A stretch of DNA of 64,000 bases, taken from Kudoa neothunni. Taxonomy: Eukaryota; Animalia; Cnidaria. Positions 1 to 64,000 of this stretch are shown piece after piece; within the stretch, counting starts at the first letter, position 1; each line of letters opens with the position of its first letter. Below the pieces are notes generated by a model. The model did no database searches. It saw nothing but the letters and a program-made list of their open reading frames with translations, and had not been told where the DNA came from. Where the stretch lies: NCBI GenBank assembly GCA_964304625.1, contig OZ199840.1, positions 2,210,532-2,274,531 on the forward strand. Reading direction: 5' to 3'. A program made the position numbers and the translations under genes.

Positions 1-1881
1 TAACATATAAATAAACCATAGTGTCTTGATTACTATTCCAATAAAATATTATTATTTTCCATGAAATTAAAAATTCAAAATCTTCAACATAGGGTGGCTG
101 GTAAATAAATTTGTAAATCTTATCTAATATATTTTTAAATAATTCAAGTTCAACGAGTCCATTGTAACTATTAGACTTGAGAACTATCCATAATCTCAAA
201 TCTCATTATAGATATATTTTGTGTAGACATTTACTCTCTCATTCTGAATGCCCTCATGAATCCAAATTCACGTTGCTGAAATGCATGCTTTTTATAAAGA
301 TAACCCGATAAGATCTTTCATTGGATACAATAATAAAATGTTTTAGTCATCGTGAATATGATTTTTTTAATAGAGCGTGAGAATTTGAATACACCCGATT
401 GAAGTAATTATAATGATAAAGATAAAGTTGTATTCTAAATAAGCAAAGAAATAATAATTTTGATTAGGGTCATAATGTCATTAATTTAACGAATGATTTG
501 GAAGATAATGGGGTAACAAGTGACCATTTAAAAATTAAAAACTAGAATGTGATACATTGTTCCAAACCTCACAAAATATAGTTAACATGAAATTTAGGCG
601 AAACTAATAAAAGTATTATTTAAATGTTGGAAAACTGAGAATTACTTTATCTGAAATTCATCAAGATGTTTACTATGTATATCCATCGGATTTGGAGAAA
701 TTACATCTTGCATGAGCATAATTTCAGATATCATTCAATTAAATGATAAAACATTTTAATAACTGTCTATTTCAAAAAGAGATATTTTAAAAATATGTCA
801 AAATGTTTTGTTTTGTACAAGTGCACATGGGATATACGTTTAATTACACCATTTTTCCTATCTTCCAAAAAGTGCGTAATAACCAATTGTGACTTCACAA
901 TGAGTTCGAAGATAATATATTGGAATAATTTATTTATCACAGTCTTATTGTCACGAAAACTCTATTGATAAATAAATTATTTAACATTGATTTTTTCCTC
1001 CTGTAATATTGTAAATAAATGATTTTGAAATCCATAATAGAAAGCATTGTAGCACTTAAATTAAGGCGAAGAAGAATTTTATTCAATAGAAAACAAAAGT
1101 TTTGGTCATAATCACCACAGGTCTCATTATTTTAAGATATTGTCAATAAGAATTAATTATGTTATAAAACAAAAATAATCGTGTAGATTTTTATCATGCC
1201 GACTCTTTCAAAATGAATTTAAGTACTTTAACGATAGTTTACAGTATTTATAATAAAGAACGCACTTTTTTATTGCTTGTAATATTAGTAAAAAAAATTT
1301 TTATTGAATTTAGTAAATACCTAAGTTTATATATTATAAATATTTTCTAAATATATATCGATCGAATAGTAAAAAAATATAGCTAAAAGTTGTACATAAA
1401 AAATTAAACATCAACTGACTCGATCAATAAATACACGTTGTAACGATGAATAGGGTTAAATAATAATTTTATATATGCGCCGTAAAGAGAGCTGCTACAG
1501 TCTACAAATTATCAATGGTTTATTTAAGATGCATAACTAAGGTAATATATTGTTATAATTAACCTCAAAAATGATGTTGAATAAATCATAAAATATATAT
1601 TGATAATATAAATAAAGTTAATTTAAATTTTTGATTCCATCCATATTGAAAATTCTGAAAATGTAAATTTTTAAAACAACATAATATGAAACAAATGTTG
1701 CTTTAAAGAGTCGTCCGTTAGTTAAACGATAAATTTATAATTTATATCCAAATCGAACTGTATTTGGATTCCACTATAAAAATTTTACATATAATGATTT
1801 AATTTTATAATGCAATTAAGATTTCTTGTTTATAAATAACCATAAAGAATAAAATCTAATTTATAAAACGAATGTATCGGT

Positions 1882-4800
1882 TTATCTAAATTTCACTAAG
1901 GCCAAAATCACTCTAAAAATTTATTGTAAATATGTCCGGTTTAATGTAAAAATATTACAGTACAACGATCAAGCATCCAAACAGCGAGAGTAAAACAATC
2001 AATAAAATCTCTTAAATATATTTATAAACAAAATTTGATCAATTGATTACTTTCTTTTGTTTTGTTTAATGGTTTGACTTGAGCATCTGACTCTCTATTA
2101 TTTAAAATTATTTATAAAACAAAAATTATATATATAAATTATAACAATTTATTTTGTATTTAAGCTGTCAATAATTGTTTTCAAAGTTATAAATACGTTT
2201 TTTTATCTTTTTCACTCTCATATTCATTTTGTTCGGTTGTTCCATCTTTATTGTTATCAGTCTCTGTTGCCTTGGTAGTTTCATACGTATTTTCTTTTGG
2301 AATATCAGATGTTTCTCTATCAGTTTGTTCATTAATAGTTTCTTTTGGAGCGTGTGTAGTTTCTTGTGAAGCGTGTGTAGTTTCTTGTGAAGCGTGTGTA
2401 GTTTCTTTTGGAGCGTGTGTAGTTTCTTTTGGAGCGTATGTAGTTTCTTTTGGAGCGTGTGTAGTTTCTTTTGAAGCGTATGTAGTCTCCTCATGTTGAG
2501 GTTTAGTCGTCGTGTCAAGAGAGTTTGGTAGTTTGTTTTCGTCGTTGGGATCTATTGGATTACTTTTTGGTTGTTCTGGGGTTAGTTCACCGAAAATTCC
2601 GAGATTTTCTGGTCTAGAAAAAATTAATCCAGTCGATAAAATAATATTACATTTTATAGGTTGAACACTTCCCTTCCTTGTTACAATACTAGAGGAGGTG
2701 AATTTAGAATTTTTAATATAATTTCATTAATACTTGGTTGTATGAACATGAGACGTCCTTACAAAGACTAAAATCCTTGTATTCACTCTCACATTTTCCC
2801 ATCACACACACCTATATTTATTTACTCCTTGTTTTGAAGTTATATTACTATTCCTTCTGGACAATGAATATTTTCACATGTCAAGCGATTCTTCTGTGCG
2901 TTAATGCACCTATTATTAAGACACATCTAAATCATTTTCAATGAGTAAAATTCATAACACAAATACACTGTTTTCAGAGCATTTATGTCCATTAGGGATA
3001 AAACCCAAGAAATTATCAGACTCTGTAGGTATCACAAATCTATCATTATTATAAATATATCTCAAATACGAAAACAATTACGGGCATAACCCATCAGATG
3101 TACTCAGTTTGTAATATGTTCCAAAAATAATTGCGTCTGGTGGCGCAAAACAGTTTAATAAACCACAGTAAGAAATACTAATAGTAATTAATATAAATTA
3201 AATTTCCGTATATACCTATTTGTTCGATAGGACGGAAAATAAAATTCCTTGTGATATGATAACACATTTTCACATCTTTTATCGTAATTAACTTTACCTA
3301 TGACAGAATTTATGTATAATACTGAATTATTGTCTTACTCGAATTGTGTAGCTGATGACATTGTTGATTAGCATTAGGACATTTACCATCGACACAATAA
3401 GCCTTAGATATTATTAATACAATCCCAGCCATCAAGTTAATTTACCAATCCAGAATTACATGGTGTTCCATCTGGTTTGATATTAGAGGATGGACACTAT
3501 AATTAATTCAAATATAAATTTCAATAAACAATAATTTTTATTTTAATTACAAATGGACTTTTTCCGTTACAAGTCTCCTGCATGTGACACTGATCACCTT
3601 TTCGGCATACGTTCCCTTTCTTGAGCTGTTTAGTAGTTAAAATGGTTACACCCGTTCAAATAACATATGAAAGGTTAATAGTTGTCTACCTGACAAGAAG
3701 AACAACACTCTCCTTTAGAACATTGAGCATGAGGTTTAAGTTTACATGTACTCATATCACAACATTCATTTTCTCCGCTTATTATACAGTTTTCTTCAAA
3801 CCCGCAGTCACATTCTTCACCGGGATCCACCATCCCATTGCCGCATACATGAAATGTTTCAAAATTAACATTTTTCTAATTAGCAACAATAAAAATCATT
3901 AAATTATTAATTATATACCAACAAGAAATCATTTTTATGATAATTGTCAAAGTGTTTTTTTATATAATCAAAACCTTTCACACTAAATCCGGGAGGATAT
4001 GGGATATTATCTGGCCTAGATTATTAAATAAATGAATAATACTATTAGCAATAATATACCATCCACTTGAACTTGGCCTCATAAGGCATCTCAGATTTAT
4101 ATCAAAACATTTGCTGCCTTGAGATGGAAATTCAAACACAAATATTCTAATAAATAAGATACTCCCGTGAGGAATGTGAGGCGATCCAAATAAATGGCCT
4201 AATTCGTGAGAAAATGTTACGTGATCAATCCATCTATTTAACGGTTCTTGTATTGAAATCTTTTATATATTGATAAAAATAAAATATTTAAATTTATACT
4301 TGAACCACAGCTGAACCGAAAACAGGATTATGGTTAAAATTAAAATTCGCTATACCTGACGGTCCCCCTCCCTCATAAAAATATCGGTAACTAGAATAAA
4401 TTATTATAATAATTATATTTTTTGTTACATAAACAATATGTGATATCCACTTCGTATAGATGTAGTTTTGAGAAACTGTCGAAATTCAATCCCCATAATA
4501 GTTAAAATGGATTTGGGCTCTTGAAAATTGCTACCTTTAAATGACTTCACAACTAGTTTAATGTTATGCCAAGCATAGGTCTATAATAATTTTATAGAAA
4601 CAATTTTCATTAAGGACGTTACAGTCATTGACTTTATGACGACATCTCTCATATATGCGGGTTCTTTTAAATCAAGCTTCATCTAAAACAGATTAAACTA
4701 CGATGTAAAATTTGTATACTGTGCTTTTGGCTTTGTGGATATGAATGTGGGCGTATTTTGTTTTTTCCATACGCTTAAGATAGTTTTGATCTCTCCACAA

Positions 4801-4970
4801 CTATTTAATTATCATCATCATTTAATAAAACTAAATTTTTACTTCGGTGGCACAAATTCCATATCTTATAATAACTATTTTAAAGTTTTATAATTGTGAA
4901 CTGATAATTGATATTTACCACTTAATACAAGAAATACAAGTAAAACCTTTGGCATATTAACTTTGCTCAT
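1882..4970 (-). CDS. ADAM-family (reprolysin M12B) metalloprotease-disintegrin, multi-exon, apparently intact
   Basis: Manual splicing over GT-AG introns (mostly about 35-55 nt) gives one open frame. Order: signal peptide [25 protein letters not shown]; zinc motif [11 protein letters not shown] (~4177-4209) with Met-turn CLMRP; disintegrin [15 protein letters not shown]...[11 protein letters not shown]...[21 protein letters not shown]; Cys-rich domain ([22 protein letters not shown]); two FOLN-like repeats; T/E-rich stalk; [25 protein letters not shown]; KFR-stop (TAA 1882-1884). Confidence 0.92.
2336..2487 (-). repeat. Coding 21-bp tandem repeat (about 7 copies) encoding ETT(H/Y)A(P/S)(K/Q) in the ADAM stalk
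   Basis: The unit GTAGTTTCTT(T/G)TG(G/A)AGCGT(G/A)T is repeated on the + strand. The ADAM frame reads [49 protein letters not shown]. Confidence 0.95.
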
Positions 4971-7900
4971 TATTTATGGATTAATTTTTATGTTTTACTT
5001 TTTGTCAAGTGTATTACCAAAAATATGCCTATTATTGATTAATATTAGTAATATCTCAATAAATAAAAATATAATTTTCTAAAATCACTTGAAAAAGTAT
5101 GATAAATTTTTCAAATTCATGTAATATTTAAAATATAAGTTATAACATAGAACGTAAAGTTTTAATCCAAAAAATCAGGGAGGATGCTCGCAGAATGAAG
5201 TCAGAACTCCCATTAAAACAGATTAAGTCATATCCTATTATGTAATTTCCCCTTATCCTGGAGTAAAATTATATTCTAAAATAAGTCGAACATTTATTAT
5301 TTATTATATTAAATTGTTAATGTTTAATTTGTAAATTATTTCATTATATTTATCATATGCCAGCAGTATTAATAGTAATTCTAATAAGAGTCTTTTTAAT
5401 GTGTATAGTTAATTATTTGTGTAATTACTAAAAACAACTTAATAGATAGATTTAATCAATCGATCGAAATATTATATATCACAAAAATATTTTTAATCAG
5501 AATATATAATCCTTGGTTATTCAATTAAGGCGTGGATGCACGGATTGAGTCATCCCATTACCAAAGTACGTATAGTGAGTATATTGGGAATAAAATTTAG
5601 ATAATGAAATCTGTGATTATTAATCAGTATAATTACAGTGGGAAGTCTATTTTGAAAAATCCCTTCTGAACCATTAAAAAGTATGTAAAATCGGTTGCAA
5701 TTTTTTTCACATACTTTTTGCGCATACACATAATAGTTAAGTATATCATTTTTGGAAATTTTTAAAATAAATTATTGTTCGTTTTATTGAAAATTTTCTG
5801 TTGAATAAAAGTTCTATAACAGGAAAAAACCAAATGATACGTAGTTTAAATAATTGAACAAATCGATTATTTTGGATTGGCTAATATTTTGATCCATTAT
5901 AACATATAGATAAAAAATCTATATATTTTTAAATTAGCAGTAAAATTTGGATCTTTTTCGGAAATTGTCATTTAGAGTAGTTGTATGTTAATGCTGAAAT
6001 GTTTCTCATCAGCCATCTTGATGTTTTGAATGAAATTTTCATAGTATTTATTATTTTTACCTTTGCTTGCAGACATATATATAATTTTTTGAGAATAATT
6101 GTATGTTGGATCAACAAATTTCCCCCAAAAAATGTATTAAATCGAAAAATCACGTGACTGGAAAAGCATATATTTTACATCATGTACAGTCAATTATTTT
6201 AACTATAGTACCGTTGAGTTGAATATATTTTAATGCATAAACCTAAGAAATACTTAAAATTATAATCAAATAATTTTATAAAAAGTGTACAATATCGATT
6301 ACCAACTATATTTAAATTATATCTTTAACTTTAATCTGTTAATTATTTGAATAGCGATAAATTTATAAACTGTGATTTCTTCAATCAATAATAAATTATA
6401 AAATATTATTAATTTTTTTAAAATAATATTACAAGAATTCATCTGAATATAATGAATATAATATATATGCGTGAAAGCTTGAATTAACATTTTAAATCTT
6501 CATAATAAATTTGAAATGTAACAGAATTAGAGAATCTTTCCATATTTTCGCATTAACCTTCTTTGTACGACGAGCGTGACCATAATTCGAAAGCCGATGA
6601 GGTCATTTTTGACCCCAGATCAAATCAATCTTAAACGTTTCAAGTTTTTACCAAGTTAAATCAGCACATCTTTTGAAATAATTTCACGCTATTAATAGGT
6701 AAAATGGTTTCTGATTTCCAGAAATATTGATGTTAATTTGGGCACGCGCAAATAGGTTACCTACCCACAATTTAATGAGAGTTTGAATGTCAAATTCTTT
6801 TAGGGGTTAGCTTGAATCACATAAACAAAAATAACGCCGTAATTTAATTAATTAAAGATTAAAATGAGCTGTGATGAGAAACATCTTCGTTACCAATTGG
6901 AAGACTTAGAATTGATTAAGTATATTTTGATCAGACAATGCACTTTTGTTCGTGATAACATTTTTTCTAAATTTCTAATTATTCCTTGATTCGTTCTTTA
7001 CATTCACGAAATTTTGTTTCATTCGCGTACGCGCCATCTTGACGGTTTGAAATTAGTCGTTTGATTGAATAGAGTATCAAGATACTTTATTCAAAAAAGG
7101 ACTTTTTTATTAACATATTGAGGATTTAATGTATGACGTCACATATTTTATAATAATGATAAACCATCTTATATATCAATATTTGTATATTTATTATAAA
7201 CTTTTTACAAAACTACTTCAATTAGTTAATAAATTTTTATAATGACCAAATGGTCAGATTTTTAAGTTCACTACAATAATAATGTGCAAAACAAATTAGT
7301 TCAAAATTAATTTTTAAATATTTATATAATATCATGTTTAATATTATTAAAGTTAACTATTATAGTTTTAGTTTTCTATTTTGTAACGAATGTAAAATAC
7401 GCATATATAAATTTAAATAGGCTAAATGAAAGGATTAGTGTATCTTTGGAATTTTTTCAAGATATTTTTCAATGTAGGTATTTCCGATACTGAAATAAAC
7501 TAGGCTATTCGCGCTAGTTTGCTAATATAGTAGATGTAGATGCACGCTATTTTAACTAATCCTCAAACATTTAAATGATTCCGTTAATATTGAAATTTCG
7601 AGAATTTAATAGTCTCGATAATCGCATCTATAAACCCCAATTTGATATGTACTCCAGGAGTATTGACGATGTGAAAAAAGGTTCAATAATAGTGCTCTCT
7701 ATTAATGGAAAATATCCAGCATTAGGTCAAAGGAATGATACAATTTTCAATGCATGTTTAAATTTATATAAATATTAACTTATAATGATTAAATTCCTAC
7801 CAAGCTGTAACGTTAACTATGTAGTAGGAAGAATTTGAATGTTCTATTCGTAGGAAATCACGTTATTTTGTCTTTAAAATCTATCAACATTACGCATTAC

Positions 7901-9845
7901 ATTTTTTCACCACGTTCAAGATTTTTAAAAATTGTATTAATAGGTTTATATGTTTTTATATCAACCAGATCGATTTGTATATAATGTATAATTCGAATTG
8001 AGAAAAATTATTATGAATACGGTTTCGTAATGTAAATAACAAAATATTTATTATTGTTTGCATAAGGATTGATATATTATTAGTATAAAATTTTCGGTGT
8101 CATGATTTTGATATATCTCAAAAATTAAAACGTTTTCTTCAAAACTCGTGAATATGGTTTCGTTCGCGATTAGTACCTAAACTGAGGCATGGCTTTAATT
8201 CGTGATAACACGAACACGAATGAATACTTGTAAGTGTATTGTCTTATTTTGATGGTCCCATTTCTTTTAAAAACGCTGTCTCTAGACTCTGATGAAAATT
8301 CTTTTCTAGGTATCATGTCATGTTACAAAAATATTTTAGGTATTGTACAAATATAGACATTTTGTAAAGATGTTGGAAATGATTATTGTTGTTATAAACA
8401 GTATGATGATTAATGTTTTTTTGATAATACTTCATCCTTAATTTTTTCAGTTTTTAAATTAAAAAATATAACTCAATACATCCGATTCACCGATTTGAAG
8501 TGCAAAAGTGTGTATTAAAATTTCCCGATTAAATTGACCCTTCATTCTTTACAGTGGATGAAAAAAATCGCCATCCAACAAATTCTACACGAATAATAAC
8601 AAATTAATGTAGAATTCCTATTTTTGATCCTATGACAATGAAAGCATCTGTTACAATGCTTTTTTTGAAGAATCAAAATCATATTTATAGGGAATGTCAG
8701 ATCCCGATATTGAATTAAGCGTAATTTGTATAAGCTATTCGTATCGTTGTATGTATATGTATTATTCGAGCTCATATTGCTTAAGTAAAAAGTAAATATC
8801 ACATTTAGAGAATAAATTACTACAAAAAATTAAGAAAGTTACGTCTCACAAATACAGAAGGAATGTTAATCTGCTTGTGTAAAAAATCGAGGGTAGGTTA
8901 AAATGTAGAATAGTGGCCACATGTACCGATTAAAGATAATGATAAGATTGAATGGATTTCATCCAATAAAATTATCTTTGATATTAACGTTATTCATTTG
9001 ATACAATTAATTAGTTAATGCTTATATAAAAAATGAAATTCTTATAGACATTGAATTAATAGTAGCCAATTGCTAAGGATGAAATATGACGTTTGATAAA
9101 AATCATAGCTGTCACACTCAAATTTTAGGATAAATACAAAAATTAAAATAATCAACAGGTTAGATTTTTATCATGGTCGATGATTTGGATTTGGACCATT
9201 ATTCTATATTTTAACAAAACTATTTTATTTCTTTTAAAATATCAGCTAAACTACAGTACCTGTGCACGAACTTCGGGCGGTGTCGCATACAACATCGGAA
9301 ATAAAGTCGTTTCCTACAATTCGTCCTGTTAATTCACTTCTTTTTCAAAATTTTTTTCATTATTGTTCTTATCATAAAAAATTACATTATATAGTTAAAT
9401 TTAGATCAAAATGAATTAATCTATTCAAAATTAGAACTGTGATGTTTCAATTTAACAATAGTATTCCTTAATATGACTTTTAGTTTATAAATTTTTTCTG
9501 GTGATTTATTCGTGATTAAAAAATGTTTGTAACAATATTTGTTCAAAAATTCAAAGGTAAAAATTTACACTTTATTTTATTAAGTTATATATTTATTTAT
9601 TTACATTTAGTAACTAAAAATAAAAATATTAAATCATTATTTGTTAATTAAAATTAACTTTAAATTAGAGCAATCGTTACAAATCCAAATATATGTTTTT
9701 AAGCATATTAGGTTATATTAATTATGGATATTAACATGTCCAAAGCGTTTTTTTGTTATTTATCTCAACAATAAAGAAATAATGTAAAATATAAAAATAA
9801 ACATTAATTACTTGGTTTTTTAATAAAACGTGAAATCTTACGTCA

Positions 9846-11183
9846 TCTACTATGTAAAGAAAACCGGAAATCCGTGTGTGTACGCATTTTTCATTCTTTA
9901 TAGAGAGACATATCACTCCATATGAGCACACATATGGAAAGGTAAAACTATTTTAACGCAGAAAAATATGTAAAAAATTATAAAAGGTTTGCATCTTGCA
10001 AAATGACTAAAAACATTTTCACGTGATATGATTGGTTTGATTTGAGGATTTTTGCAAAAATATAGATCATTTCGTTAAAAGTTTTAAAAGTTAATTTTAA
10101 ACGTACCATAATGTTTATTACTTTAAAATTATTGAAAAGTAATTTAGTAATTGGAATAGTTCGAATAAGGAAGGTAATATTACGTTATGTAGCCAATAAT
10201 TTATATGAAATTCATTTGTTGGTGTTTAACAAGATTAGTCGTATTCATATGGAATGATTTAGAGATTACTGCAATCAGCAAGGAGAAAATCGATTTTTAG
10301 GAACTTAAAAAGAGGAAATTTTAAACGATCAGTAATGTTTATTCGTTTTTAAAAATACTAAATAAAGTTAATGCGTCTAATTATTTAAATTAAGTTGATT
10401 AAAATACCATTTAGGACTAACTATCGTAATTGTATACGAAATTAGTGCGGCACCGACGTACTATTGGAACAAAGTCGTTTCCTACAATTTTTCTTCCTAA
10501 TTGATTTCTCCCTCAAAATCTTTTCATATTTCTTTACATCATAAAAAATAACATTTAATAACTAAAATTCAGATCAACAAATAACTTTAAAATCCTAAGC
10601 CGAGCATATTCGGATTCACATGTAATTTCCATTTTATTTAGAAAAAGTTTAAAATTCTTTTACTTAGTGTGATAAACATAGTTATTTACATTAATTACTC
10701 CAAAATATGTTTATAATGAATAACAGAGACCTGTCAGATAACTCATTGGTTGCTGCGTTTTATATATTAATGCGTTACAAAATTAAAATAAATTAAAGCA
10801 AACTCATGTGATATTTATGTTTACTTTCTTCAAACATAAATTTTCGTGAACGTACTATGTAAAACGTAACAATTAACGGTCAAGAAACCTAAGTAAATCA
10901 TATATTCACATACCAAAGTTTGGTATTTCGGTAGATTATAAATATATGGCGTAATATTACATTTTATAACCAAAAACTAATTCATTAATTAATGTTTATT
11001 TTTAGATTTTACACCATTTTTATATTAGTTGGATAAAGCAAACTTTATTTGTGTAACCTTTGTTCTATTTGTCCAAATATTCTTAATTTACTTTAAACTT
11101 AAAATGACCTTGGCTTACTCAAGGCTTTAGTCTACTTGGCCGGGAAAGAAAGCCTACGCGAAGCGGAAGGACTTTTGCGCTAG
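9846..11183 (+). mobile_element. Non-autonomous Helitron (complete)
   Basis: 5' A|TCTACTATGTAAAG. 3' GCGAAGC-containing GC-rich subterminal segment followed by TTTTGCGCTAG|T (A|T target, no TSD). The first ~560 bp are homologous to 31993-32555 and the 3' end to 58300-58381. Confidence 0.7.
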
Positions 11184-12209
11184 TATAATATAATTAGAGA
11201 GCGTAGTTTTCGACGTTTATTATGCGCGCCAATTCTAATGAACAAATTTTTAACGTCTTCTACATTATTCTCATTTAATGTGTAAATTTCAGGGGAATTA
11301 TACTAAAAAATTGTCACAAATTGATCTTATTATTTTGGAAATTTGGACCTTTTAATCGCAGAATAAAAGGTCATGATATTCGGTGCCCATAATAAACATC
11401 GAAAATTGCATTCCCTATTTATCATGGACTTGGATAATATTAAATATTAGATAGCTTAAAATGTTTGACAACCATTGTTGTGCTTGTTTAAATGAAATTA
11501 TCAAACGATATAATATGATAATTTAAAGTTTTTGAGTAACTTTCGCCGAAGCCTCGCCATTTTTGTTCTGCAGGATTAAAAAAAGATTGATTGAGAATTA
11601 AACAGAACAAAATGTTACGCTGTAGCTTCATATCTTGTTAGGAACATAAATTTATACTTATTTCGTATAAACTCTTTTATCTTTTAACACATTTAACATT
11701 GACTAAAATAATATAAAAGCAAAATTTAGAAAATAAAAATATTCGTCAATATCAATAAACTCGTGAAATTATGAAATATTGAGGTACAAATATAATAAGA
11801 TCTATTGTTACTGAAAGATATAAATATTGAGGTATAATTCAAATGTTTGTGAATCTTAAAATGAATATAGGTTAAATAACGCAAATTTTTAGATTAATTC
11901 TGTAATATGTACCAAAAAAACCACAGTTCCGCAAATACACACAAAATATACTTGGACCTAAAAACATAAGCGCGCCTTAATTAATTCCTTTACAAATTCA
12001 AAGTCGTTTATTTGTTGTTGATTAAATTTTAATTTCACATAAAGCTTTTAACCAGCAGAGTATTAAAAGTTTTTAATATAAGGAAATACGAAACAGGTAA
12101 TTTGATACATTCAGAGAAGGAGCTGGTTATATTTGTTAATTAATTGTTTTAAAAATCCAATAATATAAAAGTTTTGATAGTAATTCTAAGGGTTTATTGA
12201 AAACATTTA

Positions 12210-14783
12210 TTATCTGATTCCTTTGCTTGAAGCCACCTTTTTGCGGTAAATAACCAAGTAATAAAATAATCCTGCAGCTACACATAGCATCACTCCAACA
12301 ACAGATCCCCTATTAAAATTGTTAACATCCCAATTCAGCACAACTTTACGATATAATTCCAGCCACTTTCATACTAAATCTATGTTAGCTTATTATAAAA
12401 AATATATTTTTACTGATTAGAGTCTGCTTTTGCAATAACATCAGGTGCTAAATATACCATTTTTTAAACTATACTTCATATAATAATATATTTACTAAAA
12501 AATATATTATTATAGAAATATGAACAAATTATTTACCCTTTGGTTGCAGCACGCGTGACTTTAGTCGTCGATGGAGCTAATTTTCAAATATTAAATAATT
12601 GTAGAAAAAATTTAACTGATGTTTACTAAATATTTATTTATTAATTCATTAATTTACTAAAAATTATTACCTTGTAGTATCTGCCCCAATCTCATTTTCT
12701 ATATATTGTTTATATTTCCAATAAACGTTTAAAAATACCATTTCTCACAATATATATTGTATCTCCATGCATGTATTTTTCAGGTTTAACTACTAATTTG
12801 TACGACTTTCCGGGTGAGACATCTGTGTATACGATTGAATTGCATTTTGTTTCGCAAGTTTTATCAGTCTCAAGGCACGGCTTTCCCACTTTTGTGGGGT
12901 TTTTAAAGTCTGTAATATCAATCAATGTATTGTAACATTTTATTTTTGACATATCTCTCGAAGGGTTCATTTCTCCAACAAAAGTTATGCTCTTGCCATT
13001 AAACGAATGTGTTATGGATAATGTTGCACCATCTAACGAAAAAGTTAAATTGAAAAATAAAACAAAAACTACCTGTTATCAATTCAGTAACTTCTTTATC
13101 ACTCTTTGTGCTATCAAATTTTATTAACAAGGAATATTTTGTCCCGCGCTCCAACCTTTCGAGTTCAACTAGCTCAGAACACATTATTCTGCAAGGGAAT
13201 CTTCCATTGCAATATGCGTCAGTGTAAACGTTTTCCCATTCATTCTTTATTTTAGTTAAGCAAGCAATTTTATCGATGTTCTGAGCAATTGGCTGGAATT
13301 GCATTCTTGTATCCATAATGTTTACATTAATACTTTCAGGTTGGACTGCATCTCCGCCTAAATACTAATCTAAAATATTCATTAAAATAGATCAACTTGT
13401 TTTAAAGTAATATTCAAATGTTGTTTTATCTGATTCATTGTTTTTTGCATCCACTATTATGATATAAGCTGTTCCAGCACTTAAGTTGGAAACGCTTTTA
13501 ATGTCACAAGTAGCGGAGCACGCTGAACCTGAACACAGTGCTCCTGTTTTGGCGCTAACAATTGGATCAAGAGCCTTCCTTACACTAAGTGTACAACTAT
13601 TAGCTACGTCTGTACCAGTCGAGGATTTCATAGTTGATAAATCAAGTGTAAATCCGACGTTTAAAGGATTTGTTGGAGCTATTCCATTATTCACCACTAC
13701 ATAAAAGTTAATCGGGCTCTTTTTTAAATTTAGATACTTGTGTAGGTCTTTGTTTGAGCTTCAGTCTTGGTTACTTCACGAATATAGACGGATGCCTGTT
13801 GATAATTGGCATTAGCATTCATCACAACCTCAGTACATGGATGAATACATGACGTCGAGCTTTTTCCACAGCTTACTACAAATGCATTATTCTGTTCAGT
13901 TTGACCTTTTATTTTAAATTCACAGAGCTTATCGGGTTTCCGATTCAAAATAGTAATAGTAGTTTTTGCTTGATCCTCTTTTTTGGTCACTTTGAAGAAA
14001 AATTCGGAATGTTCGGAAGCCTTTTTTGTGTATTTATTATTGATATAATAAACGAAACTAGGAAAGTAATCTCCACATTCTAATGTATAATCGAACCGGT
14101 AGGTTATTAAACTTGCTTTCAAACTAGACTGCTCTGCTGATTCACAATTTTCAGCATCCCCTGAATTCACAATCTCTAACCCATCTGAGGTCAGTTTGCA
14201 CTGTGTGATAGGGCAAACCATGTTATATGTAAACTTAACATTTTCGTGTTCGTTTCCCACAGTTATAACATGATTCAGAACGTAGCCTAAGTAAAATTAA
14301 GATTATCCAAAAATTAAATTTCATTTTCTAGTATAATTACTTTTTGGTATCACAAAAACCTTTTTGAATGTGGGATTAGATACAGCGTTCCCTGCTGTAT
14401 CGGCAAATTTAACTAAAACAAATGTTGCAGAAAAAGAAGCTACTTTCACCTCCAGATTTTCTGTACTGCATGCTACAACGCATTTACTGTTTGTTTCAGT
14501 TCCTTCACATGAAAAATCCTCGTAAGTCAATTTATTATCTTTGTTGATTTTTGAAATTTGCATGTAACATTTTTTATTAGCATCAAAACCTTTTAGCGAT
14601 ATTTTAATTTTATCTCTATTGTTCGTCCCTTTATTTAAGCCAAACTCAAGGTAGTTTGATTTTGTCGTTGGTGCAGCAATTATCGAATCTAAAACGTATT
14701 CACGTGTGTATATGTAATACTATTTAACAAAAATTACAAAGTATGAATGTTGAAAAAGTTAAAACTGATACAAAAAGTCGCAT
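12210..14783 (-). CDS. Orphan single-pass type I membrane protein with about 6 tandem Cys-containing FN3-like domains
   Basis: Signal peptide MRLFVSVLTFSTFILYSIIA. Large exons (ORFs 14321-14563, 13730-14260, 13392-13697, 12999-13316, 12710-12970) join in frame through phase-1 introns of about 40-54 nt. Repeated C...C-x(3-7)-C-x3-C pattern followed by NLSAGTAY / RLERGTKY / DVSPGKSY. Then a T-rich stalk, TM VAGIISGSVVGVMLCVAAGLFYYLVIY, tail RKKVASSKGIR-stop. Confidence 0.85.
12448..12537 (-). other. Putative [D1,2] stwintron (nested twin intron) 2
   Basis: G(12537) + inner intron GTAAAT...TTTAG (12536-12495, 42 nt) + TAAAT...TTTAG (12494-12448). Inner removal creates donor GTAAAT and a 48-nt outer intron. 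This restores the frame RAATKAPDVIAK. Confidence 0.7.
12577..12671 (-). other. Putative [D1,2] stwintron (nested twin intron) 1
   Basis: G(12671) + inner intron GTAATA...TTTAG (12670-12626, 45 nt) + TAAAC...ATTAG (12625-12577). Inner removal creates donor GTAAAC and a 50-nt outer intron. This restores the frame ENEIGADTTTPSTTK. Confidence 0.7.
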
Positions 14784-15708
14784 TATGAATAAAACGGACT
14801 TGATACGATATGTCATTCACGAATACAACTCGATTCAATTGACAATGAATTTTCCGACAAGTCGTTAAAATAATGGAAATTTATAAAAATAAAACTCATT
14901 CTTTATCAATTACATATGTTTTCATTAATTAAAATAAATTTTAATATTTTACTTATTACAACCCTAAGTATTACTTACACGGGAAGAAATTTCCAAATCG
15001 TATGAGTTTATAAAATAGCTCCTATCCTTATCTACTATATATATATATATATATATATACCGGCTTTTTCGAGCTTTACTGCCAATTTGTCAAGCATTAT
15101 ATCATCAGTGTATCAAGCTTTAACGATGCTGTTAAATTATACTATTAAATTAACCATATATGTACAAGAATTTTCCCGTATTATGTTTACTTTTTGTAAA
15201 AATAATAAGAAATTATATTTTTATCTATTTTTCTAACTTTTAAATTAAGCTTCCACCTCAAACAGAGTCACATTAACGAACCATTAGATTGTGGTAAGCA
15301 CAAATTATAATATATCTGATAATATACTTAGTCCAAATTTGATAATGAGTTAATTAGCTAACTTCGTTATTTAAAATAAATAGATATAAATATTATAGCA
15401 GCGTTAACAGTAATGAGGTCAAACTTGCGTAAACATTTCGTATACACATTTGTGGTCACGCGGTGATTGCATACTCGAGCTTTACTATAATATTGAAATC
15501 AAATTAATATCCTAAAGAATTAAATATGAGCGGTAAGATTTATAATAGTTTTAGAATTTAAATATTATCCATATATATTAATGAGACAACAGTGAAAATT
15601 CTCAACATAAAGCGAAAACTCGCCGGCGCAAGCGCGAAGCCCATAACTCTAATTAATATTCTCCGAAATTATGGGACGACAAAAAATGCAAACACATAAT
15701 AAATAAAA

Positions 15709-16725
15709 CTAAATTAATTTCCAATTATAAGTTTTTGCTATACTCTCTAGATAGAACAATCCATAATATCGGTGATAATTCGATGCTATTTCCTTCAGTT
15801 TGGTAAACTTCTCCTCTTTCTTTAAATTTTCAGATGATGAAGGATTGCACATCAGAAAATTTATATCTTGTTCAATAAGGCTCTGAGTCTCTTTTAATTT
15901 TTCAATGAATATTGGTAACCCAGGATGCGCTTGATCAAAACGGCCATAAAAGTGACGATGAAAATTCTCAGCAGCATTAGTTGTTAGATCAGTTCCATCC
16001 ATCAGTCTTTCATACGCGTTCCATGATAAATTTGGAATAAAATTTTTTTCGAAATAGGTGACAAATGAGGATAATTCATTTATCTCAAGATTCTTGGATT
16101 TTTGCTTTAATTTTTCAAATTCGTGTTGTATTTTATCGGGCGGTACAAAGGCTAATGATGTAAAACATTTGACAAACAGGCGAAAATCAGAATCATCGCA
16201 ATATCTAGTTTTCAAACCTAAATTTTGGATTTTCCTCTATATGCATTGTCCAAAATGGAACAAACAATGAAATATGTTGGAATGTTTTGATGCTTTTTTA
16301 AAAGCATTGAAAACAGGACGTTCGAAATCAATTATAATGCTTTTAGGAAATCGAATGTTAGCCTTGTTTTTTAATATCAACAAAACCCATTCATAGCTCT
16401 CCTGGGATTTATCAGCCATCAAGACAAAAATCAACGGAAAAAATCTACCAAATATTTTACCGTGGATTATGTATACTTGATAAAATTCATTAGGGGCCGC
16501 ATTAAATGTGCCATCAGACACCCACGTTTCACAATTATTTAGAAGCAGTATATTATTACCTGTCGTGAATATTATAATTCTATTGGTCGACTTGGACCCA
16601 GAATCATACAAACAAAACTGTTCTTGCCTATGCGTAACAATGTTTTGTTTGCTTAAATCGATTTCCAGGTCTACAATAACATGATTTCTCTTTCGAGCGT
16701 TTTGGATGTTTTTGAAAATATTCAT
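15709..16725 (-). pseudogene. Mutator-like (MULE) transposase with one in-frame stop
   Basis: Motifs WVSDGTF, YQVYIIHG, IIIDFE, CLFHFGQCI and TTNAAENFH. The two ORFs are in frame, separated by a TAG at 16237 (QCI*RKIQ; Trp expected). Confidence 0.9.
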
Positions 16726-19700
16726 GTTTTTGTCTTGTTTTCTATGTTCAAAAAGTCGATATTAACATAAATGGACAAATAAATCATTCCAATAACGATT
16801 AGTTAGTTATTTAAGAATTCATTAGATAAACTGATATTTAGCACACAACATTTTCTGAATTTAGTTAAGACAAAATTTTAATAATTGAATAATTTTGATA
16901 TAAAAATTAATTAAATTCGCTAACATGGAGATTTGAAATTTGATAAGGATTATTTGACGATAAATTCAAAAAATTATATATTTCATTTATGGCATTTGAA
17001 TAATTCTATGTTCACATTCTGAACAAAATATTATATTTACATAAAATCTGTTATTAAATGCTATTAAAAATGTTTTTTCATCGTTTCAAATTTTTTACAT
17101 TTACTCAAATAGAGTAGTCCAGAAAATTGTGTATGATACTTAACAATCTTAATTGGAATTATCTATATAACTTTAAAAATCGTCTGTTTTATACATTGAT
17201 AACTGTGGTATTATATTTATTATTTTATGACAAATGTAACAGTTTATAATTTTTTTAGAAGATAATTGACACACTAAAACGTCAACATTCAAAATTAAAA
17301 ACTAAACGTCATGTTTTAGCATAATAAGTCGCAATGAGATTTAGATTTCATCGATTGGATATGAACAAATTGATTTGTTCAGTTTGTAAAATGTAGCACC
17401 ATTATAATGAGCACTTAAACTATCTTTTTGGTCAAATAATTATCTTCAAAAATAATTTAAGTGATTTAATATAACGAATACGTTAGAATATGTGACAAAT
17501 AATGAGATTGGAAATTTTTTGTAACCAAAAGGGAGATAACACGTGGGGACGATTTTGCTCTCCATATTTATTTATTTTATTAATAAGAATCGTAAAAAAT
17601 TAGCGACAAAAAAGATGCGCAAGGTGGTGTTTTTCAGGTGTCACAGGCTTTATAATTACCGGTTTAGCTATGACAGAGTCTATTTGCACAATAACTTCTA
17701 ATTATAAGAGATGTACACCTGTGCAATGCCTATTTTTAATCCCATGAACTCTTATTCACAAACTTTCTACAAATTTTAGTTTTTAGTTTTTGCTAGATTA
17801 GACTATTTCTATTCCAATTCTTTGCTCTTAGGATAAAAAATAATTAAAAATTGTCGAAACTAGTGACATTTACATATTGATTACAATATAAATAGCCATT
17901 TTAAGTATTATTGTTAAGTTTATCACTAAAAAATAAACGAGCCACATAAGAAAGAGACTGATCATAGTTTTATAATCAATTTAAAATATTTATTCAAAAA
18001 AAAATTATGAGCATTTGTTCCAACTTCTTATTGAGTTTAATAGCCTTGAATAATCTAATTCCTTAAAATCTTTATGTACATCATAAACTCTTTTACGCAA
18101 AAATTGCCTCTATCAAATTTCGATATCACTTAATTTATTCATTTCATTTAAAATATGTCCCTAGGGGGTAATTTTACACCAATTGAGGACCGCTGATCTA
18201 GATGATTCATTTTAACTTTGTGTGCATACTTAGTCAATCCGACTTGTTGAGCCTGGTTGTAAGTTACAAACAAACAAATAAACAGAAAGAAATTATTATA
18301 TAAAATAAGGTTTTAATTCACAAGCTAAGTATGTAGTTTTTTATAATGATTGTCGTAGACATATCAGCGACATATTTTACAATATTTGCAACTTCTAACT
18401 ATGCCAAAAAGACAAAATGCAAAACCGGGACTATCCCTCGCCAACGATCATTACCGAGATACTGTTATTAAGCCTACAAAGTTCAAAAAATTTTAAATAA
18501 TAATAGGAAACGTTTTTGTATGAATTAATACGAAGTTCTGGCAAAATATGTCGTAATTTATAATGTATAGGCACGATTTTATAGTTCCTACAGATTGTTG
18601 AGCAGATGACTAATTAATAAATTTGTATTCATAGTTTTTAATGTAATAATAAGGTCCCAATTTTATTAATTAATGATAGATTTTTATACTATAAAAATTC
18701 TAATTTTCATATGAAAATTCATTCACCTAATTTTTGGTCTTTGTAGCATATAACCGCGTATTTTACACACTTGTTGTAATAGTTACTTAGTTATTATTAA
18801 ATATTTTATGATAAAATTATTTAATTATTAAGATGAAAAAACACCTAATGGATATCTTAAACACAACATTGAATTTGCGAGCCATAAAGAGGGATCAAAT
18901 AATCGTTGATTGAACTTCGAGTATCATAGAATTTTACGATAAATGGAAAAAATTACACACGAATGATTGAAAAATTACGAATAAACTTTATTATAATTCA
19001 ATTGAGTAGTTTATTATTTTTTTCTCGCGACTGCAATCACACTAAAACCCCTTAGTCTTCATACTGCTTTAAGCTCTTTAGGAAGTGTAAAATTCGCAAA
19101 AAATGTAAGAAAACCCACTGAAACTAAAATCTTAGTATTTGAGTAGATTTTGTTGATTTTATATTGCCTGATAAATTCGTCCATTATGATCTAATTGGAT
19201 CCCAATTCTTTTAAAATGCAAATTAAAATCCTCAACTTTTGACTGTCAAGCTCAGTACACATTTTCTGATAATAATCTTAATTTCTAACGAAGATTATTT
19301 TTGAAGAATTTCTAGTACCAAATCTTTTAGTTCACATGCGATATTATATATAGAAAGCAATATCTCCAACTCAAAAATTTTCAAAACGTGAAATTTCCAC
19401 ATAAATAGTTTAAAATAACTTCCTTTTCTATAAATAATATATGCACTACTTATATGACTCGCTTGATAGGAAATCGTTAACTGTTAGGTATTGGGGAACA
19501 CTGAAGAAAATTTAATGTAATTGAGGGTTAAAAAAATAAATTCTGAATATTGAGCTTTATTATCTTGATTCCAGTAATTTTTAGGTTGCATCTACACACA
19601 ATATTTCTATAAAAAATAAAAACCTTCATCTCATCCTCTATAAATATTATTGCACAAAGTTCTAGCCGCTCTTACATTCATTGGTCTATTACAGTAATGG

Positions 19701-21049
19701 TTGTTAAAATAACAAATGTGCTAAATATAACAATATTTAAATCCCCATTAAATTTTTTGGAAGGGAATACGTTTGACATGAATAATTTTGTTAATCTCTA
19801 TTATCAAATAAACATAATTCATAATAAGTATTACAAATTATGTAAGTTAATTTTCATAACATTTTTACATTTCTTTTCAGAGTTATCCATTTTACAGCAC
19901 CCTAAAAGGTCAGGAAAAATATCTTTTAACGAACAAAAAAATGTATGTATATATATATATATATATATGTATGCACATACAGGTTGTGTACTTATAATAG
20001 ATTTGAAGATGGATCATCGAATTAGGGCTCCAAACAGCCTAGAAATAATCCATTGTGATGACATAAAATCAAAAATTATTTCAACGGTCACTATGTATAT
20101 ACACAAACTGATATTTTAGAATTTTAAGTCACCGAGTTTTATCGTAAAATCTATATAGTAAATGTTAACGCGAAAATTTAAAATTTAATAGGAAAAAATA
20201 TGGTTAAGTAATAAACAAAATGATAGGTCGAAGTATCCTCAGAATTAGAAGAAATTCGTTTTTGTGGTAATAGCCACTGCCTATAATAATACCGCAATAA
20301 TATAAACAACCACCGTTTTATACTCAAAGTCAAACTCTTACGTGTCGTTAGTTGAACTTTTAGAGTTGGTGTAAAACAATGCAGAATCGTTGTTTATATG
20401 TACCAAAGATGTTAGTTGAAGAGTATTCATAAATGGAAACTTGATTACCGTAACTATCCTAATCAACTATCTACTGTATACATAAAGCTGAAGTGTCCGT
20501 ACGTGTGTGACGACATGTACACATGTGTGTCAACATTTATTCCTTAAAGAGAGACACATGAAATTTTTCCAAACTCACAATGTTTCAAAAAATCTTCAAA
20601 TCATTTTCACACTATCAAATATACCCAAAAGTGTTTAGAAAATAGTGATTTTGTCGATTCAAAGTTTGTTTATCGGATTACTTGAGTTCAAAAATTGGAT
20701 TAACAGCTGCCATCTGACTTTGTATATAAATTTAGTGTGTAATTGTAGGTGTTCGTGCAGATACACCCCTTATTTGTGGAGTTTTAACATATTTCACTTG
20801 ATAAACACATTTGGAAGGTTCTATTAATGGTTTTAGATATAACAAAAAATCTATATATGTTTCATGAATATCGAATTGGCGAACAACGTTAAAATTATAT
20901 TGATTGAAGCATTATAATGGAAATACGGTGTCTGTAGATTTCATTGAAATCTTCCGCTAAGTTTAATTTTCCGTGATTGAATTCAGTGCACACAATGTAT
21001 TTTTATTCCATTTTATTATTTAAAATAGTTGGCTTGATATTGACGCGAT

Positions 21050-21280
21050 TCGTACGCGTGTTTGAGAAAGAGCGCATTAAAGTTTATGCTGGGCCAAGAG
21101 ATAATAATTTGACTTTGAAAAATCTCGGGATCACAAAATAATGTTTTAAATAGCACTTTAAGGGAATTTAAATAATTCGGGGGTGCAAATCAAATAGGAC
21201 ACTGACGTTAAATTATTCACTTTTGGCGTTGGGCCAAAAATTTTTGAATGAATGCTGGGATTGGTACACTCCTTCACTGA
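21050..21280 (-). repeat. Dispersed repeat, probable DNA-transposon (hAT-like) end, homologous to 41906-42090 in inverted orientation
   Basis: Reverse complement CAGTGAAGGAGTGTACCAATCCC matches CAGTGCAGGGATGTACTAATCCC at 41906. An internal CC(G/A)GATTTTTCAAAG block is also shared. Confidence 0.45.
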
Positions 21281-21306
21281 AATGATCATAATTTAAGTTT
21301 CATATT

Positions 21307-21420
21307 TGTTATGTATTTAAATTGCACCAGAGAAGACAGCAGTGAATAGAACTGAACACACACGTGTGACCGAACCGGGACGATTAGTATTAAATACTAA
21401 ATGTTAGCAACTACGTGACA
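21307..21420 (-). repeat. 3' LTR (114 bp)
   Basis: TGTTATGT...CGTGACA, 113/114 identical to 25632-25745. Polypurine tract adjacent at 21421-21431. Confidence 0.97.
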
Positions 21421-21447
21421 CCTCCCTTCTTAGGAAGATAGATGTCA

Positions 21448-24400
21448 CTACCTTTGAGCGTTGAAACATTTATTTCTTTGTTCCCGTATTCTAATAGACA
21501 TTCTAGGCTGAGATTTAGATGATGGGTTATCGGCGTATTCTTTGCATGTGCTAGGAGTATAATGTGAAAGAATATCGTTCAACTTGTGATTTGGGTTTGT
21601 AATGTCTAAGATATCATTAGCACTAGCATCTTCATTATCTATGATTGTTTTTGATTTAAGTGCAGCAGCTCTAGGTCTTAACTGGTGTAGGTGCCTTTTT
21701 ACAGTAGTGTCACTAGCATCAAATTTAATTGTGAATAAGCGTTTTCCGTGCGTTGCAACGATTGTACTAGGAACCCAGATGGGTTTAGTATTAGGGTTGT
21801 TTTCAAATTTGAGTGCATAACATGGAGTGCCAGAAGAAAAATTCCCACTACTATCATAAGGGGATTGAGCTGAGTTCCTAGGTGTTTTGTTAGTTTGGCT
21901 GTTAAGCAAACACGTCGTATTGTTGGGTAGTAAAGTAAGGCGTCAATTTCAGTTCTTATTTGCCGACCATTTAAGATTTCACTAGGTGATAATCCGCATT
22001 AGAAAGAGGGATTCTTCTGTACTGTCTAAGGAATTCTTGCAGTGCTGCTTTAGGAGGTAAGGTAGACTTTCGAAGGGATTGTTTAAAGCTTTGAATTAAA
22101 CGTTCAGCAGATCCATTTGTAGCAGGGTAATATGGTGCTCCGGTAAGATGAATGATACCTTTACTTTTGCACCAAGACTGGAATTCTTCCGATTTGAAAG
22201 AAGTGGCATTTTCAGACACTATTGAGAGAGGGTATCCAAAGTGGGCAAACGTTTCCTCTAATAGTGCAATAGTTGCTTTTGAAGACGTAGATGAAGTCAT
22301 TTGGACGCAGGGATATTTTGAATATGCGTCTATTGTAACTAGCCAGTTTGATCCTTTAAAATTGATGGCATGGTCGACATAGACTCTACTCTAGGGTGAT
22401 GTTGGAAGCATCCAAGGGTGTAACAATGGTTTCGAGGGTATTCTTTGATGCTCACAGCAAGAAATGCAGTTTTTACACAGGACTTCAATATCCTCATCAA
22501 TCTTGGGCCAATATACCGCCGATCGAGCCAGTTGTTTCATCTTTACCATCCCTGTCCCTGATGGAGTAAATCCAAAACTTGTTGTCGCATTTTTCTAGGG
22601 ATAACTACTCACATCCCATATAGAAGACAACCGTTGATTGTAGCAAGGAAGGGTTCGATTTTTTTGAACGACTTGGCAATATCCGGAAACTCTCTCGGCC
22701 AACCTTCCCTGGTGAATCGTATGATGGTTGCAATTTCAGGATCACTCTCGGACAGTTTCCTGAGTTTGTTCGGACAATTTTGTGCCACTTGTGAGCTAAT
22801 CGTTTCGACAGCGCATACTACTTCTCTATCATCGCTTTCTTTCTCTTGATCGAATACAATGTCGTTAGAGGTGGGCAATCGACTCAGCACATCAGCGTTA
22901 CCCGTGATTCTGAGTATTTCTATACTCAATAGTCATAGTCGAATTGACTAAGCATTAGTGACCAGCGAGCTAAACGGTTTGCTGCCAGCGATGGTGTCGG
23001 TTTATTTGGGCCTAAAAGCGTCAACAAAGGCTTATGGTCAGTTACTAGGATAAAATTTCGCCCATATAAATATTGATGAAATTTATTCAAGGCGAATACG
23101 ATCGAGAGCGCTTCTTTTTGGACTCGGGAATACTTTTTTTGTGTGTCTGTTAGGATTTTGGATACATTAAGAATAGGTCTTTCATCTCCATTTTGATAAC
23201 GGTGGAAGAGGACAGCTCCAATCCCAACATTTGAAGCATCGCATGAGATACCTATCTTCTCCTTTGGATCGAAATGAGCAAGAATCAAATCCGAGTTGAG
23301 CTTATCTTTGAGGTGATTGAAGGCATGATTTTCTATGGATGTCCATTTCTATTTTGTTGCTTTCCTCGTCAATTCATAGAGTGGATATGCAATTGAAGCC
23401 ACATCAGGTATAAACTTATTGTAGAATTGCATTGAACCTAAAAATGAACGGAGTTCGTGGATATTCCGCGGCGTGGGTAGATCTTTTATTGAATCAACAT
23501 TGGGGCCATGGGATATTCCATCAATGGATATTGTGTGGCCCAGGTATGTGACCTTCGGCTGAGCGAAAAAAACATTTACTACGGTTACAACGCAGTCCTT
23601 TATCTTGAAGACGTTGAAGAAGGTGCTCAAGACTACTCAAATGATCATCTGCATCTTTTCCACTGACTAATAAGTCATCAAGATAGACCACCACTCCTTT
23701 AAGGTCAGATGTAATCGCGTTCATGATTTCTTGAAAGTAGCCAAGCGCGGATTTAATTCCGTAAGGTAAGCGTTTTTGAAGGAAAACTCCACGATGCGTA
23801 CTGAGTGCGAATTTCTTTTGACTTTCCGGGCTAAGTTCAATTTGGTTATAGGCGTCAGCTAAGTTGACCTTCGAGAGATAATAGCTGCCTCCAAGCCGGC
23901 GCATTAAGTCATCAGGCAGAGGACGTGGATGTCGATGGACTTCTAGCTGCTGGTTAATTGTGGCACTGTAATCTCCACAAACTCTAATTTTTCTTTGACC
24001 TGCTTCGTTGGGAGCTCTCCGGATTGGAACGACCGGGGTGCCGTAATCGTTGAAGTCAATGACTTCCCAAATACCTTTGGAAATACCAGCATCATATGCT
24101 TGGTTAAGGTCAATTTGTAGTGCGAACGGTACAGGTCTCGGTTTGCAGAAAATAGCTCTCGAGTCCTCTTTAAACTTGATGTCCAATTTTACTCCTTTTA
24201 AGCAGCCAAGCTCAGGCTTTCCATAAGTCCTTAAATTTATTGTAGATTTGTTTACATTTGTCATTTAATGACTTCTCATTATGGTTTCTTGAAAGAATCA
24301 AGTTGACATTATCATTTACTTTGCTGGTATCAAAAATAAGCTTGTCGATTGATATCGAGTTATCTTTAATTGAAGTCAGACTTATAATGTTCAGATTATC

Positions 24401-25603
24401 TTGTTTTGCGGCATTAAAAACGACGACTGATTTTTTTTTGTGTTAGGGAAAACACATTGAAGCTTGCAGGAGCCGATGGTAGGTAAGGGAAGTGAAGTTG
24501 CCGATATGTATAAATTTTCTGATGGAAGAAGCTTGGGTTTTCCCAGTCGTCTCCAGTGATCCACAGATATAAAATTGTCTTTTGATCTAGTGTCGACCTC
24601 AAACAGTATAGGCTGGTTTTGGACAATCACTTTCATCATTATTTTCGAAAACTTTTTGGAAGTCACTTTCGAGATGCTCTCTATGTTAGTAACACGCTTT
24701 TCTCTCCTTTTAGTAAAACAGTTGGACTCGATATGTTCATCCTTATCACAATATTTACACTTGGAGTCTCTGAAACGGCAATTCTTTCTTTCATGATTAG
24801 TTTTGCCACAACTGACACATGGTCTCATTTTTCTTCGCTGTGGGGATCTTTCAGTGACCAAATTTTTTTTTTGCAACTCTGTGAACCTCCTCGTTCGTTT
24901 CCTCAAGCTGAGCTTTTACTGTTTTTGAGGCTTCTTCTATTTCTGTGGCAATGTTAACCACATCTATAAAGCGAAGTGCTTCAGTCGACTTTTTGAAAAT
25001 CACCCGTAGAACCGCCTCATTATTAATCGCGCTAATGAAGCAGGTTTTCATTGCCTCATCCAAAGGATCTTCAATTGATGGAAAATCGCAGTTGGCTGCT
25101 TTACTTCGAATTCTCGCAGCTAGTTCTTTTGGAGATTCATCCGGGATACGTTTTATTTCGGTGTAGAACTTGAATCTCTCACGAATAACGAACTTTTTGG
25201 GGTCAAATTGTTTGCTCAGGATCTCGTTTATCCCATCGATCTCTAGCGAATTAATATCTTTGGGAGGATCCCACTGTGACGCTTCTGTTTGTATCAGTTC
25301 GTCGTAGGTCTCTTTTGTTTGATTAGTCAAAAAGATTAGAGCTCGTCGTTCACGAGCTATTGTGTTAGCTTTGAAGAATGTGTTGAACCGAGCCCAATAA
25401 GCTTTCCAAGTCTCAGTGGTTGGGTCAAATGACGGGAAGCTGTAGCATGTTTGCAGCGAGGATATCTTAGCCTGGTTCTCCTGCAATTTCTTTAATACAC
25501 TTTGAACTTGGTAGAATTGTGCCTCCATTTGCTTTTGGTGTCGGAGCTCGGATGATTCCATTTGGTCGTGTAGGAGTTTAATGAGTTGTGTGAACTCCGT
25601 CAT
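21448..25603 (-). pseudogene. gag-pol polyprotein of the Gypsy element (frameshifts and stops)
   Basis: Gag with two CCHC knuckles (CVSCGKTNHERKNC, CKYCDKDEHIESNC). Protease FEVDTRS. RT RVCGDY...YLDDLL. RNase H CDASNVGIG...TDHKPL. Integrase IVDAYSKYP...NGSAERL. Broken into at least 8 ORFs. Confidence 0.93.
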
Positions 25604-25618
25604 TTCGTTTCTTTAAGT

Positions 25619-25628
25619 CTCGTCGCCA
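25619..25628 (-). promoter_or_regulatory. Primer-binding site, probably tRNA-Ser(GCU)
   Basis: TGGCGACGAG lies 3 nt inside the 5' LTR. It is complementary to the ...CUCGUCGCCA 3' end typical of metazoan tRNA-Ser(GCU). Confidence 0.75.
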
Positions 25629-25631
25629 ATT

Positions 25632-25745
25632 TGTTATGTATTTAAATTGCGCCAGAGAAGACAGCAGTGAATAGAACTGAACACACACGTGTGACCGAAC
25701 CGGGACGATTAGTATTAAATACTAAATGTTAGCAACTACGTGACA
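25632..25745 (-). repeat. 5' LTR (114 bp)
   Basis: Direct repeat of 21307-21420, followed on the minus strand by the PBS. Confidence 0.97.
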
Positions 25746-27589
25746 ATATTCAAAGTCGTTAATATATAAAGCTTCAAAATTTTTTACTTTGATTGAATCT
25801 ATAGGTTAATATTCAAATCAATATACTGTTTTCTTTTATGCTCGCATTAATTTATTATGATATAAAACCTGAACAAAAATGCAGTCCACTCTCAATACAT
25901 GCCATGTAGGTTAATAAGGAATCATTGGTCTATTCGATCTAACCGATATTTTCACAGAGTTTTTGTTAATCTAAAAAGAGTTCAATACAAAGAAATTTTT
26001 TTAGGACATTCAAACAGTACATTAATTTTAAAAGGGTGTATTCCTTCGAGAAAACCAGTTGATATTTAGGTATTACTGTAATTGTTAAAACCAAAAACAC
26101 CTTTAAATTTTAAATTTAATCTTATTTTGTTAATTAAATTTGTATATGTTTGAACCAATAAGTATTCTTGATAAAAAGAAAGGTTGGATTTATTTATAAA
26201 TCGGGAAATTTTGTTACAATAGTGAATACGTAAGCTACCGCTCACAGTTTATTAAGATCTCATTAACATCCTTTATAAAATTGGAAAAAATGGAGTAACA
26301 ATCAATATTTATATTTCGGAGGCATCTTAGGTTGATTTTATTTTTTTATCGTTTATAGACTAATAATAAAAATTTATAACTAGATGGATTAATTTGTATC
26401 GCAAAATTTTTAAAAGAACTGAAAGTCCTATTTAAGTTACTTAATGATCTAGTTTAATAAATAAATGAACTTTAATCGTTAATTAAATTTCTCATAAAAT
26501 TAAGGTCATTATATTGTAGGTCAATAATTTGTAAAATATACTTCAAAATAGTAATTAATTTCTCTCCATACATCTATTTGCATTTGAATGGAAAGTGTAC
26601 GCATAATTTCGTTTATGTAAATCATCTAATTGCAAAAAATAATGGCAAGCTTCAAAAGCAACAATTAAATAGAAAAATAAAAGTAAAGTTAAAATTTTCC
26701 ATTAAACATAACCAGGCAAAGCTGGGTATTAGCATTAGCGCTTGTGTTTAAATATTTGTTGTTATATTAAAGCACACATTAATAAACAATATAATTAATG
26801 TAATATTAAAATAGTTCTCCATCAAATAGATACTAGTATTACATTAATAATTTATATTTGGTTTATATTGATTTTTCTATATAATCAACATAAAAATAAT
26901 ATATTTAATCTTTCATTATTAATTTTTGTATATTTTAAGAAAATAGTTCTTTCGCTGAATAAATTTTGTTTTAAACGTCAGAAGTATCAACAAGTATTGA
27001 TATATTTCCGTAATGGCGAGTTATATTCGAATGAATTTGGTATATCTTTAAATTTATTTAACTTACAAGAAAACATGCTACAATTGTTTCATACTTTTTC
27101 GAATAGGTAGAAATTATATACAATAAAATTGTGTTCGTTGCATTGAATATTGAAGCGAAAAATTATTAACTGCTAGTAGTTTGTAACTTTATAGATGATA
27201 CGATTGGACTCATAAAACCAAAAATAATTATTAAAATGAAATATTATATTTAAAACATTAATTTAAATATAATAGGCAGGCGGAGATTATTAAAAAGCAA
27301 GAGCGATAAGTCGACACAAGACAAGCTTAAAAAGTCCAATGCTAAATAAAATTTATAAATGAATCAATCAAAAATAATTATTATAAAAATATAGAAATTC
27401 AAGCATTATAATATTTTCATTATATATAATTTGATAATATAAATATAATCAAAAAATAAAAATTGTTAATGTTAAATTCGATCAACTATTTGCGATATTA
27501 ACGTGGGTGACAGGATATAAACTTATGGATTCTCGTTAATTAAATAACTAAAATTTTTGTATTTTATTTTTCAAAAATTAGAGTTTAAA

Positions 27590-28480
27590 ACGTAGAGCTC
27601 CTTTGTATTTAACTGCTGGTGTTGATTCCATGGGGAAAACTCAGTTTACATCAGGATGTATATTATAACAAGAGAACGAAGCAGCAATAATGTGGTACCT
27701 GAGCCAAATACTAGCCCAGCAGTTTACCCAATATTGGAATCAAAATTGTTCTCAGTTATAACTTATAACTGATAAGTATACAAAGTTAAGAAAATGTTTG
27801 TAAATAGTTTTTCCAAGAAAAGTGTTATTTATTTACAAGTTCCATGTTTTTCAAATTTTTAAATCGAGAAATAACACCAAGAAAATACAATGTATCTTCA
27901 AGTGTCAGAGTTAATGTTCTCAATTTTCTAGAAAAAATTGTATACGCGTCAAATGAAGAAGTGTTTGAAAATTTTTGTGAAAAAGTTTACAGCCTTAATA
28001 TTTCAAAAATTAATTGGGAGCCAATCGCAGAAGAATGGATATGAGTCTTAGTAACGTTATGAATTTTTATAATAACTGTACGAATAATCGTTCAGAAACA
28101 ATAAAATCGGAATTAAAAGGTGCAATAAATAAATTTTCATCTATAAAGAGCTTTTTTAAAATTATATGTTCTATGTGAATGTGAATTGAAAGAAATGTGA
28201 AAATCACAAATGATCTCTTAAAATTAGATTCGCCGGATATAACCAACACCGTAAAGGAATTATATTTTAATTTACTGACACCTTATGCCTTCTCAATCGT
28301 TGAAAAAGAAATATCTTCATTGGATAGCGAAATCACAGAAAACACAAACTTATTAAATAAATGTAATTGCATAATTAATCGATCTTTTAGTTCACCATGT
28401 CGACATATTTTTTGCTGTAAAGCATCTCTTTTGGAAGAACTATAGCAACCTTCATTTTGCGATAAAAGATGGACTAAGGA
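27590..28480 (+). pseudogene. Degenerate MULE-type transposase with SWIM zinc finger
   Basis: GVDSMGKTQF...LITDK segment, a TNNRSE motif and a SWIM CNC-x8-PCRH motif followed by RWT. Many stops. Confidence 0.65.
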
Positions 28481-31106
28481 ATATGCAAATAAATATATAC
28501 ATAATAATTCTTCAATCGATAATAATATTAAAACTAATCATTGAAAAAGTACAAACTATTCCAAGGGAAACCTATTCAAGACGCTTAAAAAATTCATTGG
28601 TCTATAAAAATCAACTTGCATCAACTTTGGCAATATATTGCCGTGAATTTTACCATAGTTCTATCACTGCCATTAATGGGATAGAGGTTATTTTAAGGTA
28701 TCATAATGGTTAACAACCAGAAAAAGTATTAAACATTGGTATAAAATATACATTACTATTTTTTAGTAAAAAGTGAAACTAATGATAATAATTCGGAATG
28801 CGATAATCACGTAGAAAATGGCGAACCAAATGAAAGAAGAAATGGTATTAATATAAGTATAATTTATTCAAATAACTATTAGATATCAAATATCGAGCCA
28901 ATGAAGAAGCGAGTGTGAACGAAATTGCTGAAGCATCCCCATCCAAGTTGCTTATTAATGACTCGTTTGAAGATTTGTGTAAGGTTCATAGTGACTAACA
29001 GATAGATAGGCGCAAAATCGATAAAAATTACAGAAATTAATAATCATATCAAATTTTATATTTATTTTATGTAGATTTAAAATTTCCTTCTAAAGTAAAA
29101 GCATTAAGGCGACCTAAGTGCTGTGATCTAACTGTCATTGGATTACCAAAAAAGACGACGAGAAATTTAAATCCATACAACATAAAAAATATTATTTTCT
29201 ATAAAATATATATTATAATAATATATTCATCATATAATAAATTGGTTTTATAATGTAAATAAACTGGGGAAAGCAGGGTCTGGAAATAATTAATTTTTAG
29301 AAAAAAAATCAATTATTTGTCTCGCAATCAATTAATTTTAATTTCGATTTGTAACCATCAATGATTTCATTTAATTGCAATTTATCTAAAAATTTTTATA
29401 TGGTCTGATAACAAAATAATTTAATGTTATCAAATTTAACCTTATTATTTTAATAAATATGAATAAGCCAGAATTAAAATAAACATTTATGTTAATTATT
29501 AGTATCTGAACTTATGAAAATATAATTTTTTGTCTGAATCTCAATATATATTGATCAAAGCGCTAAAAATATTATCCAGGGGTGGGGTTTTTGGGTTTAT
29601 ATTTCCGAAATTTGTCTTTTACATAAAATCTCTGTTTAAACGAATATATAAGGGAGACTACACTAGTAAAATTTATTTTTTGCTTTATTGGGATATAGAA
29701 AATAATATATTTGCAATTTTGTGGTTGAATTGGATAATTTCTGAGATAATTTTTTCAAATAAACTATCAATGAAAAATTCGTTGTCATTAATAATCAAAA
29801 AAAGTTGTAATTGTCTTTAAAATTTAAAAACTCCATTTTGGTATAACACTTGGTTAACAGAGCACATTGGTAATTAATATGTTAATTTCTGAATGAAAAA
29901 ATTATATTTTTGAAGTGATGTTCAAAAATATGCAAATAATAAGACAATTTTCAGGTTTTTGTAAACAAAAAAAAAATTACTCGTGAGCACGATGTCGAAA
30001 AAATAGGAATTTATCAATTTTTTAAGCTGAAATTTTACACTCAATACATTATTTTTATTATTATTAAATTAATTGTGAAAAGACTTGGAACAATAAGATA
30101 CAAAGGTCACGTTTTTAAAGAGTAAAATTCTTATATTAGCATTAATATGTCGAATATGCCTGAAGTGAATAAAATTTGAAGTACAAGCGAACGTAATTAA
30201 GTTGAACGTGCTTCCAACCTATTTCGACACGAGAACATCTAAGAATTTCAAATTATTATATAGCTCGATGGAGATCAAAACTGCTCAAAATTTTTTCGTT
30301 GTTGAATAAATAGATATATTAAGATTTTACCGTCGCTTAATTGTTTAATTGAAGAATTTTCTTGTTATACGTCAAAAATGAAACATGTTAAAATTTAAAA
30401 AACATGTTGTAACAGTTAAATTTTTAATATAAAAAGAAGACTGAAACGACGGTTAAGAATTTTTAAAATTTTTTGTAAATGTAATTGTTGACCAATTAAT
30501 TTTTGCCAACCCCTGGGGAAAAGTATTATTCATTGATTTATTAGCTATATTTTATTAAAAACATATGATAGAATGGACAGATACAATGGAACGTATTAGA
30601 GAATTTTTTATCATGCACGCTCACTCTCTCAGCAAATACGCCGTTCCACGTAGTTTCTTATGAAAATTAAGATACCTATATTCAAGGTTATTTAGAATCC
30701 AACTTAAATATAAATTATTGAGGAAATTATCTGTTGAATGCATGTTTTTTGGCCAATTTATAGGTAAAAGGTTAACTAAGTTATTTAATTTTGAAAATTC
30801 ATTGATGGTAGCTCATTTATTGTTTTATTTATGAAATTAAAATTTTGATCCGAGCATCATTTAAGGAGATGTTTCTAGTCGATGCAATGGCCACTTCCAT
30901 TCTTAAACTACGTATAAAATGGCGGTGTCGCATATTTTCATGCTGCTTTTATATCATAATAAATTAGTTTTAGCGAAAAGAAAATTATACATTGATGTGA
31001 ATATTAATCTTAAGCTCTGGATGTAGGGAATAACTAGGTTTCTAAGAACTTAAACATTATTTAAAAAATTATCTCATCAAGTATAGAAACTTATCGAATT
31101 AGTTAT

Positions 31107-31308
31107 TGTCATAATCCGAGAATCACGATCCCTCACAATAGAGGGAAGTCGTTCCCGGGTGGGCGACCCGGTGGAGATCGAGGCGAGGCCCACGCTACAC
31201 GGAGATATATATAGACACGACTAAACTGGGAGGAATACCATCACTACCTTTAGTCTACTTTATTCCAGTTCTCTTTCTTTTGCGCGGCCTTAATCCCAAA
31301 CTATAACA
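31107..31308. mobile_element. Solo LTR (202 bp)
   Basis: GC-rich island TGTCATAA...CTATAACA flanked by a perfect 5-bp direct repeat GTTAT (31102-31106 and 31309-31313). Unrelated to the other LTRs in the window. Confidence 0.85.
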
Positions 31309-31419
31309 GTTATATTCTCTGTTTTGCAAAAAAGTTTAGGAAACCCAACAAATGAATGAAAACATATTGAAAAGACGCATATAATTTCAATTTCAATCGA
31401 TATATTTGATAAAAAGAAA

Positions 31420-31991
31420 TTATCAGAAAAATTTAATTATTTGAAAATTCTACGCACATTTTATTTAGTTTTTAAAATGCGTATAGAAATCCAAATTATT
31501 CCAACGTGGCAACAACTTGTAATCTCAAATTCTGTGTTATTTAAAATGATCATAATCTTTTCACTTGACTATATCCATAATGTTTGAAAAGTGAAAATAA
31601 ATACCAAATAACTTGTTTATGCTTCAAATTTTAAGGTAAATGTGACGTTAATAGTTTTATTTGTCTTAAAATTACTCCAAACGGTATACATATCATTTTT
31701 AACAGATTCTCTTTGTGTATAATGAGTAAAAATTCATTCTAATTGATTATTACTCTGAAGTGAATAACCATCAATATTAGGCAGGTACTTTTTAATGTGT
31801 TAATTGACGCAGACAACCAGAAAACTCCTTACTTCTGACTGCGGTATTAATTATGTAAGCAATTATAAGTGAATGATCTATTTTTATTAATGGTATCGTT
31901 TATTCAAATGAAAACATAAAGCCTTATTTAAATATAGTTTCTACATGGCACATTCCTACTGCTACAAACACACATTGACAGACATAAGAAC
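31420..31991 (-). repeat. Helitron-like dispersed repeat homologous to 43340-43887
   Basis: Shared blocks TATTTAAAATG(A/G)TCATAATC...ACTATATCCATAA and GACAGACATAAGAAC. Confidence 0.55.
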
Positions 31992-31992
31992 A

Positions 31993-33758
31993 TCTACTAT
32001 ATAAAGCAAACTGGAAATCCGTGTGTACGCATTTTTCATTCTATATAGACAGATCTCTCAATTTGAGCACACATATGGAAAGATAAAATTTTATTTTAAC
32101 ACAGAAAAATACGTAAAAAATTATAAAAGGTTTGCATCCTACAAAATGTCTAAACCATTTTCACGTTATATGATTGGTATGATTTGAGGATTTATGCAAA
32201 CATATAGATCATTTCGGTAAAGTTTTAAAAAGTTAATTTTAAATGTAATATAGCGTTAATTTTAATTTACAACTATTAAAAAAAATTTAGTAATTAATTT
32301 AGTTCAAATAAGGAAGGTTATATTAGGTAATGTAGCCCAACATTAATATAAAATTAATTTATTGATGTTTAACAAGATTAGTCTTTTTCATATGGTATGA
32401 TTTAGAGATTACTGTGAACAACAAGGAGAAAATCGATTTTTTAGGAGTTCTAGAGAGGAAATTTTAAACGCTCAGTAATGTTTATTGATTTTTAAAAATA
32501 TTAAATGAGGTTCATGCGTCTCATTATTGGGGGTAAGTTAATTAAAATACAATTTGTCCTACGAATTAATTTCTCTTTTAAAATTTTTCAATGTTTCTTA
32601 CATTATAAAAATTTATAATTATAGAAAAATAAGAATATTTTGAAGTATTCATCAATAGCATAGAGATCTCACGTGAATTCGAATATGCTCGACGTAAGAT
32701 TTACTTCCAGTTTAAAATAATTTTTGTTGGTGTAAAATTTATTAAGTTAATTTTTTTATAATATAAAAACGTGAAAATTTTTCAAAAACGAAGTAAATTA
32801 ACAGGAGGAATTGTAGGAAACAACATTTCCGATTGTTTAAGCGATACCGCCCGATAATGGCACACATATCGTACCTTAGTCCAACTTTGTGTAAAACCAT
32901 ATTAGAGACTTTATCAGCTGATATTTGCAAGTTTAGTCTTAATTATACATTTAATAGACCACATGTCGATATTTTCTTAAATTCAAGCTGAAACGATCTA
33001 AATCTTTATGTTTTTTATACTTTATTAAAAATCAAATTTTTATCACAAAAATGTACCTGGATATTTTAGATATATTTGAAATTAAAACGATTGATATTTA
33101 CTTATCCTCTTTTCCTTTTTTTATCCAATATTTATTAGTTTTTACTTTTCTGCATAATATCAGGGTCACATTGAAAATATGCCACAATAAAGTGCATGAG
33201 ATTACATGATGCTACATTTTGATGATTATTATTATTCTTTTGTCGGAACGGTAATTAGGTCTATTTTTTCGCGTATCTAGAAACTTAAAATATATTTTTC
33301 ACTGCAGATTCTTTCTTCATATGAAAAAATAACGTGAACAGACTTAAAGGACACGTGGGATGATTAATTAAATAAAATAATCTGATAATTCGATTTATAT
33401 ATTCTGATTAAACATCGAAATAATAAAAATAATTCGCATAACGTACACCAATGTATTAACATTTGATTTAAAATGTTGAAAGAATTTGATGGAGACAGCT
33501 TCAGAATTCACAGTTGAACAAAAATCATGAATTTACATGGGGATAATCTAATTTTTTGTCAATCTGATTTGTGCGCTATCAAAATGACTACTAATTTAGA
33601 TCCGTATTCATGTTGTGATATTTTACTGAATAAAAGGAACCTTTCCTATCTATGTTTTATTTCCTTTATATTTTAGTAAAATGCTACAAATTACAAAAAA
33701 AATGGTTACGTAAAAACATTGTGAAAGGACCCCAAGCGTGAACCATGGTTTGCGCTAA
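31993..33758 (+). mobile_element. Non-autonomous Helitron, same family as 9846-11183
   Basis: 5' A|TCTACTATATAAAG and ~560 bp homology to 9846-10410. Candidate 3' end TTTGCGCTAA|T at 33758, less certain. Confidence 0.55.
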
Positions 33759-36700
33759 TCAGTTATAAATAAAATTACTGAATTCATTATTGTTGTTCTT
33801 TGTTATATTAAAGCTGTTAATAGATGTATATTTATACGATTAGTTGTTGGCTTATCTGTCATATTTAAAAAAATTCTTTTAACCCCGCATAAATTGCACT
33901 TGACCATTTGATCCTCGGTTGCTTCTTTAAAAAAACAATCAACATAACTAACAATCCTTATGAAATTTTAATAAACTTTGTAAAACTCAAATTCCCTAAT
34001 AAAAACCAAAGAAGTGATGATAAAATTCTAAAAATACGTGACAAAAATATGTGATGCATTTCACGTCCATCACGCGGATGACATGACATGTGTAGAAACC
34101 CTATTTTTAATTATGTTCTAAATTTGATAAAAGTAAAATTACAACTTAATAGATGGAGCAGCAGCGGAAAATAATAGTTATCTACATGCATTATTTTATT
34201 ATATTCAATGTCACATGATGCAAATAATCTTAGTATTGTCAGCGCTAATCTGCCTACAATAAGTTTATACTTCCAATTCACCAGTTTATGAGTAAGCAGA
34301 CGACCCCGTTATATTTTTGTTGTTAATGCGGTATTTTTTTAAAGTATAATAAAAGACTTGTTAAGTAAAAAAAGTCCCTGTATAAGGAGAAGATTTTTTC
34401 GTACACACATACACGATTAATTTATGTATACAGACAGAGTAGATAGATGCCATAAGATTAATTAAAATACTATAAGGATTCAAATTCGTTGATTATATGG
34501 AATTTTGTCTTGAGGCTTTTATCGACACCAAAAACGACAGTTGTATAATTAATTCGGAGCTTCTCGGAGGGTTAATAGTCGTCGGAACCACGTTTTGCTC
34601 ATTTGATTCAATGGTGGGTGGTTGATGCTCGGTTGGACGCTTTTGAAGGTAATACATCCTCAAAGATTGTGCTTGCGTTGTTTCTGAACGTGTGAATTCT
34701 TCATAGAACTAATTTATGGTCATGTTGGATTCATTATTATGCTTGGTTAGGATTGCATGAATGTCATTCACGTATGTTTGTTTGATTTTGGATAGATTTA
34801 GTTTTTCTTCATAATAATAAAACTTTGATGTTTTAGATAATAGGTCTCTTGTGGTGAAATTCGATTTGGAAGTTGGTTATCGAAAGTTGAAGTCTTGGTT
34901 GAATCTACGCGGTCATTCATCAGAATTACATCTGACAGGTTGTGGTCGATTTCGTTTATTGTTTAATACTCGGGTTAATGGTTCTTTTAGGAGGTTATTG
35001 TCCTTTGCACGCGCACTAGAGTTTCTTGTTATTTAGTCTTTTTTGTATGTTTATATTATAGTTATGTAGTAACTACGTATATTAATCAATTATATTATAG
35101 ATATTTATATTTTTTATGTATAATTAGTGTACTATAATAGGTCAGTTGACACGTATGCATACCTTTATTTTTTCAATGATATGCGTTGCTATTTGCTTTT
35201 GTGTGTTTTCAATATAAAATAAAATTCATAATCCGATTGTATAAATTGTATTTAAATAGGTTATCATGTTAATGCTTAAAAACTGATGGAATGTATGTAA
35301 ATATTATCACAAATTTTTTGATGGCATATAAACACTGATTGCAAAACCATTGTTTATAAGCCGACATCATTTATTCCTTTTTAATAATATTTAAATCCAA
35401 CTTACCATAATAGAAACATAAAAATTGTAAATTAATCTTATAAAGTTTTTATTTTTTGGCATTTAGTATTATATATACGAGAGGGTGAATTTAAATTTAT
35501 CCTGAGTCTTAAGATTTAATATGATGTAAGCTTTAAAAAATGATTAACGATAATAAGTAATATGATTATAATAAATTAAAATCAATATCACAATTTTTCG
35601 ATCTATTCTGTTACACTTAATAAAAATACGACAGTAATATACATGCATTTTTTAAATGTTTCCTATACTTCTTATATTATTATTATTATTATTATTTAAT
35701 TTTATATAAACCATATCATGTACAATTAATAAGTAAAATTTCTCTACACATAACAATGTTATAATTTGTTAATTATTTCTAATCATTAAACTGCAGTTTG
35801 ATTCTATATTTACCAGCGATGAGATTTATTAATTTTGATGGGGTACAATTTTTGAATAAATCCTTATGACTATTCCCCATAAAGTGAATTATATGGGTTA
35901 GAATAGTATGTAACCGATTTCCTGTTATACCTTTGACCAAAAATACTTAAAATGCAACGATGATCAATTTTTGTAATTTTATGAACGCTTCAAGAATATA
36001 TAATGTGATACTTTTTTGAAATTTATATCCAAATACAAATAACCAACTATTTATTAAAATATTCCGTTTTTTAACTTTACTAAACATTTGAAATGTATTA
36101 TTTGTGATTGTATCTAATAAATCCATTATTTTATTTAAAAAGTCTATATCAATCATTAAGGCGGATTATAACCTGTTAAAACCATTGAATATGCCATCTT
36201 CCATCAACCTATCGTCTTTAATTTCCGTCAACACTTTATTAAAACGAGCAAATACATGTATCCCGGGACGAGTTTATGGAAATTACTTAACTTAGTTATT
36301 ACCGAATCCTGTTGAATAATTTAGAAATTTCCAAAGAAAAATTTATTGTTTCATAAACTTATATTTTTTCTAATTTAATTAACTGTAACGGTAATAACAC
36401 ATTCTTTAGTAGTTAAATATTTTTGTTGATTTAAGATAGATCGAGATTTAAAACCTGAAAAAAATTATTTTTATTAATAAATTAAATTTTACCTGCCCCT
36501 CAAATTTTTTTAAGCATTGTCCAGAAAGCAAACCTTATCATTGACGGGAATAGTCATTTTTTGATGAACCTTTTGGTAGATGACTTTCATTTTCAATAAG
36601 GTTAGCTAATTTCATAAGATACAATTATATCTTCTATCATCCTCAATACAGTAGTCAAAAAAAATACACAAAGGAATTGAAGCAGAATCAATTCTGATCT

Positions 36701-37909
36701 GTAAATTTTAATTTATACATTTGTTTCCATTTCCTAGCATATATAATAGGTAAAAACATGCCAGATTAATTAATGAATATATATGTTTATGTGCGAAATA
36801 GCGGTTAAGTTGTTTTTAAATTAAATGTTGCATATAATTTTGGACGAGAATGAGTTTTTGGGTAATTATATATTTATTTATTTGACGTAATTAATTCTAA
36901 TCATGTTTAATGTATTTATTTTAACCCTAAAAATACTTAAGATAATATCTATGTGTATGTGTAGTTGGTTGTAAAATTCAATTTGTAGATCGATGATTCA
37001 AGTATTATCATGAAATAAAACAGGAAACTAATATTATGGCCATATAAAAAATTTATTAACTAAAATAAAATTATTTTATTACAAATACAAGAATACAGAT
37101 CTATATACGTACGTTAAAAGTGAAAACCCCATAATATAAACCCATGGGTGGCTAAAAGCGCATGCGAATGTAACGAATTTGTCAAAGATAAGATGTTTTG
37201 TATGTAATAGGAAAGATAGTTTGTTAAAAATATTCCTATCCTTTCCTAAACATCATAGCTGTAGTAATTTATAAATATCTTTCATATTATATTATTCCAA
37301 TTTGTAATGACTTAAATAATTAAATAATACGTTTGTGAAAACAATTAATAATGGTAATAAACGTTGTTATGTTCTTAATAAATAAAAGATCGGTTAAATT
37401 TACAAAAAAAAACAAAAGTAACTAGGTAAGAATAAATTGTTGTCACAAGATTGGCGAAAGGTATGACATGTATCCTGAAAACCTAAACGTAATCAAAAGT
37501 TGCTAAAAAAATATCTGCAGTTATTGGATATTTCTATAAGTAATTCTTGTTCTGAAAACCTAAAGGTAGTATTAATTGATGCGAAGGCGGAGAAAATGCA
37601 ATATTTAATGCTAAAAAGGAACATTCATTACACGGAAAGGTTTTGATTTAAGTTTGAAAAATATATACTGAGTGATAATGAGAATTAAAAATAATCTAAG
37701 GGAGACAAAATGATACATTTCAAGTGATCTGTAAATACACGGAAATGACACATATGATCACACATTTTTCAATATCGATAATCTGGAACTTCTATCTAAT
37801 AGCAATTTTTTCCTGTAATCATTATCAGCGACAGCACAACAATTAGAACAACTAATATCTTACAGTATTTCAAGATCTAAATGCAACTTTTTTTTTCGTT
37901 AGATATTTA

Positions 37910-38965
37910 AACTAATTATGGATTACTTCCATATTTATACATTTTGGGAAATATGATTCAGCATGATTTGAATAATTATTCAAATGATTAACAGAAACTT
38001 TCGCTGGGCTCTCCGTAATAGCAGAAATCAATTGTTCGTGATTTTGAGGATATCTGTTTCTCACAATGGTTTTCACTTGGTGATAAAACTCCTTAATAGG
38101 ATTGAGGAAAGGGGAAAAAATATGGTGGCAAAAACAGGAGTTTGTGATTGCTAGATTCTACAAGCTCAGTTATTGTATTTGTTTTATGGAACCGAACATT
38201 ATCCATTATGAGGAGAGCACGTTCGACCCTCTCGTTAGCCAGATCATCAAATAACTTGCTGATGAAGTTATAAAATATACCTTGGTTAACGGACCCATTC
38301 TCCAAATGGAAAGTCCAAACCTTTTTAGCATTTATAGCAGCTATTAATGTTATATTTTTTGAGCGTACGCTCTTTACTTTGAGATTCGCTCTTGTTCCAG
38401 AGGGTGACCGCCCAAATGATCGTCGCATGGATAATGAAAATCACTGACGAATACGTGGGCTTATTTTGTAAATACTCAAGCACACAACTATTTGATATAG
38501 ATAAACACCAAAACTATAATACCTTTTTTCTTTTTATTATGTTATTTGGCGAATTTCTAGCTATTGGGACTATCTGAATCCGTTTCAAGGTATAATGAAG
38601 GTCACGTAAGCATTTACTTACAGTTTGTCTGGTTACATCGATAATAAGTTCGTCCAGAAGTTTTTTAGCGATTGTTTCCTAGGTAACGATGCAATCGTCA
38701 TCCACTAATCCACGAATATACTGATTGTGAGATTCATCCAATTTCGATCTTATGTCCCTTTTTTCTACTATTTCAGCCCTATTGTCTAAGCTTTTGCTTA
38801 ATATTCTTCCAATGGTGGATTTATGCACGCCCGCCTTTTCGGCAATAAAACTGTTAGCATAATTTTCCTAATAAATGTAAACTAAGAAAGGAAACAAAAT
38901 AATTTCTTTCGGTAACGTGACAACAAGATTCCTAACTTCATCGCTGAGAGTAAGGTGTTTTCTTT
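37910..38965 (-). pseudogene. IS630/Tc1-mariner transposase remnant
   Basis: HTH FIAEKAGVHKSTIGRI, then NITLIAAI, LIMDNVRFHK, LLFLPPY and a frameshifted PFLNPI. Confidence 0.85.
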
Positions 38966-39439
38966 TAAGAAGGTTATTGTCGAGTGCTGACTTTTAACGT
39001 AGCGTGCGCTGAATTTACATAAAAATTAAAGTTAAATGTCAACCAATTTCGTATTTGATTGAGATTAATCTTCAGAATTCATCTTGATTTATATATAAGA
39101 ATCATTATTTAAATGATGACATTGACGCAAAAATGAAGGCATTTAACTAGTTAGTAAGGTGAGCTTGGTATTTCAACTTGATTAAATTCGAATAGTTTAT
39201 TTTATGAGAGGGAACGTGTGATTGGCGCTTAAATTATTTAATTTTCAATTAAAATATAATCTATTTAGTTCCTGTATGAAAATTATACGTCCACGCTTAT
39301 GGGTTGCATTTATATCTTGAAATACTGTATAAAGCGAAATGCAGGTAGGGGAATTGGGGTTACTCTATATACCAGTTATATTGTTTGGATATGGCCTGAA
39401 CGAAGAATGTATCATAATACCGATGGTAACTCTCACATT

Positions 39440-40700
39440 AAGTTTTCAACATATCCATTTTTAATTTAACATCTTTACTCCGAGGATCATTATTAGGATT
39501 GCGTAAATAAAAAATGGTTTCTTGTTCAACTGCGCTTTGTCTCTCGTAAATTTTTAATAAAAGTTAATAGACTTGAATAAATCTTGCATAAAAATGTCTA
39601 TGGAAACTCTCTGCAATATTGGAGGATAGAGATGTGTCATTATGGGTTCGAGAATGAGCATTTCATGATTCAGCGTGGTATTTGTTACTATTAATAAAGT
39701 TCTCAAAATAACTAAAGAATAAATTCAAATTCTTTATTTCAATTTTTTCGGCTTGTAGAAGTAATTTTTCAAATTCTGTTTTCACGCAATCTTTCGGTAC
39801 TAAGGCTAACGAAGTAACGCACTTGACAAAAAGTTTAAACTCACTATCTTCCCGCTAACACTTCGATAGACCCAATTTATGCAGTGTCGATTAACGCACT
39901 GGCCAAGATCTAGCCAAGATGGAACAAGCAGAAGAACACATTTTGTTTTGTTTCTTATTTAAATGCATTTTACATTGCAACCTCAAAATCTATGTTAATG
40001 TTGTTGGGAAGTTCCAGGTTTCCTTTTTCTCTTTAAATTTGAATAATACGGTCATAGCTGCTCTCCGACTTATCCGTCATTAAAATTAACACCAACGGTA
40101 ATATTTTGTTAAAAACGTGGCCATGAATTGTGTACATTTAGGAGAAAGTTCTCGGAACAACCTTGAATGTTTCGTCGCAAACCCAAAATTTTTGAATGTT
40201 TTAGGTGCGAAGGATTTTCTTCTGATGCAAACATAATAATTCTATTACTATCCCCGGATCCAGGATCGTATATACGAAATTTTTTGTTCCTAATGTCATC
40301 GTCATCATCGATCGATCCGCACAGATTTGTGCCAGGATTTACATCAATGCTCTTTCGTTTTCTTATATCTCGAATCACTTGATAAACGGACTTTTTGGGA
40401 ATATTTGGACATCTTTTTGATTAGTTACAATATCATACACTTTATAGGTTGGATATACAGTATTTTCTGCGATATGCTTGATTCTATTCTTGAAAAATTG
40501 CTTTTTTTCTTCCTCGGATACTAAATGATTATGAAAACCTAACGTATCCAACCTCTCTATCTGTTCTGTCGGAAATGTTCTTAGCCCTACCTTTACATCC
40601 CCGTTTTTGTCACCTTCAATATTGACAAACGTTTGTTTTATAATCTTTATTGTAAAAAATCCATTTTAAAAGTCTGTCATTTTTTTTCGTTTTAGTATAG
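39440..40700 (-). pseudogene. Degenerate MULE transposase
   Basis: IYDPGSGDSNRIIMFA is paralogous to LYDSGSKSTNRIIIFT of the 15.7-16.7 kb MULE. It also has FVKCVTSLALVP and NIAESFHRHF. Confidence 0.8.
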
Positions 40701-43339
40701 TAAAATCAGCATTAATTTCTTGGTTAATTATTTTACACGCATACCGACGATCGTTTACGAACATGCGCGCATGGGCGTTTCCGGAGAGAATTATTCGTCC
40801 CGTATTACATTACAGGTGGTGGTCGATTTTTTTGTTATAATACTCGGGTTAATGGTTCTTTTAGGAGGTTATTGTCTCTTTTCTAATGTAATGATATTTT
40901 GTCGTATTCTTCCTAATTATTGAATCAATTAGAACCGATTCTTGGCTTTTTGGGGTTTTCAGCTTCCAGTTGTGTAGCCTTGTTACGAGTATTGTCGTTG
41001 ACGTTATCGATGGATTGTTGGTTGAATGAAGATTTGGAATTGAATAGATGGTCTGGATTGTTCTTTGGTGTTGATACATTTAATAAACCTTTGTATTCGA
41101 TATTGTTATCGTTAATGTTGTTATCATTAAGATTCTCATTATTCGGATCCGGAGTGGGTTGTTAGATACGGTTTAATCTTGTAATGGCTTGCGTCAAATC
41201 TCATCTCATTTCCTCTTGTGATTGTAATGATGGATCGTCGAACAGCTGTGACAATGTGATTTCTTCGTTGGTGTTGTTGATTTCTTCATTATTGTTAGAA
41301 TCATGGTCATTGATTTTTGTTTGTGTGCATCAATAATCATTAAACTCGACGACTTGATGAGATACTAATTGATGCTTTCTCCTTATTATCATTGTTTAGT
41401 TTCCTTTTCTCATCTTATCTGTTATTGTTATACATAATATAGAAGCCTCTTCGTCCTGCTCAACATCATCATCGTTTGGCTCCAAGGGTAACTTGTTTTT
41501 TTAGCCACGTTGGACTTTGATAGATTTAAACTTAATAGTGCTGTAAATAACCAGTTACTTGTACTATTCATGCTGAATGGCATTGATAAGATTAATTTAA
41601 TTCTGGTGGCGTTTGGATAATTTTGGTATCGTTATTGTTTGTATTAATTTGCGATGCATCGGTGTTGCATCATTAACTGTTTAGAGTCTACAACTAGTTT
41701 CGGCAATATTTTTATTTATTACTAACGCAAACTTTCCAGCGTTGTTTTGGAATGATTTTACATAGAGGCGTTCCTTAATTACATTCAAAAAATATACTGT
41801 TTCAAATTAACCTATAAATTATAAAAGCTGTAAAACTGAAACAAATCTAAAGCATCATAATTAACGACTTGGATTTTGAAATTTAAATTCTGATCATTTT
41901 CATTTCAGTGCAGGGATGTACTAATCCCGACGTTCAATTTACGATATCGTGGCCCGGCACCAACGCTAATTAATTTAAGGTCCGCGTCATATTTTTCTGC
42001 TTTCTAAAATAATTTAAATTACCTCAAAGTGGTGTCTAAAACGTTATTTGTTGGTCCGGGGATTTTTCAAAGCCGATTCTGGCCCGGCTTGAAGCTTGAA
42101 AGGTTTTTGCCGTACTTTTTTGGGAGGTAAACAAAGATATAGACAGAAGAAAATTTACAAAAATTGATTTTTATTATTTACATTAATATCTCTTGGACTG
42201 GCACAAACATAAGTGCACTCTTTCTCAAAAACACAAACGAATCGCGTTAATATCTACCTGACTATTGTGAACAACATAATTATTTTAAAGAAGGAATAAA
42301 AATAAACCGTCTACATTAAATTTAATTACTGAAAATGAAACTTTGTGAACGTTTTCAACAAAATTAAGAACATTTGTTTGTTGACAATATGACATTAATA
42401 ACCTAAATTATACTGTAAACAAAACGATTCAGTAAGCTAATGAATTATAACTTTTTATGCTTTTGAATTATTTATCGAAACGAATAAAATACCGATTATA
42501 AACTTGAAGATATAAGTCTAATAATTATAAGATATAAAATGTATAAAAATTAAAATTTTGACATCTATATAAGAATAAAGCCCATATTAATTATTTCAGA
42601 TAACTTAATGAAGGATCTTCGTTTGATTTGAACAAACGCATGTAACATATAAGCGGGAAATTAGGGTTTCTCTATTTAATAAGATTTTTAGAGTTTTAAA
42701 TCAATGTATCCATTCTTTTTCAGACAAACATCATTTAGTTCAAAAAACCAATCAACCGTAGATAACAAATTATGGTTTAATTTGATGATTTTTATGTGAG
42801 TTTAGCTTGAAAATATTCAGTAACGATTAAAGGTCAATCGATTTTCTCTACGGAAGGTTCAAATTTAAAGATAAACATATTATTCAATCGCTTGTGAATA
42901 ATTTATTTATTTAACTGTTATCAGATTAGTAGACTATGCTTAACAAAAAAGGGTGCCTTTTTAATAGTAATAGTTTATCCAGATCTTAAAATTATTTGTG
43001 GGATGAAGGAATCATATTTTTATACATTTTTCATATCTTAATGAATCAATTTTGGCCTGACAAATACTAAATATTATTTCATTTAAAACTTTCATGTTAG
43101 AAAATAATTAGATTTTTGATGCTTAAATTTTACTTAACAAATTATTTAAGTTTCGAAAATCATTACAATGATTTGAACCATTTTACGGTATAAAATCTTT
43201 GGTGATCTGGAAAATTGGTAAAACATGTTCATAAAATAAATATACAACTTTATGCTATCAACACGATAATAAAAAATTGGAACATTACTGGAATTCCAGC
43301 AGAACATAGAACATGATTGGTTTTTAACGTTTGTCAAAA

Positions 43340-43887
43340 ATTAGACTATTAAAAACTCTACAAACACCCTACATTGTTTTTAGAATGCATATAGAAACCC
43401 AAATTATGTTTTATTTAAAATGGTCATAATCATTTCGCTTAACTATATCCATAACACTTGAAAAATGAAAATGCATCCTAAATAATTTGGTTACGTTTCA
43501 AATTTTAAGTGAAATGCAACATCTCGTGTAAATATGACTCTAATGGCATTATCTGCCTTAAAATAACTCCAAACAGGCGTATGTAACATTTCTAAACATT
43601 ATACATCATAATTAGAAAATTCTCGTTATATTATATGCAGTTTGTAAAGTTTATTCTTATTGGGTATCACTTTGAAGTAAACAAACATTAATATTACGCA
43701 GGTATTCTTTTGATAACGATATTGATTATATTTATACTTTTAAGTAATTGATTGATTTTTATTGTTTGTCTATTCAAATACAAACTTACAGTTATACTGA
43801 AAGAAAGTTTCTTCGGGGCACACACGTACTGCTGCAAACTGACACACACGGACAGACATAAGAACTTAATTATTATATAGATATAGA
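43340..43887 (-). mobile_element. Non-autonomous Helitron 5' part, truncating the Gypsy RT
   Basis: A|TCTATATCTATATAATAATTAAG starts at 43887 on the minus strand. Homologous to 31420-31991. Confidence 0.55.
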
Positions 43888-45655
43888 TTTCCACAAGATG
43901 TGCTCCATGAATATTTGGAAAGTGGGGGGCATTGATTAACCCAAACGGCATTACATTGAATTCAAACAACCCATATGGCGTCGCGAATGCAGTTTTCTTA
44001 CGGTCTGGTCTGCTCTGATACACTTATTTGTCAATAACTGGATTTCAGGTCTAATGTTGAGAAAATGCTTGTCACTTATAACAATTCGAAGTCGTCCTCT
44101 ATTCTAGGAATGGAGTAACGATCTTTCTTTGTGACAGCATTTAACTTTCTATAATCTATGCACATCCTGCGATTATCATCTTTCTTCTTGACTATTACAA
44201 TGAGAGACTACCGAGGACTACTACTATTCCAGATGATTCCCGCTTCTAGCATTTGTTGGATTTGCATCGATACGTCCATTTTCAATGATATTGGAAGACG
44301 TCTACAGGATTGCTTTATTGTAAATTAAATGGCATTTGTTGAGAGTGGTAGTTTATCTGAAACTACTTTTTTATGGCATTTGATTACATTTCTCATAAAA
44401 GTGTTGCTATTACATCGTTTCATCGAGTAGTTGATTTCTTCTCTTTGCATCGTTATTGAGGTGTTATTTATGCTGATCGCATTGTTACCGCTATCAATGA
44501 TGACGTTAAATTTTTTTAAAAAGACGAATCGAATGATTCCATCGTATGGCAGGTTTTTAGTAGCAAGGAATTTTTGTTTGAGACATGTCTCGTATGTAGA
44601 ATACACAATCAGCCGTTTTGTTGACATTAAGCATGGAACCGTTGATGTAATAAGGCTAATATCACAGTTAGAATATTTTAAGCTTTTGAAAACATTTTTG
44701 TCAACTAGAGGGATGTATGTACCAGAATTCAAAAGAAAAAAATAATAACCATCAGCAAAAAAACGTTATTAATGGAAGATTAAGATTCTCGCAGGTTAGT
44801 GTTGATGCAGGTCGTCCCCGAGCTGCATAATGAGGAGACCTTCGAGAGTTTAAACGACAAACTTTTGAATATGTCCTTGTTTTTGGCATTTATAACAAGT
44901 GACTAGTCTATCTCTTTCTTTTTGAATTTGATTATCCGTTGAACTGTTCTTTTCAACGCGGCCAATCTATCGGAGATATCTCTCAATATTGTTTGGATCT
45001 TTGTGTTTTTCTCTTTAAGCGAGCTCATAGAGTTCACTTTCAAACGGTCATGTTTGGTCTCGTTGAGGATTCTGCAAACATCTGTTATCGCCTCATCTAA
45101 TTTGTTAGGTTTTCCTACCTTCTACATAAACTTCTTGGTCTCAGGTTCCAGTCCAGAGACGAACCTTTTCAGTAAAATGTCACAATTTTTCCTTTGGAGA
45201 CGACTTAAGGAACAGCTTTTTCAATTCCACAGCATAAGCATAAGCTTGGAGCGGTTCATTGTCGTGATGACTATCCATTAAAAATTAGGTCCAGGACTCC
45301 CGTCAAAATCCAATAGCACCAGTGCCTTTGCCTGGGGATTCCTTTAGAAGAGAAACAGTGCAACGTTGCTTTGTAAACAAGGTTTCATATGCGTTCGACA
45401 AGAAGTCATCCAATAAAGTTGGCACAGATGTCAGCACGCGCTCGTCGACCCAATTATGATGATTTGCTAGGGCAAGAATTTGTCGCCACACGCTTTCATC
45501 ATTGTTGACATTCATTTTCGGTTACCCTATGTTCTAATTGTCCAATTTTCCGTTTACCCCTGTAACCAATGTTACGACGTGAGAAACTCACGATAACAAC
45601 CAACAGAACAATTCCTCACTACATGCGCGCTACTCGTTGTCATAAGGGGATTACA
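43888..45655 (-). mobile_element. Truncated Ty3/Gypsy element (5' LTR, gag, PR, N-terminal RT)
   Basis: 86-bp TG...CA LTR at 45570-45655 followed by PBS TGGTTACAGGGG. Gag knuckle CYKCQKQGHIQKFC. RT motifs RMCIDYRKLN, IPRIED and KTAFATPYGLFEFNVMPFGL. Confidence 0.85.
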
Positions 45656-48090
45656 ACCGTAACAAGTCCTAACGAAGATAGATGTTTGATATCAAGTAAG
45701 TGTCAGTTTTGCTCAGATCCATTTCGGTGTCCAGTTGGGCTGTGCCCAACAGAAAATCTCGGAAGGTATCGACTTCACAAATGTTCGGAGGAACATTCAT
45801 AGATGAATTAAATAAGTATAGGATGTCATCCATATAACACTTGTATAAAATTGTAACTTGGTGATTTGGATTACGCCATCAGCTTCCAATAAGTGAAGTT
45901 GGCTAGTAATGGAGTGAAGGGTGTTCCCATAAATATACCTTTGGTTTGAAGGTAGCTTTTGCCATCGAACATGAAGAGTTGATGGTCTAGTTCGAAGCTA
46001 ATGATCTTGTAAATGTAGGAAGCGGGGGGGCTATCATAGAAGTGGCTAAAAAGGAAATGCTTTAATATTGCCCTTAGTTTTTCGTGACCAATACGTAAGA
46101 ATAGTTCGCTCACATCGGCTGTGATAATCGGCTGTTGGGCGAGATTATTAATCGTTCAATGATTGTATAAGTTGGCCACAGGAGTGGAGGATGTGAGATT
46201 TGAACATCACGTCATGATGGAGGCTAGACTCGACCCATTTGTGGAGGTTGGAGTTGATGTTTTTAGTATAAGAGATGTTAGGGCGACCGAGTGGGGTTCT
46301 ATCGTTAAGCCATTTAGGCTTCTTTCAATGTATTTTGGGGAGACAGTAGAGTGTTTTGAGTTTTGTAGGGCAAAAGCGAGATCTCAGCATGATTATGGTG
46401 TTGAGTTTCTGAGTCAAGTCTTTTTGGAAATCTTTCATGATTTGGGTGATGGCAGTTTGTTTGAGTTCCAGAAGTAGTCGAAATCCAAAGTCAGGGTTGT
46501 TGAGTATTTTCCTTGCCATATTAATGTAGTCATCTTTGTTCATGATAACATTTTTCCCGCCTTTGTCAGCATTAGCTATAATGACTGGGAGTTGGGTTAA
46601 ATTGTTAAAGGCATCCTGTAAATGGCGTGAGGTGTTGGAGTAATTGCTCTTGGTGGTAAGGTCGTCAAAAGCTACAGGGATTTTGGGAATTAGGAGTTGG
46701 CGAATTCACCAAGTTCCCGGAATTTGGAACTGTAGTTGGAGGATGGTATAAACTTTAGGACGCGGTTTAGAAATAGTATAACGGCTTTGTCTACCTGGTA
46801 TTTAGACAGGTGAATGATCTTACAAGGAATGTCGACAATTTGAATGATGTAATTGAATAGTTCCTTGGTCCAATGTTGAGGTATGTTGTTAGAGTTAAGG
46901 CCAAGTCCCGGAGAGTACAGGATATCATGTGCCCTTAGAGTCTCTGGGATGAACGAAAACCCCGGTTTCTATGTAAATGTGCTAATGTATCTATTGTATG
47001 TGAGGGTAGCCATTTTGGGGAGTTGTAAGTTCGCGTACATAGCTTGCAGGAGTATGGGGGTGTTTTGAAGATGCTTGGGATGCAGTGTTTTGAATGTGCT
47101 GTGAAGAGAGCTATGGTGGGCTTCTCGGTTTTACAGAATGGACATTTAATGGCATCCAAGGATTTGAAGGAACTCAGGGTGGGTAGGGTTGCTACGACTT
47201 TGGGGTCTGATATCACGTCAGAAGATTCATTTTCACAATTGTCGTCAGTGTTGTCATTGTTATTAGCATCAGTTAGGTCGCTGTGCTCAGAGGGGTTCAA
47301 CATTTCGAATTCATGACTGTCTTAATACGTCATCGTGTGTGGTGTACGTACCCCATTTGATCACATTGAGGGAGTTTTCAAGTTCAGCAGTGTTGCTTGA
47401 ATCCTGGAGGGCCTTGATCATCATGTTTATTAAGGCGTGTGTGTTCCAGGGTGCGACTTTGTTGCATCTCTTTTATATAAGTGTATCGCCAGCCTTGATG
47501 GGGTAACTATTCGGGTAGTTGACCGCGACCTGCACACCATTATGGTGCATGGTGCACTGTCGGGCCAGCTCCCAATTGAAGGCTGCGAGGATGCGTTTCC
47601 ATAACGGCTTAGCAGTTTCAAAGTGGGGTATATCGTCTGGTTTAAAGGGTACGTAAGTGAATGATAGTGCCTTATGGTGTGTGCATGCGTTTGGTGTATG
47701 TGCCGCGTGGTATACCGTGTGGCCTATCACTTTACGTTTAATAACAGGTCCTTTTTAATCATACTCAATCTAACGACAGGAGGGTTTTGACTTTGATTGA
47801 TTTCCTCTTGGTTTCGGGTTGGTATTAGGTTTGTTTTTGATGGAAACATGCGTTGTGTTTTGAGGTGGGGTTAGTAGCGATGTGCAATGCATGTGCGCGA
47901 ACATTTGAATTAGGGTTTTTGTTTTTACGTGAGTTGTTTGGTTGGGGATTGGTAGCACGCTGTGTACCACGTGATATAATGTTACGAGACGGATTCTGGT
48001 TGCCTCAGGGTCTTTGATATGATAGTTGAGGACTAACTGTAAAAGTTGAAGTGCAACTGGCAACAGCTCAAAGATCTGGTTATCTGTCGA
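45656..48090 (-). mobile_element. Penelope-like retroelement copy 1 (ORF1 + zinc-finger RT), degenerate, 3' end cut by the Gypsy LTR
   Basis: RT motifs ADKGG, LYCLPKIH, ITADVSELF, KGIFMGTPFTPLLAN and YMDDIL. N-terminal acidic stretch with CPFC..H..C and CKLC..H fingers. Upstream ORF fragments are homologous to 53725-54780. Confidence 0.85.
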
Positions 48091-48189
48091 TAAGAAATTT
48101 TGTATTTTTATTTTTATTTGGGCAAAAGAAACACGTTCCAGCAGTTTTTTAAAATCCTATCCGCATGCGCAGATTAATAGTGATTAATT

Positions 48190-49390
48190 CACTATACTAC
48201 CAAGGAATTAAATTTCAAATAAGGATAATAATTTAATGGATCTATTGATCACTTTGCCATTTGGTAGAGTGATAATAGCCTTTATGGTTTCTCTATCCTT
48301 ATTCTTGAATAGTTGTTTGATAACTCCTATTTTCCATTTGTTGTAGTTCATAGAATCACTAACATGAATAGTATCACTTACTTTGGGAGGTATTTGGTTA
48401 GTTGAACGAGATTGGCTGTGAAGCCTTTCTTTTCGATCACGTAAGTGCAATAAATATTATTTTTTCATGTGTTCCGAAATTGATTAATGATATTTTGACC
48501 TCTATTCCAAATGAGATAAGTTTAGCCTCAGTTTCTCTTCCGTTCGGCTTGTATTCTGAGTCCGTAGTTGCAAACTCATTATCTCTGTATTTACGTTGAT
48601 TCAAGTAAAGATAATCTGATGGTGTAATTATTTGTTGATTTATATCAGTTGAAACATGTATCAATGGCCTTAAGTTTATTATATGTTCCACGTCAATGAC
48701 GATTGTTGAGAACTGACAATTATTTAATTTCTTGAGGCACATCATTTTAGTTAAACATTGTTTTACCTAACCAATTAAGTGCTCGTAAAACCCACCCATC
48801 CAAGGCGAATATTCTGTAATAAATTTCTATTTATTGTTGTTATTTTCCATGAAGGTGTGAATTGGAGGAGATAAAACTTTGGACCTTTCACCCTTTTTCG
48901 TAACTTTAGAAGCCAGATTAAAATTGGTCGCATTGTCTAGACTCAACATTATTAGGCATCCTCTACTTGAAATAAATCTTCTTAAGAAGTTGAGAAAATC
49001 TTCTGTTGACTAACAATTTCCAAATGGATTGCTCGTATGGCGGCACATGTAAATAAACAGATACATGCTTTTTTTTCTGATTGGCTTCGTATATTGTAAA
49101 TGGACCAGCCAAGTCTGCACCAGTATAAGAGAATGGAGGATTCATTGAAACACGATATTGGGGATAATTTGGAAAGATTGGAAGTTTATATTTTTTCGTT
49201 AATGTAATTTTCAAAATTGTCATGTATTTACGGTACGAGAACCAATGTTCTTGAATGCGGTGTCCAAAATCTTAGCAAGAACACATGCGATGTTTGATTT
49301 TTCCCACAATGACCATTCATAATGTGTACGTTATTGATGTAAAGTGTAGTTAGATAACTCTTTTTCGGTAGAAGTTAAATCTTACATCGA
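48190..49390 (-). mobile_element. BEL/Pao retrotransposon integrase fragment
   Basis: HIMNGHCG...RFW (HHCC), PFSYTGADLAGPF, SPWMGGFYEHLIG, INLRPL and C-terminal WKIGVI...RSIKLLSLFE. Confidence 0.88.
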
Positions 49391-51819
49391 AGCATTTCAG
49401 GTTTGATTTGGCCGTTCTTGGTGACATAATTATCATACTAGGATCGTCAGAACTCGAACCTTTGGCTTTATTGTCTCCACCATCATTTATCGTCTTAGGA
49501 CAGCTTGTCGGCGCATGTGTCGAATTTAGATTTAGGAGCCCGAGAGACCTCTCGTACTTCCAGGGCGCCAAATTGTACAGCATGCACCGTATTGATGGAA
49601 GAAGCGTGAATGTAACTCTTGCCACACTCATTGAGTTTTTGGTATAGATCCATTTTTTGTGTAGTTTGGATTGTAGCCCACATAAAGAAGGGTGATAGGG
49701 GATTAGTAATTGCTTACCATCGTCGTCCCTATCTTTTTTCTTAGGGAATATGTGTGCACAAGCCTGTTGATACTCAGTATTGCGAGCTCGAGTCAAATAT
49801 GTTTGAATGAGTCCTTTTTGATAGCCAAGTCTCTCAAATTTCGAGATAAGTAGCCTACAAAACAAACTAGCAATATGAGGAATCGAGTTGCTGCGCAGTA
49901 TTCTCAAAAACTGAGCGTAAATCATCCCCATCTTTACATGGTATGCATGCCAAGTGGATGAGTGGATGTATGTGAATCCATGGAGTAACTTAAAATAAGT
50001 GAAATATTCCGGTTGAGTGGAACCATTATTGTAATAGACACATAAATCTAGATACGTCACAGTTGTACTATATTCACCCTCAATTTGTAAATCCAATGAG
50101 TCGAGCACAACAAATACATCGTCCATATATCGACGGTACATAAGTACACTCGAGTTTGACATTATTTGCTCATCAAATACTAAAAGATATAGATTAGCTA
50201 ACAGGGGTGAGTATGTAGATCCCATGAAAATCCCTTTATTTTGTTTATAAAGGTGACCATTAAATGTGAAATATTGGGATTGTAGCTTCATTTTAAGAAT
50301 CTCTAAGATAAGTTTCTTCTCTTCAAGTGTAAAACTTGCGTATTCTGAGTAGGAATTGTTCGAGTTTATCTAGAAGAACTTTATGATCAAAACCTAAGAA
50401 ACAAATCACAAATGTCTCCAGCATAGAGAACATATTTCTTAAAACGGTCTAGTTTAAGACGTCGTAATTGCTCTATAAGTTGGTTAGAGGATAAAAGAAT
50501 ATGCTCGCAACGGTAGACTTATTTATGAAGCTTTTTCTCCACAAACTTTCCAAGAGTGTTGAAGATACTCTTCCGGGCGCTTATAATAGGTTAGGTCTAC
50601 CCGGAGGTGTTTTATCGTCAATCCATTTGGATGAAGGTTTGTGAATTTTAGGAAGAACATAAAGATAACGGAAGTTTTTAGATTCCCTCGAAACACTTTG
50701 ATGAGATGTCTCATAGACCTTTTGACAGAAATAGTCCTGTTTATCGATCAGATCTCGTCTAATAGGCTCTATTTGGGAGTCATCAATTAATTCAAAATCA
50801 AACTCCGGATTTTTGAGAAGGCTTTTAGCCATTCTATAGTAATGTTCGTGTCCCATTATAACAGTACGTCCACCTTTGTCACTATTAAGAACAAAACATT
50901 TTCGTTGTTGCCTAAAACAAAGGAATTCAGCAATCATCTCCCTGAGGGTGTTGCATTGTTTGGACATTGGAACGACATAGTTTTTCAAGTCTGTGATTTG
51001 ATTTGAATCCATCAAAAACTTTTTCAGGACCTTAGTGCAATAGATATAAGATTTATGATGATTAGGGACATATTTCATTCCCCTAGAAAGAAATAATGCT
51101 AGATTAACACTAATGTCTTGGTCAGAAAGGTTTAAGATGTTGCAATCGTCAATTGTGAGTGATTCATGGATTAATTGTTGGAGTTTTCTCATTATTCTCT
51201 CCGATGGTAAGCTGCCACGGTTAACAATAGAGCGTCAAAGACAATAAAGTAGACAATCTGTTGGATCGTATGGAAAGGCTCTAGTGACTCGATGTGACAT
51301 TGCACAATCATCGGTTGCCAAATGTGTAGCCAAGTAGGACACATTTCGACATTTCTCATTACAAAATTTGCATTGAACTTGGTCACCAGCGACAAATGTG
51401 ACTTGTAAACAAGCTTTGAGATGACTCAACAGACCCTGAATCCTTTCCATTATTGCACCACAAAAACAACATATAATAAAATCGAATCTTGGCCGCTTTT
51501 TCTTAAGATGAGGTTGGATGATTTGTTGACTAAAATCCTCAATTCTCATAGCTTCTCTCACCCTAAATTTAGGAAAAGGATTAAGTTGAACCGTATCATC
51601 ACGATTAATATCGGCCAACTCCTCAACACTGGAAGAAGTATCAGATTGCATTTCAGTCTCCTTGTCACAGTTATTCACTAAATTATCTAAATTATGTAGG
51701 TTAAAAGCAGCAAGGGCAGCTGAGGAGATGTGATTAAAAGATGAGTCATCATGTGTAATAGCTGAGTCCGTTTCAACATCATCTAAGAATTGTTGGGGAT
51801 TTTCATTGCGAATTTTCAT
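49390..51819 (-). pseudogene. Penelope-like reverse transcriptase ORF with N-terminal zinc fingers (copy 2)
   Basis: Acidic N-terminus, then CCFC..H..C and CKFC..H..C fingers. Motifs ILNLS..LSRGMKYVP, SDKGG, LYVLPKIHK, PGRP, AGDICDLF, GIFMGSTYSPLLANLYL, RYMDDVF, TYLDL, thumb YIHSSTWH..QFLRILR and linker IPYHP. No GIY-YIG motif seen. Confidence 0.9.
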
Positions 51820-51840
51820 GGTCTATAACTGGTGACACAT

Positions 51841-53421
51841 TTAATTCAGCATGCTCCACAACTTTAGTGACTTTAGCGACTTTAGCATCATCATGAACAA
51901 TGTCCAAATTATATCTCTTATTAAGAATAGCAATATTCGCGCGCAATTATCTGATGACAAAGCTGCCTGCTCTAGCTTATCCTTATAGCATGAAAGAAAA
52001 AGACAAACGCCCTGTGGCAATGAATGTTTATCGTATGTTGATAATATAACGAGCAAGTCGTTGACCATTGTGGAACTTTTCCAGGGTGTGGTGTGCTTCT
52101 TTTTGTTGTTCTGTTCCGATATCGTTTCACAGCGATATGGATTGCAACCATTCGTAATTTTAAATCTAGCAATCCCTTATTAATTAATGTTTAAAATATC
52201 GGTAACAGAATGGATAATTGAAATTTGTGTTGGGGAGCTAAGATCAACTGCCATTTTATCGGCAAAGTTTTTTAGTCTTATGTGGATGTTCTGATCATTC
52301 ATGTCTTTTTTTGTTTGGCAATTTGACAACCACTTTTAAATCATTACTTTCAATATAAAATCTTGACAGTAGAAAAGTGTGATATAACATTTCGTAGACT
52401 GGAAGTATTAGGGCTTTTGCGAATGAAAAGGGCCTCTTCAGACAGTCGGAGATTGTCGTTCTTTTTTTATAAGGAATAACTCGCCCAGACTCTCATTTAA
52501 ATGATGATCCAATGCCATCAATAAAACCGGTAAAATTTGGTTTGGTAGAATCTAAATTGATAATATATGATTTTTTCAATATTGTTACGGATTTTTTCTA
52601 ATGAATATTGACGGGCTTTTTCAATTTTATGAATGTTATTTGATTTATTCCTAGAGTTAACATTGTTCTCGTGGCGTTGTCTTTATTCGAACGTTTAATT
52701 TGTTGCGTTTTTACCGACAATATTATTTGTTACATCTTTAGATGTAGATTTATTGTCGCCCTTTTTTGTTTCAACCTTTTTAACGTTCGTTTTTTTGAAC
52801 AACTTTTTTAGTTGATTGTTTTGTTTTGGAAACGTTTGTTATTGTTTCGTTTTTTATGAACAATGCCATTGAAGGAAGAACGGTTAATCTATAAAAAGGA
52901 TTAGTATTTGTGTAATTAATTTGATGCCGTTGATAGTTGTTATAGTTGTTGCGTAAAGCAACAGGTTGATCAATGAATTGTGGACTAGTTGGCCAGCTTT
53001 GAGTAAGTTGGAAACCAAAACTAGTGTTTGGCATTGGACAAGTGTTATGTGAAATTTGATAGCCAATAGCTGGTATCATTGGGTATTGGAATGATTGGTT
53101 TTGAGCAGCATTACACCAATTAAGAGGTGTAATAGCTGCCCCATTATACAGGTTTTGTGGAGTGGAATTGACAGTAGAGTGAATCAATGATCCAGGCCAC
53201 ATCAATTGATGATCTAATGCATCCGTTGTAGCTGCACGAATCATTGCGGAAGTAAGTTTAGGTTTTTTCAATGAATTGTTCCGAGTTGTCATAGCGGATC
53301 CTCCAACGTGTCGTAAGATCAAAACACTTTGAGAAATGAAAGTTGAACTCTTACGTGTCGTTTCTTTCAAAACATTTAGAGTTTGTGTCAAACAGTGCGA
53401 AAAAGTTGCTTGTATGGCCAA
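51841..53421 (-). pseudogene. PLE-associated ORF1 domain protein, copy B (disrupted)
   Basis: Paralog of 53725-54965: PMIPAIGYQI, KFTGFIDGIGSSFK, DNLRLSEE, LKLRMVAIHIAVKRYRNRTT, MVNDLLVILSTYD. Confidence 0.7.
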
Positions 53422-53724
53422 AGGGGTTAGCGGAGGTTATCATAAATAGAAACCTCTTTATTATTTTTAGTCATAAACTGGGAAATGTGTGGGTGGACTC
53501 AACAACCACATTATCGTCATCTGTTTTTTCAGGATTTTCCAATGCAGATTCGAATTGCTCATTTGCCGATTCAACCACTTGAACACCATTGTCGCAGCTT
53601 TGATTTTGTGAGGCACGGTCTGTATTAGTATTCGGACTCGTGCACGGCAGTTGTGTGACCGGGAATCTATCCGACGCCTCATGCTCAGAGGTATCATCAC
53701 CATTCACAGAATAGAACCTTTGGT

Positions 53725-54965
53725 TTACAACGGTGATGCTAGCATGTAAATCTGTAAATCGTCGGACAGCTTATCCACCTCGGCAAAGTTATGTTTATAA
53801 TAATCAAGAAATAGGCGGATCCCTTCAGACAGAGCATGGTCATCATATGTAGTGAGGATGACCAGCAAATCATTCACATTCACCATTGTCGAAATACTCC
53901 AAGGGGAACTTCGCTGTGTAGTATGGTTGCGATAACGTTTTAACGCAATGTGTATTGCCACCAATCGCACTTTAAAGTCGAAGTGTTCCTTCCCCAACAG
54001 AATTAGCGCGTCCATAATATAGCCAATAATCGCCAACTCAGTTGAGTCACTCAAGTCATTTGCAAACTTCTTTATTCTTTGGTGGAGTATCTCATTACCA
54101 GTGCTTCGTCCATTAGGAAGTTTCACAACCATGTTCAGCCCATTACTCTCCAAATAAAACCTTCTTAACAGATGTGTATGGAAGAGCATTTCAAACATTG
54201 GCGTAATAAGCTTTTTCGCTACGGTGAATCCCTCATCAGTCAGGCGTAGGTTGTCGTTTGACTTAACGGCGAACTTCTCACCCAGACTGTATTTATTGTT
54301 CACCAGGTTTTCGTACCTTGTGCACATGGCTCGACATTTGAATGACGAGCCGATGCCATCTATAAAGCCAGTGAATTTTCTTTTTGTAACGTCTAAGACC
54401 ACAACGTTTTCATCATGGATATTTCTTTGTATTTTCGCTAATGCGAATCGTTTAGCGTTGACAATTTTAATTCTCGAGTTCGCATGCGCCGTATCTTTTA
54501 CATCCGAAGACTTTTTCATGGTGGGTTTGTCGATAGCAAAGTTAACTCTTTTTATTTGGAGGTAGAGCAGCCATATCCTTGCCATTAGTTTTTGGTTTCG
54601 CACCCACTTTCTTTCCATTCCTTTGAGGCTTTTTATTTTGGGTGGAAATCGTTTTCCTTTGATTGATGCTTTGGATAGGCTGCCAACTTTGTAATTGTTT
54701 AGGATTTCGTTTCTGGTGACCTTTAAAAGGACGTTTTTTAAAACGATTAATCCGTTTACTTCTTGACATATTTCCGACATATGGACCAGGCGGTCCGATT
54801 ATAATCCCTACTTTTTTGCTCGATTTGCATGTAAGGCATATTTTGGTTCGAGACGACCTGTTGGTACCCTACACTCGAAATCGGCAATGGACCAGTTGGT
54901 ATAACTTGATATCCAATGGATGGGATAGGAGAGTATCCATATCCAAAGTAGTTACCAATGTGTGT
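53725..54965 (-). CDS. PLE-associated ORF1 domain protein, copy A (unknown function, probably frameshifted near the N-terminus)
   Basis: 351-aa ORF 53725-54780 plus an upstream PIPSIGYQV segment and a basic overlapping frame (54542-54769). Co-oriented with and upstream of the RT. Confidence 0.6.
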
Positions 54966-55389
54966 AAATGCAATAAACGCGTATGCAATTATGTTTAAGG
55001 TAGTTTCTTAGATTTAAGGCACTTATTTGTTTTCTGTGAAAAAAAAATCTAAGTTAAACAATTACGAAAAAGGTCTAAGAAAAATTTTGCCGTAGTTTTG
55101 GGGCAAAAAACACAATATAGGTGACTAACTAGCGCAAATAAGTAAATAATGTAATTATCTCAGTTGCTAAGTGGCACGAGATATCGTCGTCAGTGGTGTA
55201 CTTCAACGTAGTATCGAGCTATTTTATTTCTCGGTATGTATGCTCAACGGAGCAACTGAGGAGTTTCAGAGATGACATCACAACTAAATTCATGGTGGTT
55301 TTTGCGTGCTTTTTCATTACCAATTTGTGGGAAAATCGTTATTACTGGTGTTCGGTTTGGGATTTGGCGTGTTAAAGTTGTTATAGCCT

Positions 55390-57861
55390 ATAACAATGAG
55401 TGATAAACAATAACAACTGGATTTACAGGAAGCGGTAGATTAATAGAGATTAGTGGAATTTTTATCTTGTCTGAAATGACTCATTCTTCTTAAAACGCTG
55501 CAACCGTAACACTATTTATGGCTATTTATGTGTTTAATCGAAAATATAAATCGAATTTATTTGACAAGCTTGCGCGCTCAAAAAGTCATTTTCTAATAAA
55601 ATGAATTCTGACGGAGAACATATTTTTTTGAGGATGATTGTGAAAGTGCTGACGGTACCCCATACATTGAAAGTGGTTTGGAGGACTTGGATGAAATAAT
55701 TAATGAGCCAGTCAACAATGACGACGATGATGATGCTTACGATAGCGATGTGAGCATTGAAGATATGACCCAGGTCGCTTTTGTTGCCTCCAAAGATGGA
55801 GAAAAATAGTATAAAACTCCTACTATGGTTGGAAGAATGCCTACAATGGAAAATATTTATAATGTAAACGCGGTATTTACAAATAAAGCTTTCCGGGATG
55901 GCCAAACTCCCATGAGGGCTTATTTAATTTGTGGACCAATAAAATGTTGGAAGAGATCCAATATTGTACCATCAAATTTATAGAACAAGAAAAAACAAAT
56001 ATGAAAAAGATAAATATGGCCGAGTTGAAAGTTTTTTTGGGAGCTATCGTATTAATTGGTGTAATAAAAGGCAAAAATGAAAACATCCGAGAATTTTGGA
56101 CTGAAAAATATGGCATTCAATCACTAATTGCAAAAATTACAAGAAATCGCTTTGAAGATTTTGCAACTTGTCTCAGATCAACAAGAGAAGAATCAGGGAT
56201 AGAGAGGATTAACTTGCCCCATCAGATATATATTTGATGAGTTTATAAAGACGTGTAAAGAAAGTTACAACCCATCTTCCCAATTGACTGTGGATGAACA
56301 GCTTGTCACATTCAGAGGTCGTTGCCCCTTCAAAATGATCATTCCTTCTAACGTCTAATCCTGGAAAGTATGGGATAAAAATATGGGCGTTGTGTGATGC
56401 AACAAACGCATATCTATGCAATGCAAAGATGTATATTGGCAAAGAGAACGGTGTTGTTGAAACCAAGGTGAAAGGTGAAAATGTGGTAAAGGATTTAGTT
56501 ACACCTTATTTAAAAAAAGGTCGTAATGTTACCATGGACAATTTTTTTACCACATTGTCAGTTGCGAGATACTTAATGTCTCATAAAACAACAATTGTAG
56601 GGACTGTCCGTAAAAATAAAAAAATTTTCATCTCTGAATTTCAATCATCAAAGGGATACCAAACGATGTGAGATTTTTATTTCAGGATAAATTTAATTGT
56701 TAAAATACAATCCTAAGAAAAATAGATATGTGGTACTTTTAAGCTCTACACATCGAGATTGTGATATTGATCCTGAGTCGAAAAAACCATAGATCATAAA
56801 TTACTACAACTAAACCAAAGGTGTTGATACGCTTAACCAAATAATCCGCTGCTGTTCCACCAAAATAGCCACTCGTCGGTTTCCGGTGGCGATTTTCTTT
56901 AACATCATCGATATATCCGCCTATAATGCATATCTCCTGTATATTTATTGAAACCCGAAATTCAAAAATGCTCATAAGAAACAATCCCGAAGAGATTTTT
57001 TAAAATGTTAACGGAAGAGAATTGCTAGGAAACGATGATATCAATTTTGAAACCATCCCAATAAAAAGGAAGGAACCTCCTTCTGGAACATCTGGAAGAG
57101 GTACATGCCATATTTGCTCAATAAACAAGAAGAAAAGCAGGAGAATTTGTTCAAATTTGTCTGCGAAAATCACCGAATTGAAAATATAGAATGCGATTTG
57201 TGTAACAAAAAATAAAATATATTGTATTATTTATTCACTTTATTTTGCCATATTTTTATACGCACTTAGTTTTTTATTAAATTTGATTATACCTACAAAA
57301 TATAACATTTGTGTAATTTACCTATTGATTTTAGTCAAAACGATTTGAATTAATGTCATTATAATAAGATGGTATAGATAGATTGGGAATGTAATTTAGT
57401 TTAATGTTGTAAAATATTAAATTATTTTGTATTTTTTTGTCACATAATTTGTAGTTATAAAAAAATAATTTATTGATTATACCTTTATTATAATGGTTGT
57501 TTGCCAATAAATCAAAACACCATCTAAATTAAACCGCTAATTACAATCAAAAATAACAATTTTGAAAGCCAAATTTATCTTAAATACAAAAATTATATGA
57601 ACTAATGTTATTTTGTTTGTTTTATACGACATCGATTTTATGTAAGTTTGTATTTGCAAATTATTTATTTTTTTTAATGCACGCGCATAACAAATTTGAT
57701 TTTAATGTTTTAAATTAAAATAAATGTTTTTTTCTTTTTTAAACTTCAAACGTAGCTGTAGAATTGTTTTATTTATATTTATAGTCATATAGTTTCAAAT
57801 ATAATTATGCTACGATTAAATTTTCATAGGACCACAGCGGTCCTCTTCAGGCATTCGAGGG
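55390..57861 (+). mobile_element. piggyBac transposon, degenerate
   Basis: LTVDEQLVTFRGRCPF, PGKYGIKIWALCDA, GRNVTMDNFFT, GVDTLNQ and a C-terminal Cys-rich domain. Right end ...GAGGG|TTAA at 57861. Left TIR not found. Confidence 0.9.
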
Positions 57862-58299
57862 TTAACTCCAAAAATACAATGGGGTTGTTTACTTTCTTAT
57901 ACTGGTGAATTCGTAATGTCAACTTATTGTAAACAGATTAGCGTTGACAATAATAAGATTACTTTATCATGCGATTTTCTATAATGATTAATGATATGCG
58001 TAGATAACTTTAAGTTATTTAAATACAATTGTAACTTTAACTTTACTCTTCTTTATACTTTAAACTAAGTTAACATGCTCTACAATATTCTTTGATGCGT
58101 AGGCGGTGAAAGCGTCATTAACGAAGATTTGTTGTTTAAACGGGAGATTAATAAGCCACGCGAGTTGCAAGGACTTACGATTCCTAAATGAAAATAAAAT
58201 CCAATAAAGAAGAAAGCGATGATGATGTGGTTATTAATGTCAATTTCGATCAACTCTGTCGTCAAAAGAATGATAAAATAATTATAATTGACTCTTAAC

Positions 58300-58381
58300 A
58301 TAAAATGACCTTGGCCTATTCAAGACTTAAGTCAGCATGGTCGAGAAAGGGAAACCAAGCGAAGGGGGGTTTTTGCGCTAG
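58300..58381 (+). repeat. Helitron 3' terminus (family of 9846-11183)
   Basis: AAAATGACCTTGGC...GCGAAG...TTTTGCGCTAG|T aligns with 11100-11183. Confidence 0.6.
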
Positions 58382-59611
58382 TCCTAATATATAAAGTAGT
58401 AGTGTGTGTGTTTTTCGTTGATAGAAGCATATACGTAAACGTTTAATAGTATTAATATCTTTAAAAAAATAATTTTTTTAAACTTACGCATTGTATGTAT
58501 TGATAGTCATTCTATTCTAGAATATATAGCTAGTTTAATTTTTCCATCCACATTAGCATTAAAAAAGAGACTAAAGTCTCCATTTAGTGGATTTACTCGA
58601 CTAAAACATGTAGGAATAACATCGGTAGGTTAATTTTACTAACTTACATATACATTGCATTTTTTCTTTATAATACGTTTAACATTGCAAATAATTAATG
58701 TTTTAGCCCGTTGGGGTTCAATATAAAGGTCAAATAAACCCATATTTTTGAAGGTAGTCTGGTGAGAGAACTAGAATTTTTCGTAGATCACCAAAAAACA
58801 GGCAACTAAATTGGTCGTATACTTTTAAAATGATGAATAATTAGTCATATTGAGCTTACGTATTTTCATTAGTTTTATAAAAGCTATCAGATATATTTTT
58901 TAAAAGATGTTACGAATGTTACACATATAAAAAGTAATCGTACTTTTAAATATTATCTTAACGACTTTTAACATATACAGTTATGTTTCGGCGTCAAAAT
59001 TTAACAGGAAATCTTTTTTGTAAAAAGATGAAAATAGATTTTTATGAATAAGGTTTGCTTTAAATTTTCAAATTTCTGTTCTGTTAAATACAAGAAATAG
59101 AGCTAAATTCATTTGATTGAAAAAAATCATGTTGGAAATAAATTTACTTTACTTATTAATCTAATTATTTAACGTTTAAAATTTCTTCATTTTAAGAATA
59201 AAACTGTTAAGACAAGACACCATTGTTATTAATATCACTATATGTATATCTATAAAGCTGTTTATATATGAAATTTAGGATCCAGAATGTTCTAGAAACA
59301 TCTAGGCCGATGATAGGTTGTTATAGAAGCTTTCAGTGTATTCTATTTTATTCTTTGATAAAATAAAATTTTTTATATACATTGAATCTTACGAAGTATG
59401 TTATTTTTTATCCTGTCACGTATTTAATGAAAAAAGCTCTAAATAAAGTTGAAACTTCGTGTCAGAAATTAATTTGCTTGGTCATATAACATTTTCATTT
59501 TGTATTTTCATAATTTTTTTTGTTTTTATCTTAAAGTTAATTTTTAAAATTTTAATTATTAAATAAAAAGTCGGATTAGTTTAAATGATTTCAATTTTAT
59601 TGGAATCTATA

Positions 59612-60462
59612 CATTGGGTAGCCAATTCTACACTCTGCGGACTCTACGTAAGATTTTTAATGTATCTTTCACGATTTTTTTATTTTTAAGCGCGTTTGTT
59701 TAGTAAGCTTAAAATGTTTTTTATTTTTAAAATTAAATTAATTTACGTGAAGGTACGTAGAGCTCTTAGTGATGTAATTGGTGAGGGTGTTTCGTTGCGT
59801 TCCTACTGTACACGCATAAGATTTATATTGTTTAGGTTTATATTGGAATTTTCATCATCTTTCAGTATGAAACAAAAATAATTAATAAATATTGTAAATC
59901 TTGAAAAATTACGTATTTATTCGTTAAACCAGAATTACCCAACATCTATACGTATATGAAACCGCATTATCCTGCATATATGGGAAATACTTATAAGATT
60001 GTGTGTTTTGGAAGTCATTAAGATTGAATGTTTGTCGTCGTTAATCCATTGATATTAACTAGGGAAAACTTTAAAATAGATTTTTTAAATTATGTTTATC
60101 GCACATTTCAACTTTTTGACAACTAAATAATTATTTAAATTGTTTAATCATCGCATTTTATTCACGAGAGAATCGTATTTTAACGTTTTAATTGTAATTT
60201 GTGGATGTGGTTAATTACATTAAATAAATTTTAATATTTTGATTTTAATCCAATTTATTATTTTATTGTCGAGGAGCATATAATTAGAGATTAATACTAA
60301 TTATTTTTCTTATTGCGTTAGTTTTTAACAAATATTAAAATAGGTTATTCCAATATAAAGTTAAACATCACAAATTTTATGCATTTACAGTAGAGTCGCA
60401 AATAGGCGCCCTCATTAATTATATGCTCCCGATAGGGATTATGTAAAATCGGCTACCCAGTG
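59612..60462. mobile_element. Tc1/mariner-type MITE
   Basis: Imperfect TIRs CA(T/C)TGGGTAGCC(A/G)ATT(C/T)TAC with a TA duplication on both sides. Internal inverted repeat GGAGCATATAATTA at about 60273 and 60429. Confidence 0.8.
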
Positions 60463-60575
60463 TATACATTTTAGCTCAAAGTAAGTTTTTATTTTAAATC
60501 TTTGCTATTGATATTCTTTAATTTTATAAAAACAATCATGAAAACAAGGGGAATACGACTTCGTTTTTCAAGTGG

Positions 60576-60730
60576 GGCTGATATGGAGTTAGGCAATTAA
60601 TTAGTCAAATTTAATTTTTATATTTTTGACAAAATATTTGAAACTATAAATTTAGTTATTGTGTTTTCAATAAAACAACGCTTGAGGTTGTATTTAATCT
60701 TAATATTACATCTCTAACTCCACATCAGCC
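60576..60730. repeat. Small MITE-like inverted repeat
   Basis: GGCTGATATGGAGTTAG ... CTAACTCCACATCAGCC (16/17 inverted match). No clear TSD. Confidence 0.5.
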
Positions 60731-63700
60731 TAATATGTCACTCAGTGTGCCATAACTGAAAGCACTATTTTTTGTTGTTCTGCTCTGTTTCTACTAACTC
60801 TGCTGGAGAGAGGAGATCGATATTGTTGTTGAAATAGCGATTTCGGTGTTCTGATCCTTTTTGCCTATTCTTTGGAAGTAATGGGTTCGATAAAATAGTT
60901 TGCGTTGAACATTTGGATGTTCTCCTATGTTGGGTACGTTCTTAGTTTTCCAACGAAGCGTCGCGTATGTTCAACGTCATGTTCAATTCAATTGAATTCT
61001 TCTTTCCTCATACGCTCATGTGTGCTTTTTTTTAAGATTTAGTGTCTACGCCCCGTTTCTTCTCTCTCTTTCGTCTCTCTTACGCCTCCTCTTTACTTTC
61101 TTCATTCGTACATTTATTGACAATTTTATGTATCATAGTAAGCCAAATTCAAACTACTTTTCTATGACGAAAAGTGAAATGATGTACCAGAAAATTGAGT
61201 TATCTGTTATATTTTTTCATTTTTAGGCGATTTAATGTGATGAGAGATTATATATAAAGGATGAAATTCTTATTTAATTTAGGGAAAGTGTTACTAAAAA
61301 AATGGTTGTGTTATTTTCCAAATCATTTGGGATCTCTCTCGATTTTGTCAGCATTACAAATGTGGAGGTAAATAGACACCTTAGTAAACAATTTAATTTT
61401 CTTTTATTAATTAGACTATTAGAATTAAAAAATTAAATAAACAAATTGACATCATCCAATTCAAATGAAAGAACGGTAAGTAGAATCGTGCTTTGCATTG
61501 AAACGAACAATATTATATTTATAGAATAATAAAGCCAAAGCAATATATTTAGAAAAACTCTGGAGATTTGTTATTTCGGGTAAGTTCTTTAGTACGTGTA
61601 CCATGCCAACTTAATCATACCTCTTTCATTAGATTGAATACTTTATAATTTCTCATGAACGATAATTCATGCTGTAGTTTTCATTCAAGTTGAGATGCAT
61701 AATTAATCAAACACAGGTTACCTTTCTCATTGTTTAAACCTGGACGAAATTAACACATACCTATGTTCCATCACATGTTCTCTTTCAATAATTGATTCGA
61801 ATCATCAGGAAAATTTTCATTTTTTGTTTTTGCGATTTAATTAAAAGCATATCCTTTATATATCTGGCTTATAAATTAAAGTATTCTACTTTTAAAGATT
61901 CATTTTTCCACGAGGGATATACGTAAAGATTCTCGAATGATGGTTTAGTTGAAAAATAATGAATCTAGGACCCAACGACGATATAAAGTTGTTGATTTCT
62001 GTGGTATAATGTAACGCTATGCATCATCATAATAAAGTCCACATGCGAGAGACTTCTTTTTTCCATTTGAAAATCCGTATTCTTTTTCGATAATTTTTCT
62101 CACTGGAGTAAAAAATCTCCTCAATAACATAAATTTTTCTTTTGGTTCAATTACTCAGAATTGGCATATTTACAAAGGTCCTTCTTCTCTTATTAGCTTC
62201 ACTCCGAGTGATGTGTTGAATCAACGGAATTCATCGGCTAATATCAACTTCCATATCTCAAATTATTGGGGAAACTTTTATACCACTCAATGTGTTGTTC
62301 TTTGTACCTTAGTTCCAACAGAATTATTATCTGAATGAATGCTTCAACTTCAACTCATCTTTCAGAAACGAAAAATTTGATCTAATACAATTTCAGTAAC
62401 ATTCTAAAATCGAATAATCTGTGATTTTCCCCTCCATTTTTTATACTGATAAATCATCCTTTGATTATTCATATTCAGTTTTATTTAAATAGCTAAATTT
62501 GTGATTGGACGACTTCATTGTGAGTGTTCCATTTTCCCAATCTTGAATAATTTTCCCCTGCTGTCGTCCAAATTTTTGAGGGGACAGTAGTTGATAACTG
62601 GTTATCGGTGACGATATTTTTTTACATTAACGTTGAATTTTATTATGAGGAAACCGGGAAGTTATTATGAACATGAAGTTATATATTAATTAACTTATCT
62701 AATGTAAAACAAATTACACAGTTGATAGATACTTCGTTTATTCTTTGGGAAACTATTTTGTATCTTGACAGCCTCCCTCCAGTCTACTTCAATTTTATAT
62801 CATTGAGAATGTACAAGTCATGTTTCATTTTTTACTCCTTGGGCAGGACTTAAATCTTGAGGCAACACATGCAAGAAAGAATTTTTATATATTTTATGCC
62901 CTATCTCTATACAGTGTGTAATGATTTGTCAAATTACATTTACATGTATGTTAGAAAATATTTTCACCATACATTCATTCTTTTATTCTATCGACCATCC
63001 ATTATGTTTGCTATTAATGCGATTTCCATCACATTGTTTTTTTGGAAACATAGATTTTTAATATATTTATTCCATAGCCTCCTAATGTTCTAAAATCATC
63101 AACTGGCTTTGAAAATACCCATCTTAATATAACGATATTCCGTTATATTATAAGGATTAATCTTAAGATTAATAAGGACGAAAAGAATGTTAGAGTTGAC
63201 TCTTACTGGCACAACTGAGGAATAAAGACTAAAGCCAAAATTAATTTTAATGTATCATAAATAACCCAGATCGTTCGTTAATAACACTCCTTTTCATAAG
63301 CGTATTTAATGGAATCATTCATTGTTGTCATTTCCTAAATTTCTGTTCATGGATTCACCATTCATCATGTGTATTATGTTCTAATAAATCCTAAACATGG
63401 TTAATTGTTCCAACATTCACCAATGCTCTTTATTGAAATAATTATAAATAACCAATGTCTTGAATTGTTTCTTACAACCTAATCCTTTTTAAGCAACTTA
63501 TAATGGTCTTCATTTGGAGCTGTACATGGAATTACCGTTACCAATTAGAACTACTGGACATCATTTTTTATTATTACAACTACTTCATAACTTTCAAGAT
63601 GAAGGAGAAAAGATTTCCAAATTTATTACTTATGCATCTCAACTTGAATATAAAAACTAATATGTACATCCGTAGTTTGTGATTTATTTTGTTGGTATTT

Positions 63701-63807
63701 CTTTTTTGCGTGTAATGTCTATACATTATATTCTGTTTCTAATACTTAAAAAAGAATGAAATTTTTAAAAAATTTGTTATTCATGATTTAAAACAGTCAG
63801 CTTAACT

Positions 63808-63837
63808 CTCCCGAGCATCACCGGGTTTTCGCGCTAG
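63808..63837 (+). repeat. Helitron 3' terminus
   Basis: CCCG-N9-CGGG hairpin followed by TTTTCGCGCTAG|T. Confidence 0.55.
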
Positions 63838-64000
63838 TTTCTTATACTTCGAATCCTGTACACATGAACTAAAAAATTAAAAGGATTCGTTCAATTTTTC
63901 TATGAACTGAAAAATAATTCTGGCAATTTAATCGATTATTATGAAACTATACAGCATATTAATTACTTGATTAGGCAGGTTTTAAAAAAATTTTGCTGAA

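Follow-up and report, generated by a model that had tools for sequence, protein, structure and literature searches.

How can a gene be read through to its transmembrane exon when two of its introns, removed in the ordinary way from the visible GT, each leave an additional G in the message and lead to an early stop? This question is raised by a minus-strand gene within a window of 64,000 nucleotides from the genome of Kudoa neothunni, a fish parasite (Myxozoa, Cnidaria). An earlier note had proposed that both introns are [D1,2] stwintrons (spliceosomal twin introns), in which an internal intron splits the donor of an external one between its first and second base. Such a layout is so far described only in fungi, and we found no case outside fungi in the stwintron literature searched. 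We therefore examined the locus, its paralogues and a distantly related gene family, in all at least 56 related surface-protein genes that each appear to carry two such composites, as judged from comparison of DNA sequences alone.

Sequence layout of the composite introns

The observation made in the earlier note is confirmed to the base. The two microexons that precede the 94- and 89-nt introns are each followed by G/GT (a slash marks the splice site), and each long intron contains an internal TTTAG/TAAA. Table 1 lists the features of the gene. The neighbouring ordinary introns are all 40 nt. Canonical single-step splicing gives the stop AGC TCC ATC GAC GAC TAA, while dropping one G at each donor reads NEIGADTTTPSTTKVTRAATKAPDVIAK and continues into the transmembrane (TM) exon. 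The word TTTAGTAAA occurs 8 times in the window against 3.6 expected, and 3 of the 8 lie in these two introns. Motifs resembling TTAAT or CTAAC lie 10–17 nt before the acceptors, in sequence that is about 80% A+T and where such motifs are not informative as branch points.

Table 1. Features of the minus-strand gene (positions in the window; changes by codon position are given for first/second/third positions)
Feature	Position	Strand	Description	Supporting observations
Whole gene	12210..14783	-	11 exons: signal peptide, five Cys-containing ectodomain exons, two stalk microexons, two short exons, terminal exon with TM helix and short tail	Reading of the sequence and its open reading frames; no Pfam family found with the large exons
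Exon E6	12739..13032	-	Last ectodomain exon, 294 nt, leaves phase 1	Open frame; 14 paralogues at 54-73% identity
Intron i6	12699..12738	-	Ordinary 40-nt GT-AG intron
Microexon E7	12672..12698	-	27 nt (..ENEIGADTT)	27 nt in 13 of 14 paralogues, 28 nt in the pseudogene L014; coding status weaker than for E8, changes by codon position 5/14/10
Left-over G, A	12671..12671	-	Proposed first base of external donor A	Invariant in 14/14 paralogues while the base before it varies (A, G or C)
Internal intron A	12626..12670	-	45 nt, GTAATA...TTTAG; visible GT at 12670-12669
Rest of external intron A	12577..12625	-	TAAACA...ATTAG; with G 12671 a 50-nt GTAAAC...AG intron	Second half 43-50 nt in all paralogues
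Microexon E8	12538..12576	-	39 nt (..PSTTKVTRAATK)	39 nt in all 14 paralogues; third-position excess of changes (10/7/20) shows it is coding in this frame
Left-over G, B	12537..12537	-	Proposed first base of external donor B	Invariant in 14/14 paralogues while the base before it varies (G or A)
Internal intron B	12495..12536	-	42 nt here, 94-116 nt in the paralogues; visible GT at 12536-12535
Rest of external intron B	12448..12494	-	TAAATA...TTTAG; with G 12537 a 48-nt intron	47-51 nt in all paralogues, although the first half varies from 42 to 116 nt
Exon E9	12414..12447	-	34 nt	Changes by codon position 4/3/14
Exon E10	12350..12373	-	24 nt, flanked by ordinary 40-nt introns 12413-12374 and 12349-12310	Changes by codon position 2/1/10
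Exon E11	12210..12309	-	Terminal exon: TM helix (GSVVGVMLCVAAGLFYYLVIY), basic tail and stop

Conservation across two gene families

All 14 paralogues (family 1) keep G/GTA, an internal TAG/TA and a second half of 43–51 nt at both introns. In 13 of these 14 genes, only dropping one G at each donor links E6, E7, E8 and E9 to the TM exon, and single-step splicing stops early in all 14. A distantly related family of 42 genes (family 2) has the same pair of composites, recognized by a parser in 37 genes and by eye in the other five, and here single-step splicing puts a stop inside the next exon in 76 of 79 composites. The exons between and after the composites are coding in the frame that results from dropping the G. 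In the 81-nt exon of family 2 (E81), as in E8, E9 and E10, third-position changes are in excess (25/17/39), and the peptides are conserved, for example NIRSEYANIVVDDIVQKVIEKVEK/ENHNFDAAKNSYSS. We note however that the upstream microexons, E7 and its 24-nt family-2 counterpart E24, show no third-position bias, and that the first composite could therefore lie inside one long ordinary intron if that microexon is never used.

Among 41 non-redundant composites, 38 have TAG/TA at a usable position, against 2.0 expected from shuffled sequences and 0 on the reverse complement, and this holds at both positions in the gene (20/22 and 18/19). In the 107 composites from which sequence logos were derived, the internal units begin GTA (93%) and end TAG (99%), and 92 of them are 38–57 nt long, the rest 80–128 nt. 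The external units are 38–62 nt, and the published median intron of this genome is 49 bp. The inner junction reads TTTAG/T A(95%) A(83%) A(76%) t t, and the rebuilt donor G+TAAAtt matches the ordinary donors of the same genes, GT A(93%) A(71%) .. t t. Within family 1 the sequence after the internal AG varies among TAAAT, TAGGA, TATGT, TAAAC and TGATA, and each rebuilds a GT donor. The base after the internal AG is T in all composites and never G, but since the parser required GGT and AG/T, the 100% values for those three bases are circular, whereas the logos of the flanking positions and the shuffle test are not. Moreover, the paralogues share ancestry and the counts are not independent events. 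A splice-path parser over-spliced without an intron penalty and under-spliced with a high one, and paths with canonical sites only could be found in single genes, but these used different ad hoc sites in each paralogue. We therefore relied on the template shared by all genes and on tests that do not depend on the parser.

No sequence-similar composites at non-homologous positions in unrelated genes were found in the searches that were made. A strict whole-genome pattern gave 19 hits against 42 for its control. Eight of the 19 lie in the superfamily, and of the 13 hits outside family 1 two were real and led to family 2, while the 11 hits outside the superfamily were false or unconvincing, including a 51-nt intron followed by exon (locus L043) and a Kunitz-domain exon (locus L049). 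Searches with DNA and with the TM exon found only family members. Frame shifts of +1 in ORC5 (locus L037) lie inside continuous coding sequence and not at introns, so they are unrelated and look like a pseudogene. Exon E6, searched against 1.84 billion protein representatives, gave only two low-complexity repeat proteins, and a family-2 exon searched against a 5.8-billion protein set gave nothing, such that no homologue was found in these libraries that could show a mature junction. A search with the Rfam SL1 model gave no hit, nor did its controls, so it is uninformative. The published work states that the host RNA-seq holds too few Kudoa reads.

A two-step splicing model and its alternatives

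We suggest that both long introns are genuine [D1,2] stwintrons inherited through gene duplication, a reading to which we assign a probability of roughly 0.75. In this model the spliceosome pairs the visible GTA donor with the nearest downstream TAG and removes the internal intron, which is 38–57 nt in most genes and up to 128 nt in some. The left-over G would then abut TAAA and form a consensus GTAAA donor, which would pair with the final acceptor 38–62 nt further on, so that the external intron is removed together with the G. The mature junctions would then read ACTACAA/CTCCATCG and ACCAAAG/CACCTGAT, and the intermediates ACAAG/TAAACATC and AAAGG/TAAATATA. Only this route gives an mRNA that reads both microexons and the transmembrane exon in frame using GT-AG ends. 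The layout most likely arose once, or twice by duplication of a phase-1/phase-1 stalk unit, in an ancestor of a lineage-specific surface-protein superfamily of K. neothunni, and was then passed on to at least 56 genes. A comparison of the first and second internal introns of the same gene, made with regard to origin by duplication, gave a score of 0.24, with 0.18 +/- 0.09 for shuffles. In this view purifying selection holds the layout in place, because any change of the G, of the internal AG or of the following T would break the gene. The analysis establishes the sequence layout, its consequences for the reading frame and its conservation, while the order of splicing, the existence of the intermediate and the mature junctions in RNA are inferred.

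The interpretation offered in the earlier note is only partly supported. The [D1,2] layout in an animal gene, conserved across deep paralogue divergence, is supported. Its further inference, that a strict short-intron spliceosome removes introns of about 90 nt in two obligatory steps, possibly genome-wide, is not supported, since internal introns of 80–128 nt occur within these same composites, seven introns of 72–135 nt sampled in kinase genes read correctly against kinase motifs as ordinary one-step GT-AG introns, and the strict whole-genome pattern showed no excess over its control. Its suggestion that the layout could tune the stalk length of a surface protein is possible, since skipping either or both microexons is in frame, but nothing shows it.

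Other readings are not excluded but appear unlikely. The same mature mRNA and frames would result if the spliceosome cut one base upstream of the visible GT and removed the whole 83–167 nt at once as a GG-AG intron. Non-GT donors are tolerated in appendicularian tunicates, myxozoan splice signals are reduced to GTa and AG, and the one-step kinase introns indicate that length alone does not force two steps. However, such one-step removal does not explain why TAG/TA(A, G or T) is kept 38–62 nt from the 3′ end in 38 of 41 non-redundant composites, why length changes are confined to the first half, or why the bases after the internal AG copy the donor consensus. It would also require a GG to be preferred over a perfect adjacent GTA donor, and three of the seven kinase introns keep the G before GT as a coding base. 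About as unlikely is that the microexons are always or mostly skipped, E6 being joined straight to E9 (12739 to 12447), with the composites as relics or serving only a minor isoform. Skipping E7, E8 or both is in frame in all intact genes, because the exon lengths of 27, 39, 24 and 81 nt are multiples of 3 and the exons are phase 1 to phase 1, E7 and E24 lack third-position bias, and in fungi a donor-disrupted stwintron takes part in exon skipping (PMC6616335). Against this, exon lengths are held fixed while the introns change length, E8 and E81 show coding-type substitution patterns and conserved peptides, the exons are more conserved than the flanking intron parts (0.66–0.74 against 0.44–0.50), and the splice signals of both composites are conserved in 56 genes.

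The possibility that the extra Gs are assembly errors, which the earlier note had named as grounds for rejection, or that the genes are pseudogenes, is contradicted by the data. GG and GGG runs are a classic site of indel error, and one copy (L014) is a pseudogene with other frameshifts. However, the same extra G is seen at 112 separate loci on three chromosomes, the base before it varies while the G does not, the frames are otherwise intact with a third-position excess of changes, and the published assembly (40.2 Mb in three chromosomes, with a mitochondrial contig of 18,219 bp) is HiFi-based with a QV of 48.5.

Relation to known systems

The closest systems are the [D1,2] stwintrons of filamentous ascomycetes described by Flipphi, Fekete and co-workers (PMC5639578, PMC12403724, PMC6616335). 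There too an internal U2-type intron splits the external donor between G and T, both units have canonical ends and the normal size for the host, removal must go inside out, single-step removal shifts the frame, and short introns imply intron definition. The present composites differ in that the host is a myxozoan animal, that they come in adjacent pairs flanking symmetric microexons, and that they sit at homologous positions in at least 56 paralogues, consistent with inheritance by gene duplication, whereas the sister stwintrons of Hypoxylaceae spread to new positions in unrelated genes. The intermediate has been proven by RT-PCR in the fungal cases and is inferred from sequence alone here.

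In recursive splicing at ratchet points of long Drosophila and vertebrate introns, one intervening sequence is likewise removed stepwise with a donor regenerated after the first step. Ratchet points, however, read AG/GTAAGT, and the regenerated donor uses the GT that follows the AG, so that the same exon end is used twice. Here the internal site is AG/TA and the G is left behind upstream, the frames require that this one extra base be removed, the two steps would cut one base apart, and the introns are about 90–170 nt rather than tens of kilobases. Nested introns and intrasplicing in mammals (dystrophin, protein 4.1R) also have an intron inside an intron that is removed first, but there the inner intron does not interrupt a splice signal, so the order is not obligatory for forming the outer donor. 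An aligner would report the Kudoa junctions as GG-AG introns, recalling the non-canonical G*-AG introns of appendicularians, which are taken to be removed in one step and are not known to have a conserved internal acceptor-donor junction.

Implications for the surface-protein family

The two-step removal might be used as a switch and not be just inherited baggage, although we regard this as unlikely on present evidence. After the first step alone, the transcript would meet a stop inside the retained external intron in 83 of 107 composites and would encode a soluble, anchor-less ectodomain, with the second step giving the membrane-anchored form. In addition, the rebuilt donor could pair with a later acceptor and skip a symmetric microexon, as shown for a fungal stwintron. 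This would let the parasite vary both the anchoring and the stalk length of a large variant surface-protein family at the level of splicing.

If borne out at the level of RNA, these would be the first stwintrons outside fungi, and in an animal, with about 112 copies kept through long divergence of a gene family, which gives a natural system of many diverged copies in which to ask how such composites arise and why they persist. It would show that obligatory inside-out splicing of a split donor is not a fungal peculiarity but can arise wherever short introns are recognized by intron definition, and that myxozoan splice sites pair across introns. It would also show that gene predictors that allow only GT-AG or GC-AG introns (the published annotation used protein hints only) will break or truncate every member of what may be the main surface-protein family of this parasite.

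Gene structure and reading frame

The minus strand of the window carries an 11-exon gene that encodes a signal peptide and five Cys-containing ectodomain exons of about 290-560 nt, followed by two microexons (E7 and E8), two short exons (E9 and E10) and a terminal exon (E11) with a transmembrane (TM) helix and a basic tail. Its position, and those of the other features discussed here, are given in the table below. Exons were searched one by one, and none matched a Pfam family. The ordinary introns are 39-54 nt, and the three nearest to the microexons are each exactly 40 nt. In contrast, the intervening sequences after E7 (intron A) and E8 (intron B) are 95 and 90 nt counted from the first G, and each begins GGTA.

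The observation made in the earlier note holds, in that every coordinate and length it gave for this arrangement is right. Splicing at the visible GT reads ...ACA AGC TCC ATC GAC GAC TAA, whereas leaving out one G at each donor reads NEIGADTTTPSTTKVTRAATKAPDVIAKADSNHMKVAGIISGSVVGVMLCVAAGLFYYLVIYRKKVASSKGIR-stop. Each long intron contains an internal TTTAG/TAAA (the slash marks the junction), which splits intron A into 45 + 50 nt and intron B into 42 + 48 nt, where the second figure counts the left-over G. A third TTTAG/TAAA lies only 13 nt after the donor of intron A. It is too close to serve as an acceptor and is not conserved in the paralogues, suggesting that it is probably due to chance.

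Coordinates of the gene, its 3' exons and other features noted in the window and elsewhere in the assembly
Feature	Sequence	Position	Strand	Description
Surface-protein gene	window	14783-12210	minus	11 exons
E7	window	12698-12672	minus	microexon, 27 nt
E8	window	12576-12538	minus	microexon, 39 nt
E9	window	12447-12414	minus	short exon, 34 nt
E10	window	12373-12350	minus	short exon, 24 nt
E11	window	12309-12210	minus	terminal exon
Third TTTAG/TAAA	window	12653-12661	minus	in intron A
MULE-type transposase	window	15709-16725	minus	Pfam MULE, E = 1e-10; split over two adjacent ORFs by a stop
Reverse-transcriptase ORFs	window	23521-25603 and 49350-54780	minus	RVT_1; in the two G+C-richer stretches of the window
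L085	contig 3	2274963-2275759	minus	family-2 gene with both composites, about 430-1230 bases beyond the window's end
L037	contig 3	1128501-1132500	plus	ORC5-like reading frame in bases 1-1300
L049	contig 3	9326264-9327064	minus	Kunitz/BPTI-like exon
L014	contig 2	2618780-2622079		family-1 pseudogene
Mitochondrial genome (L035, L036)	contig 4			18,219 bp

Genomic context

The assembly has 40,260,978 bases in four contigs, the fourth of which is the mitochondrial genome. Its COX1 is extremely divergent, with eight in-frame TGA codons (Trp) and AGR at conserved Arg positions (translation table 4), and ARAGORN finds no tRNA gene. Its GC content is 43%, against about 27-30% in the nuclear DNA. The published description of Kudoa neothunni, reassembled from Thunnus albacares HiFi reads (Weber et al. 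2025, PMC12239612), reports 40.2 Mb, three chromosomes, a mitochondrial contig of 18,219 bp, a genomic GC of 30.4%, a median intron of 49 bp and QV 48.5, and states that the host RNA-seq held too few Kudoa reads for transcript-based annotation. Cytosolic HSC70 has only metazoan best hits, at no more than 78% identity. The gene therefore belongs to a myxozoan cnidarian, and its description in the earlier note as an animal gene is correct.

A MULE-type transposase lies just upstream of the surface-protein gene, reverse-transcriptase ORFs are found further along, and most of the window apart from the studied gene looks like transposable-element sequence. Elsewhere, all four HSP70-family genes (cytosolic, BiP-like, mitochondrial-like and HSP110-like; L031-L034) are single uninterrupted ORFs, in a genome where most genes have many introns. 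The ORC5-like reading frame of L037 changes frame several times inside continuous coding-looking sequence with no intron at the shift points. It looks like a decaying intronless copy and is unrelated to the nested introns.

Conservation among paralogues of the gene

The genome holds 13 further copies of this gene (family 1), in two clusters on contig 2, at 54-73% protein identity in exon E6. E7 is 27 nt in 13 of the 14 genes, and E8, E9 and E10 have the same lengths in all 14. The exception is L014, a recent pseudogene inside the tandem cluster, which has several frameshifts (a 28-nt E7 and a broken TM exon) but still keeps both composite layouts. All 14 genes keep G/GTA at both donors and an internal AG/T(A/G) whose distance to the 3' end is 43-50 nt in intron A and 47-51 nt in intron B. 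The first half of intron B is 42 nt here but 94-116 nt in the others, so that length change is confined to the part before the internal junction. The base before the left-over G varies (A/G/C at the first donor and G/A at the second), while the G never does. Similarly, the bases after the internal AG vary (TAAAC, TAATC, TGATA, TAAAT, TAGGA, TATGT and TAAGT), yet every variant makes a GT donor once the G is put in front.

In 13 genes, only the model that drops both Gs reads both microexons into the TM exon. Changes by codon position are 10/7/20 in E8, 4/3/14 in E9 and 2/1/10 in E10, so these exons are translated in that frame. The corresponding figures for E7 are 5/14/10, which is uninformative.

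A second, larger gene family

We next ran a strict whole-genome pattern, GGTA N34-50 TTTAGTAA N34-46 TTAG, which gave 19 hits against 42 for the reversed control. Six hits were family 1. One other (L049), a Kunitz/BPTI-like exon (..CKTFNYNGCGGSFNRYESDEECYLYCFSN), matched by chance, which shows how easily A+T-rich coding sequence mimics splice signals here. Two hits (L038 on contig 1 and L050 on contig 3) proved to be paralogues of each other. In both, canonical splicing gives an immediate stop while dropping the G gives the conserved ..AAKN.. peptide, and their alignment showed a second composite one exon upstream. Their TM exon finds 51 places on all three chromosomes, of which 40 were retrieved. 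Using a splice-path parser that allows ordinary introns up to 75 nt and [D1,2] composites, we find a single template in 37 of 42 loci: E24, a composite of about 45+42, E81, a composite of about 43+46 or 56, E46 or E37, i40, E18, i40 and E97 (the TM exon). The other five loci carry the second composite on inspection. The peptides read in this way are plainly homologous across the family (family 2).

The tail of the last ectodomain exon of family 2 (C..C..I..GLS..KDY.L.VK) resembles that of family-1 E6, and the order and phases of the 3' exons are the same. We therefore infer that the two families form one superfamily with homologous composites. Its members are scattered over all three chromosomes, often in tandem or inverted near-identical pairs (L009/L010, L051/L052 and L072/L073), and one family-2 gene (L085) lies just outside the window.

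Tests independent of the splice-path parser

In total 107 composites were collected, of which 41 are non-redundant at less than 25% shared 8-mers. Of these, 38 have TAG/TA at a position that leaves at least 35 nt before it and 38-62 nt after it, whereas shuffles predict 2.0 and the reverse complements give 0. Both composite positions show the feature (20/22 and 18/19). At the inner junction, position -3 is T in 98-99% and positions -4 and -5 are T in about 80-90%, while positions +2, +3 and +4 are A in 95%, 83% and 76%. None of these positions was required by the parser, although its scoring did favour T at -3 and A at +2 and +3 where several AG/T sites competed. Since the ordinary donors of the same genes read GT A(93%) A(71%). 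t t, the junction looks like an acceptor fused to a donor that lacks its G. Canonical single-step splicing puts a stop inside the next exon in 76 of 79 family-2 composites, and E81 changes 25/17/39 by codon position. Exons are also more alike between paralogues (0.66 for E24 and 0.74 for E81) than the adjacent intron parts (0.44-0.50).

Occurrence outside the superfamily

The earlier note had suggested that a strict short-intron spliceosome might remove introns of about 90 nt in two steps across the genome. On the evidence gathered this is not supported. Within the composites themselves 15 internal introns are 80-128 nt, so on the model's own terms the machinery removes such lengths in one step. 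Using kinase genes as an unrelated control, we read 14 exon gaps against the kinase motifs. Seven introns of 72-135 nt (at loci L091, L092 and L094-L098) are ordinary GT-AG introns that give the expected motif junctions, for example DYDFK/ADIWSLG, SIQLA/DFGVS and LEICRNR/SLMELHKRR, and in three of them a G before the GT is a coding base that must be kept. The strict pattern shows no excess outside the superfamily; however, it would catch only a fifth or less of the true cases, so a few further genes cannot be excluded, and the survey outside the superfamily is small.

Interpretation

The interpretation offered in the earlier note is thus supported in part: nested [D1,2] introns in an animal gene remain the best reading, but not their extension to the whole genome. 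In the fungal [D1,2] stwintron scheme (PMC5639578, PMC6616335), the internal intron would go first, by pairing of the visible donor with the nearest acceptor. The left-over G would then join T to make the external donor, and the external intron would go second. Here the layout, the frames and the conservation are demonstrated from DNA sequence, whereas the order of events and the intermediate are inferred. In the literature searched, papers that use the word "stwintron" either describe fungal cases or merely mention or cite them. A 2026 study of myxozoan introns (PMC13644364) reports reduced signals (GTa and AG, with a weak T at +6 in Kudoa) and mentions neither nested nor non-canonical introns, and the Kudoa genome paper (PMC12239612) does not treat splicing beyond lengths.

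One-step GG-AG splicing would give the same mRNA but leaves the conserved internal junction unexplained. Constant skipping of the microexons is contradicted by their fixed lengths and by the coding-type substitutions in E8 and E81, although it remains possible for E7 and E24. Assembly error and pseudogenes are excluded by 112 loci and otherwise intact frames.

Two observations leave room for a regulatory use, for which we found no evidence here. Transcripts that stop after the first step would meet a stop inside the retained part in 83 of 107 cases. Moreover, both flanked microexons are phase-1 symmetric, so skipping them keeps the frame, and a fungal donor-disrupted stwintron mediates exon skipping (PMC6616335). 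However, the composites need not have a function of their own, and most likely persist because any change at the G, the internal AG or the T would be lethal to the gene.
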